Shown one piece after another: positions 1-64,000 of a stretch of DNA of 64,000 bases. The stretch spans positions 47,470-111,469 of the forward strand of contig CACYSQ010000004.1 of assembly GCA_902777125.1 (NCBI GenBank), in the 5' to 3' direction. Under the pieces are notes generated by a model that did no database searches, was not told where the DNA came from, and was given only the letters and a program-made list of their open reading frames with translations. The position numbers were made by a program, and so were the translations under genes. Position 1 is the first letter of the stretch; every line of letters starts with the position of its first letter. Source of the stretch: Ruminococcus flavefaciens (GTDB lineage Bacteria; Bacillota; Clostridia; Oscillospirales; Ruminococcaceae).

Positions 1-345
1 CAAGGTACTGAGCGCATTGTTTATCCGCACAGTCAGCTCTGACTGCACACGGTTTATATTGTAAGGTATTGCCTCTACCGAGACTGTCCGACCGTTTTCA
101 TCATAGAGAACAGCTGCAAAATCGCTGTATGTAAAACGGTTTTCGGCAAGGAAGTCCGAAACGTTCCCGCCTATGAGCTCGTTTGCCGATGAACGTGCGA
201 GCTGCTCTGCCTGCATTGCCGCTACAGGTCTTAGCGAGCGTTCCGCCTTGAATATCGCAATGATAAGCAGGACTATTATCAGGACGAATACTGCACCTCC
301 TGCGACAGCTTTGCCGGAAAGCCTGTTTCTGCGGCGTCTTCTCAT
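1..345 (-). CDS. yunB: Sporulation protein YunB, N-terminal part (runs off the left edge)
   Basis: Not in ORF track. Read manually: RBS GGAGG then ATG at 345, open to the window edge: MRRRRRNRLSGKAVAGGAVFVLIIVLLIIAIFKAERSLRPVAAMQAEQLARSSANELI...YSDFAAVLYDENGRTVSVEAIPYNINRVQSELTVRINNAL. Basic N-terminus, one TM helix and a YunB-like pattern. Confidence 0.72.
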   Translation of the reverse strand, partial: MRRRRRNRLSGKAVAGGAVFVLIIVLLIIAIFKAERSLRPVAAMQAEQLARSSANELIGGNVSDFLAENRFTYSDFAAVLYDENGRTVSVEAIPYNINRVQSELTVRINNALSTL

Positions 346-435
346 AATATCGCCTCCCGGTGATATTATATTCCGCAGAACAGCAGAAAGTGACTTTCAG
401 AGAATAAAACGGGTCTGTTTTTTGTGCAGGAAAGC

Positions 436-1350
436 TCACTCCTGCGTTCCGGCATCTTCAGCGGCAGGCTTTGCTGCCTCCGGAACAGGCTTTTCCTTGC
501 CTGTAAACTTATAGACTACTATCAAGCAGACGCCTGTTACTGCAATTGCAACAGATACCGTCATGAAGAGCTCCGTCAGCCTGTAAAGCGCCTTTGTGTA
601 CGCACGGAAGACCTGCGGCTGCTTTATCGCGAAGGAATCGTAGTATTTATCTGATATGAGCCATGCACTCGGAATGATACCGATGATGCCGGCAATGAGA
701 GCTGAAACTCCGCACCAGTAGAAGACCTCGCATTTGCGCTTCCTGTGTATAACAAGGAGCAGTAAGATCAGGAATACTGCCGAACCGCAGGCTATTCCGG
801 TAAGAAGATACCGCTTGCTGTAGAGCCGCGAGAGCTTTCTCAGCAGACCGTGGCTGTTCATCGAATTGACCTTGAAGATATCACAGCAGTCGCCGATGTT
901 CTTGTAGGCGTTCTTTTTGGTGGCTTCAAGCTTCTTCTCGAATTTCTCGTCCTTTTCGTAGCCGGTCTCATCGGCATAGTCGTTGAAGAACTTGTCGAGA
1001 GCAGCCTCGAGCGCCTGATTTTCGGGGACCTTCGGTGCAAATTTACCGTTGTGTTCGAGAGCGGAATAGGTCTCCCTGATGTAGATCTCCATTACCTCCC
1101 GGACGTAGCTGATGCTGATATTATCGGTGTAGACCGATGCCGGGATACCGGTAGCAGGAGCTTTTTCCTTGTAGTATTTCTCGATAGCCGCAAGCGCTCT
1201 TTCGTCCACGGACTTCTTCTCCGCAAAGCTTACAGTCTTGCCGGCAGTCAGGCTGACATCGGCTACTAAAGCCGCAGCTGAACCGATAAGGCTGAAAACG
1301 AGCAGTACCGATATGATTATCGAGGGGATATAGGTGCTTACCTTTTTCAT
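436..1350 (-). CDS. Hypothetical membrane protein (N-terminal TM, soluble domain, about 3 C-terminal TMs)
   Basis: 304-aa ORF with hydrophobic segments at both ends; its ATG overlaps the sortase stop (ATGA). Confidence 0.8.
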   Translation of the reverse strand: MKKVSTYIPSIIISVLLVFSLIGSAAALVADVSLTAGKTVSFAEKKSVDERALAAIEKYYKEKAPATGIPASVYTDNISISYVREVMEIYIRETYSALEHNGKFAPKVPENQALEAALDKFFNDYADETGYEKDEKFEKKLEATKKNAYKNIGDCCDIFKVNSMNSHGLLRKLSRLYSKRYLLTGIACGSAVFLILLLLVIHRKRKCEVFYWCGVSALIAGIIGIIPSAWLISDKYYDSFAIKQPQVFRAYTKALYRLTELFMTVSVAIAVTGVCLIVVYKFTGKEKPVPEAAKPAAEDAGTQE

Positions 1351-2036
1351 TTTGAAGCCCCCTCTCCGGTGCCGACATAGAACTTTCTGCCGGTCGGCTC
1401 ACAGATAACGCCTATTCGTCCATCAGATGAGCCGAGGACGTTCTTCTTGCAGGTGTAGAGCGTGAGCCTTGTGTCCTCAGAGGGAACAACGTACTTGTTA
1501 TTGTTTTTATTGAATGAGATGAGTTCCTTGACCTTATAGGTGAACTCGCCGTAATTCGTCCTTATGGTGACGGTATCTCCGACCTTCAAAGAGGAAAGCT
1601 CAGAGAAAAAGGTGTCCTCATGGGCACTGATTACGGAATTGCCCTTGTCTCCGATAACCACAGAGCCTGTGGACTGACAAGCTCCTCTTTCGTAGAGCTG
1701 GATGTCGCAGCCCCAGTAGACCGGGACATCGAGCGAAAGCCTGTCGCTTTTGATAACAGCGTACATCTCGCCGTATTTTGGACGAATTATCTCTCCGTTA
1801 TCATAGGTCTTGCCGGAAAAATCCTCGACTATCTTGTTATCGCGAATGATAAGTCCGGAGCTTATATTCTCCGGATTGGTCTTGAGGTCGTCCATGAACG
1901 CGATGTTGAGGTAAACTTTTGCCTTATCATAGGGCTTTATCATGACTATCATGAGAATGCCGCAGACCAGCGAGGCGATTATCAGGGGCGTTACCGTGTG
2001 GAGTATTATGCTTTTCAGCTTAGAATTATCAGTCAT
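1347..2036 (-). CDS. Sortase, class D-like
   Basis: N-terminal TM; catalytic His (SAHEDTFF), Cys (LTLYTC) and downstream Arg (DGRIGV). Start placed at 2036 (ATGACTGA overlap with upstream stop); ORF track gives 2051. Confidence 0.9.
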   Translation of the reverse strand: MTDNSKLKSIILHTVTPLIIASLVCGILMIVMIKPYDKAKVYLNIAFMDDLKTNPENISSGLIIRDNKIVEDFSGKTYDNGEIIRPKYGEMYAVIKSDRLSLDVPVYWGCDIQLYERGACQSTGSVVIGDKGNSVISAHEDTFFSELSSLKVGDTVTIRTNYGEFTYKVKELISFNKNNNKYVVPSEDTRLTLYTCKKNVLGSSDGRIGVICEPTGRKFYVGTGEGASK

Positions 2037-2853
2037 TTTTCTCTCCGACACTACCCTTTCCGAAGCACTTTTTCATCAGTACCGCGACGGCCGCAGCCGA
2101 TACTGCAAACAGAACAGCCGCAGTTTTGAGCAGACCGCTCCTGTCATAGCCGGTGTCCTCGACGCTGTTGCCAGCGTGTGCAATGCCGATAAGCTCACCG
2201 TCCTCATTGTGCATAGCAAGGGAAATATTATCATCGCTTATCTCATTTACTGTCAGATTAACGCCCATTGCATCAGCAGCCTTAACGATATCATCAACAA
2301 CTTCAAATTTCTTATCCTGAGGAGCGGTTTTGAGAAGGCTGCGGTATTCCTCAGGCGAAAGATTATCAATGATTATCTGCTGCTGCTCAGGAGTGAATGT
2401 AGCGATATAGTTCATTTTGTCTTCGTAGGAAAGCTTTATGAACTCCTCACGGCTTATTCGGGTAAAGGTATTACCATTATTATCAGTAAGAGTTATCGTA
2501 CCTGCTTCCTTTGACGGCTCAGAAGGCTTTTCACCGGAAGGCACAGTAGTTACCGCAGTCGTAGTGGCAGCAGTAGTTGTGCTCATCGTCCTCTGAGGTC
2601 CTGTAGTTATCAGGTTATAACCATATTCATGCAGGATCTCTATCACAGCATCACAATAATCAGAATCATACTTCTCGGGATTAGAATAATACTTGTTGTA
2701 TGCCTCCTGAATAGTTTCTTCGGGATAGCCGTAATGTCTCGCAACAGCAGCAACATCGTCAACAGTCGTAGCGTTTGCGGCGAACGGGAACGCCAGCACA
2801 GCACACGCCGCGGCAGCCGCAGCTAAAGTGTGCAGAGCAAATCTGATCTTCAT
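2029..2853 (-). CDS. Secreted, putatively sortase-anchored surface protein (VEDTG sorting signal)
   Basis: Signal peptide ending AANA, Thr-rich linker, C-terminal VEDTG + hydrophobic stretch + KK tail. GGAGGA RBS favours ATG at 2853. Confidence 0.8.
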   Translation of the reverse strand: MKIRFALHTLAAAAAACAVLAFPFAANATTVDDVAAVARHYGYPEETIQEAYNKYYSNPEKYDSDYCDAVIEILHEYGYNLITTGPQRTMSTTTAATTTAVTTVPSGEKPSEPSKEAGTITLTDNNGNTFTRISREEFIKLSYEDKMNYIATFTPEQQQIIIDNLSPEEYRSLLKTAPQDKKFEVVDDIVKAADAMGVNLTVNEISDDNISLAMHNEDGELIGIAHAGNSVEDTGYDRSGLLKTAAVLFAVSAAAVAVLMKKCFGKGSVGEKND

Positions 2854-2919
2854 ATTTTCCTCCATTTCGGGTTTCAGCTTTTAGCGAAAAATCCACGGCA
2901 TGAGCCGGAATTAATAATT

Positions 2920-2948
2920 ATTATAACCTTTTTACAGCTCTATGTCAA
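2920..2948 (-). promoter_or_regulatory. SigA-type promoter of the sortase operon
   Basis: Perfect TTGACA-17 bp-TATAAT on the minus strand. Confidence 0.8.
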
Positions 2949-2974
2949 TAAAAACAGGCGCTTTTTCACGCAAT

Positions 2975-4018
2975 TTACACATATCCTCCGGAAAAGAGTT
3001 TCCTTCTGAGCAGCACAAGGTCGTAAACATCGAGCTTTGAATTGCCGTTGAGGTCGTAGGCTTTGTAGTTCTCAGCAGTTATCCTCTCCTGCGGTCTGCC
3101 GAGAAGATGTCCGGCAAGGCTGACAAGATCGGCAACATCATACTGCACTTCCGGCTGACCTTTTGAAGTGTCGGTCTCCCCTGTCGGGAGCTCAGTGCCG
3201 CTGATGTGAGCCTCCAGTACGCCAGCCCAGTACCTTCCCATTTTCTCATAGCCCTGCTCGTTCGGGTGAACGCCGTCATAGAGATCAGCTTTCATGTCCA
3301 CAACGCTGTGGATATCGGCAAAGCGGACGTCCCTGCCCTCACCCTGCATTTTTGCGGCAAGCGCCTTTATCGAGGCATTGTAGCTGTCGATGTGTCCCTG
3401 AACTATCTCCGCAAAAGCCTCGGGAGTGCTGTTCCACTTGACCTCGCCATAAGCCCATAGCCAGTCGCTCACAAGCGAAACGTCGATATCGGGGATAGTC
3501 GTGACGTAGACGGTCCGGCAGCCCTCATCGAGGATATAGGTTATAAGGTTCTCAAGTCGGTCCGTGATGCCGTCGTTGTAAGCGCTGAGGATATCGTTCG
3601 TGCCTATCTGAAGCAGCACGATATCAGGCGAAAATTTTCTGATATAGTCACCATTCTGCAAGGTCTCGAGAATGCCCTGACGAGCCTCCGTACCGTTCAT
3701 CTGCTGGATAGCATAGCCGCTGTATCCGGCGTAGTTGCCGTCATAGTAAACCTGCTTTCCCTTATATTCAAAGGTCTCGCTGTTCGAGCCCTTGGGTCCC
3801 ACGAGGTCGATGCCGGTATAGCCGTCCTCCGCAAGAGCACACCACATATATTTCCTGTAACCGCCCTGCTCCCAGTAGCCGTCCGTTATGGAATCTCCTA
3901 CAGGCATGACTTTGAGGAAGGTATTGTTCCCGCCCTCCGAGGCACCGCCCGGAACTGCCGGATAAGATATGAGAACTGACGCTGATGCAGCAAGCGCTGC
4001 CGTAAATCTTTTTAACAT
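2975..4018 (-). CDS. SGNH/GDSL carbohydrate esterase (CE3-like) with C-terminal dockerin
   Basis: Signal peptide; SGNH blocks GDSIT, AGYSG, QIGTND, DGVHP; C-terminal DLNGNSKLDVYDLVLLRR dockerin repeat. Start at ATG 4018 (ORF track GTG 4027). Confidence 0.85.
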   Translation of the reverse strand: MLKRFTAALAASASVLISYPAVPGGASEGGNNTFLKVMPVGDSITDGYWEQGGYRKYMWCALAEDGYTGIDLVGPKGSNSETFEYKGKQVYYDGNYAGYSGYAIQQMNGTEARQGILETLQNGDYIRKFSPDIVLLQIGTNDILSAYNDGITDRLENLITYILDEGCRTVYVTTIPDIDVSLVSDWLWAYGEVKWNSTPEAFAEIVQGHIDSYNASIKALAAKMQGEGRDVRFADIHSVVDMKADLYDGVHPNEQGYEKMGRYWAGVLEAHISGTELPTGETDTSKGQPEVQYDVADLVSLAGHLLGRPQERITAENYKAYDLNGNSKLDVYDLVLLRRKLFSGGYV

Positions 4019-4040
4019 GGATATCACCCCTTATGCACCT

Positions 4041-4069
4041 ATTTTACCACATCTTTATGCATTTTTCAA
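4041..4069 (-). promoter_or_regulatory. SigA-type promoter of the SGNH esterase gene
   Basis: TTGAAA-17 bp-TAAAAT with TG extension. Confidence 0.6.
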
Positions 4070-4116
4070 GCTCTGTGAAAAAACAAGTCTATTTCATAAA
4101 TGTTTACAAAATGTTC

Positions 4117-4145
4117 TTGATTTTCTTGATTATAGATGTTATAAT
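4117..4145 (+). promoter_or_regulatory. SigA-type promoter of the diguanylate cyclase/SBP operon
   Basis: TTGATT-17 bp-TATAAT with TG extension. Confidence 0.65.
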
Positions 4146-4180
4146 TAATTAAACGTTAATCCGTTCTCACAGGAGTTAAT

Positions 4181-5695
4181 ATGGATAAGGATATTAAAAT
4201 TAATGATCGTTCCGGAGCAAATAAACTCCGCCGGCTGAAAGCAGCCCTGATAATCGGCAATGCCCTCATAATACTGCTCTCAATAACCTTCGTGTCGGTT
4301 CTTGCTGTAAAAAAGACCGACAAGGTGCTCAAAAACAAGGTCAGCACTATGGCGACCTCCCTGAACGTGCAGATGAAGCTCAACCTCGAAAGCTACCTCT
4401 CGCGCATGGAGACCATTGCTACCCTCGCATTCGGTGCGGAGGAAGCCTATACATACGATGCTACCTCTCCCGATAATGATCAATTTGAGGCTATCAACAC
4501 TGAAAAGATCATTTCCGATAAGCTGTTCAGCCTTTGTATCATGGAGAATTTCGTGGATTACGGCATAGTCTACAGGAACAACAGAACTGTCGGCAAGATC
4601 TCCAACGGTACAAAAAATCTCTTCGGAGACCACATCTTCGACGACCTCAGTGCAATGATAACACGCACTCACGCTCATGACGGCTGGGCTACCGGCTACA
4701 ATGACGATTTCACAAGGATATACTACGTCAAGAAGATACACGACAACGCTATCCTCGTTATCTCGTTCTACGGCTCTGAGCTCGGAAAAGTTTTCGACAA
4801 CCCCGAGACTATGACCGGCATGGACGTCCGTCTCACTGACAATAACTACAACGTTATCTATTCCTCCCAGCGCGAAGAAGTCGGAAAGGTTCTGCAAGAC
4901 GATATCCGCAGCCGCGCAGAGGGCAAGAATTCCATGACGTTCATGGACGACCAGTACCTTATCACCGTCAATAACAGCGGCGAACACTGGTATGTCATCT
5001 GTTCTGTCCCGACAAAGATGATACTCAACGAGAAGAACGATATGGAGCTCTATATTCTCATGGTTGCACTTGCTGCGTCTGTTATCGCGATTTTGCTGGG
5101 CATCGAGCTTTCACTCCACATAACCGCGCCTGTTACCAACGTTGTTTCAACCCTCGACAGCAAGGCTCACAAGGACCTCCTCACAGGTCTGCTCAACAAG
5201 CGTTCTTTCGAGGAAACTGCCGGAAGCGCTCTTTCGTCCTCGCTTTCACTCTCTCCCCGTGCTATAATACTCCTTGACCTCGACAACTTCAAGGGCGTGA
5301 ACGATACCCTCGGTCATTCCTACGGCGACAAGGTGCTCGAAAACGTCGGAGAGATTCTCCGCAGAACATTCTCCGATGAGGACTACCTCGGAAGGATAGG
5401 CGGCGATGAATTCGCTGTATTTCTGAATTCTGCACCTAAGAACAAGGATATCCGCGAATACGTCACCGAAAAATGCGATCAGCTCTGCGAGGAATTCCGC
5501 AATAACTATACCGGCAGCGACGGCAGCTACAAGATCTCCGGCAGTATAGGCGTTACGCTCTTCCCTGCCGACGGCAGAGAGTATCCGGAGCTTTACTCAA
5601 AGGCTGATACCGCGCTCTATCACTCCAAGAAAGTCGGAAAGGACACCTATACTTTCTATTCCGAGCAGCTTGAAGGGGAGGCTGAGAAAAAATGA
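4181..5695 (+). CDS. Membrane diguanylate cyclase (TM, Cache-like sensor, TM, GGDEF)
   Basis: Two TM helices flanking an extracytoplasmic domain; DLLTGLLNKR, LDLDNFKGVNDTLGH and RIGGDEF motifs intact. Confidence 0.9.
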   Translation: MDKDIKINDRSGANKLRRLKAALIIGNALIILLSITFVSVLAVKKTDKVLKNKVSTMATSLNVQMKLNLESYLSRMETIATLAFGAEEAYTYDATSPDNDQFEAINTEKIISDKLFSLCIMENFVDYGIVYRNNRTVGKISNGTKNLFGDHIFDDLSAMITRTHAHDGWATGYNDDFTRIYYVKKIHDNAILVISFYGSELGKVFDNPETMTGMDVRLTDNNYNVIYSSQREEVGKVLQDDIRSRAEGKNSMTFMDDQYLITVNNSGEHWYVICSVPTKMILNEKNDMELYILMVALAASVIAILLGIELSLHITAPVTNVVSTLDSKAHKDLLTGLLNKRSFEETAGSALSSSLSLSPRAIILLDLDNFKGVNDTLGHSYGDKVLENVGEILRRTFSDEDYLGRIGGDEFAVFLNSAPKNKDIREYVTEKCDQLCEEFRNNYTGSDGSYKISGSIGVTLFPADGREYPELYSKADTALYHSKKVGKDTYTFYSEQLEGEAEKK

Positions 5696-6951
5696 TCTAT
5701 CCCAAACGAATAATGTGTCTTGTCTCAGCCGCCTCGGTACTGCTCTGCACAGGCTGTGCCAGCGACGAAGTGGTACGCTCACACAGGGAGCAGGTCGAGA
5801 TAACGCTCGCATGGTGGGGCAATGACGCCCGTCACGAGTACACTATAAAGGGCATCGAGGCTTTCGAGGAGCTCCACCCCGATATCAAGGTCAACCTGAG
5901 CTATTCTGAATGGTCGGGCTACGAAGCGCGTAACCGTGTCCGCATGATTGCAGGCTCCGAGACCGATGTCATGCAGATAAATGTCGGCTGGATAAAAGCA
6001 TTTTCCCCTGACGGCAAGGGTTATTACGACATAGAGGAGCTCGACAGCTATGTTGATCTTTCATCGTTCACCGAGGATAAACTGAACTACGGCAGAGTGA
6101 ACGGTATACTCAACGCCGTTCCGATCGCCATGAACGCCGAGACCGTCTACATCAACAAGACCATCTATGAAAAATACGGTCTATCCGTTCCACAGACATG
6201 GGACGATTACTTCAATGCGGCAAAGGTCATGAGCAAGGACGGTGTCTACCCTCTCTCCGGTGCGGGAAAGACCGTTTGGCTCTTGGCTATCGCCTATACC
6301 GAGCAAAAATGCGGCAAGACCATACTCGATGAAAACGGAAAGCTCAACTTCAGCAAGAACGACCTCCGGACGATGATAAGCTTCTACAAGGAGCTTGTCG
6401 ATAAAAAGGTCATTCCGCAAGTCGAGTTCTACGACAGGCTCAATATCAACAGCGGTGATTACGCCGGTACGATAGCATGGGTCAGCGATGCAAAGAATTA
6501 CTGCGGTACTGCGATAGATAACGGCTTCGAGGTGGTACCTGCTCCCTACCCTGCATTTTCAGCGGACAAAAGCGGTGACGGCTGGTACGCCAAGCCCGCA
6601 ACGCTCTACGCTATAAGCAAGAATACCGAACACCCGCGTGAGGCAGGTCTGCTGCTCGATTTCCTCCTCAACAGCAACGAAATGGCTCTGCTTCAGGGTA
6701 TCGAGAAGGGCATTCCCCTTAGCGAAAAAGCTCTCGGAGCTCTCGACGAAGCAGGTATGCTCTCAGGCTTGCAGTACGACGCTTCACTTGTAATGGACAA
6801 CAACACAAGAATATCCCAAATGGACCCGGCACTCGAAAATACTTCTGTGATCGATAAATACATAGATTTCTGCAACCTCGTCATCTATGACAAATCCACC
6901 CTCGATGAGACCGCGGAAGCCCTCTATGCTGATTTACAGAAAGATCTATGA
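5692..6951 (+). CDS. ABC-type sugar-binding lipoprotein, TogB (oligogalacturonide-binding)-like
   Basis: Lipobox LCTGC; LAWWGNDARHEYT, FSPDGKGYY and KPATLYAISKNTEHPREA..FLLNS..G.EKGIPLS resemble TogB from recall; ATGA overlap with the DGC stop. Confidence 0.85.
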   Translation: MIYPKRIMCLVSAASVLLCTGCASDEVVRSHREQVEITLAWWGNDARHEYTIKGIEAFEELHPDIKVNLSYSEWSGYEARNRVRMIAGSETDVMQINVGWIKAFSPDGKGYYDIEELDSYVDLSSFTEDKLNYGRVNGILNAVPIAMNAETVYINKTIYEKYGLSVPQTWDDYFNAAKVMSKDGVYPLSGAGKTVWLLAIAYTEQKCGKTILDENGKLNFSKNDLRTMISFYKELVDKKVIPQVEFYDRLNINSGDYAGTIAWVSDAKNYCGTAIDNGFEVVPAPYPAFSADKSGDGWYAKPATLYAISKNTEHPREAGLLLDFLLNSNEMALLQGIEKGIPLSEKALGALDEAGMLSGLQYDASLVMDNNTRISQMDPALENTSVIDKYIDFCNLVIYDKSTLDETAEALYADLQKDL

Positions 6952-6956
6952 TAACG

Positions 6957-6997
6957 AAAACAGGCTGTGCATACATCTTGCACAGCCTGTTGTTTTT
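6957..6997. terminator. Bidirectional intrinsic terminator
   Basis: 11-bp stem CAGGCTGTGCA/TGCACAGCCTG with A-run left and T-run right, between convergent genes. Confidence 0.85.
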
Positions 6998-6998
6998 C

Positions 6999-7232
6999 TC
7001 ATTCAAAGGAATCAAGGTCGATGTCCTTGAGAAGATCCTTGAGCTCGGCAAGCTCATCAGCGGTAAGCGTAACGCCCTTGCCCATTCTTGAATGATCGGG
7101 AGACCATTCGCGTATATCGTATTTAGGATCGTGATCGTTCCAGCTCACAAGGTTGAGCTCCTTCGTCCAACCCTTTGCATTCTCAGAAAGAACGCCTATC
7201 TTCTCTGTTATCTCGTATTTTAGCTCTGCCAT
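6999..7232 (-). CDS. ydbC: YdbC/PC4-like ssDNA-binding protein
   Basis: YEITEKIGVLSENAKGWTKELNLVSWND..PKYDIREWSPDH.RMGKGVTL signature; AAGGAG RBS before ATG 7232. Confidence 0.85.
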   Translation of the reverse strand: MAELKYEITEKIGVLSENAKGWTKELNLVSWNDHDPKYDIREWSPDHSRMGKGVTLTADELAELKDLLKDIDLDSFE

Positions 7233-7397
7233 TTCCGGCACTCCTTTCTTTGCAGCTATGAGACTGCGGTTCTGATTGCCCTTTCAGGTCAAACTTATTT
7301 TACCATAAATATTTTGATTTGTCCATACCCCGAATGAAAAAAATATTATTCTTCCGCAGTCAAAGACCTGCCGGCTGTTCAGCACACACTATCCGGA

Positions 7398-7427
7398 CAA
7401 AGCAAATGCCCCCGATAAAGGGGGCAT
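7398..7427 (-). terminator. Intrinsic terminator downstream of rnpB
   Basis: Stem AUGCCCCC/GGGGGCAU followed by UUGCUUUG. Confidence 0.65.
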
Positions 7428-7437
7428 AATTGCTGTA

Positions 7438-7782
7438 GTGACCAGACCGATAAGCCGGGTTCTGTCGTGTGCGGTAATTTATCTACGCTTACCGTCGCCG
7501 GCAAGCTCAAGCCGCCATTACTGTACGTCCGCCGAGCAGACGTTGAGACGCACAGTACCAATAGACGTTGCATCGGATAGGGTTTACATAGCAGTACAGT
7601 CTCCTGCACTCTGGTGAGCTCTTACCTCGCCTTTCCACCATCACCGTCCCGGAGGACGGCAGTATATCTCTGTTGCACTTGCCCTAAGGTCGCCCTCGGC
7701 TGCCGTTAGCAGCTACCCTGCTCTGTGATGCCCGGACTTTCCTCGTAAACTTAACGTTTCCGCTACCGCATGGTCTGCTCAT
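7438..7782 (-). ncRNA. rnpB: RNase P RNA (type A)
   Basis: Universal motifs GAGGAAAGUCCGGGC near the 5' end and GACAGAACCCGGCUUAUCGGUCUG at the 3' end; AAGUGCAACAGA; P1, P2 and P18 pairings can be drawn. Ends approximate. Confidence 0.95.
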
Positions 7783-7787
7783 GTAAT

Positions 7788-7816
7788 ATCTTACCATATT
7801 CCCGGGGATTTGTCAA
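7788..7816 (-). promoter_or_regulatory. rnpB promoter
   Basis: TTGACA-17 bp-TAAGAT immediately upstream of the P1 5' strand. Confidence 0.75.
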
Positions 7817-7950
7817 GCGTCACTGACATCGGAACACCACCCTTACATCAGATTGCGATATATCGGAAAAATATAGGGAAAACCGTTCCGGTGCACGAAA
7901 AATATACACGAAAAACAAGTTTTTGACAGCTCAGAACACAAACCGTGCCC

Positions 7951-9417
7951 TTAAACCCTGTCCCGTATGTCGGTACCGAGGATATCGAGTATCTCCCTTG
8001 CCGAGGAAACACGCAGTGCCCTGACCTTGTGACGGTGCTTTGACTCGCCCTCGAACCAGAAGCAAAGACTGCACCGCTTGCCTAACCTCTGAAATACCGA
8101 CTGCTCGATCTCCGCCTTGACGATCTTGCCGCGTTCTGCGATTATCGTGTGGAACATCGTAAAGCGGCTGTACGAGAGCCTTATACGGTCGTCGTAGATC
8201 GTTATACCGCTTGTGAAAAAGTCCGCGGTCTTGACGAATATCAGCCATACGACCGGGATCTCTGCCATTATCGCGAAGAATATCGTGAGGCGGTGTATCT
8301 CCGGAACGAACCGAGCCGCGATGAGATAAGCCGGTATCAGCGACACTGACACTATCACCGGCAGCCAAACATACTGCCAGAAGCCTGTGAGAGGCGGTTT
8401 GTGCTCAGGCTTATCCGTCTTTCTTATGCCCAGCTTCTCAAAGAGCCTGCCGGTCCGGTCCTCACGCTTAACAGGAACGAGTATGGGCAGCCTTTTCCGG
8501 GTATTGCCGTAGCCCGCACAGCTCACGTTCACCGACGTCGCGCGTATGAGCTTCATTATGAGGTTCTGGCGGAGGTCTATGTAGTTCACATGGGAACGGC
8601 TTATGCTGTACTCCTTCTTGGTGAGCGCACCGTAGGATATCCTCGCAAACCTCTTGTCAAAGATCAGCGAGAAACGTGCATATTTCATCAGATTTACCAT
8701 AAATGACAGGAACCATGCCGCGACGAAGAACGCACCGATACCGAGTGCAGCGTCGGGTATGCTTTTGAGGAAGCGCCGCGAAAACATTGCTGTACGCGAG
8801 GTTATGCTCTCGAGGTATGAGCCTATCAGGTCACTTGCGATGTCGCCGCCCTTGAAGAAGAACGTCGCGAGGTAGACCGTACCGGTAAATCCACTCGAAA
8901 AGAACATCGAAAGCAGGACTATCGAGATGAGCGAGGGCTTGGGAATTTTCTTAGCCCTGTCGAAGTCCTTTATGCCGGGAAGAAGACCGTGGAGTTCCTC
9001 GCCAACCCTGTAGCTGACGAGTATCTTCATGTCGGAGACCCGGAAGATACCGGCGCTTGTGTCGCACCTCACCGCAACTGCCCGGAAGGGTCTCAGGTAG
9101 AACGGGTACTCGAACGATGTGCTGCTCAGATTGGAATAGGGCAGCGTTTTTTTCAGCCGGAATACAATGCCGTCGGTATGCGTTATGCCATACGGGGATA
9201 TTTCCACGACAGAGCATATCCAGCGCAGAAATCCGAAAATGACGATGAGCACAAGTATAAGGATATCGAACCATGCACCGCGGAGCCATTCGTACATACG
9301 GTCCCTGTCGAGCCTTATCGCGTTGAGACCGCGCAGCAAGGGGAATATCAGGAGCCATATATTCTTTACGGAATACTTGATTATCCTTATGGGGTGCTCG
9401 TGGTAGAGCCTCTTCAT
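7951..9417 (-). CDS. YdbT-like multi-TM bacterial PH-domain membrane protein
   Basis: 488 aa, alternating TM pairs and bPH-type segments (GIVFRLKKTLPYSNLSS, QNLIMKLI...C, QSVFQRL); coupled to the ydbS-like gene. Confidence 0.75.
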   Translation of the reverse strand: MKRLYHEHPIRIIKYSVKNIWLLIFPLLRGLNAIRLDRDRMYEWLRGAWFDILILVLIVIFGFLRWICSVVEISPYGITHTDGIVFRLKKTLPYSNLSSTSFEYPFYLRPFRAVAVRCDTSAGIFRVSDMKILVSYRVGEELHGLLPGIKDFDRAKKIPKPSLISIVLLSMFFSSGFTGTVYLATFFFKGGDIASDLIGSYLESITSRTAMFSRRFLKSIPDAALGIGAFFVAAWFLSFMVNLMKYARFSLIFDKRFARISYGALTKKEYSISRSHVNYIDLRQNLIMKLIRATSVNVSCAGYGNTRKRLPILVPVKREDRTGRLFEKLGIRKTDKPEHKPPLTGFWQYVWLPVIVSVSLIPAYLIAARFVPEIHRLTIFFAIMAEIPVVWLIFVKTADFFTSGITIYDDRIRLSYSRFTMFHTIIAERGKIVKAEIEQSVFQRLGKRCSLCFWFEGESKHRHKVRALRVSSAREILDILGTDIRDRV

Positions 9418-9845
9418 TCCGAACCTCCGGCAAGCGCCGCTATCTCGAGCATATCCTCATATCTCAGGAACATGAGGTTCATCTGTCCGCCGTAGACAAA
9501 AAGCAGCAGGAAGTTGAACCCGGTCAGATGCGAAAACGGCGAGCTCACGACCGCAGTGTACTGTATGGAATTTATCTTCACCGACTGGTGCGAATGGAGT
9601 ATCACACCGCTGTCGCTTATTATCTCGGTATCTGTAACCGTGTATTTCAGTGACGCAAAATACAGCGGCAGGTATACTATAATGGCGGCAAGAACGACTG
9701 CCGCTATCAGGATATCAATAACTATCGCCACATCTCGGGAAGGGACAAAATAATTGACGGTTATTATCACCGCAGATGATATGATCAGCAGCAATATACG
9801 GAAAACCGTCAGTCCCCTCCTGTCAGGTCTGTAATGTCTCATCAT
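9414..9845 (-). CDS. YdbS-like PH-domain membrane protein
   Basis: Two TMs then YTVTDTEIISDSGVI...INSIQY bPH pattern. Start moved to ATG 9845 (GGAGG RBS) because the ORF-track start at 9890 overlaps a TATAAT box. Confidence 0.75.
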   Translation of the reverse strand: MMRHYRPDRRGLTVFRILLLIISSAVIITVNYFVPSRDVAIVIDILIAAVVLAAIIVYLPLYFASLKYTVTDTEIISDSGVILHSHQSVKINSIQYTAVVSSPFSHLTGFNFLLLFVYGGQMNLMFLRYEDMLEIAALAGGSE

Positions 9846-9971
9846 GAGCCTCCGGAAAGAAATGTACCGCACCCAGCGGTCATAAATCAATTATACCATA
9901 AATATCCTTTAATGTACAGCAGTTTTTCACGATTTTTTACGACAAAAACAGCGCATTCAAAGGAGGCGGAT

Positions 9972-11228
9972 ATGGAGGACTTTATCTCAGAGGCAAGCTC
10001 ACTTGTTTGGGGAACAGGACTTGTTTTTCTTATTCTTTTCACCGGGGCAGTCTATACCGTTAAGCTCCATGCGGTACAGCTGAAAATGCCGCGGTTCATC
10101 GCAGGGAGGCTCAAAGGGAGCAAAAGGACCTCCGGTGCATCACAGAGGAAGACCGTCTGCATGGCTCTCGGGGCTGCAATGGGCACTGGGAACATCACCG
10201 GAGTAGCTGCGGCACTTGCGGCAGGAGGTCCCGGTGCAGTATTCTGGATGTGGTGCTCGGCTTTTCTCGGAATGGCAGTGGTCTACGCGGAAAATTCCCT
10301 ATCGGCAGCGTACAGCGGCAGCGGAGTACGCGGTCCTATGGCGTACATATCGCGCGGACTCGGAAGCCGTAAGCTCGCCATGCTTTTTGCGGCTATGTGT
10401 GTACTCGCCTCACTCGGAATGGGCGGAATGGTGCAGATAAGCTCGGTCGCCGATGCCGTAAGAACGACCGGGAATGTCCCGGAGGGTCTCATCGCAGTCA
10501 CAGCCTTTGCGGTGATACTCGCAGTTGTCTCCGGAGGAGTACAGCGTATCGGCTCGGCGGCACAGATACTCCTCCCGGCTGCCGCTATTATATACGCTGC
10601 CGCCTGTATCGGGGCGATATCGGTATGCGCGGAGAGACTTCCGGCTGCTCTCAGCTCAGTTTTCACCTCTGCATTCGGGCTCAGACAGGCTGCCGGAGGT
10701 ATATCCGGATATGCTTTGTCAAGAGCTGTTACCACAGGTATACAGCGCGGGATATTCTCGAACGAAGCCGGTCTCGGAAGCTCTCCCCTGCTTCACGGTG
10801 CCGCCGAAGACAGTGACCCTTATGAGCAGAGTATGTGGAGCATGGCGGAGGTTTTCACCGACACGATAATATGCTGCTCCCTGACTGCACTCGCACTTCT
10901 GTGTGCAGCCCCCGACCTCTCAGTCGAAACGGCTCTCGGAACTGTTTTCGGCAGTGCAGCAGGTCTTGTAACTGCCGTTCTGCTCGCAGTATTCGCCTTC
11001 TGTACCGTTATCGGCTGGTACTACTGCGGAGAGGAAGCCCTGAGGTACATATTCAGAGGAAGGTCTGTCCGGGCTTTCAGCGTGGTGTTCTCAGCGGCGG
11101 CTTCACTCGGAGCTGTCATAAGCACTGACGCTGTTTGGTCGCTCTCCGACATTTTCAACGGGCTCATGGCTTTCCCGAACCTCGCCGCTCTGCTTCTCCT
11201 GATAAACCGCGTCAAACGGTATAAGTAA
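9972..11228 (+). CDS. alsT: Alanine/glycine:cation symporter (AGCS family)
   Basis: MGTGNITGVA, GGPGAVFWMW, GIFSNEAGLGS and LMAFPNL motifs; AGGAGG RBS before ATG 9972. Confidence 0.9.
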   Translation: MEDFISEASSLVWGTGLVFLILFTGAVYTVKLHAVQLKMPRFIAGRLKGSKRTSGASQRKTVCMALGAAMGTGNITGVAAALAAGGPGAVFWMWCSAFLGMAVVYAENSLSAAYSGSGVRGPMAYISRGLGSRKLAMLFAAMCVLASLGMGGMVQISSVADAVRTTGNVPEGLIAVTAFAVILAVVSGGVQRIGSAAQILLPAAAIIYAAACIGAISVCAERLPAALSSVFTSAFGLRQAAGGISGYALSRAVTTGIQRGIFSNEAGLGSSPLLHGAAEDSDPYEQSMWSMAEVFTDTIICCSLTALALLCAAPDLSVETALGTVFGSAAGLVTAVLLAVFAFCTVIGWYYCGEEALRYIFRGRSVRAFSVVFSAAASLGAVISTDAVWSLSDIFNGLMAFPNLAALLLLINRVKRYK

Positions 11229-11286
11229 GGGAGCTTCCGTCAAGAATATATCTGTTGATATACCTGTCAGGACGAAAGGAGCTTCT

Positions 11287-12387
11287 ATGTATTATTCAGG
11301 TGAAAACAGATATTTCAGATTTACGGAGGGCTGCTGTGAGGCAGCTTCAGCGCATGAGGTCACGGTCTCGGCAGCCGCTTCTCTCGGGAACAGGCTCGCC
11401 GCTGGATTCAGACGTTTCAGCGTGGGCTGCGACGGTTTCAGCCATATCCACCACCTCTATGCGCTTTGCAGCGGTATCTCAGCCGCAGGCAGGGACGTCT
11501 ATGTCTACGAGAACACGGACCTGCCCTCGTTCAGGTTTGGTTTTCCGCTGCTTTCATCGGACTGCGGTCTGTTCATAAGCGGCAGCAGTACGCTCAGGAT
11601 ATCGGTATTCGGCGGAGACAGGCTGCCTGTGAGCGCCGACGTCATCGCTGAGCTCATGGAAGCGAAAGATGTTCCTGCCTGCGGAAAATGCGGAAAAATA
11701 ATATCTGCCGGATCGTTCCGGGAGCTTTATATCGCGAATATCAGGGAACGCATCGGGGAAGGTACCGTTCTGAACGCCGCCATAAGCTGCGGAACACGCT
11801 CTGTGCGAACGCTCTGGGAGGAGCTTTTCACGGAAAATGACAGCACCCTTTCGTTTCAGGTCTCCGCGGACGGTCAGTGCGTGAACGCCTTTTCGCAGAG
11901 CTCCTGCTTTATACCGTCAGACAAGCTCGTTCTCGCCTATGCTGCCGTAAAAAATGATACGGACGGCATTCCTGTACCGGAGGACTTCCACTTTCAGGCG
12001 GACGAGGCTGGTCTCAGGATAAAAAGGACGGCTCGCAGCGGACTTTCAGAGCTTCCTGCCGAAAAAATACGTCACCTAGTTGACCCGCTGTATATGTGTG
12101 CCGTGCTCACCTCCGACCGTCAGCGCTTTGAGGAAGCCGTAAGCTCTCTGCCGCAGCTCGGAGCCTCAAGGCGTGAGATACCGATGAAATTCCGCGATAC
12201 GCAGCCTTTCCGGCAGACCGTTATTCTTCCGGACGGCGTTATAAGGCTCACCCGAAGCGGTCTGAACCGTCTCTCGCTCATAGCACAGGCTCGTTCCGCG
12301 GAGACTGCCTCTGAGCTTTGCTCGGAATGGTGCGGAAGGCTCGGCAGGTTATCCGATGAAGGATTTGACAAGGATATAACAATCTGA
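11287..12387 (+). CDS. Degenerate phosphoglucomutase/phosphomannomutase-like protein
   Basis: N-terminal PGM-domain-I-like pattern (VGCDG...LCSGISAAGRDVY...PSFRF...GLFIS) but no SHNP or DxDxDR motif. Confidence 0.55.
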   Translation: MYYSGENRYFRFTEGCCEAASAHEVTVSAAASLGNRLAAGFRRFSVGCDGFSHIHHLYALCSGISAAGRDVYVYENTDLPSFRFGFPLLSSDCGLFISGSSTLRISVFGGDRLPVSADVIAELMEAKDVPACGKCGKIISAGSFRELYIANIRERIGEGTVLNAAISCGTRSVRTLWEELFTENDSTLSFQVSADGQCVNAFSQSSCFIPSDKLVLAYAAVKNDTDGIPVPEDFHFQADEAGLRIKRTARSGLSELPAEKIRHLVDPLYMCAVLTSDRQRFEEAVSSLPQLGASRREIPMKFRDTQPFRQTVILPDGVIRLTRSGLNRLSLIAQARSAETASELCSEWCGRLGRLSDEGFDKDITI

Positions 12388-12460
12388 GACTATTTCTTAT
12401 AGATTGATATGACCAATTTTATTTATTCTGCCTAATATTGAAGTCTTCCCGGTTTTACTA

Positions 12461-12489
12461 TTGACATATCCTTCCTTTTAAGCTATAAT
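12461..12489 (+). promoter_or_regulatory. SigA promoter of the rnj operon
   Basis: Perfect TTGACA-17 bp-TATAAT, about 210 nt upstream of the rnj start. Confidence 0.8.
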
Positions 12490-12708
12490 TATAGTTGTAT
12501 ATCTATGCTCTATGAGCATATCGGACGATCAAACCGGCTCCAAGCCGTAAATAATATATGCAAGTCAGAGATAGCCGCGGCTGCCCCGTATATCTGCTTT
12601 TTCTTCTCGGAGCAAGTTACTTCAAGGCGATCTTCTATGCCGGAGGTATCCCTGTACTGCACCTGTCAAACAGATATTATGCTGACTAAATGAAAGTGAG
12701 GAAATTCA

Positions 12709-14535
12709 GTGAACGAAAAAGAAAAGAACACTAAATCCCGCGGAAAAGCTGCCTCAGCAGCTCCCGCACAGAAGAGATACTACAGGAGAAAGTCTCAGCC
12801 TGCCGCTGAAAAAGCCGCTGAGGTAACTGCCGCAGATGCTCCTGCACCACGCACTCGCCATACCAAGGAGAACAAGAAAACTCCCGTAAGGATAATCCCT
12901 CTCGGCGGTCTCAATGAGATAGGCAAGAACATGACAGTCTTTGAATGCTCGAACGATATGTTCATTCTCGACTGCGGTCTTGCTTTTCCTGACGCCGATA
13001 TGCCCGGTGTTGACATCGTTATCCCGGATTTCACCTATGTTGAGCGCAACAGGGATAAGCTCCGCGGTGTTGTCATCACCCACGGCCACGAGGACCACAT
13101 CGGCGGTCTTGCTTACCTCCTCAAAAAAGTGAACGTTCCCGTTTACGCGACCCGTCTGACTATCGGTCTCATCGAGGGAAAGCTCCGTGAGCAGGGACTT
13201 TACGGCAAGGTCACGCTCAACGTTGTCGAGCCTAAAAAAACCGTGAAAATGGGCTGTATGGCTGTTGAATTCATCAAGGTCAACCACTCTATCCCCGATT
13301 CAGTCGGAATGGCTATCCATACTCCTGCCGGCGTTATAGTCCACACGGGCGATTTCAAGGTGGACTACTCCCCTATCGACGAGAAGATCATCGACCTTGC
13401 CCGCTTCGGAGAGCTCGGAAACAAGGGCGTTCTCGCACTCATGGCTGACTCCACCAACGCAGAGCGTCCCGGATACACCCACTCGGAAAGAGCCGTCGGT
13501 GCATCGTTTGACAACCTGTTCAAGAAGGGCGAGGGCAAGCGCATCATCATCGCTACCTTCTCCTCCAATATCCACAGAGTACAGCAGATCATCAACTGTG
13601 CGGTGCGCTACGGCAGAAAGGTAGCCATTTTCGGCAGGAGCATGGTCAATGTTATAAATACCGCTATCGAGCTCGGTTATCTCGATGTTCCGGACGGAGT
13701 TATCATCGACATCGAAATGATGAACCGCTATGAGAGCGAGAGGATCGTACTTATCACGACCGGAAGTCAGGGCGAGCCTATGTCCGCGCTCACAAGAATG
13801 GCGATGAATGACCACAAAAAGGTCAACATCACTCCTATGGACTTCATCATTATCTCCGCAACACCTATCCCCGGCAACGAAAAATTCGTCACAAGAGTTG
13901 TGAACGAGCTCATGAAGTCCGGTGCCGAGGTGGTCTATGAGGCAATGTACGAGGTACACGTTTCGGGTCACGCCTGTCAGGAGGAGCTCAAGCTCATGCT
14001 CGCACTCACCAAGCCGAAGTTCTTCATACCGGTCCACGGCGAATACAAGCACCTCAAAAAACACGCAGGTCTCGCCTATGAGATGGGTCTCCCCAAGGAC
14101 AATGTCATTATCGCTGAGATAGGCAATGTAATCGAGACAGACGGCACGAAAATGGCTGTTGTATCACAGGTTCCCTCCGGCAGAGTCCTCGTGGACGGTC
14201 TCGGTGTCGGCGATGTCGGCTCGATCGTTCTCAGGGACAGAAAGCACCTCGCTCAGGACGGTCTCATCATTATCGTTATCGGTATCGAAAGAGCTACCAA
14301 CGAGATCGTTGCAGGTCCCGATATCATATCCCGAGGCTTCGTTTACGTCAGGGAGTCCGAGGAGCTCATGGACGAGGCAAGGCTTCTCCTCTCAAGCACC
14401 CTCGGAAGCTGCTCCGCCGCTGAGATGCGCGAGTGGAACACCCTCAAGGGCAAGATGCGCGATGCACTCTCCGATTTCATCTACCAGAAAACCAAGCGCA
14501 GTCCGATGATACTCCCGATAATTATGGAGACCTGA
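12709..14535 (+). CDS. rnj: Ribonuclease J
   Basis: PLGGLNEIGKNM, ITHGHEDHIG, VNHSIPD, HTGDFK, HVSGHA and PVHGE metallo-beta-lactamase/beta-CASP motifs; GTG start. Confidence 0.96.
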   Translation: MNEKEKNTKSRGKAASAAPAQKRYYRRKSQPAAEKAAEVTAADAPAPRTRHTKENKKTPVRIIPLGGLNEIGKNMTVFECSNDMFILDCGLAFPDADMPGVDIVIPDFTYVERNRDKLRGVVITHGHEDHIGGLAYLLKKVNVPVYATRLTIGLIEGKLREQGLYGKVTLNVVEPKKTVKMGCMAVEFIKVNHSIPDSVGMAIHTPAGVIVHTGDFKVDYSPIDEKIIDLARFGELGNKGVLALMADSTNAERPGYTHSERAVGASFDNLFKKGEGKRIIIATFSSNIHRVQQIINCAVRYGRKVAIFGRSMVNVINTAIELGYLDVPDGVIIDIEMMNRYESERIVLITTGSQGEPMSALTRMAMNDHKKVNITPMDFIIISATPIPGNEKFVTRVVNELMKSGAEVVYEAMYEVHVSGHACQEELKLMLALTKPKFFIPVHGEYKHLKKHAGLAYEMGLPKDNVIIAEIGNVIETDGTKMAVVSQVPSGRVLVDGLGVGDVGSIVLRDRKHLAQDGLIIIVIGIERATNEIVAGPDIISRGFVYVRESEELMDEARLLLSSTLGSCSAAEMREWNTLKGKMRDALSDFIYQKTKRSPMILPIIMET

Positions 14536-14588
14536 CACTTCCTCCGCCTTCTGGGAAGGCACTATGTTTCCGAAAGGGGCTTTAAAAA

Positions 14589-16577
14589 GTGAAAAACAAG
14601 TTTCCGGCAGTCCTGCTCGTGCTTCACCTTCTGCTGTTCACAACAGCTGCCGTAACAGCACTTCTGATAAGCAACGGCAAGGACGATCTCGCCGCGGTAT
14701 TCATTGTCCCGGTCCTTATCCTGATCGCCGTAAGCATCATTATCTTCCTGATATTCACAAGGAATACGATAAGGCACGTTTCAAAGATGAACGCGCACCT
14801 CGAAAGCTCTGCCGCCGAATTCATGAATACTCTTCCGGCACCGGTCGCAGTTATTGACGAGCAGCGCAGGTTCGTGTGGTACAACCAGCTCTTCTCTGAG
14901 AAGATTGGTCTCGGTCAGGACGTCTTCGGTCTCGATTTCGAGGGCTTCGTAAAGATCGACATGGATTCGCTTTTCAGGCTGAATTACGCCTTCTGCTCGA
15001 TAAACGGCTGCATTTACAAGGTCACTGCCGAACGCTTCGACAAGACCGATATGGCTTTCCTTGTACTATATTTCCACGACGAGAGCGAGTATTTCGCACT
15101 CAAAAAACGCACGGACGATTCCCGTCCCAACGTCATAATCATGACTATCGACAACTACGATGAGGTCATGCAGAACGCCAAGGAGTCCGAGAAGGCTCAG
15201 ACCTCAGTTGAGACCGAAAAGCTCATTGAAGGCTTCATGAGCGGCACAAACGGCTTCATCAAGAAGACCTCCTCGAACACTTTCTACGCCGTTATCGAGA
15301 ACCGCCACCTCGAAAGCATCATCAATTCCAAGTTCAAGATCCTCGAGGCTGCAAGGAATATCAAGATATCCGGCAAATATCCCCTCACATTCTCGATAGG
15401 CGTCGGACAGGGTGCAAATTCCCTCGCTGAGAGCGAAAAGATAGCCCGTCAGTGCCTCGATATGGCTCTCGGACGCGGCGGAGATCAGGCTGTTATCAAG
15501 ACCGATAACGGCTACCGCTTCTTCGGAGGCGTCGCTCAGGGCGTTGAAAAGCGTTCCCGTGCAAAGACGAGGGTAATCGCAAATGCACTTCAGGATCTCA
15601 TACTTTCCTCCGACAGGGTATTCCTCATGGGACACAGGTTCGGCGACCTCGATTCTGTCGGCTCTGCCTGTGGTCTTGCCGGTGCGGTAAGGCTTCTCGG
15701 CAAGGAGGCGCACATTGTCGTTGACAGGTCAAAGAACCTCGCAGCTCACCTCATTGACTATATCGAGGATCAGACCGACAAGGAGTTCTTCATCAGCCCT
15801 GCCGCTGCGGAGGCTATGATAAACGACCGCGACCTCCTCGTTATCTGCGATACCCACAACAAGGACATAATCGAGAGCCATTTCCTCTATGAAAAGGCTA
15901 AGCAGACGGTCGTGATCGACCACCACCGCAAGACCGTCAACTTCATCGACAATGCCGTTATCTTCCACCATGAACCGTTCGCTTCGTCAGCTTCGGAAAT
16001 GGTGACGGAGATGATCCAGTATTTCAGCTTCAATACCGACGAAAACTACCAGCCCTGCTTCGCCGACGCTCTTCTCGCCGGCATCATGCTTGATACCAAA
16101 AATTTCGTCATGAAAACAGGCTCGCGTACCTTCGAGGCAGCGGCTTACCTTAAAAAGCTCGGTGCTGATACCGTTGCGGTAAAGCTCCTGTTCTCAAACT
16201 CAATAGACGCCTACAAGCGCCGTTCACAGATAGTTTCGTCCGCAAAGATACATAACAGATGCGCTGTTGCGGCTGCTGATTTCAAGTCAGATGACATTAG
16301 GATAGTCGCACCGCAGGCTGCTGACGAGCTCCTCTGCATCAGCGGAGTCGATGCTTCGTTCGTACTGTTCAAAACAGGCAGCACTGTGAACATTTCCGCC
16401 CGCTCACTCGGAGCCGTGAACGTTCAGGTCATCATGGAACAGCTCGGCGGAGGCGGACACCAGTCAATGGCTGCCGCCCAGCTTGAGGGCAGCACTATCG
16501 AGGAAGCGATGCGCTCCCTCAACAGCGTCATAAGCGAATACACCCAAAACAACATTAACACCGGCAAATCTAACTGA
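14589..16577 (+). CDS. gdpP: c-di-AMP phosphodiesterase GdpP (TM-PAS-degenerate GGDEF-DHH-DHHA1)
   Basis: MGHRFGDLDSVG, VIDHHR, MLDTKNF and GGGGHQSMAAAQ motifs; upstream of rplI. Confidence 0.92.
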   Translation: MKNKFPAVLLVLHLLLFTTAAVTALLISNGKDDLAAVFIVPVLILIAVSIIIFLIFTRNTIRHVSKMNAHLESSAAEFMNTLPAPVAVIDEQRRFVWYNQLFSEKIGLGQDVFGLDFEGFVKIDMDSLFRLNYAFCSINGCIYKVTAERFDKTDMAFLVLYFHDESEYFALKKRTDDSRPNVIIMTIDNYDEVMQNAKESEKAQTSVETEKLIEGFMSGTNGFIKKTSSNTFYAVIENRHLESIINSKFKILEAARNIKISGKYPLTFSIGVGQGANSLAESEKIARQCLDMALGRGGDQAVIKTDNGYRFFGGVAQGVEKRSRAKTRVIANALQDLILSSDRVFLMGHRFGDLDSVGSACGLAGAVRLLGKEAHIVVDRSKNLAAHLIDYIEDQTDKEFFISPAAAEAMINDRDLLVICDTHNKDIIESHFLYEKAKQTVVIDHHRKTVNFIDNAVIFHHEPFASSASEMVTEMIQYFSFNTDENYQPCFADALLAGIMLDTKNFVMKTGSRTFEAAAYLKKLGADTVAVKLLFSNSIDAYKRRSQIVSSAKIHNRCAVAAADFKSDDIRIVAPQAADELLCISGVDASFVLFKTGSTVNISARSLGAVNVQVIMEQLGGGGHQSMAAAQLEGSTIEEAMRSLNSVISEYTQNNINTGKSN

Positions 16578-16591
16578 AAGGATAGAATGAT

Positions 16592-17038
16592 ATGAAGGTT
16601 ATTTTTCTCAAAGATGTAAAGGGCTCAGGCAATAAGGGCGATATCAAGAACGTTGCTGACGGCTACGCAAGAAATATGCTCCTCCCCAAAAATCTCGCGG
16701 TCGAGGCTACTCCCGAGAACATGAACAAGCTCCAGGGACAGCAGGCTTCCGCTCAGCACAAGATCGACGTTGATATCCAGAACGCTAAGGAAGCTGCCGC
16801 AAAGCTCAAGGGAAAGAAGATCACCATTGCTGCAAAGGCTGGCTCCAACAGCAGACTTTTCGGCTCTGTTACTGCCGCCAATGTCGCTGACGCTATCGCT
16901 CAGCAGACCGGCGTAAAGCTCGACAAGAAGAAGATCTCCCTCAGCACCGATATCAAGAACTTCGGTTCGTACAATGCTACTATAAAGCTCTATAACGGCA
17001 TATCCGAGACCATTGACGTCGAAGTCGTAGAGGGCTGA
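16592..17038 (+). CDS. rplI: 50S ribosomal protein L9
   Basis: [30 protein letters not shown]; RLFGSVT. Confidence 0.97.
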
Positions 17039-17045
17039 TCCCGGA

Positions 17046-18401
17046 ATGGAAGACAATAATTTCTCGCTTTCCGCCTCTGAGCTGCCCCACAGCATAGAGG
17101 CGGAGCAATCAGTGATCGGTGCTATCCTCTCGGACCCCTCCGCACTTTCTGCTGTCATCGAGAAGATACGTCCCGAATATTTCTACAGTGAACAGCACAA
17201 GGCGATCTACTCAATAATCCTGCGAATGTTCACAAGCGGTCAGCCGGTCGATATCGTGACCGTTCTCAATGAAGCCGAAAAGCTCCACATCTTCGAGTCA
17301 AGCGCCGAGGGAAGGCGCTATCTTGCTGAAATAGGCAATACCCTCCCCTCAACTGCTAATATCGAGAGCTACTGCCGTATCGTTGCGGACAAATACTATA
17401 TCCGCAGTCTCGGCATCGCCGCCAAGATGATTCTCGAGGACATACAGTCCGGCGAACAGGACTCGGCGCTCCTCCTTGACGCTGCCGAACAGAAGATATA
17501 CGATATCCGTCAGGGACGCGATGTTCAGGGACTTATCCCCCTGAAAACTGCCATAACCGAGGCTTACGAAAGGCTCGGTGCTCTGAACGGTCCCGACCGC
17601 GACAAGTTCGTCGGCGCAAGGACCGGATTCACTCTCCTCGACAGCATAACCTCCGGTCTGAACAAATCGGACCTCATCATAATCGCTGCCCGTCCGGGTA
17701 TGGGAAAGACCTCGTTCGCCATGAACATTGCCACGAATGTCGCAAGGCGTTCCGGCGACAAGGAGGTCGTTACCTTCAACCTCGAAATGTCAAAGGAGCA
17801 GCTCGCGACCCGTATCCTCTCGACCGAGGCGCTCGTTGATTCCAACAGCCTCAGAAACGGCAGGATTAACGGCGAGGACTGGGTAAAGCTCGCTACAAGC
17901 GCCGGCTATCTAAGCACCCTGCCCCTCTATATCGACGATACCGCAAGCATGACGGTCCAGCAGATGAAGGCGAAGCTCCGCCGTACCAAGAACCTCGGGC
18001 TCGTCATCATCGACTACCTCCAGCTCATGGAATCCACCTCAAAATCGGACAACAGAGTTGTTGTAATATCCGAGATAACCCGTCAGCTCAAGGTCATGGC
18101 AAAAGAACTGAACGTCCCGGTGATACTGCTTTCGCAGCTCTCCCGTGCCGTTGAGGGACGTACCGACAAGCGCCCGATGCTCTCGGACCTCCGTGAATCA
18201 GGCTCTATCGAGCAGGACGCCGATATCGTGCTGTTCCTCTACCGCGACGCCTACTACAACAAGGAGAGCCAGCGTCAGAACATCTCGGAGTGCATCGTCG
18301 CCAAGAACCGTCACGGTGAGACCGGAACGGTCGAGCTGATATGGGACGGTCAGTACACGCGCTTCTCAAATCCCGAGTACAACACGCCTCCGGAGAACTG
18401 A
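17046..18401 (+). CDS. dnaB: Replicative DNA helicase
   Basis: LPHSIEAEQSVIG, AARPGMGKT, IDYLQLM, LSQLSR and DLRESGSIEQDAD; no intein visible. Confidence 0.97.
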   Translation: MEDNNFSLSASELPHSIEAEQSVIGAILSDPSALSAVIEKIRPEYFYSEQHKAIYSIILRMFTSGQPVDIVTVLNEAEKLHIFESSAEGRRYLAEIGNTLPSTANIESYCRIVADKYYIRSLGIAAKMILEDIQSGEQDSALLLDAAEQKIYDIRQGRDVQGLIPLKTAITEAYERLGALNGPDRDKFVGARTGFTLLDSITSGLNKSDLIIIAARPGMGKTSFAMNIATNVARRSGDKEVVTFNLEMSKEQLATRILSTEALVDSNSLRNGRINGEDWVKLATSAGYLSTLPLYIDDTASMTVQQMKAKLRRTKNLGLVIIDYLQLMESTSKSDNRVVVISEITRQLKVMAKELNVPVILLSQLSRAVEGRTDKRPMLSDLRESGSIEQDADIVLFLYRDAYYNKESQRQNISECIVAKNRHGETGTVELIWDGQYTRFSNPEYNTPPEN

Positions 18402-18402
18402 T

Positions 18403-19743
18403 ATGCTTACCGATAAGATACGCTCCCTCATAAGCGCCGAGAATATGCTGAGTACCGGAGACTGCGTTGTTTGCGGACTTTCCGGCGGTGCGGACAGTGT
18501 ATGTCTGCTGCTCGCGATGAAAGGTCTTGCGGAAGAGCTCGGCATAACCGTCGAGGCTCTCCATGTCAACCACTGTCTCAGAGGTGCGGAAAGCCAGCGC
18601 GATGAGGATTTCTGCCGTGAATTGTGCGGAAGGCTCGCCGTGCCGTTCACCGCTGTGTCGTGCGATGTCAAGGGCTTTGCGGAACAGCACTCCCTCTCCA
18701 CGGAGGAAGCCGCAAGAAAGCTCAGGTACGGCATTTTCGCGGAGTATTCGCAGGGAAAAAAGCTCGCAACAGCGCACAATGCTGACGACAACCTCGAAAC
18801 TATGATACTCAACCTCGTCCGGGGTACAGCTCTGAAAGGTCTTTCAGGCATACCTGCCGTCAGAGGGAACATAATCCGTCCCCTGCTGACCGTCACAAGG
18901 CGCGAAATAGAGAGCTTTCTCAGCGAACAGGGACAGTCCTTCGTCACCGACAGCACCAATCTCTCCGATGACTACACGCGGAACAAGATACGCCACAGGA
19001 TAGTCCCACTTCTCTGCGAGCTCAACCCCTCCACAGCCGTTACCGCTGCACGTTCAGCCGCCGCTCTAAGGGAGGAAAACGCCTTCATCGAAAGCGAGAC
19101 TGACCGCGCGGAGGCGGAATGCCGGTGCAGTAACACCTTCACGGGGCTTGCACGATATCCGGCTGTGATACGCAAGCGCTGTGCGGCAAGACTGCTCTCG
19201 GAAAATGCGGTGCCCTACTCCTGCGACAGGCTGTGTGCCGCTGATAAGCTGATAGTCGGCGGCGGAAAGCTCAATGTCAGCGGCGATAGATACCTCGTCT
19301 CCGACGGAAGGACATTCAGCCTTGAAACGATACCAGGAAGGACGGAAATACCTGAGCTTTCGGCAGAACTCGTCCCCGGCGCGAACAGCATCTTCCCGGA
19401 AAAAGAGCTCATCTGTGAGGTATTGCTTTGTGATAATTTGAAGAAAACTGAACCTGTTAACAAAATGTTAACATATTACCTGCTCGATTATGATAAAATA
19501 ATAGGCAGGACGGTCATAAGGAACCGCCGCAACGGGGACAGGATAAGGCTTGCCGGCAGAGATTTCACCTCGTCAGTGAAAAAACTCATCAACGAAAAAA
19601 TACCGGCTAAGGAAAGACCTCTCCTGCACTTTATCGAGGACGAATGCGGTACTATCCTCGCTGAGGGGTTAGGCATCGCCGACCGCGTAAGACCGGACGG
19701 CAGCACCCGCAGAGTCATGAAGATAACTATCAGGAATATTTAG
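18403..19743 (+). CDS. tilS: tRNA(Ile)-lysidine synthetase
   Basis: PP-loop SGGADS, HVNH.LRG, ARKLRY, TAHNADD, DSTN and RNKIRH motifs. Confidence 0.95.
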
Positions 19744-19751
19744 CGAATGGA

Positions 19752-21683
19752 GTGGATAATTTGACACCAAGAAAAAACAGAGGTGTTCTTACTTACCTTA
19801 TAATCATTATAATCGCTATCGGCGCTATTTACCTCGTCAGCTCAAAGCTTGCAAAAAATGCCGATAAGACGAACTACAACGAGGTAATGGAGCACTTCGA
19901 CAACTACGAAGTCTCCTACTATGAGCTCGATCTCGGCTCGGGCGAGCTTACCTATAAGCTCCGCGGCGAGACCTCCAAGAAAAAGTACGAAGTCCCGAAT
20001 GTTTCCATATTCCTCGATGATACCGAGGACTACAGACAGGAATACAACAAGAAGTGGGCTGCAAAGGACGGCGAGGATTTCAAGCCCGTCGAGCAGAATT
20101 TCATAAAGATCAAGGACAGAACATGGCTCTATTCACTGATTCCTGTCCTCATCACCGTTATCCTCGGTATCGCTATCCTCTATTTCATGATGAAGCAGAC
20201 CGGCGGCGGCGGCAAGTACACCTCCTTCGGCAAGGCTAATCTCAAAAATCAGGCAAGCTCAAGAAAGGCTACCTTCAAGGACGTTGCCGGTGCTGACGAA
20301 GAAAAACAGGAGCTCGAGGAGATCGTTGACTTCCTCAAGCGTCCCACCAAATACAAGGACATCGGTGCTAAAGTTCCTAAGGGCGTTCTCCTTCTCGGAC
20401 CTCCCGGTACAGGTAAGACCCTCCTCGCAAGAGCTGTTGCCGGCGAGGCAGGCTGCCCGTTCTTCCCGATATCCGGTTCGGACTTCGTTGAGATGTTCGT
20501 CGGCGTCGGTGCATCGCGTGTAAGAGACCTTTTCGATCAGGCTAAGAAACACGCTCCGGCTATCATCTTCATCGACGAGATCGACGCTGTCGGACGTCAC
20601 AGAGGCGCAGGTCTCGGCGGCGGTCACGATGAACGTGAGCAGACGCTCAACCAGCTCCTCGTCGAAATGGACGGCTTTACCGGCAACGAAAGCGTTATCG
20701 TTATCGCTGCCACAAACCGCCGCGATATCCTCGATCCTGCTCTCCTCAGACCCGGTCGCTTCGACAGACAGATCGTCGTAGGCTATCCCGACGTCAAGGG
20801 ACGCGAGGAGATACTCCGTGTTCACGCTAAAAACAAGCCTCTCGGTCCCGATGTTGACCTCAGAGTCATCGCTCAGACCACTCAGGGCTTCACGGGTGCA
20901 GACCTCGAGAACCTCCTCAATGAGGCTGCTCTCCTTGCTGCAAGAGCTGACAGAATGGCTATCACCGAAAAGGATATCGAGGAAGCCACTATGAAAGTAA
21001 TTGCGGGTCCGGAGAAGAAGTCGCGTATCGTTACCGAACATGACAGGCGCGTTACCGCCTACCACGAATCAGGTCACGCTATCGCTGCCTATAACCTCCC
21101 CACTCAGGATAAGGTACATCAGGTAACGATAATTCAGCGCGGTATGGCTGCCGGTCTTACAGTTACCCGTCCCGATACGGACGACCAGCACGTTTCACGC
21201 AACCAGATGCGTGAGAGCATTATCATGCTTCTCGGAGGCAGAGTTGCTGAGGAGCTTATCCTCGATGACATCTGCACTGGCGCTTCCAACGATATCGAAC
21301 GCGCTACCTCGACTGCCCGCAATATGGTCACAAGGTACGGCTTCTCCAAGAAGCTCGGAACTGTGGTCTACGGCTCGGACAACGATGAGGTGTTCCTCGG
21401 CAAGGACTACGGTCACACAAGGAACTACAGCGAGGCTGTTGCCGCACAGATCGACGAGGAGGTCAAGACCATCATCGAAAAGGCTTACGCTGACTGTGCC
21501 GATATCCTCAGGAAGAACCTTGACAAGCTTCATCTTCTCGCAAAGTATCTGCTTAAATATGAGAAGATCGACGGTCCTGACTTTGAAAGGCTCATGCGCG
21601 GTGAGATCGGAGAGGACGTCCTCATTGACGTTCCCGCTGCTGAAGAGCAGACCGGTGAAGCAACTGACACTGAACAGGAATAA
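19752..21683 (+). CDS. ftsH: ATP-dependent zinc metalloprotease FtsH
   Basis: Two TMs, [24 protein letters not shown] and HESGH. Confidence 0.97.
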
Positions 21684-21690
21684 TACTGCC

Positions 21691-21720
21691 AAGGCTGCTG
21701 CATGATGCGGCAGCCTTTTA
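21691..21720 (+). terminator. Intrinsic terminator after ftsH
   Basis: AAGGCTGCTGCA/TGCGGCAGCCTT stem followed by TTTATTT. Confidence 0.8.
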
Positions 21721-21750
21721 TTTGAGGCTTAATACTCTTTGGAGGAATAA

Positions 21751-22167
21751 ATGAACACCACTGATCTTATCCTATGTGCCGTGGCTGCCGCGGCACTCGA
21801 TATATGCGCCATGGTGCTGATACTCTCGGCTTACATTGACAGGAAGCCGGGAAAGCGCTACTGGAAGAACATGACCGGAGGTATGGAGCTCGCAGAACCC
21901 GGTGCTTCATTCCCTCTCGGCTGCGATGAGCTCATCATCGGCAGACACGCTTCCGCGGACATAAGACTGCCGGATATCTCGGTCTCACGCTATCACGCGC
22001 TGCTGACAGTCTCAAAGGGCTTGTGGACGATAACCGACATCGGCTCGAAATCCGGCCTGTATATAAACGGCAACCTTGTGAAAAATGCTGTTCTCCGTGA
22101 AAATGACGTCGTTTCCATAGGCTCTCACAGGCTCGTTTTCAGAAAAAGGAGGGAGAAAAATGAATAA
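21751..22167 (+). CDS. Membrane-anchored FHA-domain protein
   Basis: N-terminal TM; IIGRH...VSRYHA...ITDIGSKSGLYING FHA pattern. Confidence 0.88.
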   Translation: MNTTDLILCAVAAAALDICAMVLILSAYIDRKPGKRYWKNMTGGMELAEPGASFPLGCDELIIGRHASADIRLPDISVSRYHALLTVSKGLWTITDIGSKSGLYINGNLVKNAVLRENDVVSIGSHRLVFRKRREKNE

Positions 22168-23455
22168 CCCGGTTTCTTACGTTTTCTCCTGCCTTTTCGT
22201 GCTCATAGCTCACGGCGCAATGCTTGCAAACGTTTTCATCAACGGCAGCTATGACTCCGTTTCGCAGCCTGTCGTTCTTGCGGCGGCAGTCCTCCTGCTC
22301 GATGTTGCCTACTTCATAATCATGCTTTTCTTCCGGCAGACCTCATACGCGGTGGATTTCCTGCTGATACTCGTCCTGAACATGAGTGTTATCTTCCAGT
22401 CGTGCTTCGGAGGGATACATTTCTCGGTCAAGCACTACATCACCGCGATAGTTGCACTTGCTGCCTGCCGCGGAGGCTATCTCCTCTGCCGGGACTACAA
22501 ATGGCTCCAGACAAAGCGCAGATACATCTACGCGGGCGTAGGCATCTGCATGGTGCTGATACTCACTCTCACAGGCAGCAGAAGTATGTGGATATCCATT
22601 GGCTCGTCAACGATCCAGCCCTCGGAGTTCATGAAGCCGCTGTTCGTGCTTGCCTGTGCGACCTCCGTTACCGAGCAGCTCAACAAGAAAAAGGTGCTCA
22701 TATTCAACGTCGTTTACGAGAACCTCGCACTGTTCGGACTCATGCTCGCAATATGCCTCCTGCAATGGTGGTGCCGCGACCTCGGAAGCCTCCCGACCTT
22801 CATGGGAATATACATCAGCGGTTTTCTGCTCAGGATATGCTACCCCAAGGCAAAGCTCTCGAAAAAGACCTTCGCATTTGCCGGTGCAGCCCTGCTTGCT
22901 GCTGCGATAATCGCTATGAGAATGGCACCGGACTACGTTCAGCAACGTCTTCACTCCGATATATGGAATGACGTGAACGGCGACGGCTACCAGCAGTCCC
23001 AAGCACTCATAGGCATCGCTAACGGCGGCTGGATAGGCACGGGTCCCGGACGCGGCGACCTATGCAATGTTTTCGCTCACGACAACGATATCGTTTTCGC
23101 AACTGTTTGCGAGGAATGGGGACTTCTCTATGCCCTCATGATGATATTCGTCCTGCTCATAATGATGGCTGTTCCGCTTATAGTTCCGCCGCGTTCGTAC
23201 TACCACGGTACGATGGCTGCCGGAGTATGCGCCGCATTCACAGTCCAGACAGCCCTCAACATCTTCGGCTCATGCAACATGATACCGTTCACAGGTGTCA
23301 CTATACCGTTCATATCCTCGGGAGGAAGCTCAATGCTCGTCAGCGGCTTCATGGCTGGTATGCTCATTGCGGCGATATCCCCCAAGCTCGATGAACCTCC
23401 GCGGAGAATGAAAATGCCTGTCCGTCCGCAGCGTCCAAGGAGGTATCCGGCATGA
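22160..23455 (+). CDS. SEDS family protein (FtsW/RodA/SpoVE)
   Basis: IQPSEFMK, RDLGS, GYQQSQAL, HDNDIVFA..CEEWG and TGVTIPFISSGGSS. Confidence 0.92.
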   Translation: MNNPVSYVFSCLFVLIAHGAMLANVFINGSYDSVSQPVVLAAAVLLLDVAYFIIMLFFRQTSYAVDFLLILVLNMSVIFQSCFGGIHFSVKHYITAIVALAACRGGYLLCRDYKWLQTKRRYIYAGVGICMVLILTLTGSRSMWISIGSSTIQPSEFMKPLFVLACATSVTEQLNKKKVLIFNVVYENLALFGLMLAICLLQWWCRDLGSLPTFMGIYISGFLLRICYPKAKLSKKTFAFAGAALLAAAIIAMRMAPDYVQQRLHSDIWNDVNGDGYQQSQALIGIANGGWIGTGPGRGDLCNVFAHDNDIVFATVCEEWGLLYALMMIFVLLIMMAVPLIVPPRSYYHGTMAAGVCAAFTVQTALNIFGSCNMIPFTGVTIPFISSGGSSMLVSGFMAGMLIAAISPKLDEPPRRMKMPVRPQRPRRYPA

Positions 23456-24828
23456 AGAGCATAAGAAGATGTCAGCACATTATCAGTCTTTTCCTTGTAT
23501 TCTTCATCGCAGGCATGACTATCCTCGTTTTCAAGATACAGCGTGAAGCTCCCTTCTACATGATGAATTCCGATGAGCACAGGCTCGGCATGGTCTACGA
23601 CAGAAACGGTGACGTTCTATTCGACGGCACTCTCGAGGAGGGCGACACAAGCAAGTACCCATACGGTCACTTCATCGACGTCGGAAACATCATCGGCGAT
23701 GACAAGGGACAGATGTCCAACACGCTCGTTGCTAAGAATATCGAAAAGCTCAACAATTACAGCTTCTCGGAAGGACTTGTCAACGAGGGCGGCAAGGCTG
23801 CAATATATACTACCCTAGACCACAAGGCAAATCAGGCGGTCTACAACTCCTTCATGGGCAATGACGGCTGTGCTGTAGCCTACAATTACGTCACAGGCGA
23901 GGTGCTCGTCTGCACGAGCCTCCCCTCCCTCGATATCACGCAGGGCTACGCTAATATCAACAGCTTCCGCAGCGGTACTCTCATATCAAAGACGCTTTGC
24001 GGGACTGTTCCCGGCTCAACACAGAAGGTCTCGACAGTCCTTTCGGCACTCGAGATAATGGGTCCGGACAGACTGCTCTCCAAGAGCTTCACCTGCACCG
24101 GAAAATACACCAACAAGAGCGGCAAGGAGATAGACTGCCATGAGCTTTACGGCCATGGTACGCTCAACCTCCAGCAGGCTGTCGAAAAAAGCTGCAATCC
24201 TTTCTTCGCACAGCTCATAGAGGACGATGACCTCCCGCTGAACCGCCTTATCTCTATGTACAGGAAGCTCGGCTATGCTGTGAACGGCGAGGATATGGAC
24301 TATATCAGCATCGACGGTATCGAGTGCGAGACCGCCTCGACTACTCTCACCGACCCTTACGACTTCCAGACACAGTGGGGCTGCATAGGTCAGGGCGATA
24401 CGCTCGTCAGCCCGATACAACTCATGATGTGGCAGAGTGCCATTGCCAACGGAACAGGCAAAATGACTATGCCGCACCTTATAAGCAAGGTCACGAACGT
24501 CAAGGGCAAGGTCTCCGAGACTGCCTCCACAAGGCACTCAAAACGGCTTTTCTCTGAGGATACCGCACATACAATGCGGCAGATACTCACTACCAACGGC
24601 ACAAACAATTACGCCTACCTCATTTACGGCTACGACCTCGGCATCAAGAGTGGTACAGCACAGGTCGAGGAGGGCAACAAGGAAAATTCCCTGCTTGTAG
24701 GCTTCGTGGACGATGAAGACTTCCCGATAGCGTTCTGCGTAGTCCTCGAGGACAGGAACAGTACCTCCCTCAAGCCCGAGCAGATAGTCAAGGTCATGCT
24801 CGACCAGCTTTCCGCTGACAAGAATTGA
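23452..24828 (+). CDS. Class B-like penicillin-binding protein (transpeptidase)
   Basis: SxxK (GSTQK), SxN (KSCN) and KSG (IKSGTA) active-site motifs; N-terminal TM. Confidence 0.9.
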   Translation: MKSIRRCQHIISLFLVFFIAGMTILVFKIQREAPFYMMNSDEHRLGMVYDRNGDVLFDGTLEEGDTSKYPYGHFIDVGNIIGDDKGQMSNTLVAKNIEKLNNYSFSEGLVNEGGKAAIYTTLDHKANQAVYNSFMGNDGCAVAYNYVTGEVLVCTSLPSLDITQGYANINSFRSGTLISKTLCGTVPGSTQKVSTVLSALEIMGPDRLLSKSFTCTGKYTNKSGKEIDCHELYGHGTLNLQQAVEKSCNPFFAQLIEDDDLPLNRLISMYRKLGYAVNGEDMDYISIDGIECETASTTLTDPYDFQTQWGCIGQGDTLVSPIQLMMWQSAIANGTGKMTMPHLISKVTNVKGKVSETASTRHSKRLFSEDTAHTMRQILTTNGTNNYAYLIYGYDLGIKSGTAQVEEGNKENSLLVGFVDDEDFPIAFCVVLEDRNSTSLKPEQIVKVMLDQLSADKN

Positions 24829-24895
24829 TACCTGTAATATTTAACAAATATCAGTATTAATATTTGTGAATATCGACAAAGTTGACAAAAAGTGC

Positions 24896-24924
24896 TTGTA
24901 TATTTTTCAAAGTAATGGTATAAT
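24896..24924 (+). promoter_or_regulatory. hpf promoter
   Basis: TTGTAT-17 bp-TATAAT with TG extension. Confidence 0.7.
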
Positions 24925-24975
24925 ATAACCATAAAGCTATGCTTTAGCTTTGCTAAGGCTTAAAGGAGGACCACT

Positions 24976-25503
24976 ATGAAAACAACTATCACAGCCAAAA
25001 AAATGCAGATACCTCAGAACTTCACAGAATACGCAGAAAAAAGGATCGACTCACGCCTCGGAAAATTCTTCGGCGATGACGCTGACGCAAAGATCGTTCT
25101 CGCAGAGGTCAGAACTCAGATCGAGCTCGAGCTCACAGTAAAGTATAACAGCATGATCTTCCGTGCAGAACGCTCTGCCGAGGACAAATATGTCGCACTC
25201 GACGACGCAATAGATAAGATCATCAGACAGATCAGAAAGAACAAGACCAAGGTCGAGAAAAAGCTCAAGGATACCGCCTTCAAGGAGGCTTTCGCCTATC
25301 CTGTGCCTGAGACCGTTGACTACGAGATCGTTAAGCATAAGAAGTTCAAGCTCCGTCCTATGGCAGTCGAGGAGGCTATCCTCCAGATGAATATGCTCGA
25401 CCACGAGTTCTTCATGTTCACAAATGCTGAAACAGGTCTCATCAACGTTGTCTACAAGCGTGACGACGGCAATTATTCAGTTCTCGAACCGGATAACGGC
25501 TGA
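24976..25503 (+). CDS. hpf: Ribosome hibernation promoting factor (long HPF)
   Basis: S30AE domain plus C-terminal KKFKLRPMAVEEAILQMNMLDHEFFMF..NVVYKRDDG. Confidence 0.95.
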   Translation: MKTTITAKKMQIPQNFTEYAEKRIDSRLGKFFGDDADAKIVLAEVRTQIELELTVKYNSMIFRAERSAEDKYVALDDAIDKIIRQIRKNKTKVEKKLKDTAFKEAFAYPVPETVDYEIVKHKKFKLRPMAVEEAILQMNMLDHEFFMFTNAETGLINVVYKRDDGNYSVLEPDNG

Positions 25504-25535
25504 TCGCATCAGATGAAAGATCAACTATAATTTCA

Positions 25536-25566
25536 AGCTATGCCGGACTTCTTGTCCGGCATAAGC
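25536..25566 (+). terminator. Strong hairpin after hpf (terminator or mRNA stabiliser)
   Basis: TATGCCGGAC/GTCCGGCATA stem; no clear U tract. Confidence 0.5.
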
Positions 25567-25585
25567 ATTAATTCAGGAGGTTATC

Positions 25586-26257
25586 ATGGATATCAACAAA
25601 AAAACTGCTATTGAAAAGCGGATCATGGCTGTGGGCGAAAAGCTCCGCAAAAACAACATGGAATTCTACTACGCGGAAAACGCCTCCGACGTCCGCGGGA
25701 TAGTCGAGAGCCTTATCAAGGAGGGTGACACTGTTACTCACGGCGGCTCTGTCAGCATGGCTGAATGTGGCATCAGGGAGCTTCTGAACTCCGGAAAGTA
25801 CAACTACCTCGACCGTTCAAAGGCTGCAACTCCCGAGGAGACCTTAGCTGTTTACCGTGCCGCTTTTTCGGCTGACGTTTACATATCCAGCGCCAATGCT
25901 ATAACGGACGACGGCGTTCTCTACAATGTTGACGGCAACAGCAACAGGATCGCCGCTATCGCATTCGGTCCCTCATCAGTCATAATCATCGCAGGCTATA
26001 ACAAGCTCGTCCACGACCTCAAAGAGGCTGAAACAAGGGTGAAAACTGCTGCTGCACCGCCGAACTGCGTCCGTCTCTCCTGCGATACCTACTGCAAGGA
26101 AAAGGGCGAGTGCGTTTCCCTCCAGAAGGGCGACCACCAGATCTATGACGGCTGCTCAGGTGACGGCAGGATATGCTGCAACTACCTCATATCCGCACAG
26201 CAGCGCCACAAGGGACGCATTAAGGTGATACTCGTCGGCGAAGAACTCGGCTTCTGA
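25586..26257 (+). CDS. LUD-domain (lactate utilization C/YkgG-like) protein with Cys-rich insert
   Basis: GGSVS, SANAIT.DG.LYNVDGNSNRIAA..FGP, GYNKLV and a C-terminal multi-Cys cluster. Confidence 0.85.
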   Translation: MDINKKTAIEKRIMAVGEKLRKNNMEFYYAENASDVRGIVESLIKEGDTVTHGGSVSMAECGIRELLNSGKYNYLDRSKAATPEETLAVYRAAFSADVYISSANAITDDGVLYNVDGNSNRIAAIAFGPSSVIIIAGYNKLVHDLKEAETRVKTAAAPPNCVRLSCDTYCKEKGECVSLQKGDHQIYDGCSGDGRICCNYLISAQQRHKGRIKVILVGEELGF

Positions 26258-26268
26258 GGACATCGGAC

Positions 26269-27975
26269 ATGAAGAAAAGAATTACAGCTCTATTCCTTGC
26301 CATTATCACGCTCTCCTCGGCAGGCTGCTCGTCCGGAAGTCAAAGCAGCTCCACCGGAAACATTGATGACTTTATTCAGAACATCACAGAGGAGGATACG
26401 ACCTCCCCTGTCACTACCGCAAAGACCACAACCAAAAAAGTCACCACTTCCAAGCCCGTGACGACAACTCAGCCTGCAACCGAAAAGCCCACTGAGCCGC
26501 CGTCCGTGAATGTCGGCTCAATGCCGGTGCTGTCCATCACGACCGAGAAAACCGGTCCGAAAGCTCTTGATTTCGTAAAATATCCGGTAGCCTCCCATGT
26601 GTCGAAAGCCATTGCTTCGTGGACACCGGGCTACATTATCCCCGACGAGCCGTATTACGAGGCTTGCACCATTTCTGCAACCGGCACTGACAGCAAGCTC
26701 CAGCTCGACAGGGTCAAGGCTGAGGTAAAGGTCAGAGGCAACTGGACAACAAGCTACGACAAGAAGCCGCTCCGTATAAAATTCGAGAAAAAACAAAACC
26801 TTCTTGGTCTCAACGACGGTGCTGAATTCAAGAACTGGGTGCTTCTGGCGGAGTACAAGGATTACTCCATGCTCCGAAACAAGACTGCCCTTGCGATATC
26901 ACGGGAAATCCTCGGCAAGGACGGGCTCTATGCAGCCGATGCCGAGCTGGTAGAGGTCTACATCAACGGCGAATACTGGGGAGTTTACCTCCTGACAGAG
27001 TTCCAGCAGGTCAACCACGACCGCGTTGATATAACCGAGCCCGACAAGAACTATACCGGTACTGATATCGGCTATTTCCTTGAATACGACGGCTACTACT
27101 CCAATGAGGACGCGCTCCATAGCTTCCTCCCGGATTATCACGGGAACGCTGCGCTTGTACCCTATGACGGCAAAGACGGCAGCGACCAAGAGATACAGTG
27201 TCTCAATGACGGCAGCGATCGCTACAAGAGCGATGCCGGAATAACCATAAAGAGCAAGATCAATTCCCCGGAGCAGAGGGAGTTCATCGAGAACTACATC
27301 AACGGCGTTTACGCTATCATGTACAACGCGGCATATTACGGTGTGTCTTACACCTTCACCGACGATAAAAAGACTATCCGTGAGGCAGAGGATATGTCCA
27401 CGGAGGACGCCGTGAGAGCAGTTGTTGACGTAGATTCGCTTGCCGATACCTATATCCTCAATGAGCTTTTCTGCGATGCCGACCTCTACTGGTCAAGCTT
27501 CTTCATGGACGTTGACTTCGGCAAAAGCGGAAACGGCAAGCTGAGATTTGAGGCTCCGTGGGACTTCGATTCCGCTCTCGGAAACAAGGTCGGACGCATA
27601 GAGAACGGCAAGGGCTTCTATGCCGCAAACATCCTCTCAGACGTCAACGATACCTATACCACCATTAATCCGTGGCTGGCTGTGCTGATGTACGAGGACT
27701 GGTTCCAGAAGCTCATCAAGGAGAAGTGGACCGCCGCCTATGAGGACGGTGTCTTCGACCGCGCACTCGTCGCCATTAAAAATGACAAAAAGGTTCATAA
27801 GCAGGCGTTCGCGAACAACTACAGCCTGTGGAAAAACAATACCCCCAAAAGTGCCGTGAGCCAAGAGCTTTGCAGGGCTGCACTCTATTGCAGCACCGAG
27901 GAGGAGGCAGCCGATTATCTTTCAAAATGGCTGAAAACCCGCATCGAATTCATGAATTCACAGTGGCATAAATAA
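26269..27975 (+). CDS. CotH-family kinase lipoprotein
   Basis: Lipobox SAGC, Thr/Pro-rich linker, VRGNWT, KKPLRIKF, WVLLAEYKDYSMLRN, YINGEYWGVY and PWDFD motifs. Confidence 0.85.
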   Translation: MKKRITALFLAIITLSSAGCSSGSQSSSTGNIDDFIQNITEEDTTSPVTTAKTTTKKVTTSKPVTTTQPATEKPTEPPSVNVGSMPVLSITTEKTGPKALDFVKYPVASHVSKAIASWTPGYIIPDEPYYEACTISATGTDSKLQLDRVKAEVKVRGNWTTSYDKKPLRIKFEKKQNLLGLNDGAEFKNWVLLAEYKDYSMLRNKTALAISREILGKDGLYAADAELVEVYINGEYWGVYLLTEFQQVNHDRVDITEPDKNYTGTDIGYFLEYDGYYSNEDALHSFLPDYHGNAALVPYDGKDGSDQEIQCLNDGSDRYKSDAGITIKSKINSPEQREFIENYINGVYAIMYNAAYYGVSYTFTDDKKTIREAEDMSTEDAVRAVVDVDSLADTYILNELFCDADLYWSSFFMDVDFGKSGNGKLRFEAPWDFDSALGNKVGRIENGKGFYAANILSDVNDTYTTINPWLAVLMYEDWFQKLIKEKWTAAYEDGVFDRALVAIKNDKKVHKQAFANNYSLWKNNTPKSAVSQELCRAALYCSTEEEAADYLSKWLKTRIEFMNSQWHK

Positions 27976-27977
27976 AC

Positions 27978-28013
27978 AAAATGGCATTGACCGCATGAGT
28001 CAATGCCATTTTT
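27978..28013. terminator. Bidirectional intrinsic terminator
   Basis: AAAATGGCATTGAC/GTCAATGCCATTTT inverted repeat between convergent cotH and GH44 genes. Confidence 0.85.
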
Positions 28014-28035
28014 ATGTTTTCTATTCTCTATTCTT

Positions 28036-30423
28036 TTATGCAACCGGGAACTTGTCGATTATGTTGAGCTTGAGCTTCTGGATAGTAAGAGCGTCCATGT
28101 TGGTGATGTCCTTGCTGCCGTCAACGTCAGCGTTAGCCTCACCCTTTTCTGTGAGCTGATACTTATCCGGATTGCTGATAGTCTGCATAATGAAAACTGC
28201 ATCTGCCATATTGACCTCGTTGTCGCAGTTTGCATCGCCGTAGAGTATATCCTTGCCTGTGGAATCTTCTGATGAGGGATCAGATGTGCCCTGCTTCTCG
28301 TATTCGTAAACCATTGTGATAGTGTTGTAGGTAACTGTTACGTCTGCACCCTTGTCGTCATTTGTGGAGGACTTCCACCAGTCCTGGAACTCGATGAAGG
28401 TATCCTTGATAGTTGCAGGCTCACCCTCAAGAGTAGTTGTAGTGTCGATCGGGATATCGAATGTGCCGTCCATAAGAACAACGTTATCGCCTGTGCCGCC
28501 GCCGTAGCTGAAGGACTTCATGCCCCAGTGGGAAGCACCGTCCGCAGTAACGAGCTTGTTGAAGCAGAGTCCGCCGCCTCCGCCGTACCAGGTTGCGCCT
28601 GTTGAGCAGGAAGCAGTTGTGTTGATGATGACCTTTTTCAGAGCAGCAGCGTCCTCAATGGGTATCATCGGGAAGTTGTTCTGAGACATCTCAAGCTCAT
28701 CGAACTTGAATACGACTTCCTTGACATCGGGCTTTTCGGGCTCAACATAGAGGGTCTTGTCTGTAGCCTTGTCGGAGATAACTACCTGTGCAGCTGTGAG
28801 AGGGGGAAGCTCAACAGTGATAGTGTCTCCGGAGAGGTCGTTCTGAACGTCGATAACGCGGATATCGCTGTGATCGTCGGAGATAGCGTATACAACAGCG
28901 CTCTTGTAGTTCTCAGCGCCGCCTGCTATCTTTATCTCAGCCTTCTCGCTCTTGGTGAGGTCCTTGTTCGTGATAACGACCTTTACCTCGGAGGTATCGT
29001 TGCCGTCGATTGAAGCAAATGCAGCGGACTTTGAAAGGTCCTCTGTGGAGGTCTTAACGAGGTTGTCGCCGAACTTGCCGCCTTCACCGTCGTAGTTGGT
29101 GTAGAGGTTGATAGCGGACTCAACATAGGGACACTCGGAAAGAGTTCCCCAGTAGGTAGCGAAGTAAACGTTGTTGAGGGCGAAAGCACCGAGAGCCTCT
29201 GCCTCAGCAAGACCTGTTCTGATGTTCTTGCCTGTCACCTTTTCGTTTCCGATGTTTCCGAGGTTGTACTCGGATATAGCAAGCTTTGTGCCGGGATAAT
29301 ACTTCTCGATTGACTTCTGGAGCACACTCAGGAACGGGAAGTAGTCCTTGCCCCAAGGCTGGAGCCAGCTGTCCTCAACGTAAGTGGGGTCATAGAGGCT
29401 TCTTGCAGCCTGAAGTATATCATCGTCATTGTTGATGCCCTGAGAGTAGTAGTGAACGTCGAACACATCGAGAAGTCTCTGACCGCTCTCCTGCTCTGCC
29501 TTAGCCATCTGCTCGAGATAGTAGTCGGTGAACCAGAAGTAGTTGCTCTTGACAGCAGCCCAGTCCTCATCGGTGTATGTGCCTATTTTCTGACCTGAAG
29601 CGTCCTTGATATCAGAACCGTCGCCGCAGTTCATACAGGGAAGCATTCCCCAGAAAGCAGGTCCGAAGATCTCAGCCTTCGGATCGAGGGACTTGACTAC
29701 CTTTGCAAGCTCGATGGACTTCGAGATAAGCTCCTTGCTGGAGACCTCCTCGGGGTGCATGAGCGGGTGGGTGTCGTTCCAGAGCACCGGCTCGTTATCG
29801 AGGCTGTAGCCCTGTATACCGGTCTCGGAGGCTGCATCGCCGAGCTTGTTCATGATGTAGTTGACGTATTCGTCCATGTATACGGTTCCGTCAGTGAGAT
29901 CGGGCTCGAGCGAGAGCTCGCCCTCCTTCTTGAATACGACCTTGTTCCAGCGTGAGGACGGTGCGACCTCGTCTGCTTTAACGGTACCGTTCTTGTCAGC
30001 GGAAACATAGCCAGCCATCTGGAGAGTAGCAAGCTTATACGGTACGCTGTTCTTCTCAGCCATCTGTGAGAGCTTCTGAACGGCAGCAGCAGGTCCCTGA
30101 GTATCGTCGCCTATATTCGTATCAGAGCTGTTGTGCCAGTCCTCGCCTGCATTTGACCAGTTTGTCTCCCAGTTGTAGCCGGTATAACGGTTTCCGCCCT
30201 GTCTGATGTTGTTTACGGTAACATTTTTCAGACTTGAAGCGTCAAAAGCGTTTACACCGTAAATGTACGGGCTTATAGTCTGCTTCTCAGCGGTGAGGTC
30301 AACGCTCACCTTCATAGAATAGCTGTCGCTGCCTTCTGCTGACACGCTCCCGGAGGGTACGAGAGCTGCATTTGAGATCACGCAGATACCTGCTAGCAAT
30401 CCCGCGAAACTTCTTTTTACCAT
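28036..30423 (-). CDS. Cellulosomal GH44 endoglucanase/xyloglucanase with CBM (CBM76-like) and dockerin (EndB/Cel44A-like)
   Basis: GGNRYTGYNWETNWSNAGEDW GH44 signature; catalytic DNEP and SEYN; aromatic-rich module (WYGGGG, HWG, DWW); duplicated dockerin GDANCDNEVNMAD/DVDGSKDITNMD. AAGGAG RBS before ATG 30423. Confidence 0.9.
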   Translation of the reverse strand: MVKRSFAGLLAGICVISNAALVPSGSVSAEGSDSYSMKVSVDLTAEKQTISPYIYGVNAFDASSLKNVTVNNIRQGGNRYTGYNWETNWSNAGEDWHNSSDTNIGDDTQGPAAAVQKLSQMAEKNSVPYKLATLQMAGYVSADKNGTVKADEVAPSSRWNKVVFKKEGELSLEPDLTDGTVYMDEYVNYIMNKLGDAASETGIQGYSLDNEPVLWNDTHPLMHPEEVSSKELISKSIELAKVVKSLDPKAEIFGPAFWGMLPCMNCGDGSDIKDASGQKIGTYTDEDWAAVKSNYFWFTDYYLEQMAKAEQESGQRLLDVFDVHYYSQGINNDDDILQAARSLYDPTYVEDSWLQPWGKDYFPFLSVLQKSIEKYYPGTKLAISEYNLGNIGNEKVTGKNIRTGLAEAEALGAFALNNVYFATYWGTLSECPYVESAINLYTNYDGEGGKFGDNLVKTSTEDLSKSAAFASIDGNDTSEVKVVITNKDLTKSEKAEIKIAGGAENYKSAVVYAISDDHSDIRVIDVQNDLSGDTITVELPPLTAAQVVISDKATDKTLYVEPEKPDVKEVVFKFDELEMSQNNFPMIPIEDAAALKKVIINTTASCSTGATWYGGGGGLCFNKLVTADGASHWGMKSFSYGGGTGDNVVLMDGTFDIPIDTTTTLEGEPATIKDTFIEFQDWWKSSTNDDKGADVTVTYNTITMVYEYEKQGTSDPSSEDSTGKDILYGDANCDNEVNMADAVFIMQTISNPDKYQLTEKGEANADVDGSKDITNMDALTIQKLKLNIIDKFPVA

Positions 30424-30465
30424 AAAATAAACTCCTTTATTTATTGCGCCGGTAAAGCGCATTAT

Positions 30466-31371
30466 TTACTTGTCCTTATTCCGGAATGGAGCCTTTGTCC
30501 ATATGTCGATATCCGGTTCGCAGCACCCGAGGAAATGAACGAGCGATTCTGCTATCGTGAGTATAGCAACAAGAGGAATGTTGTGAACGTAGCCGTATAT
30601 CGGGAATGGGTCATCGCCTGTATCAGCGGTGAGCTCCCACATTATGCCGAACCTCACGAGCCTTTCAACGATGTCGGAAACTATGTCAAAGTCAATGCCG
30701 AGCTTTTTGGATATGCACTCCTTTGTGAGTATGAAATTCCTTCCGAGGGTCTCGGCATAGCTGATAACTCTCAGCGCATTCTCATCGGAAAGGAAGGTGA
30801 AAAGCTCGATTATTCTCGGCTGTATCGAGAAATAGCTGTTGATGCCGTTCTCAGGTATCCTCATGAAGCAGGCGTACTGCATATCCTGATTTAGCCTTGC
30901 GAATGCGAGCTCATGGTCTGTTCTGAGGTGCGCGAAGGTCTCATGCGCGAAGGTCTCCGGAAAGCGTATCGACTCCGGCTGAGTATTGGGGTTATAGGCA
31001 CTTATGATGCTGTAGAAGTGCTCGATGAAGAACCTTCCCCTGTCCTCCGACGGAAGCTTCTGAATCTCCTCTGCCGCTGAGATATCAACGTTTATCCTGC
31101 CCTCCTCGTCTTTGAGACCGAAGAGTGTATCGAGTGATACACCGAGGGTCTTTGCTAGCTGCGGAAGGAGCTCACAGTCGGGGTAGCTCCCCTTTTCCCA
31201 CTTGGATACCGCCTGCGGTGTCACGAGCATTGCCGCTGCGAGCTGGCTCTGGGTAAGGCCTGCTTTCTTTCTGAATTTTATGAGGTTGCTGCTGAATTTC
31301 ATTTCCATTGCAAGATCGTCCTTTCGGGAAGATGATCCCGCGGAAAGATCCCTGCCTTGTTTTTTCATCAT
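30466..31371 (-). CDS. XRE-family transcriptional regulator with extended C-terminal domain
   Basis: FRKKAGLTQSQLAAAMLVTPQAVSKWEKGSYPD..LLP.LA..LGVSLD HTH; alternative start at 31308. Confidence 0.88.
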   Translation of the reverse strand: MMKKQGRDLSAGSSSRKDDLAMEMKFSSNLIKFRKKAGLTQSQLAAAMLVTPQAVSKWEKGSYPDCELLPQLAKTLGVSLDTLFGLKDEEGRINVDISAAEEIQKLPSEDRGRFFIEHFYSIISAYNPNTQPESIRFPETFAHETFAHLRTDHELAFARLNQDMQYACFMRIPENGINSYFSIQPRIIELFTFLSDENALRVISYAETLGRNFILTKECISKKLGIDFDIVSDIVERLVRFGIMWELTADTGDDPFPIYGYVHNIPLVAILTIAESLVHFLGCCEPDIDIWTKAPFRNKDK

Positions 31372-31399
31372 TCACACCCATTCTTTGGTTTACATACAT

Positions 31400-31428
31400 A
31401 TCATAACACATATGTGAGTTGAATACAA
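31400..31428 (-). promoter_or_regulatory. XRE(-GH44) promoter with palindrome in its spacer
   Basis: TTGTAT-17 bp-TATGAT; perfect palindrome CACATATGTG at 31407-31416. Confidence 0.6.
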
Positions 31429-31521
31429 GCAAGAGATTTTTTGCGGGATAAAACCGCCCGTTGTTTTATAAACCTGCGGTTGAATAAATTATAGCATAAA
31501 CCTCCCGGGATTGCAATAGCG

Positions 31522-31559
31522 AAAACAAAAAACCGGACGTGAACTTATCACGTCCGGTT
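31522..31559 (-). terminator. Intrinsic terminator after the sulfatase-fold gene
   Basis: 12-bp stem AACCGGACGTGA/TCACGTCCGGTT followed by a U tract on the minus strand. Confidence 0.85.
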
Positions 31560-31569
31560 GAATTATCCG

Positions 31570-33675
31570 TCACGACCAGAAATCCTTTATCGGATAGGTC
31601 TTATGGTCCGCCTCCATATCGACATCTTTTATATTTCCGTAGTAGAAGTATTCGTCATAGCAATTGAACTGAGCATTTCCCAGTGCATTCAGCTTATCAG
31701 CTTTAGGGTAATCATCGTCATATTTAAAATTGCGGCATACCCTCAGACGCTTCTCAGCCGGGTCGATCTCAAACAGAGAATACCCCATGTCCCCTTTGTC
31801 CATACCATGACAGTCAAGTATAGTCGGGAGAAGATCGGACTGTAGATTGCCCGGTGCAGAGTTGACCTGTAAGGTGTCATTGGTATAGTTCTTCGGCTTT
31901 ATGAGCATTACAGGCTGACTTTCATAGAAAGAATGATAACCGTGATCCGCAGTAAGAATGATCGTGCTGCTGTCATATGCACCTGTTTTCTTGAGCTGCT
32001 CAATATATCCGGCATAAATATCAACGCACTGTTGTATCGCCTGCATTCTGCTGTAATTATTATCGTACGGCTCGTGCATACCGTTGATGTGCGTGAATGT
32101 GCAGAGCTTGTCCTCGTCATTTATCACCAGTCCGGAATTAACAGCCGCAGTTACGTCCTTATTGAGGTAGGTGATCTCTTTGATGCCCGACGCCCCGGAA
32201 CCGGCTCTCCAGCTCGAAACATTGTAATTAAAATCGTCTGCAAAATCGGTATACTGGTTTATTTCATAAGCCGATGAGACCAGGAAATCCGGCTTCATCA
32301 TCTCCGGCGAATACTTGAAAAGCGAAAGCTTTACCATTTTCCTGTAGGTGCTGAGCTTTTCGGTCACCATCTCCGGAGCCTCGACAACATTGTCGATCTT
32401 TCCGATCATATTATTAGCATCGCCGCTGTAAAGGTCGGAATCCGTATAGAAATTCACCCTGAACCCGTTCTTGTGGAGGGTATCATAGAAATACTCGGCA
32501 TTTTCGCTGTTCCAGCATCTCTTGTTCGCTTCACCTATGCTGATCGTATAGTCCTGCGGAGTTGCAGTCATCAAAGCCGGCATTGAGAACGCCGTACAGA
32601 AAGCCTCCGTATTAACATTGTCGAACCATACGCAGTCCGAAAGCACTTCACGGTATTCGCTGTGTTCTTCCAGGAAGTCCTCCATGTCATCACGCGAAAA
32701 TGTATCCATGATAAATACGATTATGTTTTCCTTATCCGATATCTCGAACTGTGATGCTCCGTTAAGGATATATTTCTGATTTTTCGATTTATCGAACGCA
32801 CTTGCCGGAGCTTTTACAAAAAATGTCGGAAGCGGTGCAAGCTGCATTACAAAGAGTGTCACCGAAAGCCACACCGAGACCTTGAAGGTTACGGTACGTT
32901 TCTTTTTTAATACCGCCCACAGGATAACAACTCCGAAGCATACAAGAGCCCATATGAAGCAATTCAGCATTCCCTCAGCACTTCTCGCTGCATCTGAAGG
33001 GTAATTTGTACCGTCGATTATGAAGCTTTTATTGAGCAGCAGGTTCTGGATATACGAGATCAGCGTCAGTCCGGTAATAAAGACCGCTGCCGCTTTTATG
33101 TTTTCGCTTCTGAAAATAAGTGCGAGTATCAGGGCGGCTGATAAGGACAGGACCGCGAATGCTGTCAGTGACGGAATAACGATATCATTGAAGTCATATT
33201 TCCAGTCGTTCAGATTATAAAAGAACAGTTCGTAAACTCCATAGATCATTACCATGTAATTGAATGATACCAGCGGGATCAGAACTATAAGGAAGCGTTT
33301 GCGGAACGCGATAACATTGTTTTTATCATTCCTGAAACAGCCAAGGAAGCTTTTCAGAGAAAGAGCGCTGACCGTTTTGTCATCAGCCGGAGAAATGCCT
33401 TTTTTTCGTACTTTTACGATAAAAAACAAGAGTATGAGGTCGTGTACCAGTACCGCAAATTCCAGAAAAGCAAGCAGTATCAGAAGAAAAAGCGAAACAC
33501 TGTTTACGTTGAATATCAGATAAGCAGCCACTCCCAAAATGAATAAAACGCTCGAAAAAACAGCGCTTTCCATGTTTTTCTGTGCATAGTCCTTGTCGAG
33601 CCTTTGAACTATGCAGCTTATGCACAATATCCCTCCCAGCAGTACAAAGAGAGAATAAAAGACAGCAGTTTCCAT
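31570..33675 (-). CDS. Multi-TM protein with C-terminal alkaline-phosphatase/sulfatase-fold domain (LtaS/EptA-like transferase)
   Basis: About 7-8 hydrophobic segments, then FIMDTF, CTAFSMPALMT, HINGMHEPY and TADHG. GGAGGA RBS before ATG 33675; ORF-track start 33723 lies inside the promoter. Confidence 0.75.
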   Translation of the reverse strand: METAVFYSLFVLLGGILCISCIVQRLDKDYAQKNMESAVFSSVLFILGVAAYLIFNVNSVSLFLLILLAFLEFAVLVHDLILLFFIVKVRKKGISPADDKTVSALSLKSFLGCFRNDKNNVIAFRKRFLIVLIPLVSFNYMVMIYGVYELFFYNLNDWKYDFNDIVIPSLTAFAVLSLSAALILALIFRSENIKAAAVFITGLTLISYIQNLLLNKSFIIDGTNYPSDAARSAEGMLNCFIWALVCFGVVILWAVLKKKRTVTFKVSVWLSVTLFVMQLAPLPTFFVKAPASAFDKSKNQKYILNGASQFEISDKENIIVFIMDTFSRDDMEDFLEEHSEYREVLSDCVWFDNVNTEAFCTAFSMPALMTATPQDYTISIGEANKRCWNSENAEYFYDTLHKNGFRVNFYTDSDLYSGDANNMIGKIDNVVEAPEMVTEKLSTYRKMVKLSLFKYSPEMMKPDFLVSSAYEINQYTDFADDFNYNVSSWRAGSGASGIKEITYLNKDVTAAVNSGLVINDEDKLCTFTHINGMHEPYDNNYSRMQAIQQCVDIYAGYIEQLKKTGAYDSSTIILTADHGYHSFYESQPVMLIKPKNYTNDTLQVNSAPGNLQSDLLPTILDCHGMDKGDMGYSLFEIDPAEKRLRVCRNFKYDDDYPKADKLNALGNAQFNCYDEYFYYGNIKDVDMEADHKTYPIKDFWS

Positions 33676-33709
33676 TGAAGTTCCTCCAAAGAGATATACT
33701 TTGCACCTC

Positions 33710-33739
33710 ATTATACCACACAAGCTCCGGTAAAGTCAA
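33710..33739 (-). promoter_or_regulatory. Promoter of the sulfatase-fold gene
   Basis: TTGACT-18 bp-TATAAT with TG extension. Confidence 0.65.
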
Positions 33740-33763
33740 CTCCCCGGACTTGCCTCTGAATGC

Positions 33764-33793
33764 AAAAAAACAAGGCGGAAAGCCTTCCGCCTT
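33764..33793 (-). terminator. Intrinsic terminator after the DUF6514-like gene
   Basis: AAGGCGGAA/TTCCGCCTT stem plus U tract on the minus strand. Confidence 0.75.
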
Positions 33794-33797
33794 CCGC

Positions 33798-34100
33798 CTA
33801 TATAGCCGCACATAGATAACTGAGCGCCTTTGTGTAGATCTGCTTTGGTCTCGCCTTGGAATTAATGAGCATTTCCGCAAAATCGACCGCGTCCCCGATG
33901 CTCCGGGAGAAGTCCTGTATGCACTCCTTCTCACCGCTTGAACGCTCCTCCGCCTCGATGCCGTAGGTATGTACCTTTTCGCCGCCAAGCCATGTAGTAC
34001 CCGAAACAACGCGGTATATCACCTTGTTGTCGCCGTATATCTCCATGTAGACGGTCCTGTCCTCCAGCACCTTTTTCAGCCTTCTTCTCTTTCCGAACAT
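33798..34100 (-). CDS. Small conserved hypothetical protein (DUF6514-like)
   Basis: YRVV...TYGIEAE......I.DFS...GDAVDFAEML pattern; GGAGG RBS. Confidence 0.65.
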   Translation of the reverse strand: MFGKRRRLKKVLEDRTVYMEIYGDNKVIYRVVSGTTWLGGEKVHTYGIEAEERSSGEKECIQDFSRSIGDAVDFAEMLINSKARPKQIYTKALSYLCAAI

Positions 34101-34223
34101 CTTTTTTCCTCCTTCCGGCTATGTCTACTCCTGAATTATAGCACAGAAGGAATGTCCTGTGAACGGGTGAAGCTTAGCTTTTTCGGTATCTTTAAGGCGC
34201 ATCGTGTCGTAAATGAGAAGCGG

Positions 34224-34913
34224 TCACTCGATATCGTTTATCTCCATGAAGATACGCTGCATCTGCATATCTGTTTCCGCTATCCTCTCGGCACATTCAC
34301 GGAGCTCCTGCGAAATTTCCGGTGTTATCGCAGCCGAGGGCTTGTATTTGAGCTGGTGCTCAAGGCTTGCCCAGAAGTCCATAGCAATGGTTCTTATCTG
34401 TATCTCAACAGGTGCAGTCTGCTTGGTCGTTGAGAGGTATACCGGCACGTTCACGATGAGGTGATAGCTGCGGTAGCCGCTGGGCTTGGGCGAGGCGATA
34501 TAGTCTTTCTGCTTGATTATGGTGAGGTCATCGCGTCTGCCGAGCATCTCCACTATTGCGTAGATATCGCTGATGTAGTAGCAGGTAACTCTTATACCTG
34601 CCATATCGAGGAGGTTCTTCCTTGCCGATTCCGGAGTGAGAGGAAGTCCCTTTTTCTGGAGCTTTCCGATTATGGACTGCGGAGATTTCAGCCGGCTCTC
34701 GATGTTGTGTATGGGATTGCGCTGGAATTTGACGTTGAATTCGCCGTCGAGGATATTGAGGTAGGTCCTGACAGTCTCGATAGCGGAATCGTAGAGGTGC
34801 TGCAATTGCAGGAACTCATAGAATGTATTCGCGAACTTCTCCTTCATTGATTCATTGCTCTCTATCGCAGGGAGATAGTCCATGACCTCAACATAAAAAT
34901 CCTTTTCGCTCAT
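34224..34913 (-). CDS. Small alarmone synthetase ((p)ppGpp synthetase, RelP/RelQ-like)
   Basis: IESRLKSPQSI, DMAGIRVTC, DYIASPKPSGYRSYH and EIQIRTIAMDFWASLEHQLKYK. Confidence 0.92.
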   Translation of the reverse strand: MSEKDFYVEVMDYLPAIESNESMKEKFANTFYEFLQLQHLYDSAIETVRTYLNILDGEFNVKFQRNPIHNIESRLKSPQSIIGKLQKKGLPLTPESARKNLLDMAGIRVTCYYISDIYAIVEMLGRRDDLTIIKQKDYIASPKPSGYRSYHLIVNVPVYLSTTKQTAPVEIQIRTIAMDFWASLEHQLKYKPSAAITPEISQELRECAERIAETDMQMQRIFMEINDIE

Positions 34914-34930
34914 AGCTCTCCTTTCAAATG

Positions 34931-35860
34931 TCAGCTGCCAAGCGCCTCTGCAAGAGTTCTTGCAGCCGCCGTGAGGTCGCCATTTTCAGCACTTGTGTTC
35001 GCCTTTTTCAGAGCAGCATCGACTCCGGCAGGAACAGTTCCGGACGAATGGACAATGGCTTTTTTGCTCTGTGCGTCTATCATCGCCATGATACCGCCGT
35101 CCTGACAGCGTCTCTTGTAGTATTCCTCGAGGATCTGCTCATTAGTTTTGTCAGTTGAATTTATCGTGATGAGCAGAGCGTTCTTTCCGCCGCTTGCAGA
35201 GAGAATGCGTTCAAGCTCACCAATGGTCTCCCTTTCGAGAAGTCCGGCATTGTCGAAGATGTACTCGGGACAGTTTTCACCGAGCTTCAGAAGTCTGAGG
35301 GCAGCTGTCTTGTAGTCGCCGTCAACTATTTCCTGAGTTGCCCAGTAGAAGGCTTCCTTCTGCATATCCTCGGATATGTAGGTCTCACAGCTTCCCGTAA
35401 GATAGAGCATATCGTTACCGCTGTCGTTGTTGATAAGGAGGAGCAGACCGCTTCCCCTGCCCTTGTAGATATCGTCATAAGCGGCAGCTGCATAGTCGTA
35501 GGGCGACTTTCCCTCAAGCTTGGAGGCGGTGACAACAGCCGCATTTATGAGGTACTTCTCATACAGCATCTCGCAGTAGTCATTGCAGGCGTTATAGTCC
35601 TCCTGAGAGAGGAGCTTTGCCTCATCGTAGACGTAAACGCCCTCCGCACGGGTTATCTCATGTCTTGAAGGCTCTATTTCGGGAGCCGTGACCTTTTCCG
35701 AAGCAGCCTCCGAGGTGGCAGCGGTATCGGTATGAACCTGTGATGAAGCCGCGGAAGTAGGCTCGGTCTTACCGCCTGACGAGGTCTTTTTCAGCGAACA
35801 CCCGGCAGTCATTGCGGCTGCTGAAACGATAATTGCTGTAAGAAATAAACTTTTTTTCAA
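34931..35860 (-). CDS. TPM-domain lipoprotein (probably two TPM-like domains)
   Basis: Lipobox TAGC; VYDEAKLLS and IFDNAGLLE TPM-type openings, GLLLLIN. TTG start at 35860 preferred over 35878 given the promoter position. Confidence 0.7.
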   Translation of the reverse strand: MKKSLFLTAIIVSAAAMTAGCSLKKTSSGGKTEPTSAASSQVHTDTAATSEAASEKVTAPEIEPSRHEITRAEGVYVYDEAKLLSQEDYNACNDYCEMLYEKYLINAAVVTASKLEGKSPYDYAAAAYDDIYKGRGSGLLLLINNDSGNDMLYLTGSCETYISEDMQKEAFYWATQEIVDGDYKTAALRLLKLGENCPEYIFDNAGLLERETIGELERILSASGGKNALLITINSTDKTNEQILEEYYKRRCQDGGIMAMIDAQSKKAIVHSSGTVPAGVDAALKKANTSAENGDLTAAARTLAEALGS

Positions 35861-35878
35861 AAAAATCAGTCCTAACAC

Positions 35879-35923
35879 TTGTATTATATCTTATATTTTA
35901 GTATAATTTAATAGAAAAATCAA
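35879..35923. promoter_or_regulatory. Overlapping divergent SigA promoters (TPM-SAS operon and ogg)
   Basis: Plus strand: TTGTAT(35879)-17-TATAAT(35902). Minus strand: TTGATT(35923)-17-TAAAAT(35900). Confidence 0.6.
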
Positions 35924-35965
35924 GTACATCATCGAATTTTCACAGAATTTTTATGGAGTGATGAT

Positions 35966-36787
35966 ATGGATTACAGCATCAGACAGGACGGTATTCTTCT
36001 TTCCGAAGCCGACCTCGACCTCGCAGAAACTCTCGACTGCGGACAGGCTTTCCGGTGGGCTGAGATACCCTCGGACTACGAATGCACCTTCGAGGGCAGC
36101 TTCCTCAACAGTCCCCTACGGATATCACAGCTGAAAAGGGGGGAATTCCTCCTGCACGGTGTCAGCGAGGCTGATTTTCTCGGGAAATGGCTCTCCTACT
36201 TCGACCTCGAAACGGACTATTCCGAGCTGAAAAGACAGTTCTCCGAGGACGAAACGCTCTCTAAGGCTTGCAGCTTCGCGGGAGGCATACGTCTTCTGCG
36301 TCAGGACAGCTGGGAATGCCTCATCTCATTCATAATCTCGCAGAACAACAATATTCCCCGCATCAAGGGCATCATCGGCAGGCTCTGCGGCAGTCACGGC
36401 GGTCTTTTCCCGACCGCAGAGGAGCTTTCAGCGGAAACTCCCGAGTCCCTCTCCTACCTCAGAAGCGGCTTCCGGGCGAAGTACATCTGTGACGCCGCCG
36501 AAAGGACCGCTTCCGGCAGGACCGAGCTCTCCGCGGTCGCTGAAATGCCGATAGCCGAGGCGAGAAAAAGTCTCATGGAGATAAAGGGAGTGGGTCCGAA
36601 GGTAGCGGAATGCGTCCTCCTCTACGGTATGCACCGCACAGACGCTTTCCCGGTCGATGTGTGGATAAAGCGCGTCCTCGAACGCTACTACCCGCAGGGC
36701 TTCCCGTCATTTGCCGCTGCGAACGCCGGTATCGCTCAGCAGTACCTTTTCCACTACATAAGAAATCTTCCCGGCGGAACTGAATAA
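35966..36787 (+). CDS. ogg: 8-oxoguanine DNA glycosylase (Ogg1-like, HhH-GPD)
   Basis: LDCGQAFRW, RLLRQDSWECLISFIISQNNNIPRI and KGVGPKVAECVLL..FPVDVW. Confidence 0.9.
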   Translation: MDYSIRQDGILLSEADLDLAETLDCGQAFRWAEIPSDYECTFEGSFLNSPLRISQLKRGEFLLHGVSEADFLGKWLSYFDLETDYSELKRQFSEDETLSKACSFAGGIRLLRQDSWECLISFIISQNNNIPRIKGIIGRLCGSHGGLFPTAEELSAETPESLSYLRSGFRAKYICDAAERTASGRTELSAVAEMPIAEARKSLMEIKGVGPKVAECVLLYGMHRTDAFPVDVWIKRVLERYYPQGFPSFAAANAGIAQQYLFHYIRNLPGGTE

Positions 36788-36839
36788 TCCCACTCAAACA
36801 GCCAATAATCCTCTTTGAGATCACATATCGGAGGGAATT

Positions 36840-37094
36840 ATGATAAAGGGCGTAAACAAACGGATAATCGAGATAAAAAACACGAACAGTCCCTATTTCG
36901 AGAGGGCTGTATTCTACCTCAGACCCCATGTGCTCGAGCTGCCGGAGGAGGTCGCGGACGATGAAGCTGCAAAATTCATCGCCATGATCATGCCGGAATG
37001 CAAAAGCTCCGCGAAATACCGCCACAAGTATCTTCAAGCGGCTCTCGGTCTCGCGGCGGCACTGGTCACTATCATTCTATTGCTCTTATTCTGA
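36840..37094 (+). CDS. Small conserved hypothetical protein with C-terminal TM
   Basis: MIKGVNKRIIEI...SPYFERAVFYL; GGAGGG RBS. Confidence 0.7.
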   Translation: MIKGVNKRIIEIKNTNSPYFERAVFYLRPHVLELPEEVADDEAAKFIAMIMPECKSSAKYRHKYLQAALGLAAALVTIILLLLF

Positions 37095-37119
37095 AAAAAT
37101 TACTACCGGAGGTCAGACT

Positions 37120-37983
37120 ATGGAAATCAGCGAAAGCAAAAACGGCAGAAAAAAACAGACCAAGCGTCTAATCTGTACACCAAGTCCCAACGCCAAAAAC
37201 GCTTTCTTCTACATTCAGGAGGCCGGCTGCATGAGGACTTCTGATACCTCTGCCGCACAGCACGAAAACCTCGATACATTCCTGTTTGCGGCTGTCTCTG
37301 ACGGTCACGGAGAGCTCAGCTACGGAGGCGACACCTTCTCTCTCTCAAAGGGCGACTGCTTCTTCATCGACTGCCGTGCTCCACATTACTACAAATGCTC
37401 CGGCAGAGCACCGTGGGAGGTAATGTGGATCCATTTCAGCGGAAGCACCTCCCAGCAGTATTACGAGAATTTCGTGTCGCAGTCGAGGAACGTGTTCAGC
37501 CCCGCCTCCTTCGACAAGGTCATCGCTGCACTCAGCGGCATTTTTTCGGTAAACGAAGAGAACTCCCCGGACGCGGAGATCATTACTTCTAAACTGATAG
37601 TTGAGCTGCTCACCGAGGCTCTTATCTCCGGCATTCAGGAAAGACAGTACGACTCTGCGCTCCGGCAGAAGCTCAGTGCGGTACACCGCTACGTTTCCGA
37701 GAATTTCAGCGAGGATATCTCCCTCGAAAAGCTCGCATCGGAGTTCTACATAAGCAAATTCTACCTCACACGCGAATACAAGAAAATTTACGGAATGACC
37801 ATATTCCAGCACCTTATCAATGCCCGTATCAACCACGGGAAGCAGCTCCTCCGCTTCTCCGACAGCTCGGTCGAGGAAATAGCGCACCTCTGCGGCTTCA
37901 ACGACCAGAGCTACTTCGCAAGGCAGTTCAAGAAATCCGAGAACATCACCTGCTTTGCGTACAGGAAAAAGTGGCGTGACTGA
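37120..37983 (+). CDS. AraC-family transcriptional regulator
   Basis: Cupin-like N-terminus (FFIDCRAPHYY, WIHFSG); ISLEKLA..ISKFYLTREYK and GFNDQSYFARQFKK HTH pair. Confidence 0.92.
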   Translation: MEISESKNGRKKQTKRLICTPSPNAKNAFFYIQEAGCMRTSDTSAAQHENLDTFLFAAVSDGHGELSYGGDTFSLSKGDCFFIDCRAPHYYKCSGRAPWEVMWIHFSGSTSQQYYENFVSQSRNVFSPASFDKVIAALSGIFSVNEENSPDAEIITSKLIVELLTEALISGIQERQYDSALRQKLSAVHRYVSENFSEDISLEKLASEFYISKFYLTREYKKIYGMTIFQHLINARINHGKQLLRFSDSSVEEIAHLCGFNDQSYFARQFKKSENITCFAYRKKWRD

Positions 37984-38027
37984 ATACGCATATAAAAGAC
38001 TTTTTCGTGACGGTACAAGTTTCATGA

Positions 38028-38065
38028 TAAAAAAAGCGCTGCTTTCTTCAAGCAGCGCTAATTTT
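38028..38065. terminator. Bidirectional intrinsic terminator
   Basis: AGCGCTGCTT/AAGCAGCGCT stem between convergent araC and ligA. Confidence 0.8.
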
Positions 38066-38081
38066 GTGCCGTAACACGCCC

Positions 38082-40037
38082 TCAGCCCATATTATTCAGC
38101 AGACTGCGGAATTCCTCCTCGGTGATGATGCTCACGCCGAGAGATTTCGCGGTCTTGTTTTTTGTCGAACCGGAGGCGGGATCGTTATTGATAAGGTAAT
38201 CCGTCTTTGCACTGACGGACGATGCGACCTTTCCGCCGTTCTGTTCGATGAAGCTTTTCAGCTCGTTCCTGTTTTTCCACATCGTCACAGAACCGGTGAT
38301 GACAAAGGTCTTCCCTGCTATGCCGGACTCCGTATCGACCTCGGCAGCCTGCACGATGTCAAGCTCCGCGACAAGCTCGCGGTACTCCCTCAATGAAGCC
38401 TCGTCCGAGAAAAAGCGGACGTATTCTCCGGCAAGGACCTCGCCTATGCCGTCGATAGCTGTGAGCTGCTCAGCGGTAAGTCCCGGAAGCTCCTCCGCCG
38501 TCCTGTATACCGCGCAGATAAGCCTTGAAGCAGCCCTGCCGATATTTGGTATGCCTATCGCGTAAAGCACCCGGCTCAGCTCTGTATGCCTCGAAGCCTC
38601 GATAGCCTCGATGAGCTTTGCATAGGACTTCTCGCCGAAGCCCTCAAGAGCAGTTACCTTGTCCTTGTGTGCGGAAAGGTGATAGAAGTCGCGGTAGCTC
38701 GAAATACAGCCCTCGCTGACAAGCGCCTCGATAGTTGCAGTTGACATTCCGACGATGTTCATAGCGTCACGCTGAACGAAATGCTCGAATTTTCCGATGT
38801 GCTTCGCGGCACATGAGGGCTCGGTACAGACGAGTGTCTCAACGCCGTCCTCCGAGCTCTTTATCTCGGTCTTTCCGCCGCACACCGGACATTTTTCCGG
38901 TATCTCAAGTCTGCCGGAAGCCGTCTTGTTTTCGAGTATCTGCGGGATTATCATATTCGCCTTGTAAACCGAGACCGTATCGCCCTCGCCGAGCCTGAGC
39001 TGCTTCACGATGCTGACATTGTGAACGAGTGCCCGCGAAACCGTCGTGCCCTCCAGCTCGACAGGCTCAAATACTGCCACGGGATTGAGCAGACCCGTTC
39101 GGCTCGCAGACCATTCGACCCTGATGAGCTTAGTATCGGCGGTTTCATCGCGCCACTTGAACGCAATGCCGTTTCTCGGAGCATGGGAGGTCTCACCGAG
39201 ACTGAGACCGTAGGCAACGTCGTCGAGCATGAGGACAAGTCCGTCGGAGGGGAACTCGTTTTCCGCTATCATGCCCTCGAATTTTTCAACAGCTTCCCTT
39301 ATGCCGGCGCTGTCCGTGATAACACCGTAAACGGTCTGGAATCCCATTTTTCCGAGCCATTCGAGCCTTGCGGCGAAGGAGTTCTCGTCCACGCCGTCAG
39401 CCGAAACGAGATTGAAAGCGAAGAAGTTGACGCCGCGCTCCGCAGTGACCCTCGGGTCAAGATTGCGGACCGTTCCCGCACAGAGGTTGCGCGGATTTTT
39501 ATATTTTGCGCCCTCCTCAGCGGTAGAGTTCACCTTCTCGAAATCCTTGTATGTGATGAGGGATTCGCCGCGGACCACAAGTCTTCCGGCAAAGGGTATC
39601 CGTGCCGGTATGCCCTTCATGTGCAGAGCGTTAGCGGTAATGTCCTCGCCGACCTCGCCGTTTCCGCGGGTAACAGCCTGCACAAGAACGCCGTTTTCGT
39701 ATGTGAGAACGAGGGTGAGACCGTCGAGCTTCCAGCTCAGAAAGCCCTTTCTGTCCCCGAGCCACGAGACAAGCTCGTCAACGCTCTTGGTCTTGTCGAG
39801 GGAGAGCATCTTTGATTCGTGCCTTACCTTTTTCAGCGAAGATGCCGGCTCGAAGCCGACCTTCTGGGTACGGCTGCCGCTGAGAACGATGCCGGTCTCC
39901 TTCTCAAGAGCTTCAAGCTCATCGTAGAGCGCATCGTATTCATGGTCGCTCATTATCTCCTCACCGGTATTGTAGTAGGCTGCCGAGGCTTTATCGAGGA
40001 GTGCGTTCAGCTCCCTCATTCTTGCTAATTTATCCAT
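38082..40037 (-). CDS. ligA: NAD-dependent DNA ligase
   Basis: MLSLDK, WKLDG, TRGNGEVGED, NPRNL, Zn-finger CPVCG, HhH repeats and BRCT (FVITGS). GAGGA RBS before ATG 40037. Confidence 0.96.
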   Translation of the reverse strand: MDKLARMRELNALLDKASAAYYNTGEEIMSDHEYDALYDELEALEKETGIVLSGSRTQKVGFEPASSLKKVRHESKMLSLDKTKSVDELVSWLGDRKGFLSWKLDGLTLVLTYENGVLVQAVTRGNGEVGEDITANALHMKGIPARIPFAGRLVVRGESLITYKDFEKVNSTAEEGAKYKNPRNLCAGTVRNLDPRVTAERGVNFFAFNLVSADGVDENSFAARLEWLGKMGFQTVYGVITDSAGIREAVEKFEGMIAENEFPSDGLVLMLDDVAYGLSLGETSHAPRNGIAFKWRDETADTKLIRVEWSASRTGLLNPVAVFEPVELEGTTVSRALVHNVSIVKQLRLGEGDTVSVYKANMIIPQILENKTASGRLEIPEKCPVCGGKTEIKSSEDGVETLVCTEPSCAAKHIGKFEHFVQRDAMNIVGMSTATIEALVSEGCISSYRDFYHLSAHKDKVTALEGFGEKSYAKLIEAIEASRHTELSRVLYAIGIPNIGRAASRLICAVYRTAEELPGLTAEQLTAIDGIGEVLAGEYVRFFSDEASLREYRELVAELDIVQAAEVDTESGIAGKTFVITGSVTMWKNRNELKSFIEQNGGKVASSVSAKTDYLINNDPASGSTKNKTAKSLGVSIITEEEFRSLLNNMG

Positions 40038-40093
40038 TGTTTTTCCTCGCATTCAATAAATATGGGGGACCGCTTCCGCGATCCCCTGCTTCG

Positions 40094-41158
40094 TCATAAT
40101 ACAGCGTAAAGGTTCGTCTCCCATGCAGGTATATAGAGCTGATGCCTGATATACAGCTTGTATGCGGGATTGAGGGTCTTTATCAGGAGTGGCAGCTCGA
40201 AGATATCCTCATTCCTGTGGTAGAGAGATATCATGAGCTTTGGTGAATGGTGGGCAATACACTGTGCCGCACCCCATATCGCCTCACGCTCAAAGCCCTC
40301 GACGTCCATTTTTATTATTGTAGCCGCTTTTTTGCCGAGTATACTGTCAACCGTGAGAGCTCTCACTACATTTTCCGAATCGGCTGAGATAGCGGACTGT
40401 CTGCCTGCCTTTGCAGCAAAGGGAAGCTCGCCGTCCATGCACCATGCAGCGGCATTGTAGGCGTAGATACGGTTCATGCCCTCGATGTTCCTTATAAGCT
40501 TGCGGAAGTTCTTCTTGTCCGGTTCAAGGGCATAGACAGCCGCATACTTGCCGTAGGTATATTCGAGGAGCTCCTTGATAGTATCGCCGTTGTAGGCGCC
40601 GAGGTCAACGTAGAGCTCGTTGAGACCGGGACGCACTATCTTCTTGTATATCTCCGCCTTAGTCGAGGTAACGGCAGAGAGATACTCTATCTTGCCGCTT
40701 ATCTTGAAGTTGAGGATATTGGCATAGACCTTGCGGGAGTAATCATCGGCAAGGCTGTCATAGACCTTCTGTATCTTGTCAGCGTTCTCCTGACAGTATT
40801 CGTAGGTGAACAAGCCCTGTCCGACGACCGGGACGTCCGGGACATAGAGGGTATGTCTTGAAGCGATATCCTGTATCTTATCGACGATCTCCTGATATCC
40901 TGCGGCAAAGGCAAGAACGACAACGAAATCATCGACAGCCTCCTCTATCTCGGCAAGCTTATGTACGCGGAAGCCCTCGAAGGAGTGGCCTCTTACGAAA
41001 TCATCGCTTGCAAAAATACCGGAAACAGCGATCTCCCTGCTTCTGAAAACAGACATGATCTTCAGTGCGCCATCGCCCATACCGTAGATGAATATAGGAC
41101 GCTTCTCGGCTTTGAGCCTCTCCCAGCAGGACTGTTTTTCAGTTATGAATGAAAGCAT
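40094..41158 (-). CDS. FkbM-family SAM-dependent methyltransferase
   Basis: YVDLGAYNGDT, ALEPDKKNF, IKMDVEGFE and ISLYHRNED. Confidence 0.9.
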   Translation of the reverse strand: MLSFITEKQSCWERLKAEKRPIFIYGMGDGALKIMSVFRSREIAVSGIFASDDFVRGHSFEGFRVHKLAEIEEAVDDFVVVLAFAAGYQEIVDKIQDIASRHTLYVPDVPVVGQGLFTYEYCQENADKIQKVYDSLADDYSRKVYANILNFKISGKIEYLSAVTSTKAEIYKKIVRPGLNELYVDLGAYNGDTIKELLEYTYGKYAAVYALEPDKKNFRKLIRNIEGMNRIYAYNAAAWCMDGELPFAAKAGRQSAISADSENVVRALTVDSILGKKAATIIKMDVEGFEREAIWGAAQCIAHHSPKLMISLYHRNEDIFELPLLIKTLNPAYKLYIRHQLYIPAWETNLYAVL

Positions 41159-41173
41159 TATATCACCTGCTGA

Positions 41174-41584
41174 TCAAATAATATCGAAATCGTTGCTGGT
41201 ATCCACATCATCGTAATGGTCGTGGAAGTTTATCATATCCCTGCCTCTGATACCGTACTTATCGCGCATGATATTGAGGTGCTTATCGAGGAGCTCTGAG
41301 ACCTGACGGACGTGCTTGATGCAGTGTATCTCCTTGGAGGGAGTATCAGCATCACGGCTGTAGATAATGATAGAGCCGCACTTGAAAAGTCTCTGGAAGA
41401 ACGGGAATCTTACCTTTTTATCGGTGATCTTGTAGAGGTCTATCTCGTCCTCGTCAACGCTGAGGAAGCCTGTTCTTGTAATGAATTTGGTCTCCGTAAG
41501 GAAATATCTTGTGAAAGAGATAGGCAGACCGAAAAGGGTACGTTTTTTATCTGTCCAGACATAAGCGAATTCATCTTTTTTCAT
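41174..41584 (-). CDS. Bacterial PH-domain protein
   Basis: TRYFLTETKFITRTGFLS.DEDEIDLYKITD....FFQRLFKCGSI bPH pattern. Confidence 0.85.
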   Translation of the reverse strand: MKKDEFAYVWTDKKRTLFGLPISFTRYFLTETKFITRTGFLSVDEDEIDLYKITDKKVRFPFFQRLFKCGSIIIYSRDADTPSKEIHCIKHVRQVSELLDKHLNIMRDKYGIRGRDMINFHDHYDDVDTSNDFDII

Positions 41585-41628
41585 GTATAATTACCTCCAT
41601 CCGGCTGATATTTTAGATTTATACATCT

Positions 41629-41657
41629 ATTTTACCACATAACAGCAAAATAGTCAA
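41629..41657 (-). promoter_or_regulatory. Promoter of the PH-FkbM(-ligA) unit
   Basis: TTGACT-17 bp-TAAAAT with TG extension. Confidence 0.7.
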
Positions 41658-41856
41658 GTTTTTTATTTGTACTTAGTGCATACTGTATATTTAACAAGCT
41701 GTATTTAGTGCATAATACACACTGCGGGACCGTAAAAAGCCTCCCGGGAGCTGAAAGGTATCATTTATTCCCGACGCGGAATACACGGCTTTCCCTTCCG
41801 CTTGAAGCAGCCATAGCTCAAAACTGAAAAAAACCGGATTTTTTTCAAAAAAGCCC

Positions 41857-41885
41857 TTTACAAACCGGAAATTGTATGTTATAAT
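41857..41885 (+). promoter_or_regulatory. rpsO promoter
   Basis: TTTACA-17 bp-TATAAT with TG extension. Confidence 0.75.
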
Positions 41886-41891
41886 ATTATC

Positions 41892-41975
41892 ACCGTGTAC
41901 TTGGACATGGGCTTGTCCTCATAAATCACCCTGCTCTGAGTTGACGGAATATATTTTTATATGAGGTGCTTTTCA
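41892..41975 (+). promoter_or_regulatory. Putative S15-binding autoregulatory leader
   Basis: About 85-nt 5' UTR with outer CCGU/ACGG helix and inner GGACA/UGUCC hairpin; position typical of rpsO leaders. Confidence 0.5.
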
Positions 41976-42242
41976 ATGCTTAGAAAAGAAGAAAAAACAG
42001 CCGTTATCGAGGCTAACAGAACAAGTGCTAACGACACAGGTTCACCTGAGGTGCAGATCGCTATCCTCACAAGAAGGATAAACGACCTTACTGCTCACCT
42101 CAAGACCCACAAGAACGACCACCACTCCAGAAGAGGTCTTCTCAAGATGGTCGGTCACAGACGTAACCTTCTCGCTTATCTCAAGAAGAAGGATATCAAC
42201 AGATACCGTGCTGTTGTTGAGAAGCTCGGTCTCCGTAAGTAA
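41976..42242 (+). CDS. rpsO: 30S ribosomal protein S15
   Basis: [13 protein letters not shown]...[28 protein letters not shown]; GAGGTG RBS before ATG 41976. Confidence 0.98.
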
Positions 42243-42255
42243 TCATACGCTCATG

Positions 42256-42285
42256 AAGGCAGAGGGGCATTCCCCTTCTGCCTTT
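42256..42285 (+). terminator. Terminator/attenuator hairpin between rpsO and pnp
   Basis: AAGGCAGAGGGG/CCCCTTCTGCCTT stem with a short U tract. Confidence 0.7.
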
Positions 42286-42412
42286 ACGTCTTTCTCACAA
42301 ACCCATGCAGCTTTGGCTTTTAGCATTAAACTGTGGCACATAACGCGCTGCTGTGTACCAGAGTTTATTGCTAAAGCCGCTGCAAAAATCTATTTTTTAC
42401 AGGAGGTATACC

Positions 42413-44527
42413 ATGTTTGAGAATTACAGAAAATTTGAAACTACCTACGCCGGAAGACCTCTCGTTGTAGAGACAGGCAAGACCTGCGGTCTCTCCAACG
42501 GCTCATGCTGGGTAAGATACGGCGAGACAGTCGTTATGGCTAACGTTACCGCAAGCGCTAAGCCCAGAGAGGGCGTTGACTTCTTCCCGCTCTCCGTTGA
42601 CTACGAGGAAAGACTCTACTCCGTAGGCAAGATCCCCGGAAGCTTCACCAAGAGAGAGGGTAAGCCCACCGAAAAGGCTATCCTTACCTCTCGCTGCGTT
42701 GACAGACCTATCCGTCCCCTCTTCCCCAAGGATATGAGGAACGACGTTTCCGTTGTTATGACAGTTCTCGCTGTTGAGCCGGACAATTCCCCTGAGATCA
42801 CAGGTATGATAGCAACTTCTATCGCTATCTCCATTTCCGATATTCCGTGGAACGGTCCTATCGCAGGCATCAACGTTGGTCTCGTTGACGGCGAGATCGT
42901 CCTCAACCCCACTCTTGAGCAGAGAGCCAAGACTGACCTCGTTCTCACCGTTGCCGGTACTGCCGAGAAGATCGTAATGATCGAGGCAGGCGCTAATGAG
43001 GTTCCCGAGGACACAATGCTCGAGGCTATCATGAAGGGCCACGAAGAGATCAAGAAAATGGTAGCTTTCATCAACGATATCCGCGCTCAGATTGGTAAGC
43101 CCAAGTTCGCCTTCGAGTCAATGGAAGTCGATCACGATATGTTCGACGCTATCGAGGCTTTCGCTTCCGACAGGGTAAAGTTCGCCCTCGATACAAACGA
43201 CAAGAACGTCCGCGACGAGAGACTTGCTCCTATCGTTGACGATATCCACGCTAACTTCGATGAGAAGTACCCCGAGCAGATCGCTATGATCGACGAGTGC
43301 ATCTACAAGCTCCAGAAGAAGATCGTCCGCAACTGGCTCTACGAGGGCAAGCGTGTTGACGGCAGAGGCATCGACGAGATACGTCCGCTTGCTGCTGAGG
43401 TAGGTCTCCTCCCCAGGGTTCACGGTTCAGGTCTCTTTACAAGAGGTCAGACACAGGTCCTCACTATCGCTACCCTCGGTCCTGTCAGCGACGCTCAGAA
43501 GCTCGACGGTCTCGATGAAGAAGAGACAAAGAGATATATGCACCAGTACAACTTCCCGAGCTACTCAGTCGGCGAAACAAAGCCCTCCAGAGGTCCCGGA
43601 CGCCGCGAGATCGGTCACGGTGCGCTCGCTGAGAGAGCTCTCGCTCCCGTTATCCCGTCCGTTGAGGAGTTCCCCTACTCCCTCAGACTTGTTTCCGAGG
43701 TCCTCTCCTCCAACGGTTCAACATCACAGGGCTCTATCTGCGGTTCGACCCTCGCTCTTATGGACGCCGGCGTTCCGATAAAGGCTCCCGTTGCAGGTAT
43801 CTCCTGCGGTCTTATCACTAAGCCCGACAGCGATGAGTTCATGACAATGGTCGATATCCAGGGTCTTGAGGACTTCTTCGGCGATATGGACTTCAAGGTA
43901 GGCGGTACTCACAAGGGTATCACTGCTATCCAGGTAGATATCAAGGTCGATGGTCTTACTCCCGCTATCATCAAGGAAGCCTTCGAGAAGACAAGAAAGG
44001 CTCGTATCTATATCCTCGACGAGATCATGCTCAAGGCTATCCCTGAGCCGAGAGCTGACGTGAGCAAGTACGCTCCCAAGATGCTCCAGACAAAGGTTCC
44101 CGTAGACAAGATCCGTGAGGTAATCGGCTCAGGCGGAAAGGTCATTCAGAAGATATCCGCTGACTGTGACGTCAAGATCGACATCAACGATGACGGAAAC
44201 GTTTTCATCAGCGGCATCAACGGTGAGAACGCAAGAAAGGCTCTCCAGATCGTTAATACTATCGCATTCGGTCCCGAGGTAGGCGCTCTCTACAGAGGAA
44301 AGGTCGTAAAGACTATCGAGATCGGCGCATTCGTTGAGATAGTTCCCGGCGTTGACGGACTCGTTCACATCTCCAAGCTCGACAAGTCAAGAGTTGAAAA
44401 GGTCGAGGACGTTGTAACTGTCGGCGATGAGATCGTCGTAAAGGTTCTCGGCTATGACCGCATGAACCGTCTTAACCTCTCACGCAAGGACGCTCTTGCT
44501 GATATCGAGGCTAAGCAGAATAAGTAA
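42413..44527 (+). CDS. pnp: Polyribonucleotide nucleotidyltransferase (PNPase)
   Basis: FFPLSVDYEE, RVHGSGLFTRGQTQ, RREIGHG, SNGSTSQ, DMDFKVGG, KH and S1 domains; AGGAGG RBS before ATG 42413. Confidence 0.98.
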   Translation: MFENYRKFETTYAGRPLVVETGKTCGLSNGSCWVRYGETVVMANVTASAKPREGVDFFPLSVDYEERLYSVGKIPGSFTKREGKPTEKAILTSRCVDRPIRPLFPKDMRNDVSVVMTVLAVEPDNSPEITGMIATSIAISISDIPWNGPIAGINVGLVDGEIVLNPTLEQRAKTDLVLTVAGTAEKIVMIEAGANEVPEDTMLEAIMKGHEEIKKMVAFINDIRAQIGKPKFAFESMEVDHDMFDAIEAFASDRVKFALDTNDKNVRDERLAPIVDDIHANFDEKYPEQIAMIDECIYKLQKKIVRNWLYEGKRVDGRGIDEIRPLAAEVGLLPRVHGSGLFTRGQTQVLTIATLGPVSDAQKLDGLDEEETKRYMHQYNFPSYSVGETKPSRGPGRREIGHGALAERALAPVIPSVEEFPYSLRLVSEVLSSNGSTSQGSICGSTLALMDAGVPIKAPVAGISCGLITKPDSDEFMTMVDIQGLEDFFGDMDFKVGGTHKGITAIQVDIKVDGLTPAIIKEAFEKTRKARIYILDEIMLKAIPEPRADVSKYAPKMLQTKVPVDKIREVIGSGGKVIQKISADCDVKIDINDDGNVFISGINGENARKALQIVNTIAFGPEVGALYRGKVVKTIEIGAFVEIVPGVDGLVHISKLDKSRVEKVEDVVTVGDEIVVKVLGYDRMNRLNLSRKDALADIEAKQNK

Positions 44528-44533
44528 TTTCAT

Positions 44534-44565
44534 GGCACTGCCTATCCGGCAGTGCCTTTTGTTTT
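44534..44565 (+). terminator. pnp terminator
   Basis: GGCACTGCC/GGCAGTGCC stem followed by TTTTGTTTT. Confidence 0.85.
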
Positions 44566-44580
44566 ATCATTTCCCGCACA

Positions 44581-44617
44581 CAAAAACGCCCCGGAAGCGC
44601 TTCTCGCTCCCGGGGCT
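44581..44617 (-). terminator. ATPase operon terminator
   Basis: GCCCCGG-flanked GC-rich stem followed by GUUUUUG on the minus strand. Confidence 0.7.
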
Positions 44618-44631
44618 TATCTTATTTATGC

Positions 44632-45285
44632 TCACTGCTCGTAATGATGCTTGTCTTTCAGCACCATATCTTTGACCTTCATAAGCGAAGTAGTCGTACT
44701 TCGCTCGTTCTCGGAGAGCTTCATCGTGATGAACTTGATAGTCTCCTCGTAGTCGGGTATCATGATATGTTCGAGTGCGTTTACACGGCGGCGCGTCTTT
44801 TCGATCTCGTCCGCCATGAGCTGACAAGCCTTTTCTATCTCCGCAAGACGTATCATCTTCGGAAAGACCTCGCTCAGCGACTTTACGGCGCCGTCAAGGT
44901 CGATAGAGGTGAAAGCGGTACCGTAGGAATAAATGTCGCTGGCATCGCTTGTACGGTATTTCGGGTCAAAGACCGGTATCAGAACGCTCATAACGTTCTT
45001 CTCCCCCACTTCGAGCTCGACCTCCTGCTTTGGCAGCATCAGTGCGGTTTCAAGCACCTCGCGCTGCATTACAGAGCCCGCAACAGCCATATAACGGTTA
45101 GCCTCCGATATGGCAGCCTCGACCTCGGCACGGAGCTGACGGTTCTCCTTGATAAGGAGCATGAACTGTCTCATAAGCTCATCGCGCTTGTCTTTGAGCA
45201 GCTTGTGACCTCTCCTTGCGGAAACGAGCTTGGCTTTGAGCTTGCTCAGCTCCATTCGCGTTGGATTAACGTTAAGTCTTGCCAA
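44632..45285 (-). CDS. ntpD: V/A-type ATPase subunit D
   Basis: NVNPTRMEL..LK..ARRGHKLLKDKRDEL and EIEKTRRRVNALEH. Confidence 0.95.
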   Translation of the reverse strand: MARLNVNPTRMELSKLKAKLVSARRGHKLLKDKRDELMRQFMLLIKENRQLRAEVEAAISEANRYMAVAGSVMQREVLETALMLPKQEVELEVGEKNVMSVLIPVFDPKYRTSDASDIYSYGTAFTSIDLDGAVKSLSEVFPKMIRLAEIEKACQLMADEIEKTRRRVNALEHIMIPDYEETIKFITMKLSENERSTTTSLMKVKDMVLKDKHHYEQ

Positions 45286-45295
45286 TCAGCTCACC

Positions 45296-46672
45296 TCATT
45301 TCTGGGTGTCGTAATACTTCGTGAGGTATTCTTCCCTGATACGGCGCAGCTCGCTTCTCGGGAGTAGCTTCAGCAGCTCCCAGCCTATCGACAGCGTATC
45401 CTCGATGCTTCGGTCATTCTCAAAGCCCTGCGAAACGTACCTGCGCTCAAATTCGTCTGCGAATTTAGCATAGAGCAGGTCTGTGGGCGTAAGGGCAGCC
45501 TCACCGAGCACGACCATGAGCTCCTTTGCGTCTTTGCCTCTCGCGTAAGCAGAGAAGAGCTGGTTCATCGTATCGGAATGGTCTGCACGGGTCTTGCCCT
45601 CGCCGATACCCTTGTCCTTGAGTCGTGAAAGAGACGGAAGTACGTCAACAGGCGGATTAATGCCCTTGCGGTAGAGCTCACGCGAAAGGATTATCTGTCC
45701 CTCTGTGATATAACCGGTAAGGTCCGGGATAGGGTGAGTTTTATCGTCCTCGGGCATGGTGAGAATGGGTATCATTGTGATACTTCCCTCCTTGCCCTCC
45801 TGACGGCCTGCGCGTTCGTAGATAGTAGCGAGGTCGGTGTACATATAACCGGGATAGCCGCGGCGTCCGGGCACCTCCTTGCGGGCAGCCGAGACCTCAC
45901 GCAGAGCATCGGCATAGTTCGTGATATCGGTGAGGATAACGAGAACGTGCATACCCTTCTCAAAGGCAAGGTATTCCGCAGCGGTAAGCGCCATTTTAGG
46001 AGTCGCAAGACGTTCGATAGCGGAATCGTTCGCAAGGTTAACAAAGAGGACCGTCCTGTCGAGAGCACCGGTGGACTTGAAGCTCTGAACGAAATACTCC
46101 GATTCCTCGAAAGTTATGCCCATTGCGGCAAATACAACGGCGAACTGCTCGTTCTTGCCGCGAACCTTAGCCTGTCTTGCTATCTGAGCGGCGAACTGTG
46201 CATGGGGCAGACCGCTCGCCGAGAAGATCGGGAGCTTCTGACCTCTTACGAGGGTGTTCAGACCGTCAATAGCCGAAACACCGGTCTGTATGAATTCCTG
46301 CGGATATTTTCTTGCAACCGGGTTCATCGGGAGACCGTTGACGTCCATTCGCATATCCGGGATTATCTCGGGACCGCCGTCTATCGGGCGACCCATACCG
46401 TCAAAAACTCTGCCGAGCATATCCTCGGAAACGCCGAGCTCCATCTGGTGACCGGAAAATACTACTGAACTGTCCTTGAGGTTAATTCCGGCAGCGTTCT
46501 CGAAAAGCTGTACAAGTGCATTCGTGCCGTCTATCTCAAGCACCCGGCAGCGTCTTTTCTCGCCGTTCGAGAGCCTGATATCGGCAAGCTCGCCGTAGGT
46601 GACGTTCTCGACGTCCTTAACGAGCAGCAGAGGACCTGCCGCTTCTTCAATGGTTCTGTATTCTCTTGGCAT
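45296..46672 (-). CDS. ntpB: V/A-type ATPase subunit B
   Basis: [33 protein letters not shown] and [16 protein letters not shown]. Confidence 0.97.
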
Positions 46673-48441
46673 TAGTCCTTCTCCCTTCTCAGCAGCTCAT
46701 CGAGCTCTGCGGAAATCTCTACTGATACCTCACTGAATTCGCGGTCGGTATCAGCCTCCGGAACGTACTTGAAACGTCCTATCTTCTCACGGACCGGCAG
46801 TACAGAGACCTCCTCGATGTCAGCGCCCTTCTTTATGGCTTCGGCAGCCTCGTCATTGAAGTTGAGTATGAGCTTCATCATGTAGAGCTGCTTTTTCAGG
46901 CTTGTGTAGGTATCTACCTCGTGGAATGCAAGCTGGTGGAGGAAGTCCTCGCGTATTGAGCGGGCGGTCTCCATTTTGAGACGGTCGCCTGCGGAGAGGG
47001 CGTCCATACCGATGAGCTTGACGATCTCCTTGAGCTCGGATTCATCGTGGAGTATAGCCATGAACCTTGCCCTGTCCTTCATCCAGTCGATAGAGACATT
47101 GTTATCGTACCACTTTGCGAGCGAATCTGCGTAGAGCGAATAGCTCGTCAGCCAGTTTATCGCCGGGAAGTGTCTCTGGTAGGCGAGGTTTGAATCAAGT
47201 CCCCAGAATACCTTGACGATACGGAGAGTCGCCTGCGAAACAGGCTCGGAGATATCGCCTCCGGGAGGCGAAACAGCGCCGATAACGGAGAGTGCGCCTT
47301 CCCTGCCCTCAGAGCCGTTCGAGATGACTCTGCCTGCACGTTCATAGAACTGAGCGAGACGGCTTCCGAGATATGCAGGGTAGCCCTCGTCGCCGGGCAT
47401 TTCCTCAAGACGTCCGGACATCTCACGCAGAGCCTCCGCCCAACGCGAGGTCGAATCAGCCATAAGAGCTACGGAATAGCCCATATCACGGTAATATTCA
47501 GCAATGGTTATGCCGGTGTAGACCGAAGCCTCACGCGCTGCAACAGGCATATCCGAGGTGTTGGCGATAAGAACGGTGCGCTCCATGAGGGACTTTCCGG
47601 TATTCGGGTCGATAAGCTCGGGGAATTCGTTCAGAACGTCCGTCATTTCGTTACCGCGTTCGCCGCAGCCGATGTATACGATTATATCAGCGTCAGCCCA
47701 CTTTGCAAGCTGGTGCTGAGTAACGGTCTTGCCGCTTCCGAAAGGTCCGGGGATAGCCGCAACTCCGCCCTTCGCTATCGGGAAAAGGCAGTCAACTACT
47801 CGCTGACCTGTAACGAGCGGCATATCCGGGGAAAGCTTCTTCCTGTAGGGTCTGCCGCGGCGGACAGGCCATTTCTGTATGAGGGAAAGCTCGCGCTCAC
47901 CCTTGGCGGTCTCAACGACGCAGACCGTTTCGTCCACATGGAATTCTCCTGCATTGATGGACTTCACCTTACCCTCAACGCCGTTGGGTACCATTATCTT
48001 GTGGAGGACGATATCGGTCTCCTGTACCGTACCGATGATATCGCCGCCTGTTACCTTGTCTCCGACCTCAACGGCAGGCTCGAACTTCCATACCCTGTCC
48101 CTTTTGAGGGAGGGCACTTCAACGCCTCGCTGGAGGTTGTTTCCGGCGACCCTGCGGATATCGTCGAGGGGACGCTGTATACCGTCGAAGATACTGCCTA
48201 TAAGTCCGGGTCCGAGCTCAACGCTCATGGGCTCGCCGGTGGACTCAACCTGCTCGCCTGTGCCGAGACCTGCGGTCTCCTCATAGACCTGTATCGAGGC
48301 ACGGTCGCCGTGCATCTCGATTATCTCGCCGATAAGCCTTTTATTGCTGACGCGGACGACGTCAAACATATTTGAGTCTCTCATTCCCTCTGCGACAACG
48401 AGAGGACCTGAAACCTTAACTATTGTACCAATGCTGCTCAT
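46672..48441 (-). CDS. ntpA: V/A-type ATPase catalytic subunit A
   Basis: Walker [32 protein letters not shown] and [12 protein letters not shown]. Confidence 0.97.
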
Positions 48442-48462
48442 TGGGTATCATCAGCCTCTTTT

Positions 48463-48774
48463 CTAATTGAGTATATCCGAGCCGACTGCCTTTTCGACCG
48501 AGTCGTGGAGAGCTCTCATGCCCTCGCCTGTATTGCCCTCTATCGCCGGGATAAGGACTATCGCAGGCAGTCTGCTGCTTCTGTATCTGTTTATAGTATC
48601 GCTGACGAGAGCCGCCGCCGGTTCAGTGATGTATATCACTGCGAACTCACTCGCGGCAAGTCTTGTCAGGAGCTTCTTGATGCGTTCCGGTTCCGTCTCG
48701 CGGAAAACGGAAAGTCCCAGTGCGGCAAAGCCGGAAACACTTGCGCTGTCGCCGATAACGGCTGCCTTATACAT
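48463..48774 (-). CDS. ntpG: V/A-type ATPase subunit F (NtpG in E. hirae nomenclature)
   Basis: AVIGD..SVSGF.ALG and IVLIP; position in operon. Confidence 0.9.
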   Translation of the reverse strand: MYKAAVIGDSASVSGFAALGLSVFRETEPERIKKLLTRLAASEFAVIYITEPAAALVSDTINRYRSSRLPAIVLIPAIEGNTGEGMRALHDSVEKAVGSDILN

Positions 48775-49702
48775 AGAGCTTTCTCATCCTTTCCGTGATA
48801 GTATCTCTGTCCGTACCGCATTCCCTGCATATCATGAGTATGCGGAGGTTTTTCAGCTCGGCTTCCTTTGCGATATAGTAAGCCGCAAGCGGCTCAACGC
48901 CGAACGCCTGCATACGGGCGCTCTCAGCGTGTTCAACTATGATATCATCGCACCACTTCTCAAACTGTGCAGGCGATTCACGGAGCATCTGAACAGCCTC
49001 GTTATAGGAGGTCGCCTCGAGCTGACTGAGCAGTCCTTCCGTACCGGAAAGTGCAGCTCTTATGAGGAATTCCTTGTCAAGCTCGGTGCTTCCGCAAATG
49101 GCACGTTCGAGGAACTGTCTCGGCTTCTGCATGAGACTGCACCTGTAGGCAGTCTTTATATCAGCACAGGCTGTAGTAAGAGCGGCAAATCTCATCATAA
49201 AGGCATTGCCGTATTCGTCCGCACTCCTCTGCATTGCAGCAAGTGCCGCCTGATCTATCAGCGAATCGGAGAGCTGACCGTCAAGGGTGCGTGTAGCAAT
49301 GTCATAAGCCTCCTCGGCAGCCTCCCGCATATATGCCGGCAGACCGTCGTATTCCTTCGAGGTGAGTGCCTGCTCTATATCGTGCAGGGAAACATTTGAG
49401 GGCGAGATATAGTAATCCGCCGGTTCTCTGCCGGAGAGCTTCGCCTTCAGGACAGCCTTCAGGTTGTGGAAATCGTTCCTGTAGAGGAGTATCTTCAGCA
49501 CCTCATTGTCAGGAGCATAGCCGTTCAGCAGCTCCCAGACCTCCTCCATAGTTCTTGGGAAGGAGAGCTTCGATTCCATGAGCGTCCGTGTCTCGCTGAG
49601 TGCAGATGCACCGATAAGCTGCTCGATATCGCTGTGAGTGAGCAGACCGCTCTCCATAGCCTTTACGGCTGCGACCGCGCTTGCAAATTCTGTTGCGCTC
49701 AT
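48767..49702 (-). CDS. ntpC: V/A-type ATPase subunit C/d
   Basis: YRNDFHNLKAVLK and FGVEPLAAYYIAKEAELKNLRIL...ERMRKLYV. Confidence 0.9.
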   Translation of the reverse strand: MSATEFASAVAAVKAMESGLLTHSDIEQLIGASALSETRTLMESKLSFPRTMEEVWELLNGYAPDNEVLKILLYRNDFHNLKAVLKAKLSGREPADYYISPSNVSLHDIEQALTSKEYDGLPAYMREAAEEAYDIATRTLDGQLSDSLIDQAALAAMQRSADEYGNAFMMRFAALTTACADIKTAYRCSLMQKPRQFLERAICGSTELDKEFLIRAALSGTEGLLSQLEATSYNEAVQMLRESPAQFEKWCDDIIVEHAESARMQAFGVEPLAAYYIAKEAELKNLRILMICRECGTDRDTITERMRKLYV

Positions 49703-49710
49703 CTTATCAC

Positions 49711-50304
49711 CTACCTGAATAATTCCCTTGCAGCGATATCTCTCACAGCCTCGCGTTCCGCTTCAAGAACAGCCCTGAACGAACAGTTTTCGGAGATATT
49801 GCCGTACTGGAGTATACAGCCGTCCGGGATATCCGCGGGCTCGGCTGATACGCTGACACTGCCGCCTGCCTTTGCAGCAGCAGCTTTGATATTTGCTGCG
49901 AAATCCGCGGGCATTCTTTCAAGGTCACGGCTGCTGAGACGGACGATTCCCTCGCCGCTTCTGAGCCTTGACGTAATGAGCCTTGTGAGCATTGCAAAGT
50001 AATCCGCGGTCGGAAGTGAAACGAGCTTGAGAACGGTATTGTCCACGGCAAGGTCTATCTGCTTCACCTTGAATTCGAGTATCCTGCGCTTCATTGCCGT
50101 ATCGACCGAAGTACAGGCGTTTTCGTGGTCGCGGACTATCGCAGCGGAAGCCCTGTTCATATAGTCGGTATAAGCCTTCTCAGCATCAGCCCTTGCCTGT
50201 TTGTCGATCGCTTCTGCCCTGCTTTCGGCAGCAGACATGAGCCTCTGCTCGTTTTCCTTCTGCTGGGAGGAAATGATGTTGATTATTTCGTCAAGTCCGG
50301 ACAT
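49711..50304 (-). CDS. ntpE: V/A-type ATPase subunit E
   Basis: MSGLDEII.. coiled coil; GCILQYGNISENCSF; operon position. Confidence 0.88.
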   Translation of the reverse strand: MSGLDEIINIISSQQKENEQRLMSAAESRAEAIDKQARADAEKAYTDYMNRASAAIVRDHENACTSVDTAMKRRILEFKVKQIDLAVDNTVLKLVSLPTADYFAMLTRLITSRLRSGEGIVRLSSRDLERMPADFAANIKAAAAKAGGSVSVSAEPADIPDGCILQYGNISENCSFRAVLEAEREAVRDIAARELFR

Positions 50305-50320
50305 AAGCCACCTCCGACGA

Positions 50321-52760
<2,440 letters not shown>

Positions 52761-52793
52761 ATATCACATCACACTCCTTAGTATGCGGTCTTT

Positions 52794-53102
52794 TTAGAAA
52801 AATTCAGCTATGATACGATCAACGGTGGCTTTCATGTTCCTCTCGGAAGCGCTTTTTATCCTGCCGAGCTCGGTATCACAGGCGTTCTCAGCCTTTTTGC
52901 TGTATTCCTCAAGCTTCTTCTCATATTCGGCACGCATTTTTCCAGCCTCAACGGCAGCGTCGCCGAGCTTTTTCTGTATCGTTCTTGAAGCTCTGCCCTT
53001 TGCCTCGGTAACGAGCTCCTCGCTTCGCTGACGGGCTTCGGCGTTTTTCTGTTCAACATCAGCCTCAGCGGACAGAATCCTGTTCACAGCTTCAGACGCC
53101 AT
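52794..53102 (-). CDS. ntpF: V/A-type ATPase peripheral stalk subunit G/H (NtpF in E. hirae nomenclature)
   Basis: 102-aa charged coiled coil, first gene of the operon, GGAGGG RBS. Confidence 0.8.
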   Translation of the reverse strand: MASEAVNRILSAEADVEQKNAEARQRSEELVTEAKGRASRTIQKKLGDAAVEAGKMRAEYEKKLEEYSKKAENACDTELGRIKSASERNMKATVDRIIAEFF

Positions 53103-53144
53103 ATTATCCCTCCTTCAGAAATGACTGTCGGTCAATCTATATAT

Positions 53145-53173
53145 ATTGTAGCACCTCCCGGCGTGTTTGTCAA
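53145..53173 (-). promoter_or_regulatory. Proximal promoter (P1) of the ATPase operon
   Basis: TTGACA-17 bp-TACAAT. Confidence 0.7.
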
Positions 53174-53194
53174 GGGGGTATTTACGACAAATAA

Positions 53195-53250
53195 AGCCAA
53201 AAGGGAGCTATTCTACAGACAGCTCCCCATTGATAACTATTCAACCAACA
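53195..53250 (-). ncRNA. Attenuated leader / candidate Na+-sensing (DUF1646-like) riboswitch
   Basis: Transcript GUUGGUUGAAUAGUUAUCAAUGGGGAGCUGUCUGUAGAAUAGCUCCCUUUU: small GUUGA/UCAAU hairpin, then a terminator GGGAGCU/AGCUCCC-UUUU. Confidence 0.5.
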
Positions 53251-53255
53251 TTATT

Positions 53256-53284
53256 ATTATACCACGCCGCAGCTATTATGTCAA
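53256..53284 (-). promoter_or_regulatory. Distal promoter (P2) of the ATPase operon
   Basis: Perfect TTGACA-17 bp-TATAAT with TG extension. Confidence 0.8.
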
Positions 53285-53324
53285 GTATTTTTTTATTGAT
53301 TGCAGTTCAGAGCAAGTCCGCCGC

Positions 53325-53355
53325 AAACAATAAGGGACGCCAAAAACGGCGTCCC
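53325..53355 (-). terminator. Terminator after hisS-aspS-Nudix
   Basis: GGGACGCC/GGCGTCCC stem followed by UUAUUGUUU. Confidence 0.75.
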
Positions 53356-53373
53356 CAGCAAATATCAGGTCAA

Positions 53374-53832
53374 CTATACACCAAATATCTCAAATTCCTC
53401 CGGTCTGAGGGATATCGATCGGTAATCGCCCTTGCCGAGCGTATTTTCCCTGTCGGCGATATACGCATTGAGTATCGCACGGCTCATGTTGGTTATATCG
53501 GGTCTCTGCACAGCCTCCTCGGGAGTGAGAAGCAGGACTTCGCTGTTCTCATAGCCGTCCGAAACAGGCTCGCCGGAGACATATCCCAGCCTGAATACAA
53601 CGCACCACTGGTCGCGCTTGAATTGTATCGAAAAGACCGAAAGGGCCTCTGCCCTGACCTTGGTCTCCTCGTAAAACTCCCTTGCGACAGCCTGAGTCGG
53701 AAGCTCGTCCTCCTTGACATAGCCGCCGGGAATGAGTATCCTGTCCTTGGCCTGACCGTAGGTGTGACGGACAAAGAGTATCCTACCGTCTATCTCGAGA
53801 ATGCCGCAGACTGCATAGTAACGGTTACTCAT
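53374..53832 (-). CDS. Nudix hydrolase
   Basis: Nudix box PGGYVKEDELPTQAVAREFYEETKV; start overlaps the aspS stop. Confidence 0.9.
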   Translation of the reverse strand: MSNRYYAVCGILEIDGRILFVRHTYGQAKDRILIPGGYVKEDELPTQAVAREFYEETKVRAEALSVFSIQFKRDQWCVVFRLGYVSGEPVSDGYENSEVLLLTPEEAVQRPDITNMSRAILNAYIADRENTLGKGDYRSISLRPEEFEIFGV

Positions 53833-55603
53833 CTTCTTTGTTCACAACAGCGATGCCGAGTGCGGAAAGGCTCTCATCGTCAACAAAGGACGGGCACTCG
53901 GACATGAGCTCGCTTGCATTCTGAACCTTCGGGAATGCCGTAACATCGCGGAGACTGTCCGCCTTGCACATTATCATGGCAAGTCTGTCGAGACCGATGC
54001 CCATGCCGCCGTGAGGCGGTGCAGCATAGCGGTAAGCGTCAACAAGGAAGCCGAATTTAGCCTGTATCTCCTCGTCAGTCATGCCAAGAGCCTCGAACAT
54101 CTTCTGCTGGAGCTCAAAGTCAGTGATACGCATAGAGCCGCTGGAAAGCTCCGTTCCGTTGAGAACGAGGTCCCAAGCCTTTGCGCGGACGTTTGCCGGA
54201 TCGGTATCGAGGTAGCCGAGGCATTCCTCCATAGGCATGGTGAACGGGTGATGTGCAGCTACCCATGTATTGTTGTCTTCATCGAACTCAAAGAACGGCA
54301 TTTCGGTTATCCAGAGGAAGTTGTACTTATCCTCGGGGATAACGCCGAGACGCTTTCCGCAGATAAGACGGAGAGCACCGAGAGTTGAGAGAACGGTCTT
54401 TTTCCTGTCAGCACAGATGAGAACGAGGTCGCCTGCCTTAGCATCGAGTGCGGAGCATATCTTTTCGAGGTCGCCCTCTGCGAGGAACTTCTTGAACGAG
54501 CAGTTAGGTTCGTCAGCCCAGCGGATATAAGCGAGACCCTTTGCACCGATGCCCTTAGCGTGTTCAACGAGCTTGTCGATCTCCTTGCGGGTATAGGTTG
54601 CAGCGCCGTCCTTGACGTTGATAGCGCGGACCGTACCGCCGGCAGCGACAGCGTCCTTGAATACGGGGAAATCTATATCCTTGACAACATCAGTGATGTC
54701 GTTTATCTCGAAGCCGAATCGTGTATCAGGCTTATCCGAACCGAAACGGTCCATAGCGTCCGCGAAGGTCATTCTCGGGAGCGGAAGGGGTACATCAACG
54801 CCCATGACCTCCTTGAAAACGCGCTGGATAAAGCCTTCTACGCACTCCTGAATGTCCTCGGCATCAACGAAGGACATCTCGAGGTCTATCTGAGTGAATT
54901 CCGGCTGTCTGTCAGCGCGGAGATCCTCATCGCGGAAGCAGCGGGCAAGCTGTATGTACCTGTCGTAGCCTGCTATCATGAGAAGCTGCTTGTATATCTG
55001 CGGAGACTGCGGCAGAGCGTAGAATTTGCCCTGATGAACTCTTGAGGGGATAAGATAGTCCCTTGCGCCCTCGGGTGTGGACTTCATCATCATGGGAGTC
55101 TCTATCTCGAGGAAGCCGTTCTCATAGAAGTATTCACGGGTGACCTTTGCGATCTCGTGACGTCTGATGATATTCTGCTGGAGAGGCTCTCTTCTGAGGT
55201 CGAGATAGCGGTATTTGAGCCTGAGCTCGTCGTTTACCTTGGTATCGCTGACTATCTCAAAGGGAGGCGTCTGAGCCTTTGCGAGAATGCGGAGGTCTGT
55301 AACGAATATCTCGATATTTCCGGTTTTGAGCTTGTCGTTCTTGCTCTCACGCTCACGCACCTCGCCCTTTGCCATGATGACGAACTCGCTTCTGCACGAA
55401 GCAGCCTTCTCGAAAATAGCAGGGTCAGTGGTCTCGTTGAAAAGAAGCTGTACAACGCCTGTTCTGTCCCTGAGAACAAGGAAGATCACACCGCCCTTGT
55501 TCCTTATCCTGTCAACAAATCCTCCGACAACTACCTCGCTGCCTATTTCAGCCACATCGCCGCAGTAATGCGTGCGCTTCAAGCCCTTCATGCTGTCTGC
55601 CAT
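53825..55603 (-). CDS. aspS: Aspartate-tRNA ligase
   Basis: RTHYCG, LRDRTG, RLKYRYLDLRR, KSTPEGARDYL, FRDEDLRADRQPEFTQID and PPHGGMGIGLDR; ATG 55603. Confidence 0.97.
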   Translation of the reverse strand: MADSMKGLKRTHYCGDVAEIGSEVVVGGFVDRIRNKGGVIFLVLRDRTGVVQLLFNETTDPAIFEKAASCRSEFVIMAKGEVRERESKNDKLKTGNIEIFVTDLRILAKAQTPPFEIVSDTKVNDELRLKYRYLDLRREPLQQNIIRRHEIAKVTREYFYENGFLEIETPMMMKSTPEGARDYLIPSRVHQGKFYALPQSPQIYKQLLMIAGYDRYIQLARCFRDEDLRADRQPEFTQIDLEMSFVDAEDIQECVEGFIQRVFKEVMGVDVPLPLPRMTFADAMDRFGSDKPDTRFGFEINDITDVVKDIDFPVFKDAVAAGGTVRAINVKDGAATYTRKEIDKLVEHAKGIGAKGLAYIRWADEPNCSFKKFLAEGDLEKICSALDAKAGDLVLICADRKKTVLSTLGALRLICGKRLGVIPEDKYNFLWITEMPFFEFDEDNNTWVAAHHPFTMPMEECLGYLDTDPANVRAKAWDLVLNGTELSSGSMRITDFELQQKMFEALGMTDEEIQAKFGFLVDAYRYAAPPHGGMGIGLDRLAMIMCKADSLRDVTAFPKVQNASELMSECPSFVDDESLSALGIAVVNKEDE

Positions 55604-55604
55604 A

Positions 55605-56939
55605 TTACTTATCCTCCCCGGTGAATGCAAAGGGCGGATTATTGCCGTCGTCCATTACATTCATCATTTTATTGAAATATATTTCCTCGAAAACAGTCTC
55701 GAACTTGTTATCGAGGCTCATCTTTGTTTCCTCGCCGCTCTCCATTTCCTTGAGCTTCGCAGTACCCTCCGCGAGCTCGTTGTCGCCGAGCACCATAGTG
55801 AACGCAGCACCGATCTTGTTGGCGTACTTCATCTGAGCCTTCAGACCTCTCTGCATGAGGTCAAACTCCGCAAAATAGCCGTATTCGCGGAGCTGTGCGG
55901 AAAGCTTCATAGCCTTTTCGAGTGCAGGCTCGCCCATAGTGGCAAAGTAAATGTCGCACTTCTTTGGCGCAAGGAAATCGCAGCCCTGCTTGTCCATGAC
56001 AAGGAGAAGTCTTTCGAGACCCATACCGAAGCCGAGAGCCGGTGTATGCTGTCCTCCGAGCTGTTCGATGAGACCGTCATAGCGTCCGCCTCCGCAGACT
56101 GTACCCTGTGCTCCTATCTCAGTGGTGATGAACTCGAAAACGGTCTTGGTGTAGTAATCGAGGCCGCGCACTATCTTGGGGTCAACAATATAGGAGATAC
56201 CTGCGATATCGAGGTATTTTTTCAGCTTGGTGAAGTGGCTGCTGCACTCCTCGCAGAGATAATCGAGGATAACGGGCGCGTCCTTGGCTATCTCACGGTC
56301 TTCAGGGCTCTTGCAGTCGAGAAGGCGCATCGGGTTCTTGACAAGACGCTCCTTGCAGGTATCACAGAGCTCTTCCTTGCGGGGCTCAAAGTAAGCTCTC
56401 AGAGCATCGTGATACTTCGCACGGCAGGCAGGACAGCCGATAGAGTTGATGTGGAGCTCGATATTCCTGAGCTCGAGCCTGTCGAGTATCTTCTTTGCAA
56501 GGGAAATGACCTCCGCATCAGCAGCAGGCGACGGGCTTCCAGCCATTTCAAGTCCGAACTGGTGGAACTCACGGAGACGTCCTGCCTGAGGTCTTTCGTG
56601 GCGGAAACAGGAGATGATATAGAATATCCTCTGGGGCAGAGCCTCGTTGAGGAGACCGTTCTGGAGCATGGCGCGTATCGCACCGGCAGTACCCTCGGGA
56701 CGGAGCGTGAATTCGGTCTCCTTAGCCTTTACGGTGTACATCTCCTTCTGAACGACGTCTGTAGTCTCGCCTACTGAGCGCAGGAAGAGCTCGGTGTTCT
56801 CGAAGGTCGGGAAGCGCAGCTCACCGAAGCCGTAGCTTTCCGCGGTCTCCCTCGCTATCTTTTCAACGGTGTGCCACTTGTGCGCGTCACGGGGAATGAC
56901 GTCCTCCGTACCGTTTGGACGCTTGATATTCATTGCCAT
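55605..56939 (-). CDS. hisS: Histidine-tRNA ligase
   Basis: VVQKEMYT, LRPEGTA, FRHERPQAGRLREFHQ, LVRGLDYY-like IVRGLDYYT, GGGRYDGL and GFGMGLER. Confidence 0.97.
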   Translation of the reverse strand: MAMNIKRPNGTEDVIPRDAHKWHTVEKIARETAESYGFGELRFPTFENTELFLRSVGETTDVVQKEMYTVKAKETEFTLRPEGTAGAIRAMLQNGLLNEALPQRIFYIISCFRHERPQAGRLREFHQFGLEMAGSPSPAADAEVISLAKKILDRLELRNIELHINSIGCPACRAKYHDALRAYFEPRKEELCDTCKERLVKNPMRLLDCKSPEDREIAKDAPVILDYLCEECSSHFTKLKKYLDIAGISYIVDPKIVRGLDYYTKTVFEFITTEIGAQGTVCGGGRYDGLIEQLGGQHTPALGFGMGLERLLLVMDKQGCDFLAPKKCDIYFATMGEPALEKAMKLSAQLREYGYFAEFDLMQRGLKAQMKYANKIGAAFTMVLGDNELAEGTAKLKEMESGEETKMSLDNKFETVFEEIYFNKMMNVMDDGNNPPFAFTGEDK

Positions 56940-57040
56940 AGATAATTCAGCCTTTCATTTGGTAGAAGTTAAAAGTTCGCAGCGTTCGGGATATCCGCGT
57001 AAGCAGGCATCTCAACCGGGAACTGATAACTAATTACTTA

Positions 57041-57074
57041 CAAACATGAAAATTGTCCCAATAAAGGGACAATT
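57041..57074 (-). terminator. Hairpin/terminator after mgsA
   Basis: AATTGTCCC/GGGACAATT stem followed by UUCAUGUUUG. Confidence 0.65.
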
Positions 57075-57080
57075 CATAGT

Positions 57081-57482
57081 TCAGATACCGGGTGTTCCGA
57101 CCTCACGCCAGTCAAGATCGCCTCTTTCAAGGGCGAGTATCAGGGGCTCGGCAGTCGCGATATTAGTAGCGACAGGAACGTTGTGGACATCACAGAGCCT
57201 GAGAAGGTTCATGCCGTGGTAATCGGTAGCCTTGGGATTGATAGGGTCTCTGAAAAAGAGGAGCACATCGACCTCGTTGCATGAAAGCAGAGCCATTATC
57301 TGTTCAGCTCCGCCCTGTCCGCTGAGATATCTTTTAATAGGAAGCCCTGTGGCTTCGCTGACCTGCTTTCCGGTCGTATTTGTAGCTATGAGCGTGTGCT
57401 TGGAAAGAATACCGCAATATGCGCTGCAGAACTGTACCATGAGCTCTTTCTTTGCATCATGCGCGATTATTGCAATCTTCAT
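57081..57482 (-). CDS. mgsA: Methylglyoxal synthase homolog (catalytic residues altered)
   Basis: IAHDAKK, AT.TTG, FFRDP and LLRLCDVHNVPVATNIATAE match MgsA, but GGDQQ reads GGAEQ and PHDPD reads ATDYH. Confidence 0.85.
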   Translation of the reverse strand: MKIAIIAHDAKKELMVQFCSAYCGILSKHTLIATNTTGKQVSEATGLPIKRYLSGQGGAEQIMALLSCNEVDVLLFFRDPINPKATDYHGMNLLRLCDVHNVPVATNIATAEPLILALERGDLDWREVGTPGI

Positions 57483-57574
57483 AAAATAACATCCTCTCTC
57501 CGAATTCGGTAAATTTAGTATAGTTTCTGGAGCAGAACTGTGAGGTCACTGTACGCCTTTTGTACAGCCTCCTG

Positions 57575-58309
57575 TCAGTTATTGAACGTGAGCGGTATGA
57601 ATTCGCCGCCGAGTCTCTTGGAAATAGCATCGAAAGCCTTGAGAGCCTCCGAGTCGGTAGGAATGGGGTTGCCCTTGCCGGTAGCGACGGTCATCTTGAA
57701 ATCATCGGGGATAACGCCGATGAGCTGAATGCCGACCTTGTCGATGATCTCATCGAGGTTAGCGACGAGACCGTTGCCGATGACCTTCTTGCTTACCTTA
57801 TTGATGATAAGACGCTGGCTCTTGTTGCCGCGGTTATAGAACTCGTCCGACATGAGGCTTGCATCACGAATGCAGACCTGATCGGGTGTAGAGACAACGA
57901 GTATGAGGTTTGACTGCTCAACGATATCGAAAACATGGGAATTGATACCGGCGCCTGTGTCGATAATGATATACTCGAAATACTTCTTCAGCGAGCTGCA
58001 GATATCGCCTATCTGTTCAGCGTTCACAGGAGTGAGGGTCTTCGGAGCACAGAGAATGCTCAGGTTGCTTGCCATAGGCACCTGTGCAACAGCGTCGAGG
58101 GCTTTTTTCTTGCCGTTGAGGACTTCGCCGAGGTCATGCTGTATGCTGTTTTCCATACCGAACATGATATCAAGACAGCGGAGACCGAAGTCGAGCTCGA
58201 TGATGAGGGTACGGTGACCCTGTTTAGCGAGAGCATAGCCGAGACCGGAACAGATAGTAGATTTACCTGTACCGCCCTTACCTGAAGTTACCGCGATTAC
58301 TTTAGCCAT
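57575..58309 (-). CDS. minD: MinD-family ATPase (no C-terminal membrane-targeting helix)
   Basis: Deviant Walker A TSGKGGTGKST, ELDFGLRCLD and IIDTGAGI; AAAGGA RBS before ATG 58309; 244 aa. Confidence 0.85.
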   Translation of the reverse strand: MAKVIAVTSGKGGTGKSTICSGLGYALAKQGHRTLIIELDFGLRCLDIMFGMENSIQHDLGEVLNGKKKALDAVAQVPMASNLSILCAPKTLTPVNAEQIGDICSSLKKYFEYIIIDTGAGINSHVFDIVEQSNLILVVSTPDQVCIRDASLMSDEFYNRGNKSQRLIINKVSKKVIGNGLVANLDEIIDKVGIQLIGVIPDDFKMTVATGKGNPIPTDSEALKAFDAISKRLGGEFIPLTFNN

Positions 58310-58437
58310 TTCAAATCCTTTCCGATATCCGCAAGCCAGAGCAGTATAGCTGCTGAACGGCACCGGACTCTGCAAAAAATATAGAAAAAATATACTCGCA
58401 GCAGAGAACATACCGCCGCAATAATACTCTACCATAT

Positions 58438-58466
58438 ATTATAACATATAAAACCGGCAATGTCAA
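58438..58466 (-). promoter_or_regulatory. minD promoter
   Basis: Perfect TTGACA-17 bp-TATAAT. Confidence 0.8.
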
Positions 58467-58522
58467 AGAAGTTTTCAGCAATAACCATAAAATTGTGAAT
58501 TTAAACGCATTTTGATGTTTGC

Positions 58523-58543
58523 CTTTGTGCAGTTTGCACAAAG
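58523..58543. promoter_or_regulatory. Perfect palindrome, putative protein-binding site
   Basis: CTTTGTGCA-GTT-TGCACAAAG (9-3-9) between the divergent minD and moxR promoters. Confidence 0.55.
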
Positions 58544-58630
58544 AACTGCCCAGTCGTACTCTCCCCCCGCTCCCCAGTCAACGTTTTTGCCCGCCTTATC
58601 GGTTAAAAATTGCGAATTGCTTTCAGGCTC

Positions 58631-58659
58631 TTGCAAATCATTAAAATAAGTGTTATAAT
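58631..58659 (+). promoter_or_regulatory. moxR operon promoter
   Basis: TTGCAA-17 bp-TATAAT with TG extension. Confidence 0.7.
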
Positions 58660-58692
58660 AAATGATATGATAAAAAAACAGGAGATGCAAAA

Positions 58693-59652
58693 ATGAACCA
58701 GAATTACTATTCCAATCAGATAAGCTCGATAGTCAGCGAGGTTAAAAAGGCTGTCATCGGCAAGGATTCCACTATCATCAAGGTTCTCCTTGCTATTCTC
58801 GCAAAGGGTCATATCCTTATCGAGGATATCCCCGGTGTCGGCAAAACCACCCTTGCCCTTGCTTTCTCAAAGGCTCTCTCCCTCGAACACAACCGTATGC
58901 AGTTCACACCTGATGTGCTCCCCTCCGATGTTACCGGCTTCTCGGTATACAACAAGGTCACTGGCAGGTTCGAGTTCCGTCCGGGCGTTGCTTTCTGCAA
59001 CCTCTTCCTCGCGGACGAGATAAACCGCACCTCCAGCAAAACGCAGTCAGCTCTCCTTGAGCTCATGGAGGAGAAAAGCATCACGGTCGACGGCAACACC
59101 TACAAGCTCCCTGAGCCATATACCGTCATCGCCACTCAGAACCCCATAGGCTCTGCCGGTACACATAACCTCCCCGACTCCCAGCTCGACCGCTTCATGA
59201 TAAAGCTCAGCATGGGCTACCCCGATTTCAGCGGCGAGGTCGCTATCCTCAAAGCCAAATACAACACAAATCCCCTTGATACCGTCCGTTCCGTAGCCGA
59301 TGCCTCGTTCATAAACGAGCTTCAGGAGTATATCTCCAATGTCTATGTGGACGACCGTATCTACGAATATATCGTCGCCATTGCTTCCGCGACAAGAACT
59401 CACCCGCTCGTAAAGCTCGGCGTAAGTCCGAGAGGTACCCTTGCCCTCATGCAGATTTCAAAGGGCATCGCTGTTGCTATGGGACGCGATTACGTCATTC
59501 CGGACGATATCAGCTATATCTGTCCCGATGTTTTCGAGCACCGCATTATCCTCAATTCCAAGGCTAAGCTCACGGATACAACCCCCTCAGAGGTCATAGC
59601 GGAGATACTCAGGGCTGTGCCTGTTCCCGGCATATCCGCACCGCAAAGGTAA
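58693..59652 (+). CDS. MoxR-family AAA+ ATPase
   Basis: HILIEDIPGVGKT, RMQFTPDVLPSD, LADEINRTSSKTQSALL, ATQNP and LDRFM. Confidence 0.95.
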   Translation: MNQNYYSNQISSIVSEVKKAVIGKDSTIIKVLLAILAKGHILIEDIPGVGKTTLALAFSKALSLEHNRMQFTPDVLPSDVTGFSVYNKVTGRFEFRPGVAFCNLFLADEINRTSSKTQSALLELMEEKSITVDGNTYKLPEPYTVIATQNPIGSAGTHNLPDSQLDRFMIKLSMGYPDFSGEVAILKAKYNTNPLDTVRSVADASFINELQEYISNVYVDDRIYEYIVAIASATRTHPLVKLGVSPRGTLALMQISKGIAVAMGRDYVIPDDISYICPDVFEHRIILNSKAKLTDTTPSEVIAEILRAVPVPGISAPQR

Positions 59653-59657
59653 GAGCC

Positions 59658-60845
59658 ATGCTTGCTACAAAGATACTATTCGCTATCCTCATCGTGATAT
59701 GCAGCTTCTTCTATATCCTCTACCTCTGGGACTTCGCCCTCGTTCTGCTGATAGTGATGCTTGCACTTCCCGTGCTCATGTTCATCATCACACTTATCGC
59801 AAAATTCAGCATGAGCGCGGAATTCGCCCTGCAAACCAGGACAGCAGCCAAAAACGAGAAGTTCATGGTACAGCTCTGCCTCACAAACAGGTGCATATTC
59901 CCCGTCGGCAAGGCGGAGGCGCATATCGAATACTACAACATCTTCTCGAACAGCATTTCCGCTTTCGATATCCTCATGCCGGTACAGCCGCGGAACACCC
60001 AGCGCGTGACCTTCAGCCTGAGCTCGGAATACTGCGGTCAGCTTATGCTGCGGACGGTCTATATCAACATCTTCGATCCGCTGAGGATATTCAGAATGAA
60101 GACCTGCCGGAACATCTCGGCTCAGATAGCCGTCATGCCCGGCTTCCATGAGATAGAGGCTTCTCTCGCAGAGACTATGGTCTCCGATGAGGAATGCGAG
60201 CACTATTCCGAAAACAAGCCCGGCGACGCCCCCTCCGAGGTATTCGGTCTGAGGGAATATACTCCCGGCGATAAGCTCAACCGTATCCACTGGAAGCTCA
60301 GCTCCAAAAAGGAAGAATTCATCGTCAAGGATTATAGTCTCCCCCTCGATTCGCCCTCGGTAATTTTCGCCGACCTGAAATGCTATGACGATTCACAGCA
60401 TACTCTTCCGGTTTTCGACACCATGATCGAAACGCTGACCTCGCTCTCACACTTCCTCACGGAAAACGAACGCATTCACAAGATAGTCTTCTTTTCCGCA
60501 AGACAAGGCGGTTTCAAGGAGATCGAGATACTCGGCAGCGAGAGTCTTTCCGCAGCAGTCGGTGAGCTCATAGGCTCTTTCAGCGACAACCTTTTCAGCG
60601 GTGAGCCCACTGCATACTTCGCGGAAAGAAAAGCCGGAGAGGTTTCCTCCTTCACTATCATAACCTCAGATTTCAGCGGAAAAGCTGCCGCTCTCCTTGG
60701 GGACGGCGTAAATGCAGAGATAAAGAACGCAATTGTCGTAACACCCTCCGCAGACATAAAAGTTCCCGAGATCAGCGAAAGCGTCAGGGTCATACCCGTC
60801 GCAGCAGGTCATATCTCCGCTTCTATAAAGGATTTAGAGTTATAA
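59658..60845 (+). CDS. DUF58 domain membrane protein
   Basis: N-terminal TMs; LREYTPGDKLNRIHWKLSSKK DUF58 signature. Confidence 0.92.
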   Translation: MLATKILFAILIVICSFFYILYLWDFALVLLIVMLALPVLMFIITLIAKFSMSAEFALQTRTAAKNEKFMVQLCLTNRCIFPVGKAEAHIEYYNIFSNSISAFDILMPVQPRNTQRVTFSLSSEYCGQLMLRTVYINIFDPLRIFRMKTCRNISAQIAVMPGFHEIEASLAETMVSDEECEHYSENKPGDAPSEVFGLREYTPGDKLNRIHWKLSSKKEEFIVKDYSLPLDSPSVIFADLKCYDDSQHTLPVFDTMIETLTSLSHFLTENERIHKIVFFSARQGGFKEIEILGSESLSAAVGELIGSFSDNLFSGEPTAYFAERKAGEVSSFTIITSDFSGKAAALLGDGVNAEIKNAIVVTPSADIKVPEISESVRVIPVAAGHISASIKDLEL

Positions 60846-63442
60846 TGAAAAAAAGATCGGTAAACAGCAATAACGGTATCACGATCTGCGACAGCATAAT
60901 AATGTCCGTCAAGAGAAAGAAAACGGATATCCGGACGCCTATCGCCGTAGCTATCGCCATTACAGGCTTCGTTTCCGTGATCATGGCGTTCCTCGGTATG
61001 TTCCGGCTCAACTACAGCACTTCGGCAGTCGCAGCAGCAGCAGTCGGTTTTTCCCTGCTGTACATAACCCTCTGCGTGATAGAGGGAAAGGCTCTATGGG
61101 TCTATGCAGGCACGTTCATTTTCTATATCACCATCGCTTTCAGATACAGGGACTATATCTTCGACGGCTTCCGGTACGTCTATAACATCATCTACCGTCA
61201 GACTTACCACTCAGATGTGGACTACTACAAGGATTTCACCGTAACAAGCGAAAAAACCGCCGTAACGGTATTCATGGTATTCGTAATATGGCTCATTGCA
61301 GCCGTGATCTACCAGTACACTATCTGCCGTCCGAACCCTGTTCTTCCGCTTCTTGTGACCTTCCCCCTCATGGAGGTGGGACTCTACAACGGCATAGCGA
61401 TGCCTGTATTCTGGGGCATACTCGTTATCGCCTACTGGCTCGCTTTGCTTTCCATGTCCATGATAGACGTCGGAGAGTACGTCAGCGGCGGCGGCGGCTT
61501 CGTCAGAAAGGACGACACCTTCTTCCCAAAGCGTCAGATGAAGCTCAAGGTAACCGAACAGTGCGGCGCATTGGTGATAGCCTGCGTCATGCTCATAGCA
61601 TCATGCACAGCCGGCTACATTAAATTGACCGACTATAAGCGCAGCGAAAAGCTAAACCAGAAACGCATCGACCTCAACAACGCCTTCAATGAGTTCTCCT
61701 TCGACGATCTCCCGGCAAGTCTCGGAAGAATAACGGAAGCTCTCGGCTTTGATATCGGATTCCTGCGCGATAACGACAGGCTCGGCAGCAAGGACAGGGT
61801 CTCCTACGACAACGAGACCGATATCGTTCTCACTATTTCAGACAAGCCGACCGGTGCGCTCTACCTGAAGGGCGATGTCAGCTCCGTTTACAGGAACAGC
61901 AAATGGAAGGAACTCGACAGCGATGTCTACAAGCGTCCGGAATACGCCGGTCTGTTCGACGGCAAGATAAAGCCGCAGGATATCTTCGGTCAGATCGCAC
62001 AGCTGATCTATCCGCGGAGAGAGCAGTTCTTCATGACTGTCAAGCCGCGTTCCTCTGACCCCGATTTCTACGCTCCATACGGTACTGTCAACCGCGGAAG
62101 TCTCGTCTATACGGACGATACCCTCGTCCACAGCACTCCCGCAAAAGAACAGACCTACCGTATGTACTACATGAGCTCCACTGAGGTCCTCGATACACTG
62201 ACCTATGTTCCTGAAATGATATATAGCTATTCCGATGAAATAACCGATAACATGGCTAGATACTACGGCAGCTTCGAGGGCTATATTTCGTGCTATGATG
62301 ACATTGAAGCCATAGACTACGAGAAAAAGTACCGCAGGTTCGTCTATGATAACTACCTACAGATACCCGATACAAAGGATATGCGCGAGGTCAGAAACGC
62401 CTACGCCTCCGAGATAGGCGCCTGCAATGTCAATTCCACAGTTCAGGAGAAGATTCAGACACTACGCTACATCAAGAACAGAATGAGCAAGGATACGAAA
62501 TACACGCTTTCTCCCGGAAGAACTCCCGGTACGCGCGATTTCGTCAGCTACTTCCTCCTCGAAAACCAGAAAGGCTACTGCGTCCACTACGCTACCTCGG
62601 GAGTTATGCTCGCGAGAATGGCAGGTATCCCCGCAAGATACGCTACAGGCTATGTTGTCGTGGATTCCGACTACAGCGAGGAAACACTGTTCGGCTTAGG
62701 CTCATATAAGGTCAATATCAAGGACAGCCGCAGTCACGCATGGACTGAGGTCTACCTCGACGGCTTCGGCTGGGTACCTTTTGAGTTCACCACAGGCTAC
62801 AGCGAGAACAGTATAACTCCTGGAGTTGAGCCGAAAAGGAGTGGTACGCAGACCGTTACCACAACAACTGCGGTAACAACGACTACCGTTACGGGCTCAA
62901 ACAACTACTCCACTACCACAAGAACACATACCACCCATCCGGTACAGTCCGGCACTAAGCCGGGCACTACTGCTCCGCATTCTTCAGAAGGCTCATCAGG
63001 AGGCATACCGTTCGCGGTAAAGCTCATACTGATAATTCTCCTGTTCACCGGCGCAGTCATCGGTATCATAGCTGCAAGACGAAGATACATCGTCAGCAAG
63101 CGTGAACGAGGCTTCACGGACGGTTCTCCCGACCAGCGCATCGCAAATATCTACGCCTATGCGGAAAAGCTCCTTGCAAGGCTCGGCATCATGAAGAATG
63201 ACGAGAGCTATAAGGATTTTGCCGCAAGGGTCGAGGCTGAATACGGCGGAAAGCTCTTCGCTTCGGACGGCTTCGCAAGGCTCATCGACATCTCTCTCGG
63301 CTCAGCATTCAGTCCGGACAGCGCCTCCGAGAAGGACATTGCGGACTGTCTCTCAACTGTCCGCGCAATTGCCGGCAGCATCTACCAAAAGGCAGGCTTT
63401 GCAGAAAAGCTCAGCCTGAAATATCTCACCGTCATTATCTAA
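60845..63442 (+). CDS. Multi-TM transglutaminase-like protein
   Basis: About 7 N-terminal TMs; GYCVHYATSGVMLARMAGIPARYATGY (Cys), SHAWTEVY (His) and GWVPFEFT; Thr-rich linker and a final TM. Confidence 0.92.
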   Translation: MKKRSVNSNNGITICDSIIMSVKRKKTDIRTPIAVAIAITGFVSVIMAFLGMFRLNYSTSAVAAAAVGFSLLYITLCVIEGKALWVYAGTFIFYITIAFRYRDYIFDGFRYVYNIIYRQTYHSDVDYYKDFTVTSEKTAVTVFMVFVIWLIAAVIYQYTICRPNPVLPLLVTFPLMEVGLYNGIAMPVFWGILVIAYWLALLSMSMIDVGEYVSGGGGFVRKDDTFFPKRQMKLKVTEQCGALVIACVMLIASCTAGYIKLTDYKRSEKLNQKRIDLNNAFNEFSFDDLPASLGRITEALGFDIGFLRDNDRLGSKDRVSYDNETDIVLTISDKPTGALYLKGDVSSVYRNSKWKELDSDVYKRPEYAGLFDGKIKPQDIFGQIAQLIYPRREQFFMTVKPRSSDPDFYAPYGTVNRGSLVYTDDTLVHSTPAKEQTYRMYYMSSTEVLDTLTYVPEMIYSYSDEITDNMARYYGSFEGYISCYDDIEAIDYEKKYRRFVYDNYLQIPDTKDMREVRNAYASEIGACNVNSTVQEKIQTLRYIKNRMSKDTKYTLSPGRTPGTRDFVSYFLLENQKGYCVHYATSGVMLARMAGIPARYATGYVVVDSDYSEETLFGLGSYKVNIKDSRSHAWTEVYLDGFGWVPFEFTTGYSENSITPGVEPKRSGTQTVTTTTAVTTTTVTGSNNYSTTTRTHTTHPVQSGTKPGTTAPHSSEGSSGGIPFAVKLILIILLFTGAVIGIIAARRRYIVSKRERGFTDGSPDQRIANIYAYAEKLLARLGIMKNDESYKDFAARVEAEYGGKLFASDGFARLIDISLGSAFSPDSASEKDIADCLSTVRAIAGSIYQKAGFAEKLSLKYLTVII

Positions 63443-63455
63443 GGAGGATAAGAAA

Positions 63456-63989
63456 ATGGGAAAGACAAGTTCAGCATTCATGACCAAAGGCATCATCTAC
63501 CTGATCTGCGGTATACTCATCGGTTTCTTCCCGGGTATCATTTCGTGGATATTCTACATCGTCGGCGGACTTATCATTATTGGAAGCGTTCTCATGCTCA
63601 TAACCGGTGCAGGCTCTGGACTTGACGGTTCGGTTGTCGGAGGTGCAGTCGCCGGTATCATCGTTGGAGCTATAATCTGCCTTATACCGCGCATCATCTC
63701 GGTCGGAATTCCGATCGCTGCCGGAATAATCTTCATAATCTCAGGTATAACGCGGTTCTTCAAGTCGCTGAAGGCTGAAAAGAGCGAACTCAATACTGCG
63801 AGCATGATATTCGGCATACTGCTTGCGGCATTCGGCGGCTTCCTGCTGTTCAATCCGTTCAAGGCAAGCTTCATCATTCGCATGAGCATAGGCATACTCC
63901 TCATTGTTCTTGCGGTATTCAGCTTCTACGCCGCCCGTATCGCACGGCAGCGTGAAAAAAACACCATTCCCGATACTATCGACGTATGA
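63456..63989 (+). CDS. HdeD/DUF308-like membrane protein
   Basis: 177 aa with about 6 Gly/Ile-rich TM segments in a repeated pattern. Confidence 0.7.
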   Translation: MGKTSSAFMTKGIIYLICGILIGFFPGIISWIFYIVGGLIIIGSVLMLITGAGSGLDGSVVGGAVAGIIVGAIICLIPRIISVGIPIAAGIIFIISGITRFFKSLKAEKSELNTASMIFGILLAAFGGFLLFNPFKASFIIRMSIGILLIVLAVFSFYAARIARQREKNTIPDTIDV

Positions 63990-64000
63990 TATTTCTCAGG

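Follow-up and report, generated by a model that had tools for sequence, protein, structure and literature searches.

An orphan TogB-type lipoprotein paired with a double-Cache diguanylate cyclase: a candidate pectic-oligosaccharide sensor in Ruminococcus flavefaciens

A two-gene unit in the 64,000-nucleotide stretch of Ruminococcus flavefaciens DNA analysed here (the window) encodes a predicted diguanylate cyclase (P0001) and a solute-binding protein (SBP) without a transporter (P0002). We consider it fairly probable that, by analogy with NspS-MbaA, the two proteins form an SBP-dependent receptor through which acidic pectic oligosaccharides are reported as c-di-GMP. To our knowledge, hardly any diguanylate cyclase has a known input, and c-di-GMP signalling has barely been studied in the fibre degraders of the rumen.

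Results

Organization and transcription of the two-gene unit

The cyclase gene comes first (4181..5695, + strand; 504 aa) and the SBP gene second (5692..6951, +; 419 aa), and the promoter, terminator and ATGA overlap originally predicted for the unit are all present in the sequence. The promoter is of the sigma-70 type, with TTGATT and TATAAT separated by 17 nucleotides and an extended TG (4117..4145, +), and a Shine-Dalgarno AGGAG can be read straight off the sequence ahead of the cyclase gene (4171..4175, +). The Shine-Dalgarno of the SBP gene, GGGGAGG, lies within the 3′ end of the cyclase gene (5674..5680, +), where the stop and start codons of the two genes overlap in ATGA (5692..5695, +), an arrangement for translational coupling. 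The unit closes with a bidirectional intrinsic terminator comprising a 13-bp stem with 7 GC pairs and a T-run (6959..6991, +). Both genes are transcribed across their junction, which is spanned by a single 1827-nt contig of a rumen metatranscriptome. The RNA contigs start at 4198, leaving 2900-4096, including the neighbouring esterase gene, uncovered, and their cover stops at 6914, as compared with the terminator at 6959-6991.

Neither flanking gene carries an ABC-transporter domain, bearing out the absence of a permease or ATPase gene beside the pair, and no TogM-like CUT1 permease is found across the whole 111-kb contig. Downstream of the pair lie a PC4-like ORF, the RNase P RNA and a bPH_2 protein, and no riboswitch is found within the window. 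The gene transcribed divergently from the pair encodes a secreted GDSL esterase (2975..4027, −) and is given for context only. It had been described as cellulosomal; the divergent esterase itself stands, but its weak C-terminal dockerin is a sub-threshold Pfam match (E 9e-4, 19.8 bits against a cut-off of 22.9), and the cellulosomal label is therefore only plausible. The esterase gene is not kept beside the pair in other genomes.

The cyclase P0001 has an intact GGDEF domain and a double-Cache ectodomain

The GGDEF catalytic domain of P0001 spans aa 329-488 (5165..5644, +; Pfam E 1.5e-37), with RIGGDEF at aa 405-411 (GGDEF motif 5399..5413, +). Across 31 homologues, DxDxFKxxNDxxGH and GGDEF are invariant, namely D366, D368, F370, K371, N374, D375, G378, H379 and the GGDEF residues. 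With this motif and the metal- and GTP-binding residues intact, P0001 is predicted from its sequence to be a diguanylate cyclase. The RxxD I-site, which would lie five residues upstream of GGDEF, is absent; P0001 reads SDED-YLGRI-GGDEF and the homologue consensus is FSxEDxLGRIGGDEF, and therefore product inhibition via the primary I-site is not expected. Pfam detects neither an EAL nor a HAMP domain in P0001.

The sensory half of the protein is held between two transmembrane helices. TM1 (~aa 22-43; 4244..4309, +; hydrophobic stretch LKAALIIGNALIILLSITFVSVLAV) is part of a long N-terminal helix, aa 11-83 in the AF2 model, and is followed by the extracytoplasmic sensor domain (aa 44-290; 4310..5050, +). 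TM2 (~aa 291-313; 5051..5119, +; hydrophobic stretch LYILMVALAASVIAILLGIELSL) runs on into a signalling helix that reaches ~aa 352, modelled as one helix over residues 278-352. Because a fold search with the full-length model was swamped by GGDEF matches, the ectodomain was searched alone. In its AF2 model (pLDDT 88, pTM 0.82), the long N-terminal helix leads into two alpha/beta modules of PAS-like type, and all 50 of the Foldseek matches listed are tandem-PAS/dCache-type sensor domains, among them McpB, Mlp24, Mlp37, PctA and DctB (probability 1.00; TMq mostly 0.5-0.75, top 0.75). In the predicted model, then, the ectodomain is a double Cache by fold. The earlier Cache call was right at this level, though the Pfam model misses it: dCache_1 falls below its gathering score (E 0.11, 12.5 bits, cut-off 45), even if the sub-threshold alignment still covers model positions 3-225 of 240. 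Searching the PDB with the ectodomain sequence returned no match.

The ectodomain region has 457 homologues, the named ones mostly from Ruminococcus, and is better conserved than the catalytic domain (mean pairwise identity of 54.6% versus 48.0%). Its most conserved part is the membrane-distal module, at 60%, where W, Y, R and D residues are invariant. Identities of the ectodomain and of the SBP correlate (r 0.93, among related sequences). The amino-acid and AI-2 pocket motif of PctA-type dCache_1 domains consists of R126, W128, Y144, D146 and D173; at the place of the RxW of these binders, the ectodomain carries DGW, as judged by eye. A survey of AI-2 and dCache domains in the rumen relied on the Pfam dCache_1 model (PMC9540692) and, because the ectodomain fails that model, is silent on AI-2 here.

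The SBP P0002 is a TogB homologue

The signal peptide of P0002 ends in an atypical lipobox, LLCTG-C22 (5692..5757, +), and assignment as a lipoprotein is supported because a Cys at this position is kept in nearly all orthologues. Pfam places the protein best in SBP_bac_1 (E 2.5e-28), with SBP_bac_8 also passing its cut-off. The original prediction had linked the protein to TogB through short motifs, all of which are found (AWWGNDARHE, FSPDGKGYY and KPATLYAISKNTEHPREAGLLLDFLLNS), and the resemblance proves to be true homology: the best solved relative is Yersinia TogB, with residues 31-410 of P0002 aligning to residues 3-394 of 2uvh_A (E 4.1e-62) at ~38% identity (37-40%). The next-best solved relatives trail TogB, for example YesO (5z6b, E 5e-32).

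Ligand contacts of TogB include S271 and Y276 (PMC8839585). These two, the only contacts compared, correspond to S265 and Y270 in P0002 and are invariant in an alignment of 34 SBPs (30 receptor-linked and 4 permease-linked homologues), as are W41, W42, R47, W74, Q95, N97, W100, W263 and K301. The receptor-linked clade is set apart by twelve positions at which a different residue is fixed, among them N44, which adjoins the WWG motif, and A303, within the KPA motif. Some of the twelve could lie in the pocket, and at 37-40% identity to TogB the specificity of P0002 may differ.

The pair is conserved apart from transporters

The original prediction had allowed that the pair might not be conserved, a doubt that a synteny survey removes: the SBP gene directly follows the cyclase gene in all 29 related loci (6/6 family genomes and 23/23 genome_contigs loci). 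The two genes overlap by 4 nt in 13 of the 29 loci and by 1 nt in three, and they are the sole conserved genes of the neighbourhood. These loci span several families and extend to Lachnospiraceae, Eubacterium and Mageeibacillus, with cyclase identity falling to 30-36%. No Tog-like permease is found near the pair in the flanks of the 23 genome_contigs loci, which extend up to 7 kb and are shorter at contig ends. Four genomes (G032, G081, G052 and G037) hold the pair and lack a Tog-type permease, their best matches being 27-31% identical. The cyclase-linked SBP is the only TogB homologue in G081, G052 and G037, and the single further homologue in G032 sits in a second cyclase-SBP pair.

In its own genome, P0002 has a canonical paralogue on contig C3, in an operon of SBP, two permeases and a GH88/GH105 hydrolase, and it is this paralogue that fills the TogB-type transporter role. 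The genome encodes a TogMN-like permease pair on C3 together with other CUT1 permeases. In a tree of related sequences that includes only four transporter-type SBPs, the 35 receptor-linked SBPs all fall into a single clade (support 0.989), to which the permease-linked TogB homologues do not belong. The phyletic pattern does not tie the pair to pectin, because PL1 lyases occur in 61/61 genus genomes and the pair in 33/61.

The same input pair occurs with other outputs

Searching with an ectodomain profile yielded 288 representatives. Seven long ones that were tested are dCache-HAMP-MCP chemoreceptors, and in each of the three chemoreceptor loci examined a gene for a 417-421 aa SBP_bac_1 protein lies directly downstream with no permease gene adjoining; one of these SBPs (locus L103) is 40% identical to P0002. 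Two further representatives are hybrid histidine kinases in which the SBP is fused to its receptor (dCache-HAMP-HisKA-HATPase-REC-TM-SBP), and the next gene in one kinase locus encodes an HD-GYP-type response regulator. A gene-calling read-through was considered for these 1131-1134 aa fusions and rejected: no Met occurs at the junction in P0250, and translation of locus L105 matches the query and meets no stop. The hydrophobic segment FLSVIIIVALVLPFGAC of P0250 fits a topology leading from a cytoplasmic REC domain to an SBP on the outside. A sequencing error might in principle still account for the fusions.

Discussion

Proposed mechanism

We propose that both genes specify one sensory device. 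The lipoprotein P0002 would be tethered on the outer face of the membrane, any transporter partner having been lost, and would most likely capture acidic pectic oligosaccharides, either saturated or 4,5-unsaturated oligogalacturonides. Such ligands would come from the organism's own pectate lyases; its genome encodes two of family PL1, in ORFs of >1000 aa. The loaded (or unloaded) SBP would dock onto the double-Cache ectodomain of the cyclase dimer, and the resulting shift would travel via TM2 and the continuous signalling helix to alter how the two GGDEF domains face one another, and with it the rate of c-di-GMP synthesis. Partnership between the SBP and the ectodomain is supported indirectly by the natural fusions, the reuse with chemoreceptors and the high conservation of the ectodomain. 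In this scheme, docking, the oligogalacturonide ligand, the direction in which the ligand moves c-di-GMP and an output downstream, such as adhesion or biofilm formation, are inferences. The c-di-GMP network of the genome (2.6 Mb) is large, with ~20 GGDEF and 12 EAL loci. No PilZ protein was found in it, and for this reason we propose no c-di-GMP effector; a genome search for the c-di-GMP-I riboswitch was uninformative, since control genomes gave no signal either.

Alternative readings

The same SBP-dependent dCache cyclase could recognize a different wall oligosaccharide, with rhamnogalacturonan fragments or glucuronoxylan-derived aldouronic acids replacing linear oligogalacturonides, and we regard this as unlikely, if worth keeping in view. 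Identity to the Yersinia enterocolitica TogB is only ~38%, the next-best solved relatives, YesO among them, bind other pectic ligands or are uncharacterised, the clade-specific substitutions include N44 and A303, and the GH88/GH105 enzyme of the paralogue operon belongs to a family acting on several unsaturated uronyl oligosaccharides. TogB is nevertheless the best match by far (E 4e-62 versus 5e-32 for YesO), and both known TogB contacts are invariant together with the basic R47 and K301. A dual-input receptor, where a small ligand binds the dCache domain directly and the SBP is a second input or modulator, draws on the finding that the membrane-distal module binds ligand in nearly all studied dCache domains (PMC8050422); the conserved distal module, in which W, Y, R and D residues are invariant, might just as well be the pocket of a small ligand. 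Set against this are the failure of the ectodomain against the dCache_1 model, its apparent DGW in place of RxW and strict pairing with one SBP clade over three output types and fusions, which a dispensable SBP would hardly account for, and we judge the dual-input arrangement improbable.

That P0002 instead serves a CUT1 ABC permease encoded elsewhere as an extra binder, sitting beside the cyclase for co-expression only, we hold to be very improbable. Orphan SBP genes that serve remote permeases do exist, and the genome offers the TogMN-like pair on C3 and other CUT1 permeases as candidates; but adjacency holds in 29/29 loci with nothing else kept nearby, four genomes have the pair and no Tog-type permease, members of this SBP clade also lie downstream of chemoreceptors or are fused to kinases, and receptor-linked SBPs separate from permease-linked ones in the tree. 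We give least credence of all to an SBP fold repurposed to partner the cyclase without any ligand, for instance as a constitutive inhibitor or stabiliser resembling YfiR-YfiN by functional analogy only. Ligand-free SBPs bind their receptor in some systems (PMC8050422), yet residues of the sugar-pocket type and the two TogB contacts are invariant across 34 sequences, which argues for retained ligand binding.

Relation to known systems

P0001/P0002 would be an analogue of systems of the NspS-MbaA and ScrB-ScrC kind, not a member. What it has in common with these SBP-dependent c-di-GMP receptors is an SBP gene without a transporter, adjoining and co-transcribed with that of a membrane GGDEF protein with a dCache-like ectodomain. 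NspS-MbaA, from Vibrio cholerae and also Sinorhizobium meliloti, likewise combines a non-transport SBP homologue with a membrane c-di-GMP enzyme encoded beside it, the periplasmic domain of which is listed as dCache-like; NspS signals the presence of a small molecule outside the cell, and biofilm formation is under its control (PMC8050422). In contrast to the TogB-type SBP_bac_1 lipoprotein P0002, NspS belongs to SBP_bac_8 and recognizes polyamines, while MbaA joins GGDEF and EAL in one bifunctional protein with HAMP and P0001, with GGDEF as its only enzymatic domain, lacks EAL, HAMP and the I-site; the former pair is proteobacterial, the latter from Firmicutes. ScrB-ScrC of Vibrio parahaemolyticus also places an SBP and a GGDEF-EAL protein with a dCache-like ectodomain in one operon (PMC8050422). 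This operon has three genes, however, ScrB is an SBP_bac_3 protein that binds the S-signal made by ScrA, and the output of ScrC switches between cyclase and phosphodiesterase.

TogB itself, from the TogMNAB oligogalacturonide transporter of Yersinia enterocolitica (PDB 2uvg-2uvj), shares full-length homology with P0002, including equivalents of S271 and Y276 and the WWGxxxR motif. Unlike TogB, which is free in the periplasm, P0002 is a lipoprotein without a permease or ATPase partner, falls in a separate receptor-linked clade and comes from a genome that retains a distinct transporter-type paralogue. Structural precedent for docking of an SBP onto a tandem-PAS/dCache-type ectodomain is provided by LuxP-LuxQ (Vibrio harveyi) and HptA-HptS (Staphylococcus aureus) (PMC8050422), where the outputs are instead histidine kinases, the SBPs are Peripla_BP_4 and SBP_bac_11, and the ligands are AI-2 and glucose-6-phosphate, respectively. 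In ChvE-VirA of Agrobacterium tumefaciens, plant-wall sugars and sugar acids, including galacturonate and glucuronate, are sensed via an SBP whose target is a receptor that has a dCache-like ectodomain (PMC8050422). ChvE differs in being a Peripla_BP_4 protein for monosaccharides that also serves a transporter, and the output kinase controls virulence genes.

A 2021 review lists only two SBP-stimulated c-di-GMP enzymes, sensors of polyamines and autoinducer, both from Vibrio (PMC8050422), and our literature search found no description of a sugar-type SBP-diguanylate cyclase pair in Firmicutes. The general design of an SBP with a c-di-GMP enzyme is thus already known from Vibrio, and the sugar-type Firmicutes version appears new.

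Implications

As a broader and more tentative reading, this subfamily of dCache domains, together with the TogB-derived clade of SBPs dedicated to it, could be a portable two-protein input module of gut and rumen Clostridia, attached to three outputs: mostly c-di-GMP synthesis, but also chemotaxis receptors and hybrid histidine kinases. In cellulolytic ruminococci, several species of which have no Tog-type importer for pectin oligomers, this module might read pectate-lyase products as a sign of local wall opening, switching c-di-GMP surface behaviour without sugar uptake. If true, it would provide the first diguanylate cyclase driven by a carbohydrate SBP and the first such system in Firmicutes.

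Since the input can be guessed from the solved TogB homologue and the ligands can be purchased, the cyclase of a hard-to-handle anaerobe comes within reach of direct tests, either in vitro or inside a laboratory host. Confirmation would extend SBP-stimulated c-di-GMP enzymes to plant polysaccharide fragments and to Firmicutes, would show second-messenger, chemotaxis and two-component outputs all drawing on one sensor pair, and would supply a molecular link between pectin stripping and fibre attachment.

Organization and transcription of the cyclase-SBP unit

The genes for the membrane cyclase and the solute-binding protein (SBP) form a compact + strand unit between 4117 and 6997 of the window. 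The original prediction of a two-gene unit with its own promoter, terminator and ATGA overlap was correct, with one adjustment: the cyclase gene comes first and the SBP gene second. A promoter-like site, TTGATT-17-TATAAT with an extended -10 element (4117-4145, +), precedes a ribosome-binding site, AGGAG, located 5′ of the ATG at 4181 (+), where the gene for the 504-aa cyclase P0001 begins (4181-5695, +). The gene for the 419-aa SBP, P0002 (5692-6951, +), overlaps it through ATGA (5692-5695, +) and has a GGGGAGG site 11 nt 5′ of its own ATG (+). The unit ends in a 13-bp hairpin and T-run (6959-6991), a bidirectional terminator, and an 80-aa ORF with a PC4/YdbC-like single-stranded-DNA-binding domain (6999-7241, -; Pfam PC4, E = 2e-12) converges with the SBP gene on this same shared element. 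Also downstream are a bPH_2 membrane protein gene and the bacterial class A RNase P RNA (rnpB; 7435-7781, -; 266.9 bits, full length), which has very high cover in rumen metatranscriptomes. Upstream and divergent lies a secreted GDSL esterase gene (2975-4027, -); it had been described as cellulosomal, and while a divergent esterase is indeed present, its C-terminal dockerin-like segment is sub-threshold (Pfam E = 9e-4, 19.8 bits against a cut-off of 22.9). The genes flanking the cyclase-SBP unit are unrelated to it.

Transcription of the unit is visible in a sheep-rumen metatranscriptome, where contigs span 4198-6914 and one contig of 1827 nt (99.5% identity) bridges the junction of the two genes. 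DNA carry-over is unlikely, since the adjacent esterase gene (2975-4027) has zero RNA-contig cover in the same metatranscriptome.

The cyclase carries a dCache-type ectodomain

Pfam recognizes a single domain in P0001, a GGDEF domain at the C terminus (aa 329-488, E = 1.5e-37), with neither an EAL nor a HAMP domain found. Among 31 homologues, neither its GGDEF motif nor the nucleotide/metal-binding block DxDxFKxxNDxxGH varies. The RxxD I-site is absent, with SDED in its place; product feedback at this site would thus not limit output. Neither Pfam nor a PDB sequence search gave a significant match for the N-terminal 325 residues, and the dCache_1 model reaches only E = 0.11, in a weak alignment that nonetheless covers nearly the whole model. 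In AlphaFold2 models of the full-length protein (pLDDT 82) and of residues 44-292 (pLDDT 88, pTM 0.82), a long helix including TM1 is predicted to lead into two PAS-like modules and a second long helix, which includes TM2 and passes straight into the GGDEF domain. Foldseek comparison of the ectodomain model with the PDB gave tandem-PAS/dCache-type sensor domains for all 50 matches listed, including B. subtilis McpB, Vibrio Mlp24 and Mlp37, PctA and DctB (probability 1.00, TMq up to 0.75), so the label Cache-GGDEF was right at the level of fold, though the Pfam model fails to recognize the domain.

P0002 is a TogB-like binding protein

P0002 belongs to the SBP_bac_1 family, and its closest solved structure is TogB, the oligogalacturonide-binding protein of Yersinia enterocolitica (2uvh, 2uvg), matched over residues 31-410 with E = 4e-62, with YesO (5e-32) and other sugar SBPs far behind. 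The TogB-type motifs of the original prediction align with the same motifs in TogB. The TogB ligand contacts S271 and Y276 (PMC8839585) correspond, with a 22-residue offset, to S265 and Y270 of P0002, and both are invariant across 30 receptor-linked homologues and 4 permease-linked ones, as are W41, W42, R47, W74, Q95, N97, W100, W263 and K301. The signal peptide ends at Cys22. This genome has an atypical lipobox; in nearly all orthologues a standard L-x-[GAS]-C occupies the corresponding position, so P0002 is most sensibly read as a lipoprotein tethered to the membrane.

The pair is conserved and stands apart from transport genes

Ectodomain homologues number 457 in a large protein collection, and nearly all are GGDEF proteins of about 500 aa; all named ones belong to Ruminococcus, R. 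albus and strain NK3A76 among them. Within the genus, the cyclase occurs in 33 of 61 species, some with a second, more distant copy. An SBP gene lies directly 3′ of the cyclase gene on the same strand in 6/6 genomes of the family and at 23/23 loci from genome contigs, with gene overlaps of 4 nt at 13 loci and 1 nt at three. These loci belong to R. flavefaciens, other Ruminococcus and Oscillospiraceae, and at 34-36% cyclase identity extend to Lachnospiraceae, Eubacterium and Mageeibacillus. When flanking ORFs were clustered over up to 7 kb (shorter at contig ends), the cyclase and SBP were the sole conserved neighbours, and no Tog-like permease was found within these flanks. Sequence identities of ectodomain and SBP correlate with r = 0.93, and those of GGDEF domain and SBP with r = 0.87, both inflated by shared phylogeny.

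Second, distant cyclase-SBP pairs, at 27-44% cyclase identity, occur in some genomes, for example at L100 on contig C17 of the Ruminococcaceae genome G032. Within the genus, in-frame stop codons interrupt several of these second copies, suggestive of paralogue turnover. In one Oscillospiraceae MAG (L032:6866-9252), the dCache part lies in a 372-aa ORF without GGDEF that keeps the 4-nt overlap with the SBP gene; this may be a copy that is truncated or in decay, or else a receptor lacking a recognizable output domain.

The original prediction that no permease is adjacent was borne out, as the whole 111-kb contig lacks a CUT1 permease. Exactly one further TogB homologue (37% identity) is present in this 2.62-Mb, 97.5% complete genome, on contig C3, in an operon (G000:C3:78251-82414) of a TogB-like lipoprotein, two CUT1 permeases (BPD_transp_1) and a GH88/GH105 unsaturated uronyl hydrolase, with no adjoining ATPase gene. 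By its gene content this is a canonical uptake operon, probably for lyase-generated uronate oligosaccharides, and transport would therefore be handled by genes separate from the pair. We extended the transporter check to six other genera of the family with a cyclase orthologue. In G081, G052 and G037 the cyclase-linked TogB homologue is the only one, and in G032 the single other homologue sits in the second cyclase-SBP pair; all four lack a Tog-type permease (best matches 27-31% identical), while two genomes with a transporter-type TogB have best permease matches of 66% and 40%.

The same input pair is coupled to other outputs

Searching 1.84 billion representative proteins with the ectodomain profile returned a small family of 288 representatives, each standing for a cluster at 50% identity, and most of them are GGDEF proteins. 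The seven longer members tested are dCache-HAMP-MCPsignal chemoreceptors. For all three chemoreceptor genes looked up (L103:5001-8312, L106:5001-8315 and L107:2046-5308), an orphan SBP_bac_1 gene of the TogB clade, encoding 417-421 aa, follows within 13-27 nt, with no adjoining permease gene at these three loci; for one of the three SBPs, full-length identity to P0002 is 40%. All three are candidates for chemotaxis receptors that depend on an SBP and respond to the same class of ligand. Two further members, L105:5001-8396 (GCA_963612475.1) and protein P0250, are hybrid kinases of dCache-HAMP-HisKA-HATPase-REC architecture; in each, a hydrophobic segment bearing a lipobox-like FGAC or ASAC leads into a TogB-clade SBP_bac_1 domain that shares the SWWGxDxRH motif. 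At L105, the next gene encodes a REC-HD_5 protein (HD-GYP type) and uxaC lies ~4 kb downstream, so that a phosphorelay route from the same kind of input to c-di-GMP breakdown is possible. Tree building placed all 35 receptor-linked SBPs, whether linked to cyclase, chemoreceptor or kinase, in one clade (support 0.989) apart from the permease-linked TogB homologues, with a transporter-type outgroup of n = 4. Residues specific to the receptor-linked clade include N44, Y50, E73, Y77, S87, K193 and K339 of P0002. Gene fusion and reuse of one pair with several outputs are a classic sign of two proteins working together, and the fusion and reuse of this pair with three output types thus argue for a functional partnership of ectodomain and SBP.

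Relation to known systems and alternative explanations

SBP-stimulated receptors are an established class. Besides chemoreceptors and kinases, a 2021 review names just two c-di-GMP enzymes among them, MbaA-NspS and ScrC-ScrB; these are GGDEF-EAL proteins of Vibrio with ectodomains called dCache-like (PMC8050422). The present pair would work like these but is GGDEF only and from Firmicutes, and with a TogB-like SBP whose best Pfam family is SBP_bac_1 it is not a member of the known SBP-receptor families; it is best viewed as an analogue. An SBP placed on a dCache-type domain has structural precedents in LuxP-LuxQ and HptA-HptS, and the sensing of plant-wall sugar acids via an SBP has a precedent in ChvE-VirA (PMC8050422). 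Our literature search found no paper tying TogB-like proteins to c-di-GMP or describing the pair.

That the SBP really serves a distant permease is very improbable, being contradicted by the separate uptake operon, the permease-less genomes, the conserved pair, and its reuse and fusions. A role for the SBP as a ligand-independent regulatory partner of the cyclase is scarcely credible given its conserved pocket-type residues. Mean pairwise identity is greater in the ectodomain (54.6%) than in the catalytic domain (48.0%) and peaks in the membrane-distal module (60%), an unusual pattern for a sensor domain. This fits a constrained protein-protein surface and equally fits a conserved ligand pocket; a receptor in which the distal Cache module binds a small ligand directly and the SBP supplies a second input is improbable. 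As for the ligand, homology and the two published contact residues somewhat favour oligogalacturonides. The genome encodes two PL1 pectate lyases, each in an ORF of >1000 aa, and the phyletic pattern gives the pectin link no support, PL1 being universal in the genus and the pair present in about half. The same mechanism with another acidic oligosaccharide as ligand is unlikely.

A proposed route from pectic oligosaccharide to c-di-GMP

With ~20 GGDEF and 12 EAL loci in 2.6 Mb, the genome encodes a large c-di-GMP network, and no PilZ domain was detected genome-wide. We propose that the lipoprotein SBP would capture an extracellular acidic pectic oligosaccharide and dock on the dCache ectodomain of a cyclase dimer. 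The resulting conformational change would pass via TM2 and the continuous signalling helix to alter the pairing of the GGDEF domains, and this pairing would set the rate of c-di-GMP synthesis, with the sign of control and the downstream effect presumed. SBP-dependent signalling, taken separately, is likely, and the whole proposal, in which R. flavefaciens would adjust c-di-GMP synthesis to pectic oligosaccharides sensed through the SBP, is reasonably probable.

Follow-up and report, generated by a model that had tools for sequence, protein, structure and literature searches.

A conserved RNA element of about 55 nt was identified in the 5′ leader of the Na+-type V-ATPase (ntp) operon of Ruminococcus flavefaciens, and it is judged here, with a confidence somewhat better than even, to be a conditional cis attenuator that controls the entry of RNA polymerase into this operon. 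The element is a previously undescribed, narrowly distributed leader RNA, the general kind of which (terminator-based attenuator or riboswitch candidate) is known. The DNA used for the analysis was a stretch of 64,000 nt, here called the window, in which the element and the operon are both located on the minus strand. The features are listed below, with the kind of evidence or the match to the promoter consensus given in brackets at the end of each line.

53832-53374, minus strand: NUDIX gene upstream of promoter P2 (Pfam)
53333-53356, minus strand: intrinsic terminator of the NUDIX gene, GGGGACGCCG-UUUU-UGGCGUCCCU with a U-rich tail (sequence)
53256-53284, minus strand: promoter P2, TTGACA (53284-53279), 17 nt, TATAAT (53261-53256), with TG before the -10 (12/12)
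53229-53245, minus strand: RNA hairpin P1, GUUGA-AUAGUUA-UCAAU, weak (fold)
53202-53228, minus strand: RNA hairpin P2, which is the terminator stem, GGGGAGCUGU/AUAGCUCCCU, 10 bp (fold)
53227-53213, minus strand: invariant 15-mer GGGAGCUGUCUGUAG inside hairpin P2, with the right arm AUAGCUCCCU as its complement (comparison)
53191-53201, minus strand: U-rich tail UUUUGGCUUUA (sequence)
53145-53173, minus strand: promoter P1, TTGACA (53173-53168), 17 nt, TACAAT (53150-53145) (11/12)
53122-53134, minus strand: palindromic putative operator TGACCGACAGTCA between the -10 of promoter P1 and the ribosome-binding site (sequence)
53100-53114, minus strand: ribosome-binding site AGGAGGG (53114-53108) and start codon (53102-53100) of the first V-ATPase gene (sequence)
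44632-53102, minus strand: V-type ATPase operon of nine genes, G/H-like, I, K, E, C, F, A, B and D (Pfam)

Since the NUDIX gene has its own terminator, promoter P2 opens a new transcription unit. The start site of this promoter is predicted at approximately 53251-53249, and the predicted leader transcript reads AUGUUG-GUUGA-AUAGUUA-UCAAU-G-GGGAGCUGUCUGUAGAAUAGCUCCCU-UUUUGGCUUUA. The terminator hairpin lies about 20-25 nt past the start of promoter P2, in the leader of a long operon, and consists of a G+C-rich stem-loop with a U-rich tract immediately after it, as in an intrinsic (Rho-independent) terminator. In the window, hairpin P2 folds with -18.3 kcal/mol (z = -2.5 versus shuffles), and promoter P1 begins 28 nt past its stem. 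Promoter-like sites in the region numbered 5 versus 1.4 expected by chance, and terminator-like sites 4 versus 1.4. The first-pass annotation of this DNA had described a consensus promoter P2 followed shortly by an intrinsic terminator, located before a Na+ ATPase operon; these were borne out by the 12/12 match of the promoter, by the hairpin at 53228-53202 with its tail UUUUGGCUUUA, and by the nine V-type ATPase genes with a Na+-type subunit K. It had also taken the leader fold and the terminator to be mutually exclusive, a claim that did not hold: hairpin P1 (53245-53229) abuts the left arm of the terminator with no overlap, so that both hairpins can form together.

In a DNA search of 40 relatives, sequence conservation within the genus extended from the promoter as far as the U tail and not into the DNA on either side. 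All follow a common plan, in which a consensus promoter is followed, soon after the predicted start site, by a variable hairpin P1 with an A-rich loop, then by an A-rich linker of 2-6 nt (often CAAnG), by hairpin P2 with GGGAGCUGUCUGUAG, 3-8 variable nt and GCUC(C/U)(C/U), and by a tail such as UUUCUGUUUA. With a covariance model of the hairpin built on 15 sequences, the motif was detected in 125 of 151 Ruminococcus genomes, which are mostly rumen and gut MAGs and include R. flavefaciens ATCC 19208 and Ruminococcus sp. XPD3002. There is one locus per genome, usually holding a single copy; about 20 genomes have a tandem pair with copies 75-100 nt apart. The motif is absent from Rfam 15, and a full-text literature search with its core 13-mer gave no match.

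In 57 distinct aligned sequences the 15-mer GGGAGCUGUCUGUAG is invariant apart from a U>A/G exchange at one loop position in 5 sequences, and the GCUC of the right arm is likewise invariant. The two bottom C's of the right arm are replaced by U in 14-16 of the 57 sequences, by which the pairing with G is kept, and variation is found at the top of the right arm of hairpin P2 as well as in hairpin P1, the linker and the tail. A consensus promoter was recognised upstream of 94 of the 108 distinct ntp-linked instances, and in 74 of these the distance from the end of its -10 to the invariant hairpin is 26-28 nt. Across the 108 instances the mean energy of hairpin P2 is -14.9 kcal/mol, and in 97 of them 6-7 of the 9 nt that follow the stem are U. 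Analysis of a MAFFT alignment of 18 leaders with RNAalifold recovered hairpin P2 alone, because MAFFT cannot align the variable hairpin P1. No pair of hairpin P2 was found in these leaders to be changed on both sides within the genus, and the evidence for hairpin P2 as RNA therefore consists of wobble-compatible changes, the U tail, the orientation and one distant variant. Hairpin P1 appears to be kept in structure among the relatives and to vary in sequence: its pairs include CAGAAU/AUUCUG, CGUAU/AUGCG, GGGAAU/AUUCCC, AUGGAUU/AAUCCAU, GGAGU/ACUCC and UUGAAU/GUUCAA, and its mean score is 9.7 versus 7.8 in shuffles of the same 24 nt (standard deviation of the mean 0.32), or about 6 standard deviations above the shuffles with hairpins fitted per sequence.

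In every instance inspected a consensus promoter stands shortly before the motif, and the first V-ATPase gene, the product of which begins MASEAVKKIL, follows 3′ of it. The NUDIX gene, considered as a functional partner, was rejected, being upstream in only 31 of 94 instances. Among 20 genomes of the genus without the motif, 17 are without NtpI, and the remaining three comprise a contig-end fragment, a distant paralogue and genome G014, in which the operon stands behind a P1-like promoter alone and the motif is absent. The element is thus dispensable. That the operon encodes a sodium pump is well supported by sequence comparison, since subunit K matches subunit K of the E. hirae Na+-ATPase (2BL2, E = 2.5e-44) and retains the sequence blocks of the Na+ site, AAMVE among them. 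In the 2BL2 structure these blocks carry the Na+ ligands.

Outside the genus the element is essentially absent. Among 400 genomes of the order, one true variant was found beyond the genus, in a genome of another family (G204), and the other matches were generic GGGAGC/GCUCCC terminators. The G204 variant, GGAUCCAGCUGUCUGUAGAGGAAGCUGGAUCC-AUUUUGUUUUUU, keeps AGCUGUCUGUAG, with three outer pairs swapped on both sides, and precedes a gene that weakly matches V-ATPase subunit E (E = 2e-4, below the Pfam cut-off); no further motif copies were found in the family to which this genome belongs. The V-ATPase loci of 29 other genomes of the order gave no match to the model, and in 20 of those 29 loci no Rfam family was found. 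A search with the core pattern in 400 Clostridia genomes returned 4 matches, all of them out of context (tRNA-operon terminator, coding sequence, repeat).

The second promoter that had been proposed beyond the terminator was found, with its 11/12 match in the window, between the hairpin and the ATG in approximately 78 of approximately 108 distinct instances, at a distance of 100-170 nt. No second promoter was detected in approximately 27-30 distinct instances, about a quarter of the species; there the distance from the end of the hairpin to the start codon is 29-108 nt, apart from two outliers at about 150 nt. In these species the operon can be expressed solely by read-through of the hairpin, and the element is therefore a cis leader element there. 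A conserved structured RNA located in the 5′ leader and transcribed together with the regulated genes, as is generally required of a riboswitch, is accordingly present.

Read-through RNA was found in metatranscriptome data. A contig of 330 nt from sheep rumen is identical to the window over 53236-52907; it starts about 13 nt past the predicted start of promoter P2 and crosses the hairpin, promoter P1 and the start of the first gene, and in the same run 53237-53427 is without coverage. A record of 151 nt from another run, placed at 7437-7292 of R. flavefaciens ATCC 19208, has its first letter about 4 nt past the start predicted there, crosses the hairpin and promoter P1, and ends within the operator. 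Both records begin where transcripts from promoter P2 should, at a low depth (2-4) at which DNA carry-over is possible. In runs X29 and X30 the reads extend into the promoter, and these runs are therefore uninformative on P2 transcripts.

In the mechanism proposed here, transcription would begin at the constitutive-looking consensus promoter P2, and the nascent RNA would fold the small variable hairpin P1, followed by the short A-rich linker and then by the 9-11 bp hairpin P2 with its invariant left arm and loop GGGAGCUGUCUGUAG. Because a U-rich tail comes after hairpin P2, the whole constitutes an intrinsic terminator. This terminator would be conditional, in that a factor reading the invariant left arm and loop together with hairpin P1 would set the balance between termination and read-through. 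Candidates for the factor are a ligand bound directly, for instance Na+, in which case the element would act as a terminator-embedded aptamer, and an RNA-binding protein. Downstream of the terminator, most species would have gained a further, independent input in promoter P1, which is flanked or followed by a TGACY-N3-RGTCA operator, so that with the RNA element and the TetR-operator promoter the operon would receive two inputs.

The anatomy, the conservation, the exclusive association with the operon, the obligatory place in the leader of single-promoter species and the existence of read-through RNA are shown by the data, whereas we infer that termination is regulated, what the signal is, and that the TetR protein binds its operator. 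Positions that are free to change with no loss of pairing never do and the loop is fixed, hence something appears to read the left arm and loop. No conserved antiterminator pairing was found in the window or in approximately 60 orthologous leaders, and the mutually exclusive ligand-bound and expression-platform folds of a riboswitch have no counterpart in the form of a conserved alternative pairing. Without such an alternative fold a switch is not explicable by RNA alone, and the partner would then be either a ligand bound by hairpin P1 and the nascent left arm or a protein. No candidate gene for an RNA-binding regulator was found near the operon. The lack of an adjacent regulator gene, the small size of the element, the tandem copies and the fact that in Enterococcus the corresponding place of the ntp operon is taken by the Na+-I riboswitch (PMC5737381, PMC9337991) point to a direct ligand, which we regard as a tentative possibility; a protein, to which the missing alternative fold and the invariance of one helix strand point, is considered slightly less probable than that. 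Na+ is a reasonable candidate for the signal, by association with the genes and by analogy with Enterococcus ntp (PMC5737381, PMC9337991). The narrower proposal of a new riboswitch class, in which a terminator-embedded aptamer would directly sense Na+ or another cue of ion or energy status, for instance pH, Li+, K+ or ATP, and gate the Na+-V-ATPase of the main cellulolytic ruminococci in parallel to a TetR-controlled promoter, is viewed as doubtful.

Several other candidate features of the leader were tried and rejected. A third hairpin, in which the U tail would pair with a downstream ACAGA in a few species, was discarded as ACAG is no commoner than in control windows. Masking of the Shine-Dalgarno site by the right arm was not consistent in the MFE folds of eight single-promoter leaders. 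A leader peptide or start-stop ORF in the hairpin was discarded as neither frame nor start codon is conserved and UAG is changed to AAG or GAG in some species. A CsrA-like GGA loop, HutP UAG repeats, ANTAR hexaloops, a K-turn and C/D-like boxes fit some sequences and not the conserved positions.

An independent small RNA gene, the product of which (about 55 nt) would act in trans by base pairing or protein titration and would merely lie beside the ntp operon, is an improbable alternative. It would agree with the element having its own consensus promoter and a good terminator, with the separate promoter that serves the operon in about 70% of the species, and with the tandem copies of some species, some of which have promoter-like sequences of their own. 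However, the element is the sole route to expression of the operon in about a quarter of the species, its presence strictly tracks the operon, and its conserved part is the terminator hairpin and not a single-stranded seed. Moreover, a search for trans targets or for a conserved RNA partner of the 15-mer gave no clear signal above chance: the best duplex over 3,939 candidate start regions reached -26.7 kcal/mol, with shuffled queries going down to -25.9, and complements of the 15-mer numbered 88 genome-wide versus 65 expected, which is about chance level.

We also consider it unlikely that the element acts without any sensing, as a partial, constitutive terminator by which a strong promoter is damped, and/or as a 5′ hairpin that stabilises the mRNA. 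No alternative fold was found, pairing of the A-rich linker with the U tail is what ordinary terminators show as well, read-through RNA exists and one species does without the element, all of which would suit such an unregulated role. A passive terminator or stabiliser, however, needs structure and not sequence, whereas here 15 contiguous nt and GCUC are invariant over more than 100 species in which the promoter spacers, hairpin P1 and the tail drift, and A4, C6 and the loop never change although the pairing would survive.

A very low probability is assigned to the reading that the invariant sequence is a DNA site, at which a protein would bind at about +25 to +40 of promoter P2 as a roadblock or activator, the hairpin being incidental. 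The strand asymmetry of the invariance and its fixed distance from the promoter could be explained in this way, but the complementary arm is kept through G-U-compatible changes, and such changes matter only in RNA and therefore argue against a DNA site. The U tail is also conserved, the distant variant of G204 keeps the hairpin by changes on both sides, and the 15-mer forms neither a palindrome nor a direct repeat of the usual type.

The earlier assignment of the leader to the DUF1646 or Na+-I riboswitch class is refuted by covariance-model tests. With the Rfam 15 model (RF03071; 55 positions, gathering score 40.5 bits) no match was obtained at E<=10 in 53050-53400 (351 nt) or in 20 divergent orthologous leaders, and in the 61 genus genomes nothing scored above the cut-off, in contrast to the control genome (Lactococcus), which was positive. 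At the gathering thresholds of Rfam only RNase P was found in the whole window, and weak matches to mir-46, S774 and SSRC38 at E<=10 in the 351-nt region and the 20 leaders were attributed to chance. The gene context does fit, as Na+-I riboswitches precede V-type ATPase genes in enterococci (E. hirae) and clostridia (PMC9337991), one of them at the same position in the orthologous Enterococcus ntp operon (PMC5737381, PMC9337991). Na+-I and the element described here have in common a length of about 55 nt, two hairpins, a short A-containing linker, an intrinsic terminator and the niche in the 5′ leader of a Na+-translocating V-type ATPase operon (PMC5737381, PMC9337991), and the element, like Na+-I, is positioned 5′ of genes of sodium biology.

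The sequences themselves differ, and hairpin P2 shares nothing with the family. In the DUF1646 consensus, GGUUGGGCggaUuuaaAuccGCUUUCAAGAuuUuuggCUuCugGGGUGgGaAGcc, the conserved letters are GGUUG...UUUCAAGA at the base of P1 and GGGGUG in the loop of P2, whereas those of the element described here are GGGAGCUGUCUGUAG, with CUGUAGRR in the loop of hairpin P2. The GGUUGA...UCAAUG of the window is similar to the base of the DUF1646 P1, and its likeness to the consensus accounts for the family proposed in the first-pass annotation; in the relatives, however, the same hairpin has unrelated letters, for instance CAGAAU/AUUCUG or GGGAAU/AUUCCC, and the resemblance is therefore peculiar to this species. 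Additionally, the terminator of DUF1646 RNAs is a separate stem that overlaps or competes with P2, whereas here hairpin P2 itself is the terminator and no second stem competing with it is present. The annotation was thus right about the objects and, as a guess, about the sort of function, and wrong about the family; its fallback, a new attenuator or a 55-nt sRNA, and its general idea of a conserved leader RNA before a Na+-type V-ATPase operon stand.

For the conditional attenuator favoured here, comparable features are found in two further kinds of known systems. A terminator-embedded aptamer is known from the HMP-PP riboswitch (thiS motif; PMC6478431), which resembles the element in being very small, in having its most conserved nucleotides inside the intrinsic terminator, and in its short extra 5′ stem and tandem arrangements. 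In the HMP-PP riboswitch, however, an alternative P1 that uses the left base of the terminator is visible in the consensus, whereas no such pairing was seen in the element; the gene context differs as well, and there is no sequence similarity. Antitermination leaders (HutP, PyrR, LicT/SacY RAT sites) are similar in the overlap, within the leader of the regulated operon, between a sequence-specific site and the 5′ half of a terminator hairpin, and the left arm of the element is more constrained than the right arm, as would be expected if it were read single-stranded. Unlike those leaders, the element is without a UAG/GAG repeat array, a RAT sequence or ANTAR double hexaloops, and, unlike in protein-dependent antitermination leaders, no such regulator gene adjoins the operon.

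Promoter P1 had been interpreted as a basal promoter, which does not agree with the palindromic operator TGACCGACAGTCA that follows it; it appears instead to be regulated. In the relatives the palindrome AATGAC(C/T)-N3-(A/G)GTCATT usually occurs twice, before the -35 of promoter P1 and after its -10, and in a subclade GTTA-N8-TAAC is found at the position of the upstream palindrome. The same palindrome is present twice, 86 nt apart, between a gene of the TetR family and a divergent MMPL transporter gene on contig C7 of this genome (G000), where the TetR protein is encoded at 79067-79774, and this arrangement recurs in genomes G004 and G075, giving three genomes in all. As in known pairs of TetR repressors and operators, a palindrome of 13-15 bp (TGACY-N3-RGTCA) is located at promoter P1 and also in the TetR/MMPL region, and is thus common to the promoter of the regulator. 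An ortholog of the TetR protein (66-72% identity) is encoded in all 11 TetR-tested species with the operator-type palindrome, 10 of them with promoter P1, whereas neither the 10 single-promoter species tested nor G014, which has a P1-like promoter and no such operator, encode it; this co-occurrence of 11/11 versus 0/11 may be inflated by the shared ancestry of the species. The putative operator TGACCGACAGTCA is, on these comparisons, probably bound by a TetR-family repressor, the gene of which lies elsewhere in the genome. The TetR protein would then repress promoter P1 and, when bound there, would also block read-through from promoter P2. To our knowledge, no V-ATPase operon under a TetR regulator shared with an MMPL exporter has been described to date.

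Very few RNA classes are known for the sensing of alkali ions; Na+-I and, as Na+-II, variant nhaA-I RNAs are named by White et al. (PMC9337991). If the element is such an ion-sensing riboswitch, it would have replaced Na+-I at this operon without being homologous to it and would form a two-input gate with the TetR-controlled promoter; a compact leader RNA that evolved independently at the operon under Na+-I control in enterococci would lend itself readily to tests of convergence in the sensing of ions by RNA. Should a protein be the reader instead, this would be a sign of an antitermination factor not known so far. With about 55 nt the element is tiny, natural variation in more than 100 species marks out its critical 15-mer, and cultured hosts are available (R. 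flavefaciens ATCC 19208, Ruminococcus sp. XPD3002). The findings bear on sodium handling in the main cellulolytic ruminococci, key fibre degraders of the rumen, and a link to ionophore feed additives is speculation. The apparent co-regulation of a Na+ pump and an MMPL exporter by one TetR repressor constitutes a lead of its own.

The orthologous V-ATPase operon of one relative, on contig C50 of genome G014 (locus L100; NtpI 66% identical), is preceded by a promoter resembling P1 only, with neither P2 nor the RNA motif, and no other species of this kind was found in the genus. The two modules of the ntp leader, P2 with the RNA element and P1, are therefore separable.

The operator palindrome of promoter P1 recurs elsewhere in the same genome, where two copies were found between the following genes:

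C7:79067-82083 (contig of the same genome, outside the window), TetR-family regulator gene and divergent MMPL-family transporter gene

The divergent pair with its two palindromes is also present in two relatives (G004:C32 and G075:C7; loci L237 and L238), and among the species tested for the TetR regulator, the regulator was confined to those with an operator-type palindrome in the ntp leader. Because the palindrome is shared and the regulator occurs only in operator-bearing species, the Na+ pump and the MMPL exporter may form one small regulon; any tie of this regulon to ionophores is speculation. In one subclade, which includes R. flavefaciens ATCC 19208, another palindrome, TGTTAG-N6-TTAACA, takes the place of the operator before the P1 -35 (relatives' loci L004, L043, L045, L049, L052, L061 and L128), which suggests a second regulator in these species, while TGAC-N5-GTCA is retained after the P1 -10.

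In relatives' loci L008, L014, L040-L042, L044 and L060 the whole unit is tandemly duplicated, with the copies 75-130 nt apart. Some second copies have a -10-like sequence so near the hairpin that a transcript started from it would lack the P1 hairpin. The gene directly upstream of the element in the window is:

53374-53832, minus strand, NUDIX hydrolase gene

It probably has no functional tie to the RNA element, since only 31 of the 94 motif-bearing loci show this synteny. The exact Ruminococcus motif was also observed on contigs of metagenome-assembled genomes labelled Alistipes, Bacteroidaceae or Bacteroidales (L103, L104, L126, L133, L139, L149 and L150), one of which carries it as a tandem pair; these are probably mis-binned Ruminococcus contigs.

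A single Rfam family scored above its gathering score within the window:

7435-7781, minus strand, bacterial RNase P RNA class A (RF00010; 266.9 bits)

On a relative's contig (G008:C298), positions 436-502 of locus L032 matched RF02440 (SpF59 / ldcC RNA) at 43.2 bits, against a gathering score of 37.2.
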